DNA of 64,000 bases from Mobula birostris. Taxonomy: Eukaryota. Positions 1 through 64,000 of this stretch are shown one piece after another; within the stretch, counting starts at the first letter, position 1, and every line of letters starts with the position of its first letter. The translations under genes and the position numbers were made by a program. Location of the stretch: positions 16,345,939-16,409,938 of the forward strand of contig NC_092394.1 in NCBI RefSeq assembly GCF_030028105.1. Direction: 5' to 3'. The notes beneath the pieces were generated by a model, which was not told the DNA's origin, searched no databases, and saw nothing but the letters and a program-made list of their open reading frames with translations.

Positions 1-632
1 ACAGTTCACCATCTTGTTACATTAACGGCATTTCCTCCTTCTCCACAGACCCTATTCAACCAGTTGTACACTTCCAGCAAGAAAGCACTTGCCTTAACAT
101 GTTATAGCTATCATTCCTAATGTGGACAAACAGAAGTTCTCTTTGATAGGAAAGTGTTGTATTTTTTAAAGGCGAGTTTAAGAGCTGTTGGTATTTAAAG
201 AGGCTTAGATATTTGTTCGTTTTTCGCGCGTTCGGGTATTTGATGCTTTCTTGGACGGTGTTTTGTTTCGTGGCTGCCTGCGGGAGGACGAATCTCAAGA
301 GTTGTACTCCATATACAAACTGTCATAATAAATATACTTTGAATCTGTGTAAATGAATCAAAGCTGATGTAGAGTGAGCAATTAGGAAGGAAAACAGCAC
401 GCTGACCATGGCTGTAAAATTATTTAAGCGCTAGAATAAAGATATCCTACTTCAATTACATAGGGTTTTTTGTAAAACTGCGCTTGCATTATTGCATCCC
501 GATGGACAGCACTCTCCTATCCGTCCTCCCAATAACCGACTAGAAACCTCCGCCTCAGAGACATCCCATATTTTGAAAGGAAGGCCGCAGGCGGCCTGGC
601 GGAGAGAGCATCACCGGGTAAAGTGCATGTAC

Positions 633-765
633 CGGGCTCACTGCTGAACTCGAGCTCCGCAGCCAACAACTCTGCGTCGCTCATCTCCGGCACCACCGCC
701 GTTCCATCCCCATCACTGTTCCGTCCGCCGGCTTCCGGCTCCATCCGTTCCGCGTCCAAGTTCAT
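633..765 (-). CDS. Putative first coding exon of an unidentified gene divergent from LIAT1 (MNLDAERMEPEAGG...MSDAELLAAELEFSSEP)
   Basis: CpG-rich ORF segment with an acidic, protein-like composition. ATG at 765, possible donor G|GTACAT at 632. No homologue recognised; later exons would lie outside the window. Confidence 0.35.
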
Positions 766-1134
766 CACTAATGGAGACACCCGTTTATATTTACATATAT
801 ATATATAGGAATATCGGACTCTCTGTGTCAACTCTCCTTTATTGCCTCCCCGGCTCTCAGCATAACAAGAATAAAATACGTAACAGGGAATCTCCCAACA
901 CGGTAAAGGAGCTCTTACACAAGCCCCTGTGTTGTCGCGGAGTGATACTTGACCTGTGAAATTTTAAAAAAGTAAAAACGTTAAACCAAAAATAAATAAA
1001 CTATAGGCGTTATTGTAAATAAGAGTTAAGTATCATACGTTCGCTCTTCACTGGTCTTTAATCGTTATTTGATCTTTAACTTTTGGACTTTTTTCTGCGC
1101 AGGTGCTTTGCTGTTGGGGAGAGAGTAGAGAGGC

Positions 1135-1148
1135 GTCGCCATGGTAAC
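1135..1148. promoter_or_regulatory. RFX X-box motif GTCGCCATGGTAAC
   Basis: Matches the RFX consensus GTNRCC-N(0-3)-RGYAAC. Near-palindromic, inside the CpG island, followed by a CGTCA CRE half-site at about 1150. Confidence 0.65.
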
Positions 1149-1532
1149 GCGTCACTCGGCGCGTCGGTGCAGCTTGTGCATTGGGATGGAGGGAGAAAGG
1201 AAATTTTTACCACAGAGGAGGATAAAATTATTAACTAAACCGCAAATGAAATAGTAATGAACAGCCTGTCATCGATCCCCTTGCTCTGCATTTAAGATCA
1301 GAGCAAACTAGATCATATTGCATGAAATGTAAAAGTCGGGCGATCGAAATCCAGGAAGCAGGAAGTTTTAACGAAAGTTAAATTACTGTTAGACTTCAAG
1401 GGTCGGCCAACGTGCACGCACGCATTTTCTTATTTACCCACAGATCTAGAAGACGTTTGTTGTTCTGGCAACTTATAAAACTTCCAAAACTAAACCGATG
1501 CTACGGCGTGGGTTAAGAAAAGCTGCGAGCTG

Positions 1533-1710
1533 ATGATGGAAGACAATACACCGGCCAGCGGGCACAAGGCAAAGTCAGCCGCGAAGTTCACTGGTGATTC
1601 GGCAGTAAAGAAGAAAATCAAGAAAAAGGGTGTGAAAGAAAAAAAGAATTCCCGCAAAACAAGGAGAAGCTCTTCAAGTACGCCATTAACCTCAGCTGAA
1701 ACAGTAATGG
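1533..1710 (+). CDS. LIAT1: LIAT1 (ligand of ATE1, C17orf97) coding exon 1, Lys-rich N-terminus
   Basis: ATG at 1533 with an in-frame upstream stop at 1491. KKKIKKKGVKEKK tract. Phase-1 donor ATGG|GTAGGA at 1710/1711 matches the phase-1 acceptor at 9961. Confidence 0.8.
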
Positions 1711-1952
1711 GTAGGATAAATAACCATTGAATAGGGATATCAATTCCCCTTCCCCCCAACACTCACATTCCACTCGTCCCAACCGTGGTTAAGGTAATCT
1801 GCTATTGAAACTATTTGTTACTGTAGAAGTATATATTCTAATCTATAATGTACTCTTGTAAGTGGTTTCCTATAATGTTTTACTTTCTCTAAGCTTATGG
1901 TCTAAATCTCCTACTTACACCAACTAACTTGTACCAAATCTCATTACACCAT

Positions 1953-2031
1953 CTCGGCCCAAAACATCGACTGTACCTCTTCCTAGAGATGCTGCCTGGC
2001 CTGCTGCATTCACCAGCAACTTTTATGTGTG
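1953..2031 (+). mobile_element. 79-bp 3' tip of a Penelope-like element with a 9-bp TSD
   Basis: Nearly identical to about 5693-5771 and 37943-38021. TTACACCAT flanks it at 1944-1952 and 2032-2040. Confidence 0.8.
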
Positions 2032-2149
2032 TTACACCATGTTTGTTTGTATGTTTATTTATTATTTATTCATTGAAATAAGGCATGGAATACTCTCTTC
2101 CGGCCCTTCAAATCTCATTACACCGTGTTTGTTTGTTTGTTTATTCATT

Positions 2150-2415
2150 GAGATACAGCATGGAATAGGCTCTTCCAGCCCTTCGAGCTGCACTGCCTAG
2201 CAACCCACCAATTTAACCCTAGCCTAATCACGGGTCAATTTACAATGACCAATCAACCAACCAACCGCTATGTCTTTGGACTGTGGGAGGAAACCAGAGC
2301 ACCCAGAGGAAGCCCACGTGGTCACAGGGAGAACGTACAAACTCCTGCCAGTGCTGGAAATTTAAATCAGGTCATCTTTACTGTAAAGCATTGTGCTAAC
2401 CACTACTCTACTATG
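2150..2415 (-). mobile_element. tRNA-derived SINE (elasmobranch HE1-like); related copies near 12180, 16500, 17140, 18140, 20000, 27766, 28590, 36720, 39390 and 53420
   Basis: Shared tRNA-like head and central motif gggtttcctc...tgctctggtttcctcccaca repeated across the window. Family name is from recall. Confidence 0.7.
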
Positions 2416-4820
2416 CCACTCTTTACCAAGTTGGCAGACTTGCATTCACTCTGAGATAAACGTTGCCTTGATGATAAATTTGAAACCTTTGTCTTCAAAT
2501 GCATCCCTGATCTCACTCCTGTCTGTAAATACCAACAACCCTTTAACTTCCTTCACTAACAGCAGCCATGCCCTCAAGGCCCTAAGCTCTTGAGTTAATT
2601 GTCTCCGCCTCTGCCTTTTTTTTCTGACTATAAGTTGGTACCATCTTGTCATTTGCCCAATACAACATGATAATCAGTTTTGGTTCAGTATTACTCCGGT
2701 GGTGACCGGAAACATTCAACCTCTTGAATGCCAAAGGCTGGCTGGCTGGCTATCTTTCTAAATTGGCAGGAGCCTTTTTTACATCTGTGGTAATACTGAG
2801 GGAAAATAAGTACAAGGGCATCATTTTCATAAAGACGTGAGTGGTTGGCACAGGGGCCCTTTAACACCAAGCCCCCCCCCCCACCCATCCTCCTGTGCAC
2901 GAGCTGTTCATCAGCTCCCGCCTCAGCTTCCCTTGCACAACTGCCCATGTTCCCTGCCCCTGACACGGGCGGTGCAACTATCCACATTCCTGGGTGGAGA
3001 ATCTGTGGAATTCATCGCCAACTACGGCTATGGAGGCCGAGTCATTGGGTACACTTAAAGTGAAGGGTTGACAGTCCTTTGATTAGTAAGTGTGTGGTGT
3101 CAAAGATCACAGGGAGAAGGCAGGAAAATGGGTTTGAGAGGGATAATGAGTGGGCAATGATCAAATGGTGGTGCAGAGTCAATGGGCCGAATGGCCTAAT
3201 TATGTTCCTTGGTCCATGGTGACCTCCCTGGCCCAGGCACTGGCCTCATCTTTCCAACACAAGCTTGACTCACACACCTCGCCCTGGTTCCAGCAGCAAA
3301 CTGCTAAACCACTTCAGTCATTTGTCTGCCCATCTCAATGGCCCATAGCTCCATCTGACATTCGCCCACATTCTCACCCTGCTGGTGGAAGATCCAGACT
3401 ACAGCTGTAATGGGTCAGGATCTAAACTACAAACTAGGATATTCTCTTCCAGTCAAAAATTTACAGACTTTGTCATATCTTTAATCACTTGTTGCAACTG
3501 TGAACAAAGTCATCAGTGGGACACAGAAGATAGTGGATATAGAAGTGTTTATTCATCAAAAACGAGCAACAGGCACCATAATCGAGACACTCTTTGAAGA
3601 GGTATGCCTGACCCAATATTACATGACATTTTTATATGCTAAAGATCAAAGGTAACAGCAGGACAAATCTATAGTTACAATGTATTTACAATGTGTCCTT
3701 TGAATTACATCTAATTAGCAAACACCACCTTCTTCACACTCATGCTTCAGACAGCCAAAATGAACGTTAATCAGCATTCTCCCCCTCTCCCCCACCTTTC
3801 CCCCACCCTCCCCCCTTCTCCGGCCGGATTCATGCATATGCCAACCTCAAGTGAATGTGTGTTTCCAGGTTTGCAATCAACCCCAATCTGCAGCTCCAGG
3901 AAAACTATTGTTCAGAGCTGCATTTTAAATTCAATCTACAATCCACATCCAAATTTGAAAATTAGTTGCTGTTGAAATTTGCTATTTCCACCAACTCTAG
4001 AATATGCCCTAAACACATGAGAGAAAAATTTCTGATTAGTTGTGTCAAATTTCCAAAAATATAGAACATAGAAATCTACAGCACATTACAGGCCCTTTGG
4101 CCTACAATTTTGTACTGACCATGTAACCAACTCTAGAAACTGCTCAGGATTTCTCTAGCGCATAACCCTCTATTTTTCTAAGCTCCATGTACCTATCTAA
4201 GAGGCTCTGAAGAGATCCTATTGTATCCAAATTTCATAATCAAATATTATATTATAGAAACCATTAGAGTACCAAACAGGAATTACAACTATCTTTGAAA
4301 CAGGAAGCTACAGACACCGGTAACAAAACCAGAACCTTGGCTAAGAACAGACAAAATGACACTTCATAAGTGTCATCAAAGAAAAGAGAGGGGCAAATAT
4401 GTGAGAAATACATACAGTATTTCAAAGAAAATACCAACAAAGTACCTGCAGCAGCTTTAGAATGATCATTTGGATGACGTAACGACTTACCTCAGGCAAC
4501 TGTTAGAAAGAATTACTAACAAAATTAAAAAGGCAAAGAAAAGGCAGTTCCAATGAAGAGGCTTGGCCAGAAATGTCAGCTGTTCATTCCTCTCCATAGA
4601 TGCAGCCTAACCAGCTGAGTTCCTCCAGCATTGTGTTTGTTGCTTTGGATTTCCAGCATCTGCAGATCTCTTGTGTTTAAAGAAAAAGCAAGTGTGGGTG
4701 TAAATAGGGAATGGTTGGCTTAACAAAAGGCAAGGAAATTGGAGATAGAAAATATGGAAAAGTTTGGTAATAGAAAAATAAACCAGCTAAGAAAAGTGGA
4801 TAATCCAGCACAAAAATCAT

Positions 4821-5810
4821 TCTCCGTAACTTCCACCACCTCCAACGGGATCCCACCACTAAGCACATCTTTCCCTCCCCCCCCCCCCGCTTTCCACAGA
4901 GATCGCTCCCTACGCGACTCCCTTGTCCATTCGTCCCCCCCATCCCTCTCCACTGATCTCTCTCCTGGCACTTATCCTTGTAAGCGGAACAAGTGCTACA
5001 CATGCCCTTACACTTCCTCCCTTACCACCATTCAGGGCCCCAGACCGTCCTTCAAGGTGAGGCGACACTTCACCTGTGAGTCGGCTGGGGTGATATACTG
5101 TGTCCAGTGCTCCCGATGCGGCCTTCTATATATTGGCGAGACCTGACGCTGACTGGGAGACCGCTTTGCTGAACACCTACGCTCTGTCCGCCAGAGAAAG
5201 CAGGATCTCCCAGTGGCCACACATTTTAATTCCACGTCCCATTCCCATTCTGACATGTCTATCCACGGCCTCCTCTACTGTAAAGATGAAGCCACACTCA
5301 GGTTGGAGGAACAACACCTTATATTCCATCTGGGTAGCCTCCAACCTGATGGCATGAACATTGACTTCCCTAACTTCCACTAATGCCCCACCTCCCCCTT
5401 GTACCCCATCGGTTATTTATTTTTATACACACATTCTTTCTCTCACTCTCCTTCTTCTCCCTCTGTCCCTCTAACTATACCCCTTGCCCATCCTCTTTCT
5501 CCCCCCCCCCCCTGTCTTTCTCCCTGGACCTCCTGTCCCATGATCCTCTCATATCCCTTTTGCCAATCACCTGTCCAGCTCTTGGCTCCATCCCTCCCTC
5601 TCCTGTCTTCTCCTATCACTTTGTATCTCCCCTCCCCCTCCCACTTTAAAATCTCTTACTAACTCTTCCTTCAGTTAGTCCTGATGAAGGGTCTCAGCCT
5701 GAAACGTCAACTGTACCTCTTCCTAGAGATGCTGCCTGGCCTGCTGCGTTCACCAGCAACTTTGATGTGTGTTGCTTGAATTTCCAGCATCTGCAGAATT
5801 CCTGTTGTTT
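4821..5810 (+). mobile_element. 5'-truncated Penelope-like retroelement (GIY-YIG endonuclease remnant plus 3' repeat)
   Basis: VIYCVQCSRCGLLYIGET (GIY-YIG) followed by a premature TGA. 11-bp TSD ACAAAAATCAT at 4810-4820 and 5811-5821. Lies in the LIAT1 intron. Confidence 0.9.
5677..5712 (+). ncRNA. Minimal type-I hammerhead ribozyme motif (stem I mismatch)
   Basis: agtc-CTGATGA-agg/gtctcag/cct-GAAA-cg-TC-aact; catalytic core intact. Confidence 0.7.
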
Positions 5811-6234
5811 ACAAAAATCATGGGATAGGTTGTCAAAGAGGACCCAGCTTACATCACATCATCAAATCAATGTCAATAAGGAGCCACTTTCTCTTGGATG
5901 CCAACTGGTTGCTTCCAGTTTTGGCCTATGATTTAGATTTTGCTGCCTATTTCTCTGACATGTATGACTTTTAATGTACTTCCTCTTAGTGACTGACAAA
6001 TAGAAACAGCCACCAATATGGCTTTCAATACAGCTAGTACTTCTGTAGAATGGCATAGTGCAGAAAGAACCTATTGAGTCCACCCCACCTGTCCCAATCT
6101 TTTGAAATAAAGTTTGATTAACTCTTGTCCTGTTATTGTTTTACTCATGTTCCTGAAAAAATTGTCTTTTTTACTATCAAATATGTATCCAATCCCATCT
6201 GAATATCACTGTTGATTCTTTCCAACATTTCAGT

Positions 6235-7315
6235 AAGGGTTCAAAGGTTCATTTATTGTCAAAGTATACAACTCTGAAATTCTTCTTCTCTGGGTAGCCA
6301 AGAAAGAAAAGAAAGGCAGCACGATCATCAACCCCCAAAATAGCCCCCTCCCACACAAAAAAGCGAACAAAAGTGAAACAGGCACATTAACCCCCCCAAA
6401 TTTTCCCACTTCCTGCACAAAAAAAATGAACAAAAACGGAACAGGAACATCAACCCCCAAATCCCCATCCCCACACAAAAAAAAACAAAAATGGAACAGA
6501 CACATCAACCCCAATTCCCCACCACCAACCTCCCCTGCACAAAAAAAGAGAAAGATCGGGCAAAAAAAAAAACAAAATACAAAAAACTATAGGACCCCCC
6601 CAAAAAAAAGTCTACAGTCCAAGGTCCAAGTCCACATCCAAAACACAGAAAACCTGGGCAACATTCTCTGGGCACAACAACAGGCTCTCCTCTCTCTGCT
6701 AGCGTAGCAGAGTGATCCTCAGTGATCAAAAGGCAGGCAGCCTTCACTCACCTTCCAATGTTTCAATCTCCCACATCGCTTTAATCGGCACACACTGGAA
6801 GCTTTAATTGGCGAAATGGAGTGTCAAACATCGGCTCACGCTCCATCCCACAGCCTGCCCACCATGAGGTTCAGGCACGCTGCCTCTGTCTCCCAGAGTC
6901 CTCTCGGAGACTGCAGAGCGCGGAAGTACCCAAATGATCTCCAAACTTCCTCATTCGCCTCGATGTTTCAATCTCCCTCGTCGGTTTAATCGGCGAACTA
7001 TGGAAGCTTTAATCAGTGAAATGGTTGATTACTTTGTTGAACATTGGCTGTGCCCTGCAGCCATCCTGTGGCCTGCCCGCCTTGAAGTTGGTGCACACTG
7101 CCCCTGCCTCCCAGAATTCTCTCGGAGACTGCAGAGCGCTGAAACACCCGAACAATCTCCAAACAGCAAATCAGAGGCTCCAACAGTTCTAGAATCACAT
7201 TCAAGATGAAAAACAAATGTAAGGGACATAAAGGAAGTGAAATATATGGTTTCATGATCTATCCAGAAGATGTCAACTGAAGGAGCATTGTACACAGGCA
7301 CCATCTTGACCAGAA
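6235..7315 (-). mobile_element. Non-coding retroposon with internal tandem duplications
   Basis: Minus strand starts with CAAGATGGTGCC and ends with AATAAA plus a short (TTGAACC)-like tail. Four units of about 60 bp (6320-6560) and two units of about 205 bp (6750-7160). Confidence 0.55.
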
Positions 7316-9818
7316 ATCCTCAGCACACATTGTACTTAAAAAGCATTTCTTGTGTTATCCCTGATTCACTTGCCAATCATATTCCATCTGTGATATCTGA
7401 CTTTCCTTTCTACAGCTGCACATTCCATCTAGACCTTTTGCAAGTTCAAGCAGCTCTGGTAAATCCCCTTTCCCTGTTCAGAAGCAGGGGTCCCCAGCCC
7501 CTCAGTTAATGGTAGGGATAATAAGAAAACAGCTGGGAATCCTGGTTCAGAGGAAATAAGCTGAGTTTCTCCAGTCTACTATCTTCCCACAGCTTTCACA
7601 TTCCCCCGACCCATGGCATCATTTTGCAGCTATTCGGCATAATGTTGACCACAACAGAGCTCAGCCAACTTTGATGATGTTGGACAACCAATAAGATACT
7701 GAGGGGTTTTGATAGGGTGGGTGTGGAAAAGACTTTTCGTCTTCTGGGAGATTCTAGAACTGGAGAGTGGGAGTGGTCAAACTCAGCTTTGTTTAGGATA
7801 GAAAGTGTGATTTTTTTCTCTCTTGGAGGGCCATGAGTCTAATTCAAAGGATTTTGGAAGCAAAGCCTTTGAGTCTTTTTATGGCAGGGGTAGACAGGAA
7901 CACAGAGTTCCGGTTATCAGGTATGCTAATCTTCTTGAATAGCATAGTATACCTGTAGGACTGAAGAGTCTACACTTACTTCTAATTTGTATGTTCATTT
8001 CTACATATTTGACACATTTCATGTCACATTCTAGTAAAGCTAATCTATTTTGCTGAAACTACTTAAACTTTGTCAAGCAAATAAAATTTTAAAACAAAGT
8101 CTTGACAGTCCAGGTATATTATTATAGTGATAACTTACCTGCCCCAGGCTCTGTACAGGGTTCTACAGAAGAAGGATAATGACAAGGCATGTACATATGA
8201 ACTTTAATGACTGTTTTAGCAAGATTTTTGCTCATTGTTGTGTGCACTGCAGGGGGCTTTGGGGTTCTTATGTTTTTTCTGCCATTCATTCTTTGAGGGT
8301 TTTCTTCTGTTTCGAGGATGTCTGCGGAGAGTGAGAATTTCAGTTTGTATATTGTGTACATTCTCTGATATTAAGTGGAACCATTGACAGCAACCCCTCC
8401 CAATCCCTAAAGAGTTCATCCATTTTAGAGCAAAACTTCCTCACTCAAATTGTGCTTATAAATAAAGATAAGAGTAGCACCACCTTTACAAGGCGGCAAT
8501 ATTGCAATTCAGCCAGTAGATGGCAGTCTAATATTAGAAACTGTAACGGAACAGCCCTGATTACTTAAATAATCTTAACTATTCCTGGGTATCTACAGAT
8601 GATGCAGATATTTTTAAGATGTATCTGATATCTCAGATAAAAATCTTTAGTGTATGACAATCTAGGATTACACCCAGCCGTCCATAAGAAGAGTATTTAC
8701 CATCCACAAACATCTTAAGAAATTCAGAAGAGTGTTAGGTAGGAATTAAACCAGGTTGGTTGTTTACTTCTTCCGTAAGGATGTAGATGCAAAGACTTTG
8801 CATGAACTTGAGACATCAAGGAAATAATAGAAATTAAAATGACATGTACACGCAAGATCAGTCTCATATTGGTAATTACTTTAATATTGCCATATGTACT
8901 GAGACACAGTAATAAAACTGTACCATCTACACCAGGGGTTCCCAACCTGGGGTCCGTGGACCCCTTGCTTGATGGTATTGGTCCATGAAATAAAATAGGT
9001 GTAGATTCTACACAATCTTATCAAACATAAATACACCGAGGTACTACAAAAAGAAAAGCAGTAACAGAATGCAGAATATGGTGTTGTAGTTACAAAGGAA
9101 ATGCAATGCAGCTAGACAAATAAGGTTCCAAGGACCATGACAAGGTAGATTGAAATATCAAGAGCTCATTCTTGTTGTGCTAGAAATCTATTCAGGAGCC
9201 TTATAACAGCAGGATATTTGTCTTTGAGCCTGGTGGCGTGTGTGTTTCAAGCTTTTGTTTGCTGATTTTGGTAATTACAATATTGTAAACAGTTGTACAA
9301 TAGTGTGTGCAAATTCACCCAGCTACTCTGCATGCCCATTTCCTGATTTTATTTATTTTACATTGGTATTCAGAGTAGAACCCAAATCTTAATTTTAAAA
9401 TGTCAGCAAATAAAATTCACCTACATCGATTTATCCAGATCCAATCTTTAAAAAGTGCAGAGATTATAATAGCCGTATCCTTTTGATGTAAATCTTCACC
9501 TTAAATTATGTTAGTGTTTCCTTATTACTATGTACTGAGCTTGTTTCCAGCAATCTACCTGATAAATCAAACTCCTGAAACACTGCTTTTTTCATTCGAT
9601 GTCTCAGAAAGGCAACATCCATCATTAAGCATCCCTATCATGCAGGATATGCTTTCTTCTTATTACTGCAATCAGAGGAGGTACAGGAGACCAAAGACAC
9701 ACAGTCAACACTTTGGGAACAGCTTCTTCCCTTCCACCATCATATTTCTGAACAGGCAATGAACCAACTCATGAAGATTACCTTACTATTTTTGCTCTCT
9801 TTTTGCAGTACTTTTTAA

Positions 9819-10313
<495 letters not shown>

Positions 10314-13300
10314 AATCCATACGTCATCAGCAGTGAAATCTACCAGCAACTAGCCTCAAAAGATCACGCAAACGCTTACTTTATGGGGCAAAGTACCTGA
10401 AGTACAAAATGTATTGAAGTGTACGCAGTCAAAGGAACTAATCCTCCAACTACAGACATTCTCTCATAGTTGGAAAGCTACACACATAATGTAAATTGTG
10501 TTTAAAATCACCTTGATGTTTGATGGTGTCTGCAAATGTCCGAGAAATATCCTAAATAGAATCAACCAAAATTGAAGTTGGTGGGGTAGCATCTTGTTTT
10601 GCATTTCATTTTCAGGTTTAGAAACTGGTATGCACTTTAAGATTGAAACAATCAAGATAGGATTAGAGTATTACAGTGCTTAAGATTTTTTTTAAAAATT
10701 AAGGAAAATGATTCAATCTGAGTTTCTATTTTTGGAAAAAATAAGATCCCTGCTTCTAAGGGGGACTTCCTAGTTTCATTATAATTATTATGAGCACAAA
10801 TGGTAAAATAGTTGGTGCTTTAACCAGTGCAGTCTAATGGCTTTCTTCTCCCTCCTGTAAATTCAGACCAAATCAAACTTGAGCTGTTTGAACAGATGTC
10901 TGTAATTGATAACCCAGGACACCAAACACTTTCTCGTGCCTTAGTCTTGTTCTTTAGTGAGAGATGTTATGAAATGGTGATAATCTGATTTTAAGGTGGA
11001 GTAAAGCCCCCATCTTCTCATGTTCATCCAGTAAAGTTAAGATCCTTTCACCGGCAGGCACAGTATCAACTAATTTGAATGTGTGGGTCATAAGATCATC
11101 AATCAAAGACTTCTGCATCCCACGTCTATGCTCTTGCAGGAGCCCCAAGGTTTAGTGACTTGTAAGAGACTAGACCAGTTCTGCAGTTTCTCTCAAATAA
11201 GGTGATCAAACGGATGATTAAGTAATTACTCCATTCAGGTGAGAAACCATGTAATAAAACCATTTCTGGCTACTCCGTCACCCCACCCCACCCCACCCCC
11301 AAGCTATGGCCTATGTCTAGCATGATTCTCCTTCTAAATGGCACATCCAGTCCTTTCTGATAATGCAAGTTAACTAAATTTACACCAAAACATTTCAACA
11401 AACCAACTCAGAGTTGAAGGGTGATGGGTACTAAGATAATGTATAAATTTTAAAAAGTCATTTTAAATTTTATTAAGATAGTAATTTATAAACTTTTTTT
11501 TATTTGCTATTTTTGTGTATTTCAAAATTACAAATCCAAAATCAATGCAAGTGTATTGCATGCACAGAAATACCTCATCCAGGTTATTTTTACACGTTGC
11601 TAACAACTTCTGATATGTACAACTATTAGCAAAACCCAAGTCCCCGAAGACCAAAATCTGCAAAAGGCAAAATGTGTGACATACTCCACAGGCCAAGCTG
11701 TGTTCGGAGAATCAGAATGTTTCAGACCAATGATCTTTCCTTGGGGAAGGGAGGGAAGATTCTCATGAAAGACAGTGGATATGAAAGATCAACTCTTCCT
11801 TACTTCACAAGTTCTGACTTGGACTATTTTTTTAAATTCTAAATTAATATTTGTTTGGCTATCAAGCACTTAATTTGTGATAACTGAACTATGTAACTAC
11901 AGATCAAGCATTATAGCAATGCCATGGTCTCTAAAGATTACACACAAAGATAAAACAAACATGCTATTAACAAAGGAATTTATATTGGCAATGGCCCAAT
12001 CAGCACCTTCTCAGACAAGGCAGCACACTGTATTTGCTTTCCAACCTCCAATTTAAACATTCATGTCCTCCTGAACCAGCACATCATTCTGCAGTGGATT
12101 TCCTCAACAAGATGCTCTGTCACAACTCACCAAGGTTCTTTCAAAGGCATCTCACAAGCTCCTGGCCTATATTCTGAAGGTGGCATGGTAGCGTACTGGT
12201 TAGCATGATGATTTACAGTACAGGCAACCTGTGTTCAATTTCCACTGCTGCCTGTAAGGAGTTTGTGCATTCTGCCCGTGACTGTGTGGGTTTCCTCCTG
12301 GTGCTCTGGTTTCCTCCCACAGACAAAGATGTACCAGGTGGTAGGTTAATTGGTCTTTGTAAATTGTCCCATGATTAGGCTTGAATAAATAGAGGGATTG
12401 CTGGGTGGGGTGGCTCAAAGGGCAGGAAGGGCTTATTCCACAATAAATAAGTAAAATAAATTCCTGGTGGGAAAATGTTTGCAGGCTTGTGGAGCACTGC
12501 CACCACCCAAGAAATCCCTTCTAATAGACACACCATGCCAATTTGCAAGCATAGTCCCAGTTCCGTCACTGTCATTGGGTCAAAAGCCTGCAGCTACCTA
12601 CCCATCAGTACAGTAAGAATACCTTCTCCACATAGACTGTAACATTGCATTCCAAATCAGCACCAACTCTAGGCAATTAGGGTTGAACAGTAAAGTAATG
12701 CCTTGACAGTAATGACACAATCATGTATGAATTTCTGTATTTAAATGACCTGATTGTACAATCATCTGAAGTTGCTTCCAAGCACTCTGCTGTTCCTGGT
12801 GAATAATAAATCATCAGCTCCTGGAGCTAGTCAGACTGGATCAGCAAGCACCTGTATTCAAATTAGACATCTCAGTGGCTGCTATTTAATACAGCTGTTA
12901 CAGCTTTTCCACTTTACCCACTACTGACAAATTGCCTAGGGCTAGTTATGCATTTTCATTAACAGCTAAAGTGATTGTTGGAAACCTAGAATCAGGTTGC
13001 CTCACCATTTACTCTGTTCATAAAATGAATAGTGTACACTTTATGCATGTACATTTGTGTTAAAACATTGTAGTATCCAATTTAACTTTTTGCTAGAACC
13101 AAAATTCTGACCAATTTTTTTTTTAAAATTGAAGAAAGGAAAGATTAGTTTAACTGAGGACACTGGATACACAAATGCAGATGTTACTAACCTGGACCAC
13201 TTGGTTAATGGTAGGGGTCCATGGCATTGAAGAGGTTGGGAACATCTGTTCTAATGAATGTCTTATAAACCTCAAATACACTATTACCTATAGTTAATCT

Positions 13301-15239
13301 CTGTTGGATTAGAAAAATAAACTGGAATTCTAAGGTTCAAGTTGGCCAACTGGAAATCCAGGTGTAATTCTTACGCATCACTGCACTAGTTTTAAATTAG
13401 CTTTTTTTGGCTTGACTTTCTGTATAAACTAATCACCAAAACAACCTTCCAGTGTAAGTGGGGAGGTAAAGTAATCTTGTAATAAAAATATTCCATATTC
13501 AGGTTTTATAGATGGAGTAACAAAAAGGATTTGAAATCAATACCTTGTCCAGAACCCGTGAGAAGTCTGTGATTTTGAATTGAGCATTGGCTCTTCCAAT
13601 GCTTTCCCCCCCAAAATCAGTTTCTAGTTACATTGATGCACAGGAGTCAGTTTCTCCAGAAAATTTATTGTTTTTAAGCAACATGGAAACAAAACAAAAA
13701 GCAGCATTAAACTTTAAGCGCCTCCAAAGCCCTGCAAACTATCTCAGTGGAAACTCGAGCTAAAGTGTCCAGAGCCAGATCTGAACAATATTTTGCAAGC
13801 TGGGTCAAAATGCATTTGAAATTTACCCCTTGTTTCCTTTTGTTTGGCCAACACAAGCAAATTACAGTACAAAACACATCACCTTGTAGAAAGTCCAGTC
13901 CCTTAAATTACAGATTTTTGAATGTTCATTTTGTAGGCTTTTTAAAAAAAAATCAAAAAGCATATAAATTCATAAATCACTTTTTATTATAAAAATCAGT
14001 GCTATTCATATATTGATAATTATCACAAATGCCACCCGAAATCAGAATATAGATGCACAACACCCAGAATTAAACCCCGACAATTGAATACCTAGCAAGG
14101 ATCATAAAACAAAAAAAATGTAGTTACTGGAAATGCGAAGTAAAAACAGAAAAAGCTGCAAACACCCAGTTTGAAAAGAAACTAAGCTAACGCCTCAGGC
14201 TGAAGGCTTCTCAACCCCAAAACATTGTATTTTTATTTGTTCATTCAAAGGACAAGGGAGGGACTAGGAACGGTAGTAGAACTTGCACTGGAGGGAGCTG
14301 TAAAAGACAGTCACATTCCTGTTCATGAAGTCACAAAGGCAGTAGACTGTGCAAGGATGTTCTTGGGATGTTAGGTTCCTGGTTGCCAGAGATATTTAAT
14401 TGAAGCTTTTATTTACTGTGATGAGGTTGGAACAATTGTCTTAGGATCATGTTTCTGGAATCAATCAAGTAATGCAAATCACAAAGCCACTGTCCTGGGC
14501 AGAATTATTGATCAGTGTCAAGAGCACCAACTTGGAGATTGGTTGGTCGCCCACAAAATTGGAAACATTTACTCTGTAGTAAACTATTCCAGCCGATGAA
14601 AACTACCTGCTTCCGCACAGATGGCACAAGCCATTCCTCGAAATTTTGATTGAAGATGACCCTTATATTTTTGAACCCTTCTATTAGTGTCTTCTAGACT
14701 TTAGTTCATAGAAAGAAAAAAAGTGTTTGCTTCAGCTTCATAATGGCTTGTATATCATTCCTTAGGGACTCGGTGCTTACATTATCCTGCCGTATGCAGA
14801 GCTTCAAGCTGAGAAAATATTGATTGAATAAAGTTATTTTCCACCCAAAAATTATGGCTTTTTTTTTTGCTGCTAAATGTACTTGTGGTAAATTAATCTG
14901 GCTGAGTGGAAGGTTTTGCATGGTGGTGTAACTGTACACCAAGGCACAAAATTAGCAGCCTAGTTTACTACAAGGACTCCTGGGATGACGTGCAGAATGA
15001 AAATGTTGCACCAGGGCTAGTTCAAGAAGAAGGTGTGAGGGGCTTTGTAAAACCACAGAAAAGAAAACTACATGCAACCAAAATAATAAATGTTCCAATC
15101 CTCCAACAGTATCCATTTCCTGTTTTTTTTAAGTTTTCTTGCTCAGTTCCATTAGTCAGCATGGTTTACTTGTTAGCCCTTTCATCTTAAATTTAGCTCC
15201 ACTCAGCTAGAAAAGTTCAACCTGTCAGTTCCAGAATCA

Positions 15240-15946
15240 GTATCAAAAACAAAGGAGCTGGTTGTGGATACAGGAGGAATGGAGACATTCTCAACCCTAT
15301 TGACGTCAAAGGATCTGGGATTGAGAGGGTGAACACAGCTTTAAGTTCCTTGCTATACACATCATCAAGGACCTCGCTTGGTCTGTACATACTGGCTCCG
15401 GTGAAACAAGCACAACAGCCCCTCTTTCAACACACAGTTGAAGTAGTTGGACATGAGTCCTCAGATCCCAAGGATTTTCTACAGGGGCACGATTGAGAGC
15501 ATTCTGACTGGTTGCATCACTGCCTGCTATGGGAACTGTACCCTGGACTCTGCAGAGAGTGGTGCGGACAGCTCAGCACATCTGTGGATGTGAACTTCCC
15601 ACCATTCATGGCATTTATAGTGACAGGTGTGTAAAAAGGGCCCGAAGGATCATTGGGGAGACGAGTCACCCCAACCACAAACTGTTCCAGCTGCTACCAT
15701 CTGGGAAACGGTAGCACAGCATAAAAGCCAGGACCAACAGGCTCCGGGACAGCTTCTTCCACCAGGCCATCAGGGGATCAATTCACACTGATCAATTGTA
15801 TTTCTTAGCTATATTGACTGTTCTGTTGTATATCTTACTGTACATACAATTTATTACAAATTACTATAATTTGCACATTCCAGAGACATAACATAAAGAT
15901 TTTTACTCCTCATGTACATGAATGATGTAAGCAGTAGTCAGTTCAA
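15240..15946 (+). mobile_element. Rex/L2-like LINE 3' fragment
   Basis: RT C-terminal peptides IESILTGCITA and HPNHKLFQLLPSGKR...SFFHQAIR. Same family as 23909-24499. Confidence 0.8.
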
Positions 15947-18619
15947 TGTCACCCCAACCCTCAGTCATCAAGATCCATTATTTCTGCGTAGTGTGAATGG
16001 GTCTTGAACTATTTATTTTAAATGAAATCCCCTACTAACCTGTCTTATGGTGCAACATGACTTCCTGACAATAAAGGCCACAATATTTAGGGAAAATGAA
16101 AACCTCTTTCCATATCTCAGGATTCGCTTCTCAGCAAAGGCAAATGTGATTTTTTTAAGAAATGTACCACCACCACTGCACCAGCAGCTTTTGGCCTTTG
16201 GGAAAGGGGAGCATTTGAAGCTCAAAACCAACACTTTGTTCATGATCCATCTTCAGAGATGGGGACTACATAGACTGAGCAAAAAGCACAGGGTTATGTT
16301 GGGGGGGGGCGCTGTGAAAATATGATCCAAATCTCTGTGTAACAGTGGTACAGGAACCTGAAGACACAGAGACATGCACATGTGCATGCACGTGTTCAGC
16401 AACAACTTCTTCTCCTCTGAATGGACGTTGAATTCATGAACACCACATCACTACTTTTATTTTGCACTGAGTTAATTTAACTATTTAATGTGCAGAGGGA
16501 ACAATGCCCATGTGACCAATTAACCTACCAACCTGCAAGTCTTTGGAAAGTGGGAGGAATCTAGTACACCCAGGGGAAACCTATACAGTCATGGGAAACA
16601 TACCAACTCCTCAGAGACAGTGGTGAGTCACTAGCGCTGTAATAGTGTTACACTTACCAAGATTCAAGTTTATTGTCACATGTACATCAAAACCTGGTGA
16701 AAGGTGTCATCTGCATTCACACCCATTGTGTTAGTAACTATTATACTATTAGCTGTGAAGCACAGAACACCTCATTGGCACACCTGACACCATACTCCCA
16801 AAGCAAGCAACCCACTCAAGTTTTTTTGTGTGACAAAAAGTACTAGAAATGCTTCAAAAGATATTCTCAAGGACTCCTATGGGGAAGTAATACAACGTTT
16901 TCAACTCCACAGAATCCCTGGCCCATGACTGATTAAAAAACAGTGAAGCATACAGAAAGCACAAGAACAGTCTTTACTGACATAATGGAAGCCCAGTGGA
17001 AAGAAAGGTGCACTACATCGTAGCTATCAGGAAGAGTTGGAGTCACTTAGCCCCTGTTAAGACCAGTCATAACGCACCCATTTATTCCAATGTATTCCCA
17101 TCAACTCTCTCCAGATTCTCCCACTCAGCTACATACATATTAGGAGCAATTGAGTGACCAATGGGCTCACGTGTGTTTGGGTCCCAGAAATAAACTGGAC
17201 AAAGCCCACACAACTCCACATAGACAACACTTGAGGTCGGGATTAAGCCCAGGTCGCTGGAGCTGAAGGGCAGCATTCCCATTAGCTGTGACACCTCCTT
17301 GTAGTGGCATCCATCATTAAGGACCCCCATCACCCAAGACATGTCCTCTTGTCATTGCTGGCATCAGTCAGGAGATACAGGACCCTAAAGGCATACACTT
17401 AACATTTCAGGAACAGCTTCTTTCCCTCTGCCATCAGATTCTGAATAGACAATGAACCATGAACACTACCCAGTTCTCCTTCCCCCTCTTTTTGCACTAC
17501 TTAATTAATTTTCTTCTTTTAATATATACTTTTAATTGTAATTTATAGCTTTTAACTATCATGTACTGCTGCTGCTGCAAAACCACAAATTTCATGACAT
17601 ATGCCAGTGACATTAAACCTGATTCTGTTCACAGTATCCATTTGGCCCATCAAGTACTTAACCCATATGTGGCAGAGTCCCAAGAGCATGTGGGATTTTC
17701 AACAGCCTCCTCAGAATAAAAAGTTAGTGAGTCCATCATTCATCACGATGCTTACGGACTGCTAAAGCTGTACAAGATTCAACGAGCCCTGCCACCACAA
17801 ACAGCCATCCAGAGAACTTTGCAGCCTGCATCAATGGGTATAAATCAAGATATATCCATTGTGCTGCAGACTCAAGTTCTAATTCGGCACCCATTTCAGT
17901 AAAAGTGCATGAAAAGTGGTGGAAATTCAATGCCAACATTAAATTGAAACCATCAAATACAAAATTCTGCCTTTGTGAGCCAGTGTTTTTTTTAAATACG
18001 AAGGTGTTGTAATTTAACCTTTTCAAAGGTGTGCTGCAAAAAGTTAAAACTTTAATCCACATCAGACCACAGAATTCTCAAGAACTAAGAATCCAAGAAA
18101 CACATGCACTGAGAAGTGAAGTATTTTGATGATCGTGGTGCCAGGGTAGCATAGCAGTTAGCGCTATGCTATTACAGCTCAGAGCGTTGGAGTTTGGAGT
18201 TCAATCTAAGAAAGTTTCTACGTTCTTTCCGTGTGTTTCTTCCACGTGCTCTGGCTTCCTCCCCAACTCCAAAGACACACCAATTAGCAGGTTAATTGGT
18301 CATTGTAACTTGTCCTGTTTTAGGCTTGGGTTAAATAGATGGGTTGCATGCTCTATCCCTAGATAAAATTTAAAAAGTAAATAAATCATATGACATATCA
18401 GACAGTCGCTCTCGAGAACCAACTTACCACGATGTTCAGAATACTGATGTTTGCACATAATGTCATTCACTTTATCCTCTTCCACTCTCCACCTGCATGC
18501 TCTGCACACAATCAAACCAGCACTGCATCAGATCTCCTCAACATATGGTATGTTCACTTGAATAGGTGCAGAGATTCCCTTCCTTGGAAGGGGCTCCTTT
18601 CATTTCCCCTCCAACATTG

Positions 18620-18960
18620 ACCATAAGACAGAGAATTAGGCCATTCAGCCCATTGAGTCTTCTCTGCCATTCCATCATGGCTGATTTATTACCCCTCTCA
18701 CCTGCCTTCTCCTCATAACCTTTAAGGCCCCTGCTAATCAAGAACCTTTTAAACCTCCACTTTAAATATACCCAATGACTTGGCCTCCACAGCAGTCGGT
18801 GGTAGAGAATTCCAGATTCACTGCCCCCAGGCTAAATAAATTCCTCCACATCTCTGTCCTAAAGGAACTTCCTTCTACTCTCAGGCTGTGTCCTCTGGTC
18901 GGACTCTCCATTATAGGAAACATCATCTCTGCATCCATTCCGTATAGGCCTTTCAATAAG
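18620..18960 (-). mobile_element. CR1 LINE 3' fragment
   Basis: TRGHSLRVEG..FRTEM.RNLFS peptide and CR1 3' UTR. Confidence 0.8.
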
Positions 18961-20594
18961 TCAGCCAACAACTATGGACACGTGGTCTTAAACTCATGGT
19001 CACCCACTCAATGCAATTCCATAGAGAAAACTCAGTGGACAGTGCTGCAGGTTGGTATCAGGTCCTCTTCAGTGTGGATCCCAAGCCGGAATTCAGTAGA
19101 GTATTCATGGAGGAAGGAGAACTATGCCTGGACTGCTATTGAACACGAACACGAACACGAACACACACACACGGATGGCAGTGATAATTATACATTAGTG
19201 CATTAAGGAGGGTTCTAAAGAAGCTGAAAGATACTGATGACATTTATACAACTGTCACAGATCAGGGAAGTGTTTGCCATAGGCACATGTGAAATGATAT
19301 TTCATTCTTCAGAACACACCTCAGACGAAAGCAGTAATTACTTGGGATACTGGTGGCAGAGTTAAACCAGATTTCACCATTCTTGGGGGGAAAAAAACCA
19401 CATTAAACCAAATGAGACATTCCCATCTGGCATGACCTTTATTTTGTAAAAATAATATAATCAGGGTTTCAACACTTAACGATATTTATCTAGCCTATTT
19501 ACTCTGCCGGGACAATATACTGCAACTCCAGACCATCACTCTGCACACAGACTTTGGACCTGATCAGAAAGCTGAAACCTTGAACTGTTTTACTCCAAGT
19601 GCCAATTTTTAATGTGGAAGCTGCTACTGGATTTTTATAATGAGATAAACATTGATGTTTGTGTGACAAAAAGCTAATTTGATCATGTTATAAAAAATGT
19701 ACATCAATGCAGAGATTTCTGAACAGATAATGAAGCAACCCCAAACACTACCTCACTATTTTTGCACTAGTTAAATTTATATACACAGACCTCATTGCAA
19801 TTTATAGCTTTTTAATGTATTGCACTGTACTGCTGCCACAAAACACGTAATCTCACAACATATGCCACTGATATTATACCCAATTTTGATACTGAAGCAC
19901 AAATGAAATTCATCATTTGCATCAGCAACCAGCAGTCCAAAGATGTGCTGGGGCCAGCCTCTGCACGCTCTGTCGGCATGCTTCCAGTGCCAACATGGCA
20001 TGCCCAAAATTTACTAATCCTAACCTGTACATCTTTGGAGAAAGGAACACCTGGAGGAAAACATGCAGTAACAGGGAGAAGATACAAACGCCTTACAGAC
20101 AGCAGCAGAATTGTAGCTGAGTCATTGGCGCTGTAACAGTGCTATGCTAAATGCTTAGCTACAGTGCCACCGGGTTGGGAGTCAAACGGGCATTTCCTTT
20201 TAAGACTAATGATTTTAATCATTTTCAGTTACTAAACATGCATCAAGTAGAGCCAGTCTGCTTCCCAGCTTATCTGAACTATTTCAGGGCAAGTGTCACG
20301 TTTCAAAAACTGCCAGGATTGTGTCTACCCCACTGCCGCCCACTTAAATCACTGCTGGAAAGCCTAGACAGATATCCAGTATGCAACACCACATTTGTCA
20401 AGTCAACTGTGCGTGCAAACTTGAAACACTCACACAGTTGGTTACACTTAATATGCATCTTAACACATGCTCTTCAACCAGGTTAAATTCCCCTTCTCAA
20501 TGCTAGCTTGAGATAACATTAAGCTGCACTCCACTGCTCCTGGAGGTTTAAGCAGAGACCAAATCAATAGTTGCATGCCATCTTGCACATTAAC

Positions 20595-20600
20595 TTTATT
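20595..20600 (-). terminator. Candidate RFLNB polyadenylation signal AATAAA
   Basis: Minus-strand AATAAA at the end of a repeat-poor stretch of about 2.1 kb downstream of the stop codon. Not unique; other signals are possible. Confidence 0.4.
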
Positions 20601-22683
20601 AATGACACATTTGCAAACACATTAAAATAATCCATATTTATTGAGCCAGCTATACACATACGTACACAAGACCTGTACAGTTTTTTTAAAAGAACTGCTC
20701 GGGCTGAGTTGGGATTTTTGTGCAAACATTTGTGTCACATTTTAGTCAAGTGCTTCATTACAGAACCTCCCACCCCTCCCTTTTTGGTCTTTTTAAATGC
20801 CATGCATGAAATCTCTGAACAATTGGGAAGTTGTTTCACTGGAACCCTTCCTGTACATTGAAGTGTTTGAATGCTTTAAAGTGGCCAAATAAATCATCCC
20901 GACCCTTCCCCAGCCCAATCAAAGCAGCTAGCTGTGAAGTATGTTGCTGTTACAAATGGCTGGCGACAAATTCCCTTTTCCCTTCATGGCAATATCATTG
21001 TCTTGAAAAGGAGCTGCAGAATCAAGACATCAACACAGTCTAATCCAGACCAACAACCCTTTGGCTTACTTACTTCGGACCTTCCACTACATCTGACTAA
21101 GTCACTCAGCATTTTAAATAGTATTTTCACCATCTACATTCTGAAAGGTCATCGACCCCAAGTGCCATTGTTTTCCTCCCCACAGACTGAGTGGTCTGCT
21201 GAGTAATCCCAGCAACTGTTTCAGAAGCACCCATCTTTCCTACCCACCTATCAGTATTCTTCCCCTCAGTCCCTCCATCTCACATCTCCTCCACAACACA
21301 GCTTCGCATTAACCACACCCGGTATTGGATTGGTTGTGAACGGAGTCTGGTCAGTAGATCCCAGTTTCCATTGGATTACACCCTCAATACTGGGGTTTCA
21401 GCAACCAATTACACAAAAGAAGCGTTCTTAAAAATTACCGGAGCTACATAGTGTCATAGGAATTTGTTCATTCTCCAATATTTACATATCATTGAGTCAA
21501 AACACTCAGAAGGTGATAAGCCCCAATAGAAGTGCTGGAGGTTGCAACTGGTGACAGGTTGGGGAAAAGAGCACTTATGTACAAATGGGCTAGATGGGTG
21601 AATAAATATAGACAAGATTCCCGCTTTCAAGGAACAGTCAGATAACATTGCGGCAGGCTCTTGCCAAAAAGGCCTCTTACATTTTGTCTCGTTCTCTTCT
21701 CAGAACAGCAAACCCTGTAGTCGGTTAAAAACAACACACGTTTTCCATTTTGGTTAGAAACAGGAGATGGTGCTCTATGCATCAACAAACCCTGGAGATA
21801 TTTCTACAAGGAATGAATAGCAACAAACTGCAAAACAGTAAATTACCTTCCACTGGGCAATGTTAATAACATGTACCATTACACTTGAAACTGCCCCACT
21901 GTCAAACTCCTAATGGAACTCTGCAATCCAGGTTGGAGCAGTAACGTCAGCCACCATTTAGTTACACACTTTCATCACAGACTTATGCGAGGGATCATGT
22001 TAAGATAACCTACTGCTCACATTAAAACCCAATGGTGCAAACTGAGTATTGCAAACCTCAGGTTTATTTTCACCAAACCCTCGAAAGTGGATGGTAATTT
22101 GGCCAAGTTCTTCAAAACACAATTGCTTGCGTAATAAATGCGAGAGGAATTTTAACTGTGCCAAATTACTTTCACAGCAAGCTGTCCAACGTGCGCAGTG
22201 GAATTTTATTGGAGTTGTGCCTTTGGGGGTCCCACCCCCCCCCCACTCCCCGACCCACCCATTTCGGCGACGGGCTGGACGCAGCAGCCAAGTCTGGCAG
22301 CAGAATCCTCCATTCCCCAAAAGGATCTCACATCGAGCATCAAGAGAACCTCCATCCCCACACAGACTGAAGCCTGGGCTTAGTGGCCGACAGCTTCCAA
22401 CGCAACCACCCTCCAGCCCCACCGACAATCTTTAGTCTGAACATACTAAAAGGAATTCTAAAAAAAAAAATCAAATGCATTCTTGCACTATGTTTCCTAG
22501 CTAATACACATAATATGCCTTAACATTTCTAAAGGAAATCCTAAACTTTTGTGATTAAAAATAATTAGGAGACTAAGACACAAAGGGTAAAGAAACACAG
22601 TATTGAACAAGTTCAGAAGCAATTTGACAGTCGAGAGCTGAACTGGATTTCTGGGTGAAAACACGTCAGTGGGGAGCACCATT

Positions 22684-22993
22684 TTAACTGCTGCTGAAGT
22701 CTGTCACTTCGAGTTCCACACTGGACAAAAACCTCCTGGCCGCCTTCCTGCAGTTGTAATCCACAGTGGTGGTGTAGACAGTCTTTGCATACTTGGGGTA
22801 CACGATGACTGCGCTGAGGAACCGCAGCGGTTTGTGCTGAAACTCGAACTTCAGCTCTGTCTTGTAGTTCCGCCACGTGCAGTCGGGAACACAGATGACT
22901 GTCTGGCTGCAGGAGCCAACTCCCAAGGTGTGCTGCAGGAACACATTGTTGACGTAATGCCGGTCTGAGTCATACTTCACGGAGGAGGTGTAC
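22684..22993 (-). CDS. RFLNB: Refilin B last coding exon
   Basis: Acceptor ctgtgcttcag|G (phase 2). YTSSVKYDSDRH...TWRNYK...IVYPKYAKTVYTTTVDYNCRK..RRFLSSVELE matches the refilin C-terminus. Ends in TAA. Confidence 0.95.
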
Positions 22994-23499
22994 CTGAAGC
23001 ACAGAGACAAAGGACGGTTCATTCATTAAAGGCTTTTTTTCCTCCCCTCCCTGGGTTTAGAAGTCAACATGCCCATGACCCACTGCTCTCTCTCACTTTC
23101 ATCCCATCAGCAATGAACAGCAACCCAGACAAACAGCTGCTATGGGAATTTTACTCAATAATGGAAAATAATCTTTATGGCGGATTCCAAGCCAATTATA
23201 TTTAAAAACTAGTATCATGGCTCATCTTATCACAGAAGACAATTTTGCAACCCTCCCATGGGATGGGAGGTTGGGGAACACATTTAGCAAAGCCTATGTT
23301 TATAACTGAATAATTGAAAGGCCCGTCAGTCAAGCCAGTCCAGAAGCATTTGTACAGCACTTCTATAACAACAGCATTGCCCACCGGTTGCACAGTTCCG
23401 GAAGCCAGATACTGCAAATGCCAGAATCCAAATCCCACTACATTCACAACTGTAAACTTTTGTCAAAGCAGACAGGCAATTTGAGCTTTCCCACCAACA

Positions 23500-24793
23500 T
23501 CCACTGGAGATGAAGGAGATGGTGATGGACTTTAGGAAGACCAAGCCAGCACTGCTTCCTGTTACTACTGATGGTGACGATGTGGATGTGGTGAGGACCT
23601 ACAAGTACCTGGATGACAGACTTGAGTGGAGCACCAGTACAGAGGCTGTGTACAAGAAGGGCCAGAGTTGCCTCTATTTCCTGAGGAGAGAGAGGTCCTT
23701 TGGAGTATGCAGACCCTCTCCTTCACATCTTCTACCACTCTGATGTTGTCAGCAGTGTACTGGGACAACGGCATCAACACTGGTGATGCCGACAGGCTCA
23801 ATAGACTGATTAGAAAGGCTTAATCTGTTATAGGAGGCAAAGTGGACACACTGGAGGCTGTGATAGAACAAAGAACCCTTCAGAAAATCCTGGCAATCCC
23901 GGACAATGGAATGGAATGGAATTCTTACATCCTTCACATACATGAGTAAAAATCTTTGTTACATCTCCATCTAAATGAGCCATCATAGTAACTTATAATA
24001 AATAGAACAGTAAGTGTAATATAGAGTACACTCAAATCAGTGCGAGTTCATCAGTCTGATGGCCTGGTGGAAGAAGCTGTCCCGGAGTCTGTTGGTCCTG
24101 GCTTTTATGCTGCGGTACCGTTTCCTGGATGGTAGCAGCTGGAATAGATTGTGGTTGGGGTGACTCGGGTCCCCAATGATCCTTCGGGCCCTTTTTACAC
24201 ACCTGTCCTTGTAAATATCCTGAATCATGGGAAGTTCACAACTACAGATGTGCTGGGCTGTCTGTACCACTCTGCAGAGTCCTGTGATTAAGGGAGGTAC
24301 AGTCCCCATACCAGGCAGTGATGCAGCCAGTCAGGATGCTCTCAATTGTGCCCCTGTAAAGAGTTCTTAGGATCTGGGGGCCCACACCAAACTTCCTCAA
24401 CCACCTGAGGTCAAAAAGGTGTTGTTGTGCCTTTCTCCACCACACAGCCGGTGTGTACAGACCACACGAGGTCCTCGGTGATGTGGATGCCGAGGAACTC
24501 TCACCCTCCGCATGCCACCTTGGCTGAACAGAGGAGAACTTTTAGTAATAGACTAAGACAGCTGTGCTGTTCCAAAAAGTGCCATATGAGGTCATTCTTA
24601 CCTTTGGCCATTAGGCTCTATAATGAGTCAACCTATAGCTGGGGAAGTGACCAGTACCCCCTATTACACTGTTTAAAATGACGTTTTTTTTTTAATTCTT
24701 TCTTACTTCTCTTCTAATAGGTGTACATCTGTGCACTTGTAATGCTACTGTGACCCCAATTTCCTTTGGGATCAATATAGTATCTATCTATAT
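23500..24793 (+). mobile_element. Rex1/Babar-like LINE fragment split by a younger minus-strand LINE fragment (23909-24499)
   Basis: KEMVMDFRK...YKYL...KKGQS.LYFLR peptide. Host resumes at about 24500 and ends in (TATC)n. Confidence 0.8.
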
Positions 24794-25194
24794 CTGGTCT
24801 GTGCCTATTACCCTCTGTTCATATGGAAAGCAGAACATCAAACACTTTTTTTTTTAAAATTCAAGATTGTTTAAGATTCAAAATTGTCTAATGCCATTTC
24901 CAGCATGCAAGTGTAAAGGGAAACAAAACTGTTACTCTGGATCTGATGCAGCACAAAAATATAATAAAAAAGCATAGTAAATACAAATACATAAGATACA
25001 TCGATTGTTTGTATGTCCATAAAGTGATCCACGTTACAGGAGTGTCTGTACCCAAGGTGACTGGGAGGAAATGATAAAGTAGTGGTGGTGGGGCATGGTG
25101 GGGTGGGTGGAGGTGTTGAACAGCCTTACTATTTGGGCTTCATCACACCTAGTACTGGTACCCCCTTCCCCAACCGGGCTGCACTCTCAGCTCA

Positions 25195-26132
25195 CTGCTT
25201 TTCACACTGCTGACACACGACCGCACCACTAGATCTAATTTGAACTGATTCATCCAGCTCGCTGATGACACGACCAGGACTGGCCTCGGCAACAAGGAGG
25301 ACGAGACGGCATGCAGAGAGGAGCTCCAGGAGCCGGTACGATGGTGTGACCACAACAGCTGGAGTCTCAATGTGGACGAGACCAAAGAGGTGACTGTGGA
25401 CTTTCAGAAGGCGCAGGTTGACCACTCCTCACTGGCACGTACGCGGCTCCTCCGTGGAGAGTTAGGAGCACCAAGTTTGTGGGCAGACGATCTCACCTGG
25501 TCCTTCAACACCACCTCTTTAGTCAAGAAAGCACCACAGCATTTCCACTTCCTGAGGAGATTGTGGTGTGGTGTCCTCCCCTGCCCCAACTTTAACCTTT
25601 TTTTTAAAAACAGGAGCATCGTCAAGAGCGTCCCACCCAGCTGCGTCACTGGCTGATCTAGGAATTGCGAGGCATCTGACCACAAGTCCCTATAAAGGAT
25701 TTCAAGGTTTACTGAGGGGTTCATCAGGGTCCCTCTTCCATCCAGAGATAATTATCAGGAGCACTGCATAAGCAGGGTCCTTAACATGGGCAAAGATCCA
25801 TCCCATCCAACCAACAATCTCTTTGACCCCCTACCATCAGGCAGGAGGTACCGTAACGTGAGGACAGGAACCATCAGGATGCAAAACAACCTCTTTCCCC
25901 AGGCTGTAAGAGCACTGAACTCCCTTTCACCATGCAGGTCTCATCACATCTGAAGTACCAGTGGCGTTATACTATTTTACTTTTTAAACTTTTATCATAA
26001 ATGCACCTTATTATTTGTGGTAATAGTACTATGTGTGTGAGTTATATGTACTGTGTTATGCACCTTGGTCTGGAAGAACTGTTTCAATTGGTGGTGTACA
26101 TGTATACAGCTGAGTGACAAACTTGAACTTGA
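25195..26132 (+). mobile_element. Rex/L2-like LINE fragment (degenerate RT C-terminus to 3' tail)
   Basis: ADDT motif, KTKE..VDF-like and HFLRRL peptides, (CTTGAA) tail. Confidence 0.75.
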
Positions 26133-26204
26133 AGTAACTGGTTTTGAATCTAGCAGTCCTGACGTCATTGCAAGTACAGTACATAATCACTGAATGGTGC
26201 TGGA

Positions 26205-27030
26205 TGCGCACTGGGAGTAGTGTTCAGTTCTGGTCACCTCATCATAGGAAGGGTGTAAAAGCTTTAGAGGGAGTGCAGAGGAGATTTACCTGGCGCTGCC
26301 TGGATAAGACAGCATGTCTCAATGAGGATAGGTTGAGCAAGCTAGGAGTTTTCTCTTTGGAGCGAAGGAGGATGAGAGGTGAATTGACAGAGATGCACAA
26401 GATAAGAGGCATAGATCAAGTGGATAGACAAACCTTTTCCCCAGGGCAGAAGTAGCTAATACAGGAGGCACAATTTTAAAGCTGTTGGAGGAAAATACAG
26501 TAGGGTTGCTAGAATTAATTTTTATTTTAAAAAAAACAGAATTCAGTGCATTAAACGGCCGGCTGGTGGCACAGTGGCATCGGCACTGGACTCCGGAGCG
26601 AAGGCTCCCGAGTTTGAATCCAAGTCGGGCTGCCACTCCACACACACCGCACCCCCCCCCGTCCCCCCGGGCACACCTTCCATCCATGCCGGGTTGAGCG
26701 TTGAGCTAGCCTCGTAAAAAACAAGGGTCGAGTCAGGAACGTTCATATCATGACCCGGTTAATCCTGACACTACGCACCAGACAAGAACGGCTGACTGTC
26801 TGGTGCGACACGCTAGGAAGGAAGTGCATTAAACATCCTCCCAGGAGTGGTAGTGGGGTTAGATACGCAAGGGGCATTTAGGAAACTTTTAGATAGGCAC
26901 ATGGAAGATAGAAAAAGAGAGTGTTATGTAGGAGGGAAAAGTTAGATTGATCTTAGACTGGGTTAAAAGGACAGCACACATTGTGGGCCAAAGGGTCTGT
27001 AAAGTACTGTAGTATTCAATGTTTTCCATT
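26205..27030 (+). mobile_element. CR1 LINE 3' fragment interrupted by a SINE
   Basis: VQFWSPH..K.V.ALEGVQRRFT and FSLERRRMRG peptides. Confidence 0.8.
26557..26822 (+). mobile_element. Young tRNA-headed SINE with RTE-like tail and 12-bp TSD
   Basis: A box TGGCACAGTGG and B-box-like GAGTTTGAATCC. TSD AGTGCATTAAAC at 26545-26556 and 26823-26834. CpG-rich. Confidence 0.85.
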
Positions 27031-27847
27031 CCATATTCAGCAACCGCAGATTATTTCTGAAGCATAATGTTGCTCAACAGGCAAAAAAAAGCACATTTTT
27101 CAACAAGAAGGGTTAACAGAAGCAACCCGTTATCTCAAACAAACTACACTTGACTCACACCGCTAAAGGCATTAACTCGGGAAAAACACCCACATAGATG
27201 AGTAACTTAGGAGTCATGCTGGGGCCCAATGGGTGGGTGACAGAGAAAGAGAGAAAAAACAACAACACACAAGATGCAACATGTTATTTCATCAGATAAC
27301 AGCAGCTGAGTGTTTGTGGGACGAGGATGACGCACAAGGTGAGGCTGGGCTGGTTAGGTTTTCATTCACTGCGATGCCAATGAACTGGAACCCAGAAATC
27401 AATAAAATTGAAATCTTGACGTAGTCCAACAATATCAATATCAGGAATGTGGCGACAGAACAGAGAGACCGAAGGAAACAACAGACAAGTGGCGGGTACT
27501 ATCCTTTAACTATCAGGCTCCTGAACCAGAGTGGAAAAATTCACTCACCACAACACTGAACACAAACAAATAAAGCACATTTTTAAAAGTGAGATGTCTG
27601 GGATAATCCACTAACCGGCTCAGAGTCCGGGTTCTTAAATGGGTTTTCAAGAGTTCATTCAGACAGTAGTCAGGTGTTTCTATCCATCTCCCTTCTGGGC
27701 AACAAGCTCTGGACCCTTATCGTTCACCGTTTTTCTCACCTTCCCTTCAGCTGCACATGGGCACCATGGTGGTGTAGAGGTTAGTGCGACACTACACAGC
27801 TTGGGGCATCGGAGTTCAAGAGTTCAATTCCACCATCATCTGTAAGG

Positions 27848-28470
27848 CCGACATCCCACCTCTCCCGGAACTTCCGGGAGTCTCCCGCAACTTCCGGGAG
27901 TCTCCCGCATATTAATAGTGGCTCCCTGATGCCCGCAAGTTATATACAATATCATGGAAATCAAGTTTTTTGAGAGCGAGCGAGAGAAAAGCAAGGGAGA
28001 GCGCGAAAGCGACCACGAGAGAGAGTGCACACGCGACAGCGAGAGTGAAGGCAAGCGAGCGTGCGAGCGAGAGACAGCGAGCGAGAGCGCGCCAGCGACC
28101 ACGAGAGAGAGAGCACGAGCGAGAGCGTGCCATTGCAGAGTGTTCCAAAAAAAAATAAAACGTACGTCACCCCAGACTACTCTAAAGTATACCCCTGCCT
28201 AATAGGGGTCAAAAATAATGACAGTGTTGCTCGCTGCGCTGTTTGCAACAGTGACTTTTCTATTGCCCATGGTGGGTTAAGACTGTAAAAGACATGTTGA
28301 GGTGAGTTTAACAGGTGTCATTTGTTCATTAGCATAGCTAACGTTATTTAAACTAGCTGGCTAGCTGCTAAGGAGCTACTCTATTGCAGACATCCCACCT
28401 CTCCCGGAAGTCTCCCGCAAATTGATGGTGCTACCTCCCTGAAATGAGTTTTCGCAGGGTGGGATGTCTG
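27848..28470 (+). mobile_element. Non-autonomous hAT-like DNA transposon nested in a SINE
   Basis: 13-bp TIR C(C/A)GACATCCCACC. BED-finger-like remnant ARCAVCNSDFSIAHGG..DCKRH followed by a GTGAGT donor. GTAAGG duplicated on both sides. Confidence 0.85.
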
Positions 28471-28826
28471 GTAAGGAGTCTGTGTATCCTCCCCGTGAAA
28501 CGTGTGGGTTTCCTCCGACAGTCTGAGGATCTGCTTGGGGAGCCCACGAGTATTGCTGTGCTTCTGGCAGCTGCCTAGCATTCCCATAACTTACTGACCT
28601 TGCTTCGATAGAATGTGGGGGAGCCTGGGACACCCAGAGGAAACTAGCTGTTCACAGGGAGTACGTACAGACAGAGCAGGTGTTGAACCCCAGTCGCTGA
28701 CATTGCAAAGCGTTAAGCTAGCCACCACACTACTGTACCACCCGAACAGACCAACGACCTTCGGCCATGCATCAGCGATCCATGGACATCTCGACCGGTC
28801 AGGGAGAGGGGGAACCCACTAATCAC

Positions 28827-28936
28827 CTGATCTCCTTCGGTGGCAGAGGGTCAACTTCAACTCCTTCTCCGAACGAGAGTGGGTGGAGTCTCGGTCCAAG
28901 GCCAGCATTCTGGAAAGTGGAAGTAATCAAAGGGTC
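28827..28936 (-). CDS. RFLNB: Refilin B coding exon 2 (110 nt)
   Basis: Acceptor ttctttctttgcag| (phase 0), donor AG|GTGATT (phase 2). PLSFGEGVEVDPLPPKEIR is RFLNB-type. Confidence 0.95.
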
Positions 28937-29608
28937 CTGCAAAGAAAGAAAAAGGAAAAGAAATGAACATACAAACAAATGGGTAGGCCACTTGAACCAG
29001 AGTCTACTCAAGCATTCAACAAATCAGCGGCTAATCTGAACAAAGCCAGCTCTGCATTCCTCCCCCCACCCCATCTCCAGTAGCGAGTGATCCACCTTCT
29101 TGCTCAAAGTTCTAAGTTTAAAAGTTCAAAGTGAATTTATTATCAAAGTATGTATATATCACCATGTACTGATATGGATTTTCTTTCAGGTATTCACAGC
29201 AGGATAAAGAAATGCAATAGGATCATTGGAAAACTACATCAAAGACTGACAAACAACCGATGTGCAAAAGATAAACTGTACAAATAAATGACGTGTTACG
29301 AGTCCAACACTGCTGCCAACAAATCCAAACATTCTGTACTCACTGATCTTTGAGGAAGGAAGTTCCAGTGACTCAGGACCCTCATAATTACACCTCATCT
29401 ACCGTGAAGTGAGTCACAGTAAACTTATTAACCAAGTACATGTACATCACCATATACTACCCTGAAATTCACTTTCTTGTTGGCATTTACAAATACAATA
29501 GAATTATGAAAAACCATGATGACCGACAATATACAAAAGACAAATTGTGCAAATAACTAAGTAAAACTAAGAGCACAAGTTGTAGAGTCCTTGAAAGTGA
29601 GTCTGTAG

Positions 29609-30459
29609 CACTGTTCCCTCCAAGCGGCATCGGTCGGTGGCCACACAGTGACCGAAATGCTGCCGCACACGTAGCCTTTGTTGCCGTGTAGATACAATTG
29701 ACAAAGTGAAAGGCCTACTTGCACTTACAAGTTCTGATGTTGATATCGCGCCTATTATTCAATCCATTCAACATGGGTATTGTCACTCGGATAATAAATT
29801 TCCTGCTGATGAGTTAAGGGAATGGCAAGCTTTTGACCCAGTTTTGAATTTGGAAAAGAGAATATTGCACGACTGACAAACAAAATACCTAGCTACTATT
29901 ACAAACTAAGACAGAAGCATTGCCTCAAACTAGCGCAGCAATACTGATTTTAAATATGTCTTCTCTGGGTAAGTCAAGACTGGTTCAATTAAGACATTCA
30001 CTAAGCTGATGAAACGAAGAATTTGAAGAACTGCCAATTCTTGTTGACATCCTTCGAACATTTCAATCTTCTAGTGCTGACTGCAAATGTGGATTCAGTC
30101 TGATAAATTCAATCAAATACAAATCCAGAAACTGACTAGAAGTGGAACATTTGGGTGATCTAATGAGGATTAAAACACATCTTTCACCTGAGTGCAAAAT
30201 TAATCTGGACAGTGTTTATAGAAAATAAATTTCTAATTAAAAAAGTTTACAAGGCGTAAAAGATTTTCTTTGTTGTACTGCATTTCATTATATCCTTTCA
30301 TAAGTGATTTTTCAATTGTTGTTCTAAATATTATAGTTTGTATATTTAAAAAAACCAAAAAACTAAAAATTAAAGTGCCGCGTAATTTTCAGGCAGAGTA
30401 GAAATCTCCTGCTCAGAGCAATGGTTGGTCCGCTCAGCTGTAAATTAGAGAGAACGTTG
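29609..30459 (+). mobile_element. Internally deleted hAT transposon
   Basis: Perfect 8-bp TSD GTCTGTAG at 29601-29608 and 30460-30467. Imperfect 15-bp TIRs. Degenerate hAT dimerisation domain SSADCKCGFSLINSIKYKSRN*L..HL.DLMRIK at about 30020-30180. Confidence 0.9.
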
Positions 30460-32997
30460 GTCTGTAGGTTGTGGAACAGTTCAGTGTTGTGGTGCGTGAA
30501 CTTATCCACACTGGTTCAGGAACCCGATGGCTGAAGGGTAATATTATTCCGGAGCCTGGTGGTGTGGGGCCAAAAGCTCCATTACCTCCTGCCCGACAGT
30601 AACTGTGAGAACAGAGCATGGCCCAGATGGTGGGGGTCCTTGATGATAGATGCTGCCGTCTTGCAGCAGAACTCCTTGCAAATGCCCTCAGTCCATTTCA
30701 GGCAAAGCCCTCCCCACTGTTTATTATTGCTGTTGCAAGACAACAAATTTCATGACATGAGCCAGTGACTTTAAACCCAATTGGGATTCACCACTTTCTG
30801 TACCCATTCCTAGGCACTGACGCTCCCGTACAAGACTGCGATGCACCCAGTTAGTATACTCTATACTGTATCTACAGAACTTTGTCAACGTTTTAGATTT
30901 CACCAGCCTCGGTCTGACATTTAGTGGACACCTAGGTTTTGAAGGCATTACCAGTCACCGCCTTTCACAGGAGTTCAAAACAAATAACCATTTTGTCCAA
31001 GAACATCTTGTCTTCAAAAAGAAACAATGACTATGGAGACATAACCATCCTTCCAACATTGATACTGTTCCAAACAAGAATGGGAGAAAAGTGATCAGGG
31101 ATGACCAGGGCAACCCCAACAATTTGATCACTCCCAATGCTTTCCACATCCACCAATTCACTTGCAACATTAGAACTTTGAAGTCCAAGCCTATTGACAA
31201 TACTGAGACAAGACCTCCCGATACCTCTCGGCCCTGGGACAGTAAACAGGGGTGTGGGTCGGGCAGGCAAAAAGAGCAAAGTGTCCCAGGAAAATAAACT
31301 CTTCAATGCCATTTACGTTGGGCTTCAAGTAGATGATGAGGTATTTAAGGGTTTTATTCCAGATACATCACTACAGGTGGAGTTTTACCATGAATTCATC
31401 AAGGTCCAAACACAGATAGTGCAACACTAACCGGACTGCGGGGGGATTGGGGGGCTCTGTTTCACTTTACTTGGAGCAGCTGGGGTTGAAGTGCAAAAAA
31501 AAAAATCCACCTCCATAACCAATCCGAGAATCCATCAATGACTGGGAAAGCAATTAGTTTACCAGCTCCCACCTGAATGCTTGAGACAAAGAATGGGCGG
31601 GAGAAAGAGGGACTTGAGGAAAGTCGACAGGCTGGAAATGCTGAGGGTCAGGGCGACCGCACACGGGACACGGGCTGGCTCTGACCTGTGGGCATGGAAG
31701 CTCTTGCTCGCTTTCCTTTCGTTCGTGGGCTGGGGTGACAGAGTACTGCTGTCAGAGCTCACTTAGGTTTCAGTTCCTCACCTACTGTCCCCATTATAGT
31801 CACAAATAACAATCCCCTCTTTTTTCCCAACAAATGCATATTGCTGGACAAGGCAATCAACAGAGCTTTCAGGCCCAGTGGGCATATCGTACCAATCCGT
31901 CAAAGCACAGAGCTGACAAGCCAAATAGTCTTTCCTTGATCCGCTCTGCATCACTTGTTCTGAAGGAGATTGCCTCTACTGCCAAGAAAATGGAATGACT
32001 GAAATTGTTCAACAGGCAATAAAAGCATTACTGCATTATATCTACAACAAATCCTAATTGGTTACATACTTTAGGGCACCAGGTAATTACCAGTTTGTCA
32101 CTCTTCATCTCCTCTGACAAGGCACAATTATCGGTAATTCAAGGGCAATTTCCCCAAGATAAACACGCCAGCATTCCCCGATTATCCCTTAATTATTAGG
32201 CTCCACTATTTATCTATTAGCAGAGCTGTCAGCCTGCGACCTGCTGTGTTGAGGCTGTTTCTGCAGGTCGGTAAGTAATCAGAGCTGTGCTACTCTCCGG
32301 CCCAAGAGTCAGCTAAGTTTCCATTCAATCCTCACTCAGTAAAATGGTCTCTCGGGGAACAACCATCACCTGAGTATAATGAGGGAGCATTTAGGCCTCT
32401 GACATGCCAAAACACCGTCCAGGCAAGGACGTCCTGATCTGAAATTCCCCTACATCGTAGGTCCAAGCCATCAGAAGTTACAGGTCATTTCCTCTCTTAT
32501 TCAGCAGCTGATAGAAGACTGCACCGATTCAGATTCATATATTTATCATCTGTACATCAAAACAAAGTGAAATATGCCGTTTGCATTAACTAACACAACC
32601 CAAGAATGTGCCCTTGGCTGGACAACACAGAGCACAACACAACAGCAGTGAAATAAGCCCATTTCCTTCTTCCCTCCTACCCACACGGACAGTCCTCTAG
32701 GCCTCCAGGCTTGGGTCTTCAACTTCTAATAGTCCAACGATCCCTGGACTAGCCAGTGACAGGACCCACAACCCCACTCCTCCAAATCAGGGCTCAGTGA
32801 CACGGTCCTTTGTACCTCCTGGTTGCACGGGCACCTGATCCCAGGATGCACCAACCTGAGGCAGCCCAACATCCATTGACGTCCCTTCGTCACCCGTCCG
32901 TGTCACTGGGTCTTCGAGATGCTGTGGATAGCCGACAGGTCAGGCAGCATCCCTGGTCGATAACCCTTCGGTATTGGGAGAGAGAAGACAAGCCATA

Positions 32998-33494
32998 AAC
33001 TGAGTGGATGTTTGTGGTCTCCTGTTGCTGTAGCCCATCCACTTCAAGGTTTGACGTGCTGTGCATTCAGAGATGACCTTCTGCGCACCACTCTGGTAAG
33101 GCACGATTATTTGAGTTGGTCACTTTCCTGTCAACTTGAAGCAGTCTGGCCATTCTCCTCTGACCTCCCTCATTAACAAGCCATTTTTGCCCTCAGAACA
33201 TCACTCCATTGGATGGTTTTTGGTTTTTTTGCACCATTCTCTATAAACTCTAAAGACTGTTACACATGAAAATCCCAGGAGATCAGCGGTTTCTGAGATA
33301 CTCAAACCGCCCTGTCTGGCACCAACAATCATTCCACGGTCAAAGTCACTAAGATCGCATTTCTTCTCCATTCTAATATTTGGCCTGAACGACTTGACCA
33401 CGTCTGCTTGCATTTATTCACTGAGTTGCTGCCACATGATTGGCTGATTAGATATTTGTATTAACGAACAGGTGTAACCAATAGCCACTGACTG
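32998..33494 (-). mobile_element. Tc1-like non-autonomous element
   Basis: Transposase N-terminal HTH DLSDFDRGMIVGARQGGLSISETADLLGFS; TA-flanked termini. Confidence 0.85.
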
Positions 33495-34739
33495 TACATT
33501 TTAAGCTGCAGAAAGCAGCAGGGATGGAGGAAAAAGAACAATAGTGTGTGTCTGTGTGTGTGTATCACCAGGATTGAACCCAGGTCACTGGAACGGAGAG
33601 GCATCAGCCTTCAAGCTATGCCATGTGCTGTGCAGATGCTGGGCACCTGAAACAAAAACAGAAAATGCCAGGGGTACCTGGCATTCCAGCGGCATCCGAG
33701 GATGGCAGAACCCGGAGAGAAGTGTGGGGGAAAGTCACCACAAGTTAGTGGCTTATCATATAGTTAATGGGCCAAATGGTCTTATGTCAGCAGGATGGAA
33801 ACAAAAGGGGGGACGATTTTCCAAATTACACCTGTAGTTCTGAGGGAAAAATAGTCCATATGGCTTCATCTCCAGGTAGAAAGAGGGAGGGACAAAAAAA
33901 AAATGAGTAAGATACTCCAGTGCGCAGAACATCTGATACAGCATCATCCAAATTCTATATTTTGTCCCAGAAAATATCCCAGGACTCACTCCAAGAATAG
34001 CAGTGGAAAAGTGGACTAGAACCTTAGTGTAGTACGGGAAAGCAGTTTGCAACTCCCAAGCACTTAAGTGACCTCACACGCAGGTCAAAACTGAATTTCA
34101 GTGTCATATCTGTGCCAATGAACTACAAATATTCCACGTTTATTTCTTATACCACAGTTGCTCAGAGCCAGCAAGCTCTGAGGAACAGTTTTGTGACCTA
34201 TTTATCTGATTTTGGTAATATGTCTGGTGGGGAGGGGGTGGGGGGTTACTGCAGGCCTCACTTCTGGCAGCTTCACAGACATCGGGTCCCTCGAGGGGAA
34301 TCGTACGTTAACCGTAGGTTCACTGAAGGCACACAATAATTGCAAAGTGACAAATGATCTGCATCAAGACCTCAATCAATATTCTCACTTAAGATAGCCT
34401 GCAGTCATCACATTGTTCCCTCGTTGGCCACAGCAGGACCTGGTTCAGGTCGGGTCAAGTCTGGCAAGGCGTATGGGCTCAAGCCGGGTCAGACGCCGCC
34501 AGCCTGCCTTGGTACTTCTTCCAGACTGACTGCATGCATGCATCCATCAATCATCAATATTTGGGTTAATTTGATCACGGGACATGGATCCTGTTCACAT
34601 CAACACTACCGTCCATCCTGAAGCACCTCAATTCTAAAACCCAACATAGTGGGCAAATTTAATAAACAAAACAGGCCAACAGATCAATTGCACAATCATT
34701 TCCTAGGATTAGTACTTTTTTATTTTAAACTGATCCTGA

Positions 34740-35903
34740 TCCCACACAGGAGATTAGTGTGCAAACTTAAAGCACACGGTATTGGGGGTAAGGTATTGGT
34801 GTGGGTGGAGAATTGGTTAGCAGACAGGAAGCAAAGAGTGGGAATAAACGGGACCTTTTCAGAATGGCAGGTGGTGACTAGTGGGGTACCGCAAGGCTCA
34901 GTGCTGGGACCCCAGTTGTTTACAATATATATTAATGACTTGGATGAGGGAATTAAATGCAGCATCTCCAAGTTTGCGGATGACACGAAGCTGGGTGGCA
35001 GTGTTAGCTGTGAGGAGGATGCTAAGAGGATGCAGGGTGACTTGGATAGGTTGGGTGAGTGGGCAAATTCATGGCAGATGCAATTTAATGTGGATAAATG
35101 TGAAGTTATCCACTTTGGTGGCAAAAATAGGAAAACAGATTATTATCTGAATGGTGGCCGATTAGGAAAAGGGGAGGTGCAATGAGACCTGGGTGTCATT
35201 ATACACCAGTCATTGAAAGTGGGCATGCAGGTACAGCAGGCGGTGAAAAAGGCGAATGGTATGCTGGCATTTATAGCGAGAGGATTCGAGTACAGGAGCA
35301 GGGAGGTACTACTGCAGTTGTACAAGGCCTTGGTGAGACTACACCTGGAGTATTGTGTGCAGTTTTGGTCCCCTAATCTGAGGAAAGACATCCTTGCCAT
35401 AGAGGGAGTACAAAGAAGGTTCACCAGATTGATTCCTGGGATGGCAGGACTTTCATATGAAGAAAGACTGGATGAACTGGGCTTGTACTCGTTGGAATTT
35501 AGAAGATTGAGGGGGGATCTGATTGAAACGTATAAGATCCTAAAGGGATTGGACAGGCTAGATGCAGGAAGATTGTTCCCGATGTTGGGGAAGTCCAGAA
35601 CGAGGGGCCACAGTTTGAGGATAGAGGGGAAGCCTTTTAGGACCGAGATTAGGAAAAACTTCTTCACACAGAGAGTGGTGAATCTGTGGAATTCTCTGCC
35701 ACAGGAAACAGTTGAGGCCAGTTCATTGGCTATATTTAAGAGGGAGTTAGATATGGCCCTTGTGGCTACGGGGGTCAGGGGGTATAGAGGGAAGGCTGGG
35801 GCGGGGTTCTGAGTTGGATGATCAGCCATGATCATAATAAATGGCGGTGCAGGCTCGAAGGGCCGAATGGCCTACTCCTGCACCTATTTTCTATGTTTCT
35901 ATG
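34740..35903 (+). mobile_element. Young 5'-truncated CR1 LINE (RT C-terminal half plus 3' UTR)
   Basis: SGVPQGSVLGP and KFADDTKL motifs. One in-frame TGA (35183) separates the two ORFs. Ends in (TTTCTATG)2. Confidence 0.95.
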
Positions 35904-37106
35904 ATTAGTGACGTCACAAAATAACTAAATTTTCAGCTAAATTTTTCTTCGGCCCTTGACCTTTTCCACCCATCTCCTCCCAGCTTCTCACTTCATCCCA
36001 TCCACCTGGCTCTAACTTGTACTCCTCCCCACCTTCTCATTCCGACTTCTGCCCCCTTCTTTTCCAGTCCTGAGGAGGGGTCTCGGCCCAAAGCGTCGAC
36101 TGGTTGCTGCTTTCCAGAGGGAAAATGCTGGCTGAGATCCTCTGGCGTCTTGTACATGTTACTCCGGATTTCTAGCATCTGCAGAACCACTTGTGCTCAG
36201 TCACAAAATAACCACTCAGCACCTTCTCTAAACAAAAAGAAATGCATCAATCTTTTAAATTACCCGAATTTAGTACCTCTGCAAGGAAGTTCAAGACACA
36301 AATTCTTCAGCAAGACAAACACTAACTCGGCCAGCACCTGCTATCTTGCCAGAGCAGTCCAATCGTGTTTTTTAAATGAGGGTCTCCCCTCCCCTTGAAT
36401 GTGGCACCCCAGAGAGGGGGAAAAAACCCATTCACGTTGTCTCAGATTGACCGCTTATAATTTCCCCCAATGGCAAGCAGTGTTCAGGAGGCAGCTCTAA
36501 GGCTTCAGAAGGCTCTGAAGATTTGCTGCTGTATGGTTTACGATGCTTGAACCCATTGCTGTTAACTGTCTCAAAAACATGTTATGATCCAATTAATGCC
36601 AAGATCGAAAAGGTACTTTGTGGACTTTAATCTAAACGAGATTAAGTTTCAAGGTTTAGCTCCAAACAGATTTTTCAAACTTTAACAACAATTTGGCATT
36701 TATTTAGCGATAGCGCGTGTAGTAGGCCCTTCCAGCTCTTCGAGCCATGCTGTCCCTGGACAAACCTGACTAATCCCAACCTCATCACAGGACAATTTAC
36801 AATGACCAATTAACCAACTATGTCTTTGGTCTATGGAAGGGAAAAAAAAATTACATCGAGCAGCCAGGGAAAAATCCACGCATTTTCCATGGGTTGACGT
36901 ACAGACGGCACCAGAATTGAACTCTGAACTCCAGCATGCCCCGAACTGTAATAGCATCACACTAACCACTACTGTGACCTTGTCTGGGAGCAAATGTTCT
37001 GCAGAAGCCTCTGACCCCAGTGAGAATTCTTTTGGTTGGAAGATGTTGGACTTGTCTATGAAGTACAGGCCATCACCACGATAGGAAACTACTTAATAGA
37101 CACTAC

Positions 37107-38026
37107 CTCTAAGCACATCTTTCCCTCCCCCCCCCTCTCTGCATTCCGCAGGGATCGCTCCCTACACAACTCCCTTGTCCATTCGTCCCCCCCATCCCTC
37201 CCCACTGATCTCCCTCCTGGCACTTATCCGTGTAAGTGGAACAAGTGCTACACATGCCCTTACACTTCCTCCCTTACCACCATTCAGAGCCCCAAACAGT
37301 CCTTCCAGGTGAGGCAACACTTGACCTGTGAGTCGACTGGGGTGATACACTGCGTCCGGTGCTCCCGATGTGGCCTTTTATATATTGGCGAGACCCGACG
37401 CAGACTGGGAGACCGCTTTGCTGAACATCTACGCTCTGTCCGCCAGAGAAAGCAGGATCTCGCAGTGGCCACACATTTTAATTCCACATCCCATTCCCAT
37501 TCTGACATGTCTATCCACGGCCTCCTCTACTGTAAAGATGAGGCCACACTCAGGTTGGAGGAACAACACCTTATATCCCGTCTGGGTAGCCTCCAACCTG
37601 ATGGCATTAACATCGACTTCTCTAACTTCCGCTAGGCCCCACCTCCCCCTCGTACCCCATCTGTTACTTATTTTTATGCACACATTCTTTCTCTCACTCT
37701 CCTTTTTCTCCCTCTGTCCCTCTGAATATACCTCTTGCCCATCCTCTGGGTCCCCCCCCCTTGTCTTTCTTCCCGGACCTCCTGTCCCATGATCCTCTCG
37801 TATCCCTTTTGCCAATCACCTGTCCAGTTCTTGGCTCCATCCCTCCCCCTCCTGTCTTCTCCTATCATTTTGGATCTCCCCCTCCCCCTCCAACTTTCAA
37901 ATCCCTTACTCACTCTTCCTTCAGTTAGTCCTGACGAAGGGTCTCGGCCTGAAACGTCGACTGTACCTCTTCCTAGAGATGCTGCCTGGCCTGCTGCGTT
38001 CACCAGCAACTTTGATGTGTGTTGCT
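37107..38026 (+). mobile_element. 5'-truncated Penelope-like element with an open GIY-YIG ORF
   Basis: VIHCVRCSRCGLLYIGETRRRLGDRFAEH...HF...E...GIN. 14-bp TSD TTAATAGACACTAC at 37093-37106 and 38027-38040. Near-identical to 4821-5810. Confidence 0.92.
37927..37962 (+). ncRNA. Intact minimal type-I hammerhead ribozyme motif
   Basis: Stem I agtc/gact, core CTGACGA, stem II agg/cct, GAAA, loopless palindromic stem III ACGT, GUC cleavage triplet ending at 37958. Confidence 0.8.
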
Positions 38027-38446
38027 TTAATAGACACTACACTTGAATGAGCTCCCATAATATTAAATTCAAAAGTCTGACATAACATACATATTGCCTC
38101 TCACCCCTCTTCTGGAAATTGTTCTTATTTGCTTTTGAAGTTGTTCTTTACAATACAAATGAAACCCATTCGTAATCTGGAGCCAGGCTGTATTACAGAA
38201 CAGAGGAGAAGTAAGAGTCACTGCATTAATCAATCTCAAAGCCCACCACTGAGGGCCAGGATTCTTAGTCATCTCCAAGGACAAACGCAAAAGTGAGGCC
38301 ACTTCTGATACACACTTCTCAATCCATTACATGACACTCAGCGGCCAATTTACAGGTACAGGAATGGAACCCGGTGTGGGGTCAAGTACTGTAGCCCATC
38401 CACTTCAAGGTTCGATGCCAGGCAGCATCTAAGGAAAAGAGTGAAC

Positions 38447-38481
38447 AGTCGATGTTTCGGGCAGAGACCCCTCATCAGGAC
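38447..38481 (-). ncRNA. Hammerhead motif, core intact, stem III mutated (ACAU)
   Basis: Reverse complement reads gtc-CTGATGA-ggg/gtctctg/ccc-GAAA-ca-TC-gact. Confidence 0.6.
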
Positions 38482-39837
38482 ACAGTACCATTTAAGGGGG
38501 AAAGTCCCAATCCTTCCCCCTCCCTCCCCCACCCCCAAACATGGAGGCAAGATCCTCTACAGTTCAAATAAGACAGAACATCAAAAAGCAGCCTGATCCA
38601 TTCCAGATTAACTAACTCCACAGCAGAACCACACACAAGTTATCTTCTGCCCCACAGTAAAATGAGCTTGGTGGATGGTCCCTTGAAAAGCAAGCACCAC
38701 CCCAGCATGCAAATTCTTGGTAGGCAGATCATCAATAGTGTAACCAAACCCTGGCTACTGCTTTGGTTAAACAAAGTATTAAATGGATCCAGCCATTGAA
38801 GAATCGAGTTCATTAGCAATAGCAAGTTGGAATAATCCAGCCTCGCTTGAGGCTGCAGAAAAACAATTTCCTGTGCAAAATGCTTTCCCAACAGTCATGC
38901 ATCAGGAACATTATTAGTATCGTGTGAGCAATGTTTGCACAGAAAACACTGGTTCCTTTCTGGTCATATTGTAGAAGGGCACGAGCTTATTTCAGCTGCG
39001 GGTGGGGGGGGGTGGATTTATTGTGTTCCCATCCAGCCCCACCCCACATCACCAAAATGAGACGCAGCATCCTCAGTCTCACATCCCTAATCTCCTTCAC
39101 ACACTTCTAAACACTTTTATCGTCTCGTCTCAAACTAAATTATGTAACTGTCACCACATACTACCTTGAGATTCGTTTTCTTACAGGCACCCACAGGAAA
39201 AAAAAAGAATCTACAAAAAAAAACCATAAACGTACAGAAATTATATATAAATCATACACAAGAGAACAGAGCGAGTCGACAGCCAGGTCAGAAACGGCTA
39301 GTACAAGGGGGCAAAGTTTTAAGACTGGTGGACAGTATAGCAGGGGGTGGGGGAGATGCCAGGGCAAATTTTACTTATTTATTGACATACAGTGTAGAAC
39401 AGGCTCTTCTGGCCCTTCAACCCTCCACTTAACCCTGGCCTAACCACAGGGCAATTTACAATGGCCAATCAACCTACCAACCGGTAGGTCTTTGCACTGT
39501 GGGAGGGAAACCCACGCGGCCACGGGTAGAATGTACAAACTGCTTACAGGCAGCGGCGGGACTTGAACCCTGGGCCGCTGGTACTGTAAAGCATTAAGCT
39601 AGGCTCTACACTACCACGTTCATTACACTGCGGTGAGTGATGGAACACCTTGCCAGGGCTAATGGTAAAGGCAGACAAACTAACAACATTTAAGAGACTC
39701 TCAGACTGGCACATGGATGTCAGAAAAATGGCAGGGGAGGTGGGGAAGCTGTGTGGGAATGAAGGGCTGGATTGACCTTAGCGTAGGTTAAAAGATTGGC
39801 ACAACATTGTGGGCCGAGGGGTCTGTACTGTACTGTA

Positions 39838-40032
39838 GGGGTGTATGGGGTGTCAGGGAGGGTTAGCACCTCTGGTGGGGGAACATGTCTCGTCCTTTTC
39901 AGGGCGGTTAGTCCACCTTTGGTCCCCACCTGGCACTCAGCTCTCACCTGTGGCTCCCCGTAGCTGTTCGCATGCGACAGCAGCCACACCCCGGGCCAAC
40001 GGCTCTGACAAGCCCGCTAAACCAGGTGAGGG
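39838..40032 (+). ncRNA. HDV-like self-cleaving ribozyme candidate
   Basis: P1, P1.1, P2, P3 and P4, an L3 starting UCCCCG, and J4/2 CUAA are all present in the correct order (coordinates in findings). Confidence 0.75.
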
Positions 40033-40400
40033 TAGCCGACAGGTCTCAAACCCTCGGTGAGATAGGGAGATACCTATGCCAGCATGTGAAGACAGACTCT
40101 GGTGGATTGAGCAGACGAGACCAATGGAAGGTCCAACGGTCAAGAAGGCGGTCTCTGCAAGTGTCGTGGAACGTGTAGAGCACGACAAGACACAGAAGAC
40201 ATCCTGGTCATCCACTGCACCTAGTCCCATCTCCAGCCATCTCGATTCTGTCTTGCCACTGGATCCAGGTGGGAATTGGGAAGCGAGAGTGAGGCTGACA
40301 CTGCGCAACTCTCCCTCACTTAAATCCAGATCACGCGCTAGTCTCGACACCATCAATGGTGTCGAGGTCTTCATCGACGACGATGATAGACGAACAACAA
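39838..40400 (+). mobile_element. Non-autonomous RTE-like retroposon (5' UTR plus 3' tail, no ORF)
   Basis: Inserted in a CR1 tail. TSD TACTGTA(G) at 39831-39838 and 40404-40411. (CAA)n 3' end. No tRNA A/B boxes seen. Confidence 0.8.
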
Positions 40401-42059
40401 CTATACTGTAGTATTCTGCGTTCAGTACCTGCAGAGGTGAGATAGGCCAACCATCCTGGTTGTTTCCGACTGGGATTGTTTGCTGTTCACAGGCCTGTGG
40501 AGGATTTCTGTTGCAAACAAAGGCAGACCAACAACAAATGCGCAAAAGACAAACTGTGCAAAAAAAAATAATGAGAACGCGAGTTGTTTCCGGTGCAGGT
40601 CAATGGAACCAAGCAGAATAATAGTCTGACATGGACTCGATGGGCTGAAGGCCCTGTTCCTATGACTGACTCTAAAAGAGTTCTTGAAAGTGAGTCTAGT
40701 TCATAGAATCAGTTTGGGATTGTGGCGAGTGAAGTTAAGCACGCCAGTTCGGGAGGTGTTGTCATGATGGCGTTTACGCGCTGGTCCCAGAACAGAAGCT
40801 CTGATGCGTTAACACCAAGGAATTTAAAGCTACTGACCCTCTCCATCTCCGATCCCCCTAATGAGAACTGGCTCACGGGCTCCCAGCCTCTTGCTCAGTT
40901 ACAGCGACGGAGATACAATACAGAAAGAGGCCTTTCGGGCCATCATGTCCTTACTGAACATCAAGCAGCTACTTCAACTAATTAATCCCATTTTTATTCT
41001 CCCCACATGTTCCTCAACTGCCCTCTTATCCGAACACGAGGAGCCATTTTGTGCCACATCACCATGACGAGCCGCACATACTTGGGAAGAAACTGGAAGC
41101 CCATGAAGTCCTGAGGACATGGAAACTCAGATGGAAGTTTATTAAGCCAGGTCTATGACGATGCAAGACAGTGGTTCTACTAGCTACATACGCCACTGTG
41201 CCACTCACAACAAAAGACACTGCCGATCCTTAAACCAAGAAGCCACAGTTGTATAACATTGCTTACAGTACAGCAAGTTTCCGGTTGCCAACAAGCCTCA
41301 AAATTCACTCCATGTGGGAAAAAAAAGGCGGGGTGCTGGAAATTACACCCCTATTCCCACAAAACCCTTGGAACTCAGGTGGTATACAAAATGGTACCTG
41401 TAGCTGTTCCATTCTGTCTGTGCAGCTCTGAAGAGGAGAGGTGCCTGCAATAGTCACACACCCACAGGCAAATATACTTAAGTTCTCCTTAGCCCTCGTT
41501 TCCAACTCCTATTGGGCCTACTGCCATGTTCCTCCCCCAAACAGTGCATGCATGGAGTTAATTGCCTCTGTGAAGATTTATTTTAATCATAAAGAAAATG
41601 CTGGGAATGCAAGTCAAAACTTCTCCTCCTCCTTCCCGCCCCTCAATAAAACTGCTTGGCAACTTCAGAGTTTTAGACATGAAACTAATTTGGAATCACC
41701 AATAGCTTGCCCCAATATGGAAAATGGACCTCCACTGCCCTGTGGCTCAGGAGCAGGGTGACTCAGATAATCCTCCAGACCAGGGATTGACAGGTTGTTC
41801 TTTTCACCATGTTAAGATTCTACCAGTTCCCAGAGGTTCTGCTGGGCATTGTCAAGGTCTGCTTCAACTTGTTATTTCGGGAGGTCAGTGGTAAGGTAGT
41901 TGTGATCACTGACAACAGCAAATTGGACAACATCCTACAATAATTCAGCTCAGGACTGAACCTTCCTAGTCTGGAGCCCAGATACGAACATTTTAAATTT
42001 GGAAATGGGGAAGTAAGAGAGACCTGTGTACTTGGCACACAGGACAGCCAGTTAAACTC

Positions 42060-42552
42060 CAGACACACTGCAGAAGCTGGAAATCCACAGTAACACACAC
42101 AAGATGCTGGAGGAACTCAGCAGATCAGGCAGCACCCGTGGAGAGGAACGAACAGTCAACGTTTCAGGCCAAAACCCTTCATCTGGACTGGAAAGGGAGG
42201 GAGGCAGGAGGCAGATTAAAGTAAGGGGAGGAAGGAGGAGTGCACACTGGCAGGTGACAGGTGAAACAAGGTAAGGGGGAAGGTGAGAGTGGGGGAGAAT
42301 GATGAAATAAGAAGCTGGGAGGTGATTGGTGGAAGAAGCAAAATCCTGAATCCTCCAATTCTTTGCAACACACAAAAAATGTTTGAGGAAATCAGCAGGT
42401 TAGGCAGCATCTACGGAGAGGAATAAACAGTTGACTTTTCAGGCTGAAACTGAAACGTCATCCTGAAGGAACGTTCTCAGCCCGAAATATCAAATATATA
42501 TTCCTCGCCACAGATGCTGCCCCGCCCTTCTCCAGCACTTTGTGAGTGTTGC
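42060..42552. mobile_element. Composite Penelope-derived repeats: two tandem minus copies plus one inverted plus copy
   Basis: Repeated gatgctgcc..cctgctgagttcctccagca module with degenerate hammerhead cores at about 42154, 42430 and 42463. Confidence 0.75.
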
Positions 42553-42779
42553 CCTTTACTTACACACCCAATCTCCCCGTCCCTCAGGGTCAGATGAAGG
42601 ATGTTGTAACAGGATCTGAAACAACTGGAAAAGTCTGCAAAGGAAATTTAACTCAAGAATCAAGTGATGCATTTAGAGAACTTAAACCATGATAGGTCTC
42701 TGGAGAGTTGTCTTTTTCTTTAAAAAAAGAGCCAGAGGATAACAAGTACATAGTTACCCAAAAATTGGGGCTTCACTTT

Positions 42780-43260
42780 ACAAGATGTTGGTGAGACTGC
42801 GTGGAGTTGCAGTGCTGGCCACCATGCCATAGGAAGGATGGGATGAAGCCATCAAGATGGAGAAAAGATAAACAAGGATGTGATAGGAGTGGAGGGCTTG
42901 AGTTACAAGGAGAGAAGAGTGCTTTTCCTGGAGTGAAGGAGACCAAGGTATAACCTTACAGGAGTTTATAAGATCACGAGGGGCATCAATAAGGTGAATA
43001 GTCATGGTCTTTGTCCCAGGTTGGGGAAAGTTTAAAACTACAGGGTGAGTTTAAGAAGGGGGCAAGACTGAAAAAGGACCCAAGTGGCAGGTACTCCCCC
43101 ACACAAAGGGTGGTGTATATATGGAACATGCTGCCAGCCAAAGTGATGGGGGTGGTGGGACAATAACCACATTTAAAAGACATGGATAGGAAAGGTTTAG
43201 GTGCCCATATGGGACTCACTCAGGAAGGCACCCTGGTCAGCGTGGATGAGTTAGGTGAAA
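42780..43260 (+). mobile_element. Degenerate CR1 3' fragment
   Basis: Nucleotide similarity to the 35330-35880 region. Confidence 0.7.
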
Positions 43261-43406
43261 TGGGACCCCCCCCCCCCATTCCCACGCCGTTGATGGGTGG
43301 CTGATGCCAGCGTGTGAACACAATGTAGAATGGTCATTATAATGACAACTATCATGGTCTTAACAGCAAGAGGCACCAGCCCAAGAGGTCTGTTGACCAG
43401 CTGATT

Positions 43407-43476
<70 letters not shown>
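43407..43476. repeat. (AG)n microsatellite
   Basis: About 35 dinucleotide units with one interruption. Confidence 0.98.
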
Positions 43477-43478
<2 letters not shown>

Positions 43479-44249
43479 CTACACGCTGAAAGCCAGTTAA
43501 TCCCTCATTTCCCACTCCAGTGACCAACTGGCTTCCTGTCCCTCTGACTCAGCATCCCACTCCAAACAGACGATGAGAAACAAAGAGGCAAACGTGCTTC
43601 CATTCAAATATGACAACTTGAGCTGACGGAGCTGGATTCCAGCCAGGTTGTGTTCAGGCAAGGCCACTGCCGAACCAGTCTGGTCAGCTCAGATGTTTGT
43701 CAGCTGGCCACGATTTTGGGGAGTTTCACACTCTTACATAATACCTTGTAAACGAAAGCCATCCCATAGCAGTTTACCAAGAGGTATGAATAGATACTTG
43801 GCCCATCCCCGAGAATGATGCAAGATCTATTATTTCAACTTCAATAGAAGATAAGGGAAACTTTAAAAGCACACACCCCTTGGTGGGGGTAGCTGACATC
43901 TACCAAACATCCACCCTCTTAGAGTTTTGTTGTTTTCCCACCCTCCACCCAACTTCCCTTTTAATCCCACTCCCAATCTCCTGGTCCTCTGATCTCTGCA
44001 TTCCTCCATGTCTCACCTTGACCACTTGTGATGGCGATAAGCCCCATCTTTCGGAATTCCCTCCCTAAATCTCCACATCTCCCAAAAAGCCAAGCTCTTC
44101 ATTATTTGAGGCAATATCTCACTCGGCTTGGCAATAAATTCTCGTTGATAACACATCCATGCCTGTGAAGCAACTTACTGCACTTAATAAAACGCAGGCT
44201 GAGGCAAAATATTGATAAAGGAATTAAACAGTAGGCAAGGCGTTGACGG

Positions 44250-47200
44250 TAGAAAGATGATAAACTTTAGCCATGAGAGGGACTGACATTTGGTAGGAAA
44301 CCAATAAGCTCAGAAAGGCTTAGAGCATCACTGTGGGGTCCTTTTTAGACCACACATGAAGGATGCAAAGAGATAGGAGAGTTATACTTATAATCAAGCA
44401 GAGTATCTCAGTTGCATTCAGAGGACATCCTGGAGCATTCATCCAGTAAGGTACTTGGGTAGATCTCAGGAAAAAGAAAGGTGCAGTCATTGTGACAGGG
44501 TTGTGCTGTAGGTCTCCCAATAGAAGTTAACAGGAAAATATGCAGGCAGAGGAACAAATGTGTAGGCAGATTGTGGGAAGATGCAAAAGCAATGGAAAGG
44601 TGTAGAGGATGACTTTAATTCCACCAATATTGACCGAGACTTTTTCCAATACCAAAGACAGAATCTGTTATGTACGTTCAAGTGAGTGTGTGAACAGAAC
44701 CACGGAAGGAGCCAGATTAGACCTTGTATTGGGAAACAAGCCTGGCCAGGTGGTTGAAGTTTCAGTGGAAGAACATTTTGGGAAGTGATCACTACTTTGT
44801 AGTACTCACAGTTAAGACTGGACCTTTGGGCAAAGAGTTAAATAGGGGAAAAGGTAATTAGAACAATTCTAGGCAGGAGTTAGGGAGAATAAAATGGGAT
44901 CAGCTTTTTTTGGGCAAGTCCACATCTAACACATGGAAGTTGTTTAAAGACCATCTCATCAGAATTTAGGAGCAGTCATATTTCTGTGAGGAAAACAGAC
45001 AAGGATGTCAAAGCTCAGGAAACCTGGTTGTTGTAAATTTAGTATAAATGTAAAAAAGCCACATGCAAGGTTTAAAAAGCCACAATTAGCCAGGACTCTT
45101 ATAGAATATAGTACAGTTGACATTGAGGAACATGAACAATTTAATCAGGGAAATTATGAAGGCTTAAAGGAAGTTAACAGGAATCCAGAAGCTTTTTAAT
45201 ACATAATACAAGGGCAGCTAGGGAGAGAGTAGGACCACTCAAAGACAAAGGAGGAGTTTGTGCCTTGAATCAGAGGAAGTCGGTGTGATACTAAACAAGC
45301 AATTGACATTGGTACTCCGCCAGGGAAGAGGGCAATGGCGGGGGGGGGGGGCGCGGAAACAGTGAGATCAGGGTGCGGGAAGCTGATATTCTAAGGAATG
45401 CTGATATCAAGGAGGTGTTGGTATTGGGTCCATTGAGGAACATTAAATGGAAAGGCACCAGGGCCTGAGGGAATCCATCTCGGATTATTGAGGGGGGCAG
45501 GAGGAGATTGCTGGGACTATTACAAAAAAAAACTTATTCTGTTTCGCTAAGGTGAGGTCCCAGAGGGCAGGAAAATAACCAGCATTGTTCCTTTAAGGAA
45601 ATCATAGGCCAGAGAACTTTACAGAGGTAGGGAAATTATTGAAGATCCTCAGGATTGAATTTACGCACATTTGGAAAAGCATGGATTTATTGGGGGGCAA
45701 CAGCATGGCTTTCTACAAAGGAGGCCTGGTCTTCAAAACTTAAAGAGTTTTTTTGGATGAGGTGATGAAGATAACTGATGCAGGAAGGGCAGTTGTCAAC
45801 ATAGATCTTAAAGCATTTGATGAAGTCCCTTACAGTGAGCTGATCCAGTGGATTAAGGTACATGGGATCCACAAAGACTTGGCAGATCGGATTCAAAATG
45901 GACGGCTGTCAGAGAGGGTGGTGTTTCTCAGATTATAGGTCTGTAAGCAGTGAGTTTTCTCAAAGATTAGTGCTGGTACCTCTTGTTTGTGATATAGAGA
46001 CAAATGGGATGAAAATTTGAAAAAATATAGATGGGTCGATTGGTAAGATTATAGAGGATACAAAAATTGGTGGGATTGTAGAGAGGAAGGTTTACAAAGG
46101 ATTCAACAGGATATAGACCATTTGGAAATGAGGGCAGATGGAGTTTAATACGGATAAATTTGAGGTAAAACACAAAAGAGTACAGCCTCCAGCCCACAAA
46201 TGTTGTGCCAAAACACATATCAAGATGTTGCAACGTGGGAGGTCAAATTTAGCAAAAAGCATACAGAAAATGGCAGCACCTAGGAGCTTCCTAGGTGGGA
46301 GAGTCTAGGACACAGAATCCCTTTAAAACAGAGATAATCAGAATCAGGTTTATTATCACCGACATGTGACGTGAAATTTGTTAACTTAGCAGCAGCGGTT
46401 CAATGCAATACATAATCTAGCAAAGAGAAAAATAACATAATAATAAATAAACAAGCAAATCAATTACATATATTGAACAGATTTTTTTAAATGTGCAAAA
46501 ACAGAAATACTGTATATTTAAAAAAGGGAGGTAGTGTCCAAAGCCTCAATGTCCATTCAGGAATCAGATGGCAGAGCTGTTCCTGAATCACTGAGTGTGT
46601 GCCTTCAGGCTTCTGTACCTCCTCCCTGATGGTAACAGTGAGAAAAGGGCATGCCCTGGGTGCTGGAGGTCCTTAGTAATGGATGCTACCTTTCTGAGAT
46701 AAGGAATTTCTTTAGCCAGAGGGTGGTGACTCTGTGGAATTCATTGCCACAAATGGTCATTGAGTATATTTAGACTAGAGATTGATAGGTTCCTGATTTG
46801 TAAGGTGACGAGGAGAAGGCTGGTGAATAGGGTTGAGAGGGAAAATAAATCAGCCAGGATTGAATGACAGAGGAGTCTCACTGCTCTGAATGGTCTAATT
46901 AAGGACCCCAAGGAGCATTGATGTTGACGTCTACAGCTCCCTCAAAGTGGAAACACAGGTAGATGTATATTCTTGCCTTCATTCATTGGGCCACTGAGTA
47001 CAAAAGTCAGGAAGTTATGTTGCAGCTGTATAGAACTTTGGTTTGGCCACATTTAGGGTATTAGGTGCATTTCTGGTCACCATATTATAGGACGGATGTG
47101 AAGACTTTGGAGAAGGTACAAAAGAGGTTTGCCAGAATTTTTTTTCCCGATTAGGAGGTATTAGCAACAAGGAGAGGTTGGGTGGATTTCTCTGCTCTAG

Positions 47201-47540
47201 GGGATGGAGAGGTCCTGACAGAAGAATATAAAATTAAAATGAGCCATAGATAGGGTAGATAAACACCACCTCCCCCCTCCACCAGTTGGAAATGTGAACT
47301 ACTAGAAGGCAGGTCCTTAAAGTGAGAGTACAAAGGTTAAAGGAGACTTACCCATAAGAGGCAAGATTTGAAAATAAATTTAAAATGGTGCCTGGAACTG
47401 GCTGCCAGATGAAGTGATAGAAACATGTGATAGCAATGTTTAAGAGGCATTTAGACAGGCATATGAACGAGGAGGTTATTGAGGGAAATGGACAACATAC
47501 AGGTAAGATGGTGTTAGTTTAAATTGGCATCCTGTCCGCC
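44250..47540 (+). mobile_element. Old, long CR1 ORF2 remnant with nested younger insertions (about 46270-46900)
   Basis: Decayed endonuclease-to-RT sequence (GDFN-like, QHGF-like, DLKAFDEVP motifs) and the CR1 3' region. Confidence 0.8.
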
Positions 47541-48019
47541 AACGAGCCTATGCAAGGCCTCATTCAGTGCCTGACTCAGTAATCTCCAGTCCCCATAAAG
47601 CTCAGTTCACTTCATGTGTTGAAATATTAAAGTGGAGTTTGAACCTTCAAGTTTATGACTCGGGATAGCGTGCTACTAAGTTTCGGCAACACTCAGAAGA
47701 CAAATATACCGCATGCCTAAGCAATTTTTGTAAAAAATAAAACTGATTAGACACCATAAAAAAGCAGGAGTAGAACATTCAACCCTACCTGTCCATTCTG
47801 CTGTTCGATAAGACCACAGCCAATCTTTTCCCTGCACCAACTCCCAAAACATACTCATGTCCGCTTGAATACACAGTGACCAACCCCTTGAAGGCTGGCT
47901 GGATATAGAATTCTACAAAGATTTTTTTTTTTAAAATCAAGAATCAAAGATTGAAAATCAAATAAAAAATCAGAAAATGTTGGAAAAATTCAGGTCAGGG
48001 CTACTTCTCTTTCCACAGA

Positions 48020-48056
48020 TCATAAAACACAAGAGATTCTGCAGATGCTGCAAAGG

Positions 48057-48096
<40 letters not shown>

Positions 48097-48252
48097 GCTG
48101 GAGGAACTCAGCAGGTCAGGCAGCATCCATGGAGCAGAAAAGCAGTTGATGTTTTGGGCCAAGACCTTTATCAGGACTGGGAAGGAAGGGGGCTGATGCT
48201 AGAATTTTCCCCACAGATGCTGACTGACCCAAGCTGTTCCGGCATTTTCTGC
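48020..48252. mobile_element. Penelope-derived repeat (-) with (CA)n at 48059-48094 and an inverted partial copy
   Basis: Same module as 42060; degenerate hammerhead at about 48143-48180. Confidence 0.75.
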
Positions 48253-48907
48253 TGAAGACATTTAGTGGAGATTGTTCCTGCTCCAAGATCACATCTGTGA
48301 CCCACAGATAGAAGCCTACGCAGTTAAACATATTAAGATTCAAAGAATGTATACATTATATACCTTGAAATTTGTCTGCTTATAGGCAGCTACAAAGCAA
48401 GAAACCCAAATAACCCAAATCAGAAAAAAACAAAAATCACTGAAAAGATAAAGGGGGAAAAAAAACACATTGTGCAGACAATCAAAGCAAGTCAACAGCA
48501 TCCCGAACCAGACTGAGTTGCGGATCTACTTCCAGAGCAGTCAGAGTAGGTCCCAATATTATCAATTGTTTCAATAGCAAGGCACTTGTTAACTATTGCA
48601 ATGTCTACAGTCCTCCCCATCAACACTGCACAACCTGGGTGAGAGGTTTTGACAATGATACCATGACAACAGCTCATGAGCAATCGTGCAAGACCACCTC
48701 AATCACCAAACACTACCAACGTTCCTACCTTCCTTATTCTTTGGCCAAAGATTTACTGACAAATAGATGAAATCTGAACTTCAGGACTATTTCAAAAGCA
48801 CACTGACACTTCCCATGCGAGTGCTCCATGACAACAAACAAGCAGGTTAACAAGACTCAGCTCTTCACATTCTGCTTTTAGATGCATCTCAAAGCATTTC
48901 CCTCCAG

Positions 48908-49300
48908 GACCACAACCATACCATGGTTTGGTGGCTTGCACGTCTCAATGACCCAGAGAGCTCAGCTGGCTGGAGTCGGGCCTTATGATTTGGCTCTTGG
49001 GAGGGTCACCCATGCCAAACAGGTCAAAGGGTAGAGGCCAGAGGTCACTAGTCCTTCAGGGTCAGGGGTTCAGCTCAGGGCCTGACATGATGAAGACAGA
49101 CCTGAACACTGGAAATACCAAGACCAAAATTGGTTGCTGGAACGTACTCCCTGAAGAGCAGAGTAAACGTGGGAGACCAAAAGACAACTTGATGGTGTAC
49201 CGTAGACCCTGAACCACACTGGGGGCACAATAGATTGCCAAGGACAGAGAGGACCTTCATTGTTGCCCTGAATGCCAACAGCATAACGGACAGCAAGTCA
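48908..49300 (+). mobile_element. Internally deleted RTE (Expander/Rex3-like) element
   Basis: RTE-type 5' UTR, then APE N-terminal KIGCWNV fused directly to C-terminal KRGRPK, then the 3' tail. Confidence 0.7.
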
Positions 49301-49379
49301 AAACACCTTTAAAAAAAAACAAAAAAACAGCCTTCAAGCAAAAGGATTGGAGTGGGGGGGGGGGGGGGGAGATGAAGGA

Positions 49380-49655
49380 TTTTGATGAAGGGCCTCAGCC
49401 AAAAACATCGATCATTTATTCCTCTCCACAGACGCTGCCTGATCTGCTGAGTTCCAATAAGTGTGTGTGTGTGTGTGTGTGTGTGTGTTCGTTCACAAAC
49501 AATACTGCTCAGCAACCTCAAACACAGTTTAACTCTATTCCTCATCTTTCTTCCTCCATTCCTGCCGAAGGGTCTTGGCCTGAAACATCAACTGTTTACT
49601 CTTTTCCACAGATGCTGCCTGGCCTGCTGAGCTCCCCCAGCATTGTGCGTGCGCT
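49380..49655 (+). mobile_element. Two tandem Penelope-derived short repeats separated by (GT)n
   Basis: Degenerate hammerhead cores at about 49382 and 49562. Confidence 0.7.
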
Positions 49656-50429
49656 GCTTAACAACCTAATCCTCCATCGCATTTCCATTTGTGGGATCTT
49701 TCTGTGCTCCAGCAGGCCACCAAGGATAGCACTCTCAGAATACATTCAATTTTTTGTGGGATGGTGCTAAAACTTTCCATAATTCCTGTGTTGAGCTGAA
49801 ATTAAAACAATCATAGTGCCAGGCTGATTTTTGTTTCTGCATTACAAAAACCCTCAACTTTTCATTGCCCCAATTTAGTTAACCATATAACCATATAACA
49901 ATTACAGCACAGAAACAGGCCAACTCAGCCCTCCTAGTCCAAGATGACTCTTAGTCTCAGCTAGTCCCACCAACCTGCACTCAGCCCATAATCCTCCATT
50001 CCTTTCCTGTCCATATAGCTGTTCAATTTAACTTTAAACGACAACATCAAACCTGCCTCAACCACTTCTGCTGGAAGTTCGGGGGACCATCAAACACAAA
50101 CCTTGCAGGAGAAGGTTAACATTCAGACACAAGGCAGTACTTTCAATCAGGAAACTATGAATCTTCCCACCCTCCATAAATTTCTGCGTGCTTACATTTC
50201 ATTAGCCCAGGTGTGGATCACCATCTGAGTAATAAGTACTGCATCATAACCTTTCAAAAGGAATTTATTGATGGGCTTCCTATCTGAACCAGTTTCCATA
50301 CCAACATTTTGAAGAGTAGGTGGGGTGACAGTTCCAAGGGAATGGTGTTTCAACAGGCAGGGTTGAGGAGGGTGGGGTAGGGCAGGGCATTTCTCAAGAG
50401 AAATATCTTTTGAGAAATATCCTACCTAC

Positions 50430-50890
50430 TACAGGAAAGCTATGAATATGATTGGAAGAGTACAGAGAAAATTTACAAGGACGCTGCTGGGACTCGTGAA
50501 ACTGAGTTATAGCGACTTTAACTAGGTTTTTTATTCCCTGGAGTGCAAGAGATTGAGGGGATAGAGGTGTAGAAAACCATGAGGATTATACAAGCAGGCT
50601 TTTTCCACTGAGGCTGGGTGAGACTAGAATTAGAGGTCAAAAGTTAAGGGATGAAAGATGAAAAATTTATGAGGGACCCAAGGGGGAATTTCCTCACCTA
50701 GAAGGACGAGGGTGTGGAAAAAGCTGCCAGTGGAAGTGGTGAATGTGGGTTTGATTTTAACATGTAACGTACACAGGAGAGGTATAAGGGCTTTGGTCTA
50801 AGTGCGAGTCAATAGGACTTGGCATATTAACAGTTTGGCACAGACTGGATGGGCCAAAGCACCTGTTTCGGCACTGTCGTGCTCCAGACT
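50430..50890 (+). mobile_element. Degenerate CR1 3' fragment
   Basis: Similar to the other CR1 3' ends in the window. Confidence 0.7.
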
Positions 50891-52469
50891 CTTCCTAAGT
50901 GAAGCAATGCCATGCATCCAGTTCGACACGGACTGCAAAATTTAACTGCACGAGATAAATTTGGCAGTGAAAGTAGAGCGGTGTGTTGAAGGAATGTACC
51001 TCCCATACGCATAGCCCTCGCTACTGAGCGATCTGCCAGATCATTACCTCCCCCACCCCTACAATCCTTTCAGTCCCCTAGGAGCAAAGTGCTGGGAGCA
51101 CCTTTAGCAGGGAGGCTGCTCCAGTTCAAGAGGACGCGCTACCACTTGAGAGGGAAATTAGGTACCCCGGCATCCCACAGATACAAAACAGTCCCTGACC
51201 ACACAGCAAAGCAATTTAAAACTTTTCATTAACCATCCCCCTCACACCCCCATGTAACTGGGACCGAGGGGTGGCAGAAGAACTTCCGTCCCTCCTTCAG
51301 TTGCTTATCCAGCCACAAGTCTCCTTGGTGCTCCCGCACTTCCACTAACGAAATATTCCCGGGGGATAACACACACACCAACATCCAGCTGGACACAGCC
51401 AGAGTGTGTGGGATGGACGGTGGGGGGAGGAGGAGGAGAAGATGGGAAGGGAAGGACTTTACCCAAAAAAGGGAAAATAGTTACAATTAAAAATAGACTG
51501 GGCTCCCACCCAGCACCCTGCAGGGTAGCCAGCAGTATCCAAGTGATACCCAACACTGGGATCACGAGGAATATCATCAGGTCGGGACTGTCCGTCATTG
51601 ACAGCAAACGCCAAATGAATTCACCCCGGCCGGAACACTCAAGTCACTGCTAACTCTGCCCTCGGTGGCTGGGCCAGGATGGCTCCCCATGGCAACCGGC
51701 GCCCTGTCCCTAGTCACAGCCAACCGCAGAACCCAAGTGAGAGGCAGTTTAGAGTTCAGGTCACCGCCCCAGCACATCACTCTGCTTGCTAGAGAGCCAG
51801 TTAGACAGGTGGAAGACCTTTGGCTCTGCACTGGCCTGGGAGACCACCCCATACTGCTCACCCACTCCGACACTTAGGCTTTCAGAGCTTCTCACACCGT
51901 TTCTTTTCAGCCAAAGTGGAGGCAACAGCCATGTTCGAGCACAGTAAGTCTCCATAAAGAAAAACGCTTATATATGTTAACTTTTTGGAGACTGGTGACC
52001 AAACCAGCATCCTGGGATCTGACACACGCAGGTTGGAATGTGCACGTTTGTGCCTCAGCGGGCCTGGTTCATCATTCTCAAACTTTTCAAGTTGCCCAGC
52101 CTTGACCGTGGCTCACGTGTTCTCAGTAACAACACTTAATCCTACTGCCCTGTTTTCGCTCTTGGCCCGGGCATTCGCAGCACCAAGCGTTCATTAACAC
52201 CCTCAACCTGCGGCCACAGGAGAGCTCAGCATCTGCAGCAGAGTCAAACGCACAACCCTGTGGTTTAAAACAGACCATGTGACCCACGGGCACCCAGGAA
52301 TCTCACACGCAAGAGTCCAGACCCGCAATCCTGACACGACCAGTGCTTTCACAAATGCTAGAGGAACTCAGCATCTGTAGGGGAATAAACAGTCATTTCA
52401 GACAGAGACCCCTGATGCTGCCTGACCCGCCGAGTTTCTCCAGCATTTTGTAGGTTAGCGATTTTCTAA

Positions 52470-53297
52470 AGGGACTTGGGAGTCCTTGTGCAGGATTCCC
52501 TGAAGGTCAATTTGCAGGTCAGGTCTGTGGCGAAGGTGGCAAATGCAATGCTAGCCTTCAATTCAAAAGGACTAGAATATAAAAGCAAGGATGTAATGTT
52601 GAGACTTTATAAAGCACTGGTGAGGCCTCACTTGGAGTACTGTGAGCAGTTTTGGGTTCCTCATCTTAGAAAGGATGTGCTGAAACTGGAGAGGGTTCAA
52701 AGGAGATTCACAAAAATTATTCCAGGATTGAACGGTTTGTCATATGAAGAGCATTTATAGTTTGCATTTGTTGTTTGATTGTTTGTGGTTTTTATATTGC
52801 TATATTTATGCTCTATTCTTCGTTGGTGCAGCTGCAACGAAACCCAATTTCCCTCGGGATTAATAAAGTATATCTATCTATCTATCTGATGGCTCTGGAC
52901 CTGTATTCACTAGAATTCAGAAGAATGAGGGGTGACCTCGGAAACCTATCAAATGGTGAAAGGCCTTGATAGAGTGAATGTGGTGAGGATGTTTCCTATG
53001 GTGGGAGAGTCTAAGATCAAAGGACACAGCCTCAGAGTAGAGGGGTGTCCTTTTAGAATGGAGATGAGAAGGAATTTCTTTTACCAGAGAGAGATGAATC
53101 TGTGGAATTCTTTGCCACAGGCAGCTGTGAGACCAAGTCTTTGTGTATATTTAAGGCAGAGGTTGACAGATTCTTGATTGGTCAGAGCATGAAGGATATG
53201 TGGAGAAGGCAGGAAACTGGGTCTGAGAGGGAAAATGGATCAGCCATGATGATGGGCCAAATGGCCTAATTCTGCTCCTGTATCTTATGGTCTTATT
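52470..53297 (+). mobile_element. CR1 3' fragment interrupted by a ~130-bp LINE tail (52759-52887)
   Basis: LYKALVRPHLEYC.QFW.PHLRKDV..LERVQRRFT peptide; the insert ends in (TATC)n. Confidence 0.85.
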
Positions 53298-53866
53298 TCT
53301 GGCATAGCAGAATCTCTTGTGTTTAGATTAGCAGCACTTTACCCACCAGCAGACTGTACTCATTTTATGACACAAATACAGCAGGTGCTGGAAATTCAGA
53401 GTAACACACACAAGATTCGGCACAAGGGTAGGATAACAATTAGCGCAGCACAATTACAACTTGGGGCATTCCGGAGCTGTTCTGCAAGGAATCTCTGTAT
53501 TGTCTTTCCTGTGGAATGTGTGGGATTTCCCCCCAGGTTCTCCAGTCCAGTCCCACAGTCCAAAGACACAGCAAGTAGGTTAACTGATCTTTGTAAATCG
53601 TCCCGCGATTACGTTATGGTTAACCGGATTCGTCAGGGTGGCGTGCATCGAAGGGTAGAAGGGTCTATGCCACACTGAATCACCAAGGTAAATAAAAATA
53701 AAACTTTTTTTTAATGCTGGGAGGGACTCAGTAAGATAGGCAGCATACATGGAAAGAAACAAACAGCTGATGTTTCGGCGGAGACTCTTCATCAGGTCTG
53801 GAATGAACAGGGGAAGAAGCCAGATTCAGAAGCTGGGGCGGTCGGGGGTGGGGGGGGGGGTGGAAT

Positions 53867-54716
53867 GAACAATCTGGAAGGTGATAGGAGAAGCCAGGTG
53901 GGTGGGTGGGGGGAGAACAAGCTGGAAGGTGATAGGTGAAGCCAGGTGGGTGTGTGCGGGGGGGGATGAACAATCTGGAAGGTGATAGGTGAAGCCAGTT
54001 GGGTGGGGGAGCTGAGAACAAGCTGGAAGGTGAAAGGTGAAGCCAGGTGGGTGGGTGGGGGGGGGCAGAGAACAATCTGGAAGGTGATAGGTGAAGCCAG
54101 GTGGGTGGGGGGAGCAGAGAACAAACTGGAAGGTGATAGGTGAAGCCAGGTGGGTGGGGGAGGGGCGGAGAACAAGCTGGTAGGTGATAGGTGAAGCCAG
54201 GTGGGTGGGGGTGGGGGATGAACAAGCTGGAAGGTGATAGGTGAAGTCAGGTGGGTGTGTGGGGAGGGGGATGAACAAGCTGGAAGGTGATAGGTGAAGC
54301 CAGGTGGGTGGGGGAGGGGCGAAGAACAAGCTGGAAGGTGATAGGTGAAGCCAGGTGGGTGGGGGTGGGGAGATGAACAATCTGGAAGGTGATAGGTGAA
54401 GCCAGGTGGGTGGGGGTGGGGAGATGAGCAAGCTGGAAGGTGATAGGTGAAGCCAGGTGGGTGGGGGGGGCGGAGAACAAGCTGGTAGGTGAAGCCAGGT
54501 GGGTGGGGGTGGGGAGAAGAACAATCTGGAAGGTGATAGGTGAAGCCAGGTGGATGGGTGGGGGGAGAACAATCTGGAAGGTGATAGGTGAAGCCAGGTG
54601 GGTGGGGGTGGGGGATGAACAAGCTGGAAGGTGATAGGTGAAGCCAGGTGGGTGTGTGGGGAGGGGGATGAACAAGCTGGAAGGTGATAGGTGAAGCCAG
54701 GTGGGTGGAGAGGGGG
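53867..54716. repeat. G-rich minisatellite, about 17 copies of about 50 bp, inside a minus-strand Penelope-derived repeat (about 53720-54900)
   Basis: Constant core GAACAA(G/T)CTGGAAGGTGATAGGTGAAGCCAGGTGGGT plus a variable G tract. Confidence 0.95.
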
Positions 54717-54962
54717 AACGGAGTGAGAAGCTGTGAGGTGATAAGTGGGAAAGGTAAAGGCTGAAGGTGGAATCTGATAGGCGAGGAGAGTGGACCATGG
54801 GAGAAAGGGAAGGAGGAAGGGTCCCAGAGAGAGGTGATAGGCAGGTGAGGAGAAAAGAAAAGGTAAAGCCAGACTGAAGAATGGAAGGAAGGAAGGAAGG
54901 GTGAAAAAAAAAACAGACGATTTTCATACATTCCTGGTTTAACTTCAGAAGTGCACACAGAC

Positions 54963-55042
54963 CAGGGGGTTCTCCAAGTTTTTTATGCCATAGACCCTCA
55001 TAATAACCGAGGGGTCCGTGGACCTCATGTTGGGAACCCCTG
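54963..55042. mobile_element. 80-bp hAT (Charlie-like) MITE; partial relatives near 7485, 8933, 13190 and 62815
   Basis: TIRs CAGGGG...CCCCTG; TSD not preserved. Confidence 0.7.
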
Positions 55043-55977
55043 CCCGAGGATACTCCCTGTTCACACAATCTCTCCAAAGGCATCAGTAAGATTACAACAT
55101 ACCCAAATGGAAATAGTTGTATACAACTTTCTCCACAACTGACTCCTGCTGGCAGTCACAGGCCGCTGCCCGTTACATTATTTTGTCCGTGAGGGGAGGA
55201 GCTGGTGCCAAGCGCTGGCACAAATAGAACAAACTGTCCCAAACAGCAAAGTGCCGAGGCTTTTCTCAGAAGGGTCAAATAAAATCTGACACCAAAAGCT
55301 GTACAGGGAGACGAGGTCAGCTGACCAAAGGCTGACAGAGGATTAGGTTTTCAGGGCCATCTTAAAGTAGAAGTGAGAGAGGTGGAGAGGTTTGAGGGGA
55401 TTCATACGGCACAACCAACGACAAAGGAGTTTAGACTGCAGTGAACACCATGGAAACAGGATCTGCCACCCAACAAGCCCACATGCCAACCAAGCTGCCC
55501 TCCTAAGCCAGTCCCATCTGCATGCATTTTAACCCATATCCCTCTACACTTTCCATTGTGGGCGGAGTTAGTTACCAATGACTGAGTGACCTGGCCTGCC
55601 CGACATTTTGACCCCTAACCTTTCCCATCAATGTACCCATCCACGTCTTTTTTAAAAATGCTGTAACTGTACCCTCCTCTACTGGCAGATCATTCCACAT
55701 ACCCGCCACCTTGAGGGAAAATGTTTCCCCAGATGGGAACAGGATCTTGGGAAACTGAAAATCAGATCCACAGTGCAAAGACAAGCTGGACGGTTGGTTA
55801 ATTGGTCATCGTAAATTGTCCTGTGATTAGGCTTGGGTTACATTGGGGGTTGCGAAGAGCCTACCCTACACTCTTATCTCAATAAATAAATAGCAAACAT
55901 TTCCTCTCTCCCCCACCCCCCAAAGAAAATGACAACAGAACAGATTTTTTGACAGGAGTGTGGTGGAGGAAGGAGAT

Positions 55978-56472
55978 TATAGAACACAGAAATTTACAGC
56001 ACATTACAGGCCCTTCAGCCCACAATGTTGTGCCGACCATGTAACCTACTCTGGATCCTGCCTTGAATTTCTGTACCACATAGCCCTATTTTTCTCAGCT
56101 CCATATACCTATCCGAGAGTCTCTGGAAAAAACCCTATTGTATCCGCCTCCACCACCATCGCTGGCAGTGCATTCCACACACCCACCACTCTCTGTGTGG
56201 AAAAAAATTACCTTTGACATCCCCCTTGTACTACTTCCAATCACCTTAAAACTATGTCCCCTCGTGTTAGACATTTCAGCCTTGAGAAAAAGCCTCTCGC
56301 TATCCACACGTTCAATGCCCCTCATCACCTTTTATGTAAATTTTCATCCTCTGTCGACCCAAGGAGAAAAGGCCAAGTTCACTCAACCTATTCGCATAAA
56401 GTCGCTCTCCAGTCCAGCCAACATCCTTGCAGATCTCCTCTGCACTCTCCCTACAGAATCCGTATCCTTCTT
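55978..56472 (-). mobile_element. CR1 3' fragment
   Basis: MRGIERVDSERLF...TRGHSFKV peptide. Confidence 0.8.
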
Positions 56473-58345
56473 GTCAAATCCCATCAGGAATTGCAAAATT
56501 CAATGGGGAAAACATGTTCACAGTTTCTGGAGACTGTACAACACTCTCACCAAGATGGTCTTTGGGCACAGGACTACAATAAGGACAGGTAGGAACCATC
56601 ATAGCCCAGCTCTAGTTCAATGTCAGATGCTCAATATTCAATTCTGCTGGGAATTCAGCTCCACTCCCACCCTCCGGACCAACCTTTCACTTTCACCTCC
56701 ACCCCCCCAGTAAGATCATGAATCAGGCATGCCTCTCCTAAAACAGCAAAGCCCATGGGGAGTTGGGTTAAGGTAAGTTAACCGTTTCCACACGGGACCC
56801 TCAGAAGCAGGCGGAGGGTGGGGTGGGGCACCCACCAAACAACTGAAGATGCAGACGCAGCGCAGGGGATGAACAGATCATCTCAGAACTCACTAGTCCC
56901 CCTCCCCACAGATGGGGGTAAACCTGCTCAAATCACCTTAACCACCCTGGGATTGGGGATGGGTGGAAGAAACACTGCCTGGGATAGCCAGTCCCAATAC
57001 TGACCCTCAAGTCCAGAGCAGCACATTCCAGATGAAAAATCGCCACCTGCCAAGCATCTAGTACACCTCAGCCTGACCCACCTGGGGTCTGAGACCATGC
57101 TTAAATGCTGATTGACATGGAAGAACACTCGGCCAGTCAGCCCCCCTCAAGGCCATTCAGCCCTTCAAGCCTGTTCTAGCAGGCAATACCAACATGACTG
57201 ATTCTCCATCTCAGTACCTCGATCACGGCATCTCCAGTACACCAGTGGTCAAGAGGTTGTACATACAACAGTACAGAAGGCCCTTCAGCCCACAATATCT
57301 GTGCTGACCAAAACACCAGCCTGAACTAACCCCACCTGTCTGTTCCTATATTTCCCGAAATACTCTCAGCACAGCCCTCTATGGTCGGGAATCCGACGGC
57401 CCTGTCTGTCTCAACCGGCACGCTGATCCAGTGAGTCCTGGCTCGTACCTCAGACAGCACACCCCCCGTTGTGCCCAGGTTGTACAAGTCCCACCAGAAT
57501 GATAAACATTAAAACCAGCTCTCCTCTCATTTCAGTGAACAGACACTCGGTTAACAGAAGGGGGGTGGGGTGGAACGGTAGATTTTCAGACCTTTAGCTA
57601 CTGGGAGGGCAGCCAGACTGAGGGTGTAGCGCGGTAATCGCAGAGCGGGGGGTGGGGGGAATGTTAAAATAGATTGGAAGAGTGGAGACAAAAATCACCC
57701 AGGACATTCACCCCACGTGTCCAGCACTAACACCGCCCGGCGCCAGCTCCCCAGGTCATTCCACCGCCCAGCGTTCTCCAGGCGGCAGATACACTCTGCC
57801 GTTGAACGGTGGACGAGGTGACACGTATTTCCCGGCTGCGACCTAGCGCCTGCCAGTCTGCTGACTGTCCGCCCGGTCATTTACAGCTATTAAATGCCGC
57901 TCTGTGGCCACTCTATCCACACGGCTCCTCCCAGGGAATGCAAGCAGACAGCTTTCAACCACATGCACTGGGGAACCGACAAAGGAAAAAGTCCAGTAGC
58001 GGGAGGGGAGGGTGGAGGGGGGGAATTAGCCAGCCAAAAATAAACGGCAAGTCGAGAAAACAATTCTGAGTGCACAAATCTATGTTCCGCAGCGCAAACT
58101 GTTGTTCACTTCACTGAATTACATTCTAATACTTCAAATGCAAAACATCTATCTCAAACACCAGAAACAAATCATAAAGGGTTACATTTTCATTACAAAG
58201 TTCAAAATCTGAGATCTGCAACAAACCACCTCTCTCCAACGCAATGACATTTCTACAAAGGATTTAATTAGATGCTGTTTCAGACTTTCGGTAAATTTAA
58301 AATCGCTGCCACGTTAAGACTGTCCAACTGCCTACATACACCCAC

Positions 58346-58561
58346 CGAGGCCCGGGGATGCCCTCTGGACGGAAAGCCGTGATCATCCTGTTCCAGTAGC
58401 CGGTTCTCTGCCAAACTCCCCGGGGACGGGAGCCAAACGCTGGGCGTAGGGCTCGGGCTCGGCGGCAGTCCCGAGTCGGGACTATCCAGCACTCTTTCCC
58501 CCAGCCGCTTCGGCTCCACCAGGGGACCAGTCACCTCCTGGAGATTTAAGCTGCCAACCAT
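58346..58561 (-). CDS. RFLNB: Refilin B coding exon 1 with the PEST/DSG degron
   Basis: MVGSLNLQEV...VLDSPDSGLPPSPSP. Donor TCG|GTGGGT (phase 0). Total CDS 636 nt = 211 aa plus stop. Intron 1 is about 29.4 kb. Confidence 0.95.
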
Positions 58562-59120
58562 CGCCGCTTGCCCACAATCTGCCCCCGCCAACTCCCGTCC
58601 ACCTAGATTGTTTTTAAAATGCAGTCGGATTTTTTTTTAAAAAAACAACAAAATCCAGCGGGTTGTAATTAAATAAAATCTTGCAGTGAGACTTTCTATC
58701 AAACTGTGAGCCAATGTACTCAATCCAGTGTCCCCTGTCTCGACGTGCGACTTGACTGGGAGCTCAGGAGCAGCGACACATTCCACCCGGACCCGAACTC
58801 AAGGACCTCATTGTTTCTGCGAAGCGGTTGATTTAGTAACAGCGGAGAGAACCGCCTGCATTCTCTGCACGCCCGCTGATTGGGTAGCCCAGAGGTCCTG
58901 TGTGGGAGGGGAGGGCTGGGCCGGGATGCAAAGAATAGCTTGAACTTGGAACAACCCACAGCAAACTTATAAGGTGGGTGGATTCGTATCAATTGACCGG
59001 CAGTGTGAGGTGGGTAGGGGAGGGAATCCCCCTTTCACTCCTCTATCCCTGCATTCCTCCCCGAACACTATCCCTTCATTTTTCACATTTGTTTTTAAAC
59101 GGGCGGGGGGGGGGTCGGAA

Positions 59121-59128
59121 TATTTATA
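59121..59128 (-). promoter_or_regulatory. Candidate TATA box TATAAATA for RFLNB
   Basis: Consensus on the gene strand with a GC box immediately upstream; predicts a TSS near 59095. Confidence 0.5.
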
Positions 59129-61855
59129 GACTGGGCGGGGTGTGGGTGGGGTGGCCGTGCACGCCAAAGGGAGGGGCTGAGATGCTTTGCAGATGTGTGT
59201 GCGCCATCAGTATTACTATCGGTTGAGGGAGAGCGGGTCGGACGTGAATTTTTCAGCCGGTGAAGGCGGCGGATTTGGGAATGCGGGCAAGTTTCTGCAT
59301 AATTTGTGCCGAACATTTTCAGGTGAAAGATTACACGAAAAGCAAAAAAAAACACAACTCTTTTATAGAAGCATTTCACACCAAAGGTCCCAAATCAATA
59401 AAGTGTTCTAACGCGAACAATCGAGGAGCCTCACCGGCATTCCTAAACACCAAGCACAGAACACCGCGTATTCGAAGATTTTGCAAATACTCACGTTCAT
59501 CGACTTGATTTCTCTCTCCGCAGTTACTGTCCGATCTGCCGAATATTTTCAACCTTACTGATTTTACTTCGTCTGTTTTGATCATGTTCTTTGTGGAGCA
59601 GGAGTGAGTTGCGACATCAAGGGCAACTCCCTTTTTCTCAAATGCATCGTGAGGAATTTTGCATTCACCTGAGGGAACGAGGTAGTGCCGCCTATCGTGC
59701 AGCGCTCCTGTACTCAAAGTGGTAGCGTGGGTTTTATGTGCCTTCGTAGTGGGTGTGTCCGAGGGTCATACGGCATGGAAACGGGCCCTTTTGCCCAGAC
59801 TCTCCATGCCGATCAATGGACAATTCTATCCTAGCCTCACTTAACTCCATTTCACCTTTTTATGTTTTGGCAATTTTTGTCCAGATTCAATGCGAGAATC
59901 TGTCTCCACCACTCTAACGCACCACACATTCCAGATCCAGCTACTCACTGTGTGAAAAAAAACATCCCACCAGATCTCCACCACACCTACCTCTCATCTC
60001 TGCCCCCTCGCCCTGAACATCTCTCATCCACCATGGGAAAAAGGATTTCGACTATCCAAGACCCTTATAATTGTGTCTGCCCCTGTCAGGTCTCCCCTCA
60101 GCTTCCTAAGCTGCAGGGAAGTAATACTCAGCCTATCCGATATCTCCTCAGAACTTATGAATCCCCCCTCTGCCTTCCCCAGCACGGTCACATCTGTAAG
60201 ATGGGATTTAGAATGAAACGCTCCGGCACAGCGGCGCGAGTGCTACCAGCTGAACTAAAAGCCAAAATTCAAAGAGTGCTGTAGACAAAATCTATTACTA
60301 CTGATATTTGCCCCCACAGCATGTCACATGCGGGAAAGTACTCCCAAAACCCATGGTAACCCCTTCCTCACTCAATCACTATCACTCTACAAACTCCTCT
60401 GACAGATACCAGCAGGGTAAATGCCAGAAGCCGAGTGAGGTTTTTTTATGATGAATTGCTGTTCTAAAAGAACTGGTCTGAAAGAGCTTCAAACTCGGTT
60501 TTATTGTTGAGGAAGGAATTTCAACTATCGGCCAGCGCTGCCTGGCCTGAATCCAGGATATCATATCAGCGTTCCAATCCTCTGTAGCTTTCCAGCGTGC
60601 CTGGTTTCTTCAGCTCCAGAAATGCACGGACACAAATTCCACTTCGATTTTTACCGTTTTAAAGTACATATACTTAAGCTTTCATTGTGGTGATTTAAAG
60701 GATCAGCGTCCCGTTGTCATTGTAAATGCGATCTTGCTAAACTTACTATTTAAATGCGTGTTTGCAAAAAGCACACTGATCCATTGTACAGATTCTTGGC
60801 AAATCAGCATTGCCAAATATGCAGCTGATTATATTTACCTACTGTATATTAAACCAGAACAGTAACTAGGCTTGTTGTCACTCTTTTTGAAGAGTTAAGG
60901 AGAAACCCCCATTCACTGGCTTGGCACTGGACCGCTACTGATACGAATACGGACTTGTTTTTTTTACTAAGCGCAGTTTCGGGAGCCTGGATTCTGAATC
61001 GTTCCCTGCTCCAGTGCGTCTTTTAGGTGCAGAATCCTCTAAAGGGGATTGATTTATTTAAAGTCACTGCAAAATTGGAATCACTCGACCCTCTGTCAAC
61101 TGCGCTGTCCACGGCGCATTTCCTTCCACGCCCCCTCTCACTGTTCACGGTCTGGGTAACCTTCTGCCCGCGGTTCAGTATTGTGGCACAGGTAGATACC
61201 TCCAGTAGTATACATACAGCAAGTGAGATAAACGGGCAGTGAATTTGTTTTGAGTTGAGAAAACCTCAAAAACATCTTCCTGCAGGCAGTTGAGCTGATC
61301 AATCATTCTAGTTACATCCCCCACCCCATCTATTACCTCAGCCACTGCACTGTAAACACGCAAAACCGCTTTACCATTTTTTATTATGCTGTTTACTTGT
61401 AAATACCACTGAGCATATCTACACGAAGCGCTGTCGCAGGAAAGCAGCATCCATCATCAGCCCATGCTCTGTTTTCGCTGCCGCCGTCAAGAAGACGGTA
61501 CAGGAGCCTCAAGACCCGCGGCACCAGGTCCGGGAACAGTTACTACCCCTCAACCATCAGGATCTTGAACCAAACGGGATAATTTCACTTGCCCCATCAT
61601 TGAAATGTTCCCACAACCTATGGACTCGCTTCCAAGAACTCTTCATCTCATGTTCTCGATATTTGTTGCCTATTTATTTATTATTATCATTATTTATTTC
61701 TTTGTGTACGTGCACAGTTTGTTGTGTTTTGCACACTGGTTGAATGCCAGTGAATGGCGTGGTCTCTCATTGATTCTGTTACAGTTATTATTGAATATTC
61801 CGCAAGAAAATGAATCTCAAGATTGTACAAGGTGACATATATGCACTTTGAGTGT

Positions 61856-62152
61856 GGGCACGTGGCCAAGTGGTTAATGCATTGGACTAGCGACCTGAAC
61901 GTCGTGAGTTCGAGCACCAGCTGAGACAGCCTGTTGTGTCCTTGAGCAAGGCACTTAATCACAGAGTGCTCTGCGATGACACCGGTGCCAAGCTGTATGG
62001 GTCCTAATGCCCTTCCCTTGGACAACATTGGTGTCGTGGAGAGGGGAGACTTACAGCATGGGCAACTGCCGGTCTTCCATATAACCTTGCCCAGGTCTGC
62101 CAGAGTGAAGACTTCCCAGGCGCAGATCCGTGGTCTCGCAAGACTAACGGAT
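61856..62152 (+). mobile_element. tRNA-headed SINE with RTE-like tail, nested in a LINE 3' tail (about 61430-61850)
   Basis: A box TGGCCAAGTGG and B box GTTCGAGC. ACTTTGAG duplicated at 61845-61852 and 62155-62162. Confidence 0.8.
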
Positions 62153-62489
62153 GTACTTTGAGCATTGAGTTTTGAGATAAACACTGGTATTTATTCACAT
62201 TTTTATCCATACTTCTAAATTTATTTTTATATAATTCTTTATATTTACTTTTTCTTGTACATTGTGCCAACACACCACAGCAAATTCCTAAAACATGTAA
62301 ATGTATATGGTGAATAAAGTTGATTCTTGTTCGTTGAGGAACAAGTGGTCTCAAATAGATTGTTCTTCTTCAAATAATGCTGTGGCATCTTTCAGTTGTC
62401 TCAAGGGGGCATCCAAATGCTTAGAAAATACACCATGCCATTTCTTAATATATCAAAATGCAGTTTTGGGTAACGTTGTTGCTGAAGGT

Positions 62490-62950
62490 TGAAAATGAGG
62501 GAGGAGTTCATGCTGCAGCTCTATAAAACCCCAGTCGAACTAGAGTTGTGTTCAGTTCTGGTCGCCTCATTACAGGAAGGATGTGGAAGCTTTAGGGAGG
62601 GTGCTGAGGGGATTTATCAGGATGCTGCTTGGACTGGAGAGCATGTCTGATAAGGAGAGTTTGAATAAGCTAGGGCTTTTCTGTTTTGGAGTGAAGAAGG
62701 GTGCAAGATGATTTTATAGTACAAGATGATAAAAGACATAGATTGAGTGGATAGCCAGAGACTTCTTCCCAGGGTGTATATGGTTTGTATAAGCAGGCAT
62801 AATTTGAAGATGGGGGGGGGTTCTCAAACTTTTCTATGCCATGGACCCCTACCATTAACTAGGGACCACAGGTTGGGAACTCCTTTTTTAAGATAATGGG
62901 AGGATGTCAGAGGCAAGCTTTATACAGAGAATGGTGGATGCACGGAACAA
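62490..62950 (+). mobile_element. CR1 3' fragment containing a hAT MITE remnant
   Basis: CVQFWSPHYRKDVEAL-encoding sequence. Confidence 0.75.
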
Positions 62951-63195
62951 GAGCTGAACTGTGCTATAATGTTCTATATACATTTGTGTTGTTGTTGGGC
63001 TTTGCTGTGAAATTGCCAGATTCAGCGCAGTATTCCCAGCTGAGACATCGTAAGTTCTCACAGTTTTCACCATTCAGCCTAGCAGATTCCATCTTTGCAG
63101 TCACCACCTTAAGGTTCAAACAGCACTCTTTCAGCCACTGGGTGGTGTTGCTACTGAATGAACAGATGCCAGTTTCAGGTAGTAGGTGATGGGAT

Positions 63196-63521
63196 AATGC
63201 ACACAGGGGAGTCAGAAGCTGGTAATCACAGTACATAGAAAGCCTTTGCCAGTCAAAATAAACTTGACAAGATTAAACAGAAAGCACAAGGGCTTAATGA
63301 CTCTAGATAAGACAGCAATTAACAAATACAGGAAATACAGGTGCACAGACTGGTGAAGATGCCATGAGTCCTGTGGGCTTGTGCACCTGTATTTGTTAAT
63401 TGCTGTCTTATCTAGAGTTGTTTAGCCCTCGTGCTTTTTGTTTAATCTTCTCAAGTTTATTTTGACTGGCACGGGTTTTCGGCGTACTGTGATTATTTAA
63501 ATCGGACTCCCAATTAGCATT
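63196..63521. repeat. Long imperfect inverted repeat (foldback), arms about 140-150 bp, 32-nt spacer
   Basis: Perfect 33-bp (63300-63332/63386-63418), 21-bp (63247-63267/63451-63471) and 12-bp (63223-63234/63484-63495) pairings. Confidence 0.95.
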
Positions 63522-64000
63522 TTGTGGGGTCCTTGAGTGTTTTGAGAGTGATGCGTTGTGTGGTGTCACTCAATCATGCCACCGATATTCAGCTGGAATT
63601 CCTATGAATAAACTCTTGCTTCTGTCTCACTATGGCAGCCTGTTGTTCCGCCACACCTGGGTTCAGGCATCTGTCAGAGCACACACCGTGACAGAAGAAC
63701 AGTGCTCACAGGAGACACGTTCATTTTACAAGGGGATCCTAAAACCATCCAGAGCCATGGCCAAGTGCTTATGGTGATGCATTACCAGGGCAATGCCCCC
63801 AAGTCTTTGAATGGCCTCACTTCTGGGAAGACTGCAAAGTCTGGGTGACCTCCCCAGTGCAGGAGAGAGCAGCCTGTATGATAATGCACATGAGGTTTTA
63901 GGATTTCAGTGAAGATAAATCCATTTGAATGTTAACCTTTAAGTTGTACAGTTCCAGGAGAAACAAGTTTAGTAAAAGCTGGAGCTATACACAAAACACT

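Follow-up and report, generated by a model that had tools for sequence, protein, structure and literature searches.

A conserved L3 hairpin in the predicted HDV-like ribozyme that heads an RTE-type retroposon family, and a candidate downstream partner for its loop

Results

The window analysed here, a 64,000-nucleotide (64-kb) stretch of the Mobula birostris genome, contains a 566-bp non-autonomous bipartite RTE-type retroposon (family A) at 39838..40403 on the + strand, the strand of all features given below. A search of the 4.0-Gb genome returned 3190 candidates for this element, with the top 40 at 94–100%, and the window copy together with the best 29 other copies of these candidates formed the family A comparison set (30 copies). 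Homology begins at G39838, past unrelated flanks, and stops near 40403 at a (CAA)n tail (40388..40403). GGGG stands at position 39838 in 23 of the 30 copies, one to three G being missing in the other seven, and exact duplications of 8–14 nt abut the 5′ end in 11/30, the window copy included. In the window, the 5′ target-site duplication TACTGTAG occupies 39831..39838, its last G being shared with the first nucleotide of the element (G1), and the matching 3′ duplication TACTGTAG lies at 40404..40411. Both the target-site duplication and the microsatellite tail of a bipartite RTE are present in the window element.

The makeup of the element is also that of a bipartite RTE, since its 5′ 518 nt (1–518) and 3′ 45 nt (518–562) match the two ends of a 4.1-kb parent. 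Identity to the parent locus L270 is 92% for the first part and 87% for the second, and to L272 86% and 89%. Parent-type loci encode Exo_endo_phos (APE endonuclease) and RVT_1 (reverse transcriptase) domains, with both activities in one long frame; in the relative L123 this frame is 1158 aa long, with matches to LINE-1 ORF2 and zinc fingers. From this layout of a single frame, APE plus RT and a CAA tail, we take family A to be of the RTE type. Where the 5′ part meets the 3′ part, 40343..40366 forms a hairpin with a 10-bp stem, so that both ends of the parent can pair at the site of the internal deletion. Three loci (L054, L042 and L041) are intermediate derivatives with ∼140 nt of extra parent sequence between the two parts. 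Family A and its 5′ boundary were also found in DNA-sized contig sets from four other organisms. Elsewhere in the window, 34622–35185 holds an RVT_1 fragment from a different LINE, with no tblastn match to the protein of family E (see below), and 39412–39620 a short upstream repeat, present too in the flank of L026, which resembles a cartilaginous-fish SINE.

Sequences related to the 5′ part of the element were grouped into six lineages: A (window), B (73% identical, found by flanking sequence alone), C, D (reached by searching proteins) and, from metagenomes, L146 and L172. The latter two are the true relatives among 53 metagenome matches. Prokaryote genomes gave one pattern match; viral contigs gave six, of which the four inspected were unrelated, and no protein relative. 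Two further loci (L032, L050) have family B-like cores in which the P1 5′ strand and most of J1/2 are swapped for a common unrelated sequence.

The 5′ end of the element is predicted to adopt the nested double pseudoknot of HDV-like ribozymes, with P1, P1.1, P2, P3 and P4 identified by a relaxed descriptor and pair counts. The P1 5′ strand (39838..39844) pairs with 39986–92 and starts at G39838, so that the first nucleotide of P1 is the 5′ end of the element as defined by copy starts and abutting duplications. It is followed by a 98-nt J1/2 (39845..39942) with a P1.2-type helix (39848–57/39929–38) drawn from the fold and lineage alignment, by the P2 5′ strand (39943..39951), which pairs with 40021–30 around one bulged C (97.8% of cells paired), and by the P3 5′ strand (39952..39954), unchanged in 10/10 rows. 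The descriptor and pair counts place the P3 3′ strand (39983–85), the P1 3′ strand (39986–92) and the GG of P1.1 (39993–94) in 39983..39994, ahead of J1.1/4 and P4/L4 (39995..40015), where three P4 pairs show two-sided change between lineages. J4/2 (40016..40020) reads GCUAA, its putative catalytic C40017 and the following U-A-A fitting CNRA in the descriptor and lineage alignment, and this C is retained in all seven lineage sequences; the P2 3′ strand with the bulged C (40021..40030) was placed from pair counts. The six-lineage consensus fold adds two hairpins 3′ of the ribozyme (40035..40080; ∼40035–58 and ∼40064–80), the second of which is damaged in the window copy. Across ten natural copies from six lineages, 96.7% of cells in the drawn structure are paired, and the structure outscores 500 of 500 shuffles on three measures, chiefly through P4. 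Because of the element boundaries and the HDV-like precedent, we infer that cleavage would occur just 5′ of G39838, liberating the element from host transcripts.

The fold may instead sit in a register shifted by one step (8-bp P2, 4-bp P3 and 6-bp P1). In the family C loci L093–L117, P1 position 7 is apparently a C facing A, which would favour the register with a 6-bp P1 and 4-bp P3. A second GGGGUGU, at 39847, also passes the descriptor as P1; it was set aside, as the copies begin at 39838 and the 39847 stretch pairs in P1.2. Rfam gave no matches in the 64-kb window, so no HDV-like model reached its gathering score there.

Loop L3 spans 39955–39982, between the P3 strands at 39952–54 and 39983–85, and is 28 nt long. 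Its canonical part, UCCCCGUA (39955..39962), comprises seven nucleotides that match TYYHCGY, with C39956–57 in P1.1, and a linker A. The remaining insert, which a preliminary description of the locus had recognised as a 19-nt hairpin at 39963–39981 within an HDV-like L3, reads as described and proved to be a conserved structural variant in an RTE-type 5′ end. That description had drawn it with a bulge and a CAUG tetraloop; RNAfold returns this form for the window copy (−6.3 kcal/mol), but it does not represent the family. Since C39969 is specific to the window copy and is T in 29/29 other family A copies, the family hairpin is a 6-bp stem (39963–68/39976–81) with a 7-nt loop (39969–75).

Lack of conservation among copies had been named as grounds for rejecting the variant; conservation was instead found at several levels. 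The 19-nt hairpin is present in 29/29 other top copies of family A, and the insert occurs in all six lineages (A, B, C, D, L146 and L172), with a length of 19 nt in A–C and of 17 nt in D, L146 and L172, which have one base fewer per arm. When the genome was matched with fixed flanks and a free insert, 2,747 matches had an L3 of 25–36 nt and 45 an L3 of 7–24 nt; the latter are nearly all distinct deletions, with no amplified short-insert subfamily. Invariant columns make up 13/21 of the insert and 8/10 of a downstream strand with its GAAG (the loop partner proposed below), as against 33/107 in J1/2 and 55/232 farther downstream. The stem shows no two-sided change, although 56/56 cells are paired. 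The L3 hairpin is thus confirmed as a conserved trait of the family and not a chance structure. Among the sequencing runs, X1 contained one deep contig without 11 nt of the hairpin (window 39965–39976), and X10 a contig carrying the 17-nt form.

The window copy itself differs from the family at several sites. Besides C39969, it has A39982 (G in 20/29 other copies), an extra C at 39996, a G>C change at the P4 base 40015 and damage at 40070–78. With these changes it is likely to be impaired: a decayed member of the family with P4-base and loop lesions, it may cut poorly or not at all.

The published HDV descriptor specifies L3 as TYYHCGN{0,1}Y (7–8 nt), limits J1/2 to 51 nt and requires a P2 of 6–8 bp without a bulge (PMC4870747). 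In our own re-implementation of this descriptor, the site fails on all three counts: the first seven nucleotides of L3 fit TYYHCGY, but the total of 28 nt exceeds the limit (the relatives E and F have 7 nt), and the 98-nt J1/2 and the bulged C of P2 lie outside the published ranges. A long J1/2 is already known among large HDV-like members (PMC4908430). The expectation that descriptors with a fixed L3 would miss this variant was borne out, L3 being just one of three causes. The site was recovered only with L3 length, J1/2 length and P2 bulge all relaxed. The relaxed descriptor gave a single match in the 64-kb window and none in 10 Markov controls, and it was passed by 22/29 family A copies, 13/30 D-enriched loci and 0/30 old B copies.

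A helix competing with the ribozyme fold, UGUGGCU (39949–55) with AGCCACA (39982–88), is present as previously pointed out and is the local minimum-energy helix in RNAfold. In the family its inner pair is U•G, since 39982 is mostly G (20/29). The proposal that it acts as a folding switch was not supported. The extended helix is invariant across lineages and thus shows no covariation, and P1 is favoured before the P2 3′ strand exists: nested-only ensembles at that stage give P1 ∼0.98 and the extension 0.03–0.14 in the family and 0 in the window copy. Once the P2 3′ strand is included, P1 and P2 exclude each other in a nested-only model, whose values then reflect that choice rather than the full double pseudoknot. 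The P1 5′ strand ends in the same UGU, which makes displacement of the extended helix by branch migration plausible. The extended P3 helix, like a +3 slip of the hairpin's 5′ arm onto the P3 3′ strand, is likely to be a folding intermediate and not a switch.

Six bases of the hairpin loop (39970..39975) are complementary to GCAUGU at 40082..40087, the window form of a family motif GCRUGY that precedes GAAG. This strand lies 52 nt beyond the ribozyme and ∼110 bases downstream of the hairpin tip, right after the two downstream hairpins. In the six lineage sequences, loop and partner pair in 36/36 cells, the top score of 312 gap-free windows, followed by the near-palindromic loop itself with 34 and a further window with 28. 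In this count family B is represented by a loop whose CpG was restored; as called, its loop pairs fully as well, by means of U•G. This candidate third pseudoknot has G•U, G-C or A-U at pair 1, U-A or (in D) C-G at pair 4, and C-G or U•G at pair 6. In natural copies 59/60 cells are paired, compared with 0–72% in slid registers. Decayed single copies frequently carry mismatches: loop and partner are fully paired in 21/27 scored copies of A, 0/3 of B (of 30), 4/4 of C (of 10) and 9/18 of D (of 20). Loop and partner of family D are complementary and non-identical (U-A to C-G, one two-sided change), which excludes plain duplication. Covariation of the knot alone does not beat shuffles, as 57/500 letter shuffles reach its score, and the only two-sided change falls on CpG positions in either strand, so that decay could imitate it. 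Single-sequence folds frequently bury the partner strand in other helices. Dimerisation through the loop palindrome was considered as a general role and rejected because the loops of D and E are non-palindromic.

Family E has the same ribozyme core with an L3 of 7 nt, exactly 21 nt fewer, and an unbulged P2. Downstream of the ribozyme it carries a different 6-bp hairpin, whose 7-nt loop is identical to the D1 loop and stands in the same geometry; this loop is complementary to the partner in 24/25 scored loci (of 28). Such a hairpin arose in 35/5000 shuffles (0.7%). The C-G state of the knot appears matched in both D and E, which are not sisters, and in most E loci, which are young, the 5′ half of the ribozyme has been replaced and the knot kept. 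This relocated matching hairpin constitutes the strongest evidence for the third knot. A scan of families F and G for a knot with a 7-nt loop gave only scattered matches, apparently due to chance.

In a tree of the endonuclease (250 columns), from which family B was left out for want of a protein, family E is placed together with A and L146 (100/100), whereas C, D and L172 fall outside this group; L146 and L172 each have the insert upstream of an endonuclease frame. An AU test rejects a clade of hairpin bearers without E (p-AU 0.006, 12/27 rows, for a group chosen after inspection of the tree). Because E nests inside the hairpin-bearing lineages, it most likely lost the L3 insert, provided that 5′UTR and frame share one history; recombination of the 5′UTR is a possible alternative for its short L3. 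The short-L3 ribozyme occurs in 5/25 E loci, four of which share one upstream flank, and in one locus more, and none of these passes the relaxed descriptor because the P1 5′ end is clipped. In most of the family E loci surveyed (L200–L220, L123 and L125) the sequence that replaces the ribozyme 5′ half joins in L4 and is GC-rich, with a TATA-like stretch; it may be a captured promoter in place of self-cleavage. The outgroup family F (L255–L269; 832 candidates) is a separate LINE with a canonical HDV-like fold, in which L3 also reads, by eye, as 7 nt and J1/2 as ∼190 nt. Family G (L140, L142) has a related endonuclease and no HDV-like core readable in its 5′UTR.

Discussion

HDV-like ribozymes are known at the 5′ ends of RTE and other non-LTR retrotransposons (PMC6765202, PMC5786205), as are bipartite non-autonomous RTEs with predicted ribozymes (PMC5786205); in the literature searched, what is apparently new is the L3 hairpin together with the proposed third knot. 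The RTE 5′-end ribozymes (Ruminski et al. 2011 type), as presented in the accessible parts of PMC6765202 and PMC5786205, have the same double-pseudoknot layout, CNRA J4/2 and G1 at the 5′ end; family A differs by its 28-nt L3 with a hairpin, its bulged P2 and the proposed third knot. RTESINE2, WALLSI3, RTE-N2_Lch and Bov-A, like family A, retain nothing of an autonomous parent but its two ends, the extreme 5′ end included; the accessible text of PMC5786205 gives no ribozyme structure for them. Four short family motifs were not found in one searched supplement of PMC5786205, and family motifs gave a single, unrelated match in the searched supplements of PMC4844689 and PMC5786205.

The drz-Agam-2 type shares with family A a long J1/2 with a P1.2 helix joining P1 and P2, but in the accessible part of PMC4908430 its peripheral domain is described in J1/2 only, without an L3 insertion. 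R2 ribozymes resemble family A in the length variation of J1/2 and P4, the conserved U•G in L3 and a cleavage that frees the element from a cotranscript, whereas their L3 is conserved and changes only in spacing, no L3 helix being found in the available text (PMC3774820). Extra pairing of L3 through a palindromic stretch is seen in crystal dimers of the CPEB3 ribozyme (bioRxiv 10.1101/2022.09.22.508989, in the part available); there the core L3 pairs between molecules and P1.1 is lost, whereas the prediction for family A is an intramolecular pairing by an appended hairpin that would leave P1.1 free. The same source notes that a 7-nt L3 suffices in CPEB3 and antigenomic HDV ribozymes. In the accessible literature on R2, Agam-2, trypanosomatid and theta ribozymes and in reviews, no L3 helix was found. 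More broadly, neither an L3 helix nor a third pseudoknot in an HDV-like ribozyme was found in the literature searched, which covers the field in part and stops short of Ruminski 2011 and Webb 2009/2011.

In the HDV ribozyme, U27 at the 3′ end of L3 is extruded from the core. In family A, the hairpin would project from this variable 3′ end of L3, leaving U-C-C..G, P1.1 and J4/2 in place. The reading that we favour with moderate confidence, given the sequence, its conservation, the element boundaries, the loop complementarity and the loss and relocation of the hairpin, is that the hairpin serves as a docking arm. The ribozyme would cut just 5′ of G39838 and free the element from host transcripts, and the hairpin loop would dock on 40082–87, the resulting third pseudoknot anchoring the ribozyme to the 5′UTR domain that follows. 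The arm is proposed to be dispensable for the catalytic core. The knot would act in the overall shape of the RNA for retrotransposition and not in the chemistry, because the sister family E keeps the same knot from a hairpin elsewhere. A bolder extension, which we put forward only tentatively, is that these RNAs form a triple-pseudoknot class of HDV-like ribozymes in which a portable module of hairpin and strand, inserted in the catalytic loop, couples self-cleavage to 5′UTR folding as a cotranscriptional checkpoint and can leave the ribozyme while keeping its partner.

Among other explanations, the docked loop might act on cleavage itself, as a brace or timer that holds the hairpin in register and blocks a 3-nt slip of its 5′ arm onto the P3 3′ strand, turning cutting on only after ∼250 nt have been transcribed. 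The +3 slipped register does pair 98% of cells, its probability in nested ensembles is 0.15 for A, 0.31 for the window copy and 0.6 for D, and peripheral domains can accelerate HDV-like ribozymes almost 1000-fold (PMC4908430, as far as accessible); however, the slip is 0 in L172, and the knot persists in family E without any L3 hairpin, even in the majority of loci that have no ribozyme 5′ half. We regard such a role as unlikely. Still less probable is a tolerated passenger, a self-contained insertion at a permissive position that is kept by descent, with a downstream match that is a coincidence aided by the palindromic loop. Such an insert would account for a stem without two-sided change, knot covariation that does not rise above shuffles, the clean loss in E and the canonical 7-nt L3 of the outgroup F, but not readily for an insert and partner far more conserved than the flanking 5′UTR, for a relocated donor hairpin in E whose shuffle chance is 0.7%, or for 45 shortened copies that include no amplified short-insert subfamily. 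A folding switch, in which the extended P3 helix would stack on the hairpin and form a stable off state competing with P1 and P2, seems very improbable: the extended helix has the lowest local folding energy in each of the six hairpin lineages and reaches 0.4–0.65 in some nested ensembles with the P2 3′ strand present, but P1 dominates before P2 closure and its 5′ strand could displace the helix, the perfect 7-bp form requires the A39982 of the window copy, and neither covariation nor a trigger was identified.

Docking of the L3 hairpin on the downstream 5′UTR thus remains the preferred reading, and the conserved hairpin has consequences for how such elements are found. Since published HDV-like descriptors fix L3 at 7–8 nt, a hairpin-bearing ribozyme lineage with thousands of copies per genome escapes them. 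Should the third knot prove genuine, it would be a long-range contact that nature has added to the HDV core, and the site of the L3 hairpin would offer an insertion point for ribozyme engineering. RTE 5′UTRs are currently optimised empirically for gene-writing templates (PMC13708176, in the part available), and the knot, again if genuine, would give them a testable structure. Families A, D and E together provide a ready natural experiment.

What the first reader, a model, noticed from the sequence alone, without database searches (positions are those of the whole stretch)
39838..40032. Complete HDV-like ribozyme fold forming the exact 5' end of an ORF-less retroposon
Seen in sequence: P1 GGGGUGU (39838-44, repeated at 39847-53) pairs with ACACCCC (39986-92). 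A long J1/2 contains a GGUGGGG/CCCCACC helix. P2 CUCUCACCUG (39941-50) pairs with CAGGUGAGGG (40023-32). P3 GGC (39952-54) pairs with GCC (39983-85). L3 begins UCCCCG, matching HDV U20-C21-C22-N-C24-G25. P1.1 is CC with GG (39993-94). P4 is CGGCU (40000-04) with AG(C)CCG (40011-16). J4/2 is CUAA, with the catalytic-C equivalent at 40017. The predicted cut, 5' of G1, coincides with the element boundary defined independently by the TSD. Established: HDV-like ribozymes process the 5' ends of R2, L1Tc and some RTE retrotransposons. Inference: this is a ribozyme-headed, promoter-less, SINE-like family that cuts itself out of host read-through transcripts and borrows an RTE LINE for mobility. I am not aware of it being described in cartilaginous fish but cannot search.
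Basis: partly seen in the sequence, partly recalled or inferred. Interest (0 to 1): 0.85.

Follow-up and report, generated by a model that had tools for sequence, protein, structure and literature searches.

The report
Ribozyme-like head of ray retroposon
A 566-base jumping-gene copy in a ray genome begins exactly at an RNA fold with nearly all the parts of the self-cutting hepatitis-delta ribozyme, a known way for such elements to trim their own front end, here with an unusual extra hairpin and with cutting still untested.

Summary

**More than chance.** My own HDV-type descriptor hits only this locus in the window. It hit 0 of 400 whole-window shuffles and 0 of 10,000 local shuffles.

**The element.** It is a clean 566-bp insertion, 39838-40403, with an 8-bp target-site duplication, inside the tail of an older repeat. 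It is not a true SINE. It is an internally deleted LINE: ribozyme-like head, the LINE's first ~82-90 codons, and a ~60-nt two-hairpin tail.

**Support for the ribozyme.**
- The 96-nt J1/2 folds into a rod (z -3.15).
- The core is about 94% conserved in translations of two other subfamilies, against about 26% just downstream.
- Changes at paired sites mostly keep pairing.
- 7 of 9 other copies begin at the same unit.

**Against.**
- No Rfam HDV match.
- L3 is 28 nt.
- The cleavage-site pair is G-C, not the required G.U.
- No compensatory double change was seen in the core.
- No cleavage data exist.

This scan has already flagged the family many times on other DNA of the same genome. Verdict: a probable HDV-like ribozyme head, a new variant of a known kind.

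The parts
39752..39837 (+). 3' part of an older, very abundant host repeat into which the element inserted; it resumes at 40404
   Evidence: BLAST of 39700-40600 against the window finds copies at 26927-27012 (+) and 55995-56052 (-). The copy at 26927-27012 reads straight through the insertion site. Depth is very high in all 4 runs.
39830..39837 (.). Target-site duplication, 5' copy (TACTGTAG)
   Evidence: Same 8 letters at 40404-40411. It extends to 10 of 11 matches if 39827-29 and 40401-03 are included.
39838..40403 (+). The inserted element (566 bp): an internally deleted LINE copy
   Evidence: TSD on both sides. Contig depth collapses after about 40396 in all 4 runs. Listed contig pieces from other organisms begin at 39837/39838 in 4 of the 6 pieces that reach the 5' region (table 8; 32 of 55,278 pieces shown).
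39838..39844 (+). P1 5' strand; the predicted cut is 5' of G39838
   Evidence: 7 Watson-Crick pairs with 39986-39992, duplex -11.8 kcal/mol. P1 also appears in the plain MFE.
39845..39940 (+). J1/2: 3-nt linker, a long rod (P1.2-like; base 39848-57 / 39929-38, which uses the second GGGGUGU unit), 2-nt linker
   Evidence: Folds alone to -43.6 kcal/mol, z -3.15, with 1 of 200 shuffles as good. Without 39845-53 it reaches only -31.6, z -0.62.
39941..39950 (+). P2 5' strand
   Evidence: 10 pairs (one G.U) with 40023-40032, duplex -15.8 kcal/mol.
39952..39954 (+). P3 5' strand (GGC)
   Evidence: Pairs with GCC 39983-85, which abuts P1'.
39955..39982 (+). L3, 28 nt: UCCCCG (39955-60) followed by an inserted hairpin (stem 39963-67 / 39977-81 plus 39969-70 / 39975-76)
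   Evidence: Hairpin -7.8 kcal/mol, z -1.91. Its translated sequence is conserved in two other subfamilies, with only C39969>U, which keeps the pair.
39983..39994 (+). P3 3' strand (39983-85), P1 3' strand (39986-92), and the GG of P1.1 (39993-94, pairing with C39957 and C39956)
   Evidence: C39992 pairs with G39838 as G-C. It is inferred to be U in the 6-member P0015 group.
39995..40016 (+). J1.1/4 and P4 (40001-04 / 40011-14, loop 40005-10; the 40000/40015 pair is mismatched C.C in this copy)
   Evidence: -4.7 kcal/mol. The family majority in 4 organisms has G at 40015 (89-95% of depth), which pairs with C40000.
40017..40022 (+). J4/2 (CUAAAC); C40017 is the candidate catalytic cytosine
   Evidence: The C is retained in the translations of the P0015 group, the P0060-68 group and P0007.
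40023..40032 (+). P2 3' strand
40076..40411 (+). 111-codon ORF: the first ~82-90 codons are the start of the parent LINE's ORF, the rest reads through the tail
   Evidence: 63% identity over 52 aa to P0005 and 52% over 67 aa to P0008, both of which continue into endonuclease-like sequence. No Pfam family for the ORF itself.
40343..40403 (+). 3' tail: two adjacent hairpins (40343-66, 40367-91) and a short non-poly(A) end
   Evidence: 40330-40403 folds to -28.5 kcal/mol, z -4.68, 0 of 200 shuffles as good. A tail-like stretch follows a second, separate match in P0011.
40404..40411 (.). Target-site duplication, 3' copy

Best explanation
39838-40403 is one dead copy of a very abundant ray retroposon family. 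The family arose by internal deletion of a LINE and keeps three things:
- the LINE's 5' head;
- the first ~82-90 codons of its ORF;
- its ~60-nt structured 3' tail.

The head (39838-40032) is most likely an HDV-like self-cleaving ribozyme of the 'large' type. P1 and an extended 10-bp P2 are pinched together by a structured J1/2 rod. P3, L3, P1.1, P4 and J4/2 form the catalytic core, with C40017 as the general acid.

Inferred mechanism. A source copy is transcribed as part of a longer RNA. The head folds and cuts 5' of G1, which gives the element RNA a defined 5' end. The tail hairpins are recognised by the parent LINE's reverse transcriptase for target-primed reverse transcription. New copies therefore begin exactly at G1 and carry target-site duplications.

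Shown here: the fold's parts, the exact coincidence with the insertion boundary, the family's abundance, the uneven conservation, and the LINE ancestry of the ORF start.

Inferred, not shown: cleavage itself, read-through transcription, and which LINE supplies the enzyme.
For: - **Parts of the fold.** All of them sit at the stated coordinates on the element's sense strand.
- **Chance.** The strict descriptor is unique in the window. It hit 0 of 400 whole-window and 0 of 10,000 local shuffles.
- **Boundary.** G1 is the first base after the TSD, and uninterrupted host-repeat copies define the insertion.
- **J1/2 rod.** It folds into a rod closing 3 nt from P1 and 2 nt from P2 (z -3.15). That is the architecture shown to activate large HDV-like ribozymes with an extended P2 (PMC4908430, part 1 of the text read).
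- **Constrained fold.** With P1 forced and the P2, P3 and P1.1 strands kept free, the optimum is exactly rod + L3 hairpin + P4 (-67.9 kcal/mol). Adding P2 (-15.8) and P3 (-2.6) makes it competitive with the nested MFE of -81.4.
- **Uneven conservation.** In translations of other subfamilies, 17 of 18 codons are the same over 39941-39994. Only about 10 of 39 are the same over 40044-40160.
- **Changes at modelled pairs.** In the core helices, the changes inferred in the P0015 and P0060-68 groups keep or restore pairing at 39969, 39992, 40011, 40014 and 40015. One breaks it (40024). In the J1/2 rod, 39933 keeps its pair and 39875 and 39876 lose theirs.
- **Agreement between data sets.** Five of those inferred letters equal the family-majority letters in the laid runs.
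- **Window copy versus family.** None of the 10 listed family-variant positions in 39838-40032 falls in P1, P2, P3, P1.1, UCCCCG or J4/2 (40 of 128 rows shown).
- **5' ends.** 7 of 9 P0060-68 copies start homology at the first unit (39839-42) behind unrelated flanks.
- **LINE ancestry.**
- **Precedent.** HDV-like ribozymes at the 5' ends of RTE, R2, R4 and L1Tc elements (passages in PMC3774820 and PMC6765202).
Against: - No Rfam HDV-type family matches, even at E up to 10 on 211 bases.
- The cleavage-site pair is G39838-C39992, not the G.U wobble. PMC1874588 (passages) says that wobble is specifically required in HDV.
- The base before the cut in this copy is G, the least favourable in HDV (same paper).
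- L3 is 28 nt with a hairpin. I found no described HDV-like ribozyme with such an insert, so activity cannot be assumed.
- No compensatory double change was seen in P1-P4. The only one is in the J1/2 rod, and it rests on a 0.7-agreement consensus of loose ends.
- In two subfamilies position 40024 is inferred to be U, which would break a P2 pair. That holds unless its partner 39949 differs too, and 39949 is a silent codon position that I could not see.
- The nested MFE of the whole head is not unusual (z -0.57).
- Precise 5' ends are equally expected from an internal promoter.
- My comparative evidence is indirect.
- Three related loci from a metagenome (L001-L003) share only 40210-40355 and show no HDV-type fold upstream.
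Confidence: 0.62

Rival explanations
1. The head is a conserved structured 5' UTR that works as something else: an internal promoter or initiator, a binding site for the LINE protein, or a translation-initiation element. It does not cleave. On this view the HDV-like pairings are partial mimicry or a decayed relic.
For: - No Rfam HDV hit.
- G-C instead of the required G.U at the cut site.
- An L3 of 28 nt has no precedent that I could find.
- Internal promoters also give precise 5' ends. The conservation seen shows selection on the segment, not cleavage.
- No core covariation was seen.
Against: - The full set of HDV motifs in the right order and spacing is not expected by chance: 0 of 400 and 0 of 10,000 shuffles.
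- Substitutions in P4, the L3 hairpin and P1 are of the pair-keeping kind, and loops vary freely. That points to constraint at the RNA-structure level.
- The pinched P1 / J1/2-rod / long-P2 layout matches active large HDV-like ribozymes.
Confidence: 0.22
2. The fold is real, but the working P1 uses the second GGGGUGU unit (39847-53). The cut would then fall 9 nt inside the element, and the first unit would be leftover upstream sequence, as in R2 elements that cut upstream or downstream of the junction.
For: - The descriptor matches both registers equally.
- 2 of 9 P0060-68 copies begin at the second unit.
- R2 ribozymes are known to cut away from the element junction (PMC3774820 passage).
Against: - 7 of 9 copies and this copy include the first unit right after unrelated flanks or the TSD.
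- Using 39848-57 as the base of the J1/2 rod is worth about 12 kcal/mol (-43.6 against -31.6) and raises z from -0.62 to -3.15.
Confidence: 0.1
3. Chance: a GC-rich, repeat-containing stretch that happens to allow the pairings, with no function for the element.
For: - With helices only, such arrangements occur about 0.3 times per shuffled window.
- The whole-head MFE has z -0.57.
Against: - The strict descriptor hit 0 of 400 and 0 of 10,000 shuffles.
- It coincides exactly with the insertion boundary.
- The core is about 94% conserved against about 26% downstream between subfamilies.
- The same fold was noted in many other copies by this scan (unchecked notes).
Confidence: 0.04

Closest known systems
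Large HDV-like ribozymes of mosquito retrotransposons (drz-Agam-2 family; RTE association as stated in reviews)
   Same: - Double-pseudoknot core at the very 5' end of a non-LTR element.
- A structured J1/2 domain (P1.2) joined by short linkers.
- An extended P2: 12 bp there, 10 bp here.

Sources: PMC4908430, part 1 read; RTE and baggins association in a PMC6765202 passage.
   Different: - Here L3 carries a ~19-nt hairpin and the cleavage-site pair is G-C.
- The host is a cartilaginous fish.
- Activity is untested.
- The Rfam models, which include mosquito HDV-like families by my recollection, give no hit.
R2 SIDEs (Short Internally Deleted Elements) of Drosophila
   Same: A non-autonomous element made of the parent LINE's 5' ribozyme joined to its 3' end by internal deletion, and mobilised by the parent's enzyme (PMC3414825, abstract and outline seen).
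   Different: - R2 SIDEs are rare and site-specific in rDNA.
- This family is dispersed, hugely abundant in several ray species, and keeps ~82-90 codons of the ORF.
L1Tc / NARTc of Trypanosoma cruzi (L1TcRz within Pr77)
   Same: An HDV-like ribozyme in the first nucleotides of both the LINE and its truncated non-autonomous partner (abstracts in the listings).
   Different: There, the same 77 nt also act as an internal promoter. The ribozyme is compact. The hosts are protists with polycistronic transcription.
R2 ribozymes of silkmoths and other arthropods
   Same: Very long J1/2 (216-498 nt), a conserved block of P1.1, P3 and L3, and a variable or absent P4 (PMC3774820 passages).
   Different: In those ribozymes the 15 nt of P1.1, P3 and L3 are compact. 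No hairpin within L3 is described in the passages I saw.
Genomic HDV ribozyme
   Same: - The order P1, P2, P3, L3, P3', P1', P1.1, P4, J4/2, P2'.
- L3 beginning U-C-C-N-C-G.
- GG after P1'.
- C-N-A-A in J4/2.

The HDV numbering is recalled from memory, not from a call.
   Different: - G1:U37 wobble required (PMC1874588 passage), against G-C here.
- J1/2 of a few nt, against 96.
- L3 of about 8 nt (recalled), against 28.

Membership tests
HDV-like self-cleaving ribozyme | P1 of 6-7 bp whose first nucleotide is the cleavage site | tested here: met
   7 Watson-Crick pairs, 39838-44 / 39986-92. P1 length range from PMC4908430.
HDV-like self-cleaving ribozyme | G.U wobble pair at the cleavage site (G1:U37) | tested here: not met
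   G39838-C39992 is Watson-Crick. PMC1874588 states that the wobble is specifically required in HDV. U is inferred at this position only in the 6-member P0015 group.
HDV-like self-cleaving ribozyme | P2 crossing P1 to form the outer pseudoknot | tested here: met
   10 bp, 39941-50 / 40023-32, -15.8 kcal/mol.
HDV-like self-cleaving ribozyme | 3-bp P3 whose 3' strand abuts P1' | tested here: met
   39952-54 / 39983-85, with no gap to 39986.
HDV-like self-cleaving ribozyme | Short L3 carrying the conserved U..CC..G letters | tested here: inconclusive
   The letters are present (UCCCCG, 39955-60), but L3 is 28 nt with an inserted hairpin. No precedent was found.
HDV-like self-cleaving ribozyme | P1.1: two L3 cytosines pair with GG directly after P1' | tested here: met
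   C39956 and C39957 with G39994 and G39993 are possible. Formation cannot be predicted by the nested folding tools.
HDV-like self-cleaving ribozyme | J4/2 with a catalytic C followed by N-R-A before P2' | tested here: met
   C40017-U-A-A-A-C, then P2'. The C is kept in the other subfamilies' translations.
HDV-like self-cleaving ribozyme | Match to a curated covariance model | tested here: not met
   No HDV-type Rfam family at the gathering score or at E up to 10. The long insertions may explain this, but I could not test that.
HDV-like self-cleaving ribozyme | Covariation supporting the helices | tested here: inconclusive
   Only pair-keeping single changes were seen: 39969, 39992, 40011, 40014, 40015 (core) and 39933 (J1/2 rod). 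There is one unexplained break at 40024 and two in the rod at 39875/39876. One double change lies in the J1/2 rod, from a loose-end consensus. DNA of the other copies was not obtainable.
HDV-like self-cleaving ribozyme | Site-specific Mg2+-dependent self-cleavage | not testable with these tools
   No raw RNA reads were on offer. All listed runs are contigs and none is on record as RNA.
Internally deleted, ribozyme-headed non-LTR retroposon (SIDE-like) | Target-site duplication and a defined 5' end at the ribozyme's first base | tested here: met
   7 of 9 other copies start at the same unit.
Internally deleted, ribozyme-headed non-LTR retroposon (SIDE-like) | 5' part collinear with an autonomous LINE | tested here: met
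   ORF residues 1-66 and 31-82 align to P0008 and P0005. These continue into sequence whose relatives carry PF03372 or PF14529.
Internally deleted, ribozyme-headed non-LTR retroposon (SIDE-like) | 3' end shared with the same LINE | tested here: inconclusive
   One protein (P0011) shows a tail-like stretch at a second place, E 5e-4 in a two-sequence comparison. No full-length parent was seen.
RTE clade partner | Parent reverse transcriptase and endonuclease grouping with RTE | tested here: inconclusive
   Relatives of the P0005 endonuclease part include 2 of 39 named 'craniofacial development protein 2'. That name is tied to RTE/BovB only by my recollection. No RT was seen and no tree was built. 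Earlier scan notes call it RTE (unchecked).
SINE (pol III head) | Head derived from tRNA, 7SL or 5S RNA | tested here: not met
   ARAGORN finds no tRNA in 39300-40700. No Rfam family reaches its gathering score anywhere in the window.

The most novel reading that the evidence does not exclude
The head is an active HDV-like ribozyme of a new structural subclass. A conserved hairpin is inserted in the catalytic loop L3, just after the U-C-C-N-C-G letters, and the pair at the cut site is Watson-Crick G-C. The hairpin is kept because it does a job, for example as a folding clamp or a binding site for the LINE protein. This ribozyme would have driven one of the most abundant repeat families of rays.

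The parent LINE's ORF start is also found at 52-63% identity in two sea-slug (Elysia marginata) proteins. That would point to horizontal transfer between phyla.
Probability: 0.3. Interest if true: 0.6.

Novelty: new variant of a known kind. Interest (0 to 1): 0.42.

Why it matters
HDV-like ribozymes that trim the 5' ends of non-LTR retrotransposons are established in insects, nematodes, trypanosomes and R2 elements.

If this head cleaves, it would show the same trick driving a very high-copy, internally deleted LINE family in cartilaginous fish. It would also show that the HDV catalytic loop tolerates a whole hairpin insert and a G-C pair at the cut site. Both bear on what the minimal rules of this fold really are, and on how descriptor or covariance-model searches miss members.

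Practically, the family supplies thousands of natural variants for testing those rules.

For genome annotation, it says these 'short non-coding retroelements' should be filed as deletion derivatives of a LINE, not as SINEs.

Tried and rejected
**Rfam.** Scans of the whole window, of 39700-40500 and of 39830-40040 found no ribozyme family. They gave only weak snoRNA- and miRNA-like hairpin hits, which I disregard.

**Copies in the window.** None other than the element itself.

**Copies elsewhere, by DNA.**
- The exact 20-mer in metagenome contigs gave 0.
- A 19-letter pattern in genome contigs gave 10 bacterial loci and in viral contigs gave 1. These match the pattern and little else (19-21 letters; 38 in L004), so they are chance hits.

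**Copies elsewhere, by protein.**
- The search for homologous proteins on the 111-aa ORF found nothing.
- The representative search found 15.
- The search for related loci with alignment A2 gave three metagenome loci. They share only 40210-40355 and have a different upstream region, with no HDV descriptor match and no Rfam ribozyme. They did not help with covariation.

**Automatic single-frame tblastn mapping** of translations onto the structure gave spurious changes downstream of a frame shift, so I discarded it. The frame-aware versions replace it.

**P0003, P0004, P0007 and P0013** are decayed copies with deletions or broken helices. I left them out of the pair counts. P0007 alone shows 2 breaking changes in P2. 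They show that dead copies decay, as expected.

**Readings considered and rejected.**
- A DNA transposon with terminal inverted repeats: the ends are not inverted repeats (read directly).
- A tRNA-derived SINE.
- The L3 hairpin's own loop as the true L3: it lacks the CC needed for P1.1.

**Not done.**
- The window's Penelope-like element is unrelated.
- Depth differences between bins were not used as evidence, because the tool warns that contig depth cannot rank parts.
- I did not see supplementary files of any paper. Those of PMC3774820 and PMC4908430 hold ribozyme structures that might show L3 or G-C variants.
Full report
**1. What is there**

The pair list computed from the window is as follows:
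- P1: G39838-U39844 with A39986-C39992, 7 Watson-Crick pairs.
- P2: 39941-50 with 40023-32, 10 pairs, one of them G.U.
- P3: 39952-54 with 39983-85.
- P1.1: C39956 and C39957 with G39994 and G39993.
- P4: 40001-04 with 40011-14.
- A hairpin inside L3: 39963-67 with 39977-81, plus two more pairs.
- J4/2 reads CUAAAC from C40017.

**2. The insertion**

The window stretch 39752-39838 belongs to an older repeat with two further copies in the window. The copy at 26927-27012 runs straight through the point where our element sits. The 8 letters TACTGTAG flank the insert at 39830-37 and 40404-11. The element is therefore 39838-40403, 566 bp, and G39838 is its first base. This boundary is independent of any RNA model.

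**3. Is the fold more than chance?**

- The nested MFE of the head is ordinary (z -0.57).
- No Rfam HDV-type model matches, at the gathering score or at E up to 10.
- I wrote a descriptor with the family's order of elements and its short motifs, relaxed enough to admit a long J1/2 and an L3 of up to 35 nt. It hits only this locus on both strands of the window.
- It hits nothing in 400 dinucleotide shuffles of the window and nothing in 10,000 shuffles of 39838-40060.
- With the helices alone (plus the GG after P1' and an L3 beginning NCC), chance gives 120 loci in 400 shuffles. The combination of helices with UCCNNG, GG, CNRA and P4 is what is rare.
The figures are therefore upper-quality hints, not a clean test.

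**4. Architecture**

- J1/2 (39845-39940) alone folds into a rod of -43.6 kcal/mol, z -3.15, with 1 of 200 shuffles as good.
- The base of the rod uses the second GGGGUGU unit and closes 3 nt after P1 and 2 nt before P2. Without that unit the rest folds to only -31.6 kcal/mol (z -0.62). This favours P1 at 39838 over the alternative register at 39847.
- If P1 is forced and the strands of P2, P3 and P1.1 are kept unpaired, the best nested fold is exactly rod + L3 hairpin + P4 (-67.9 kcal/mol). P2 (-15.8) and P3 (-2.6) then make the pseudoknotted fold competitive with the -81.4 of the best nested fold.
- A structured J1/2 domain joined by short linkers to P1 and an extended P2 is what Webb et al. 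found to activate large natural HDV-like ribozymes (PMC4908430, part 1 read).
- J1/2 of 216-498 nt occurs in silkmoth R2 ribozymes (PMC3774820 passage).

**5. What the element is**

- It carries a 111-codon ORF, 40076-40411, with no Pfam family.
- A search of 1.84 billion representatives found 15 relatives.
- Two of them are Elysia marginata proteins, GFS06416.1 and GFS13404.1. They share the ORF's start: 63% over 52 aa and 52% over 67 aa. They then continue into sequence whose 38 relatives often carry the endonuclease families PF03372 or PF14529. Two of those relatives are named craniofacial development protein 2.
- Homology to these parent-type proteins ends near ORF residue 82.
- The last ~60 nt form two adjacent hairpins (z -4.68, 0 of 200 shuffles as good), with no poly(A).
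- A tail-like stretch occurs at a second place in P0011.

The element is thus an internally deleted LINE: head, ORF start and tail. It is like the R2 SIDEs (PMC3414825, abstract) and not a pol III SINE. The partner's clade was not established here.

**6. The family**

- Twenty runs from eleven studies and at least nine organism labels hold part of the element. None is on record as RNA.
- I laid contigs of four organisms at 80% likeness. Between 9,195 and 16,568 contigs per run lie on the stretch, and depth collapses after about 40396.
- The window copy differs from the family majority in run X1 at 26 of the 29 listed variant positions inside the element. 40 of 128 variant rows were shown.
- Ten listed positions lie in 39838-40032: 39863, 39890, 39902, 39910, 39969, 39982, 39996, 40005, 40006 and 40015. 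None is in P1, P2, P3, P1.1, UCCCCG or J4/2.
- The majority G at 40015 turns this copy's C.C mismatch into a C-G pair.
- A frequent loose end 'before 39914' (168-246 contigs per run) shows a subfamily with a diverged apical J1/2. In its consensus (agreement about 0.7) the pair 39891/39906 changes from C-G to U-A.

**7. Other subfamilies, seen through translations**

The DNA of other copies could not be fetched. I therefore used stored proteins that happen to read through the head: the P0015 group (6 members) and P0060-P0068 (9 clusters, 23 members). I mapped them frame by frame onto the window.
- They agree with the window in 17 of 18 codons over 39941-39994, which covers P2 5', P3, L3 with its hairpin, P3' and P1'.
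- They agree in 10 of 18 codons over 39990-40043, which covers P4 and its surroundings.
- They agree in about 10 of 39 codons over 40044-40160.
- In the core helices, inferred changes keep or restore pairing at 39969 (C-G to U.G), 39992 (G-C to G.U, P0015 group only), 40011 (U-A to U.G), 40014 (G-C to G.U, P0015 group only) and 40015 (mismatch to C-G).
- In the J1/2 rod of the P0060-68 group, 39933 (U.G to U-A) keeps its pair, while 39875 and 39876 would lose theirs. Their partners lie in a frame-shifted part that I could not map.
- Position 40024 (A to U) would break a P2 pair. Its partner 39949 is a silent third codon position in these frames, so a compensating change cannot be seen.
- Five inferred letters (39969, 39996, 40005, 40006, 40015) equal the majority letters, which supports the method.
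- These are inferences by parsimony from amino acids, not read DNA.

**8. 5' ends**

In the nine P0060-68 proteins the sequence upstream of the head is unrelated from copy to copy. Homology to the window starts at 39839 in six of them (in P0064 the ungapped alignment runs three unmatched-looking residues further, to 39830), at 39842 in one, and at the second unit (39845 or 39848) in two. It fits ribozyme processing, but it would also fit an internal promoter.

**9. Against the ribozyme**

- The cleavage-site pair is G-C. For HDV itself a G1:U37 wobble is 'specifically required', and G at position -1 is the worst (PMC1874588 passages).
- L3 is 28 nt. Searches for an L3 insertion in HDV-like ribozymes found nothing relevant.
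- There is no covariance-model match, no core double compensation, and no RNA or cleavage data.

**10. Comparison and novelty**

The principle is in print: an HDV-like ribozyme defines the 5' end of RTE, R2, R4, baggins and L1Tc elements and of their deletion derivatives. I saw this in passages of PMC3774820 and PMC6765202, in the abstract of PMC3414825, and in the listing abstracts for L1Tc/NARTc. Searches combining ribozyme or HDV terms with shark, skate or elasmobranch terms, and HDV-like with RTE, SINE or non-autonomous terms, returned no paper on such an element in cartilaginous fish within the held library.

This scan has noted the same family many times on other DNA of this genome. Two follow-ups reached the same reading; those are unchecked notes.

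I rate it a new variant of a known kind. The probability that the family's head is a working ribozyme is about 0.6. Interest is moderate, and rests mainly on the conserved L3 hairpin and the G-C cut-site pair.

Noticed in passing
proteins P0005 and P0008 (NCBI GFS06416.1, GFS13404.1): Two Elysia marginata (sea slug) proteins share the ray element's ORF start at 63% and 52% identity, and then continue into a LINE endonuclease. This means either horizontal transfer of the LINE between phyla or foreign DNA in that assembly.
   Followed up: partly
window 34649-37815: A Penelope-like element: an ORF with RVT_1 (E 3.7e-17) at 34649-35185 and a weak GIY-YIG match (E 0.0016, below Pfam's cut-off) at 37036-37635.
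   Followed up: partly
window 39752-39837, 26927-27012, 55995-56052: A very abundant older repeat tail, the deepest bins in all four laid runs. It served as the insertion target. Its last letters resemble the element's first repeat unit, so microhomology at the 5' junction is possible.
   Followed up: partly
window 39834-39858: A 9-nt unit repeated 2.9 times across the TSD/element junction (TRF). The doubled unit at the element's 5' end is also present in the P0060-68 subfamily, so it is a family feature and not a slip in this copy.
   Followed up: partly
L001 1670-1860 and L002 362-552: Two metagenome contigs (ERZ1740055) carry a related ORF-start segment behind a shared, structured ~190-nt upstream region of different sequence. 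That region also contains GGCUCCCCC followed by a hairpin. No HDV descriptor or Rfam match was found.
   Followed up: partly
window 39556-39620: By eye, a stretch on the minus strand resembles a tRNA T-arm, as in tRNA-derived SINEs. ARAGORN calls no tRNA there.
   Followed up: partly
window 40354: In 20-26 contigs per run, family copies carry an extra AT in the loop of the first 3' hairpin (table 4). The loop varies while the stem is kept.
   Followed up: no
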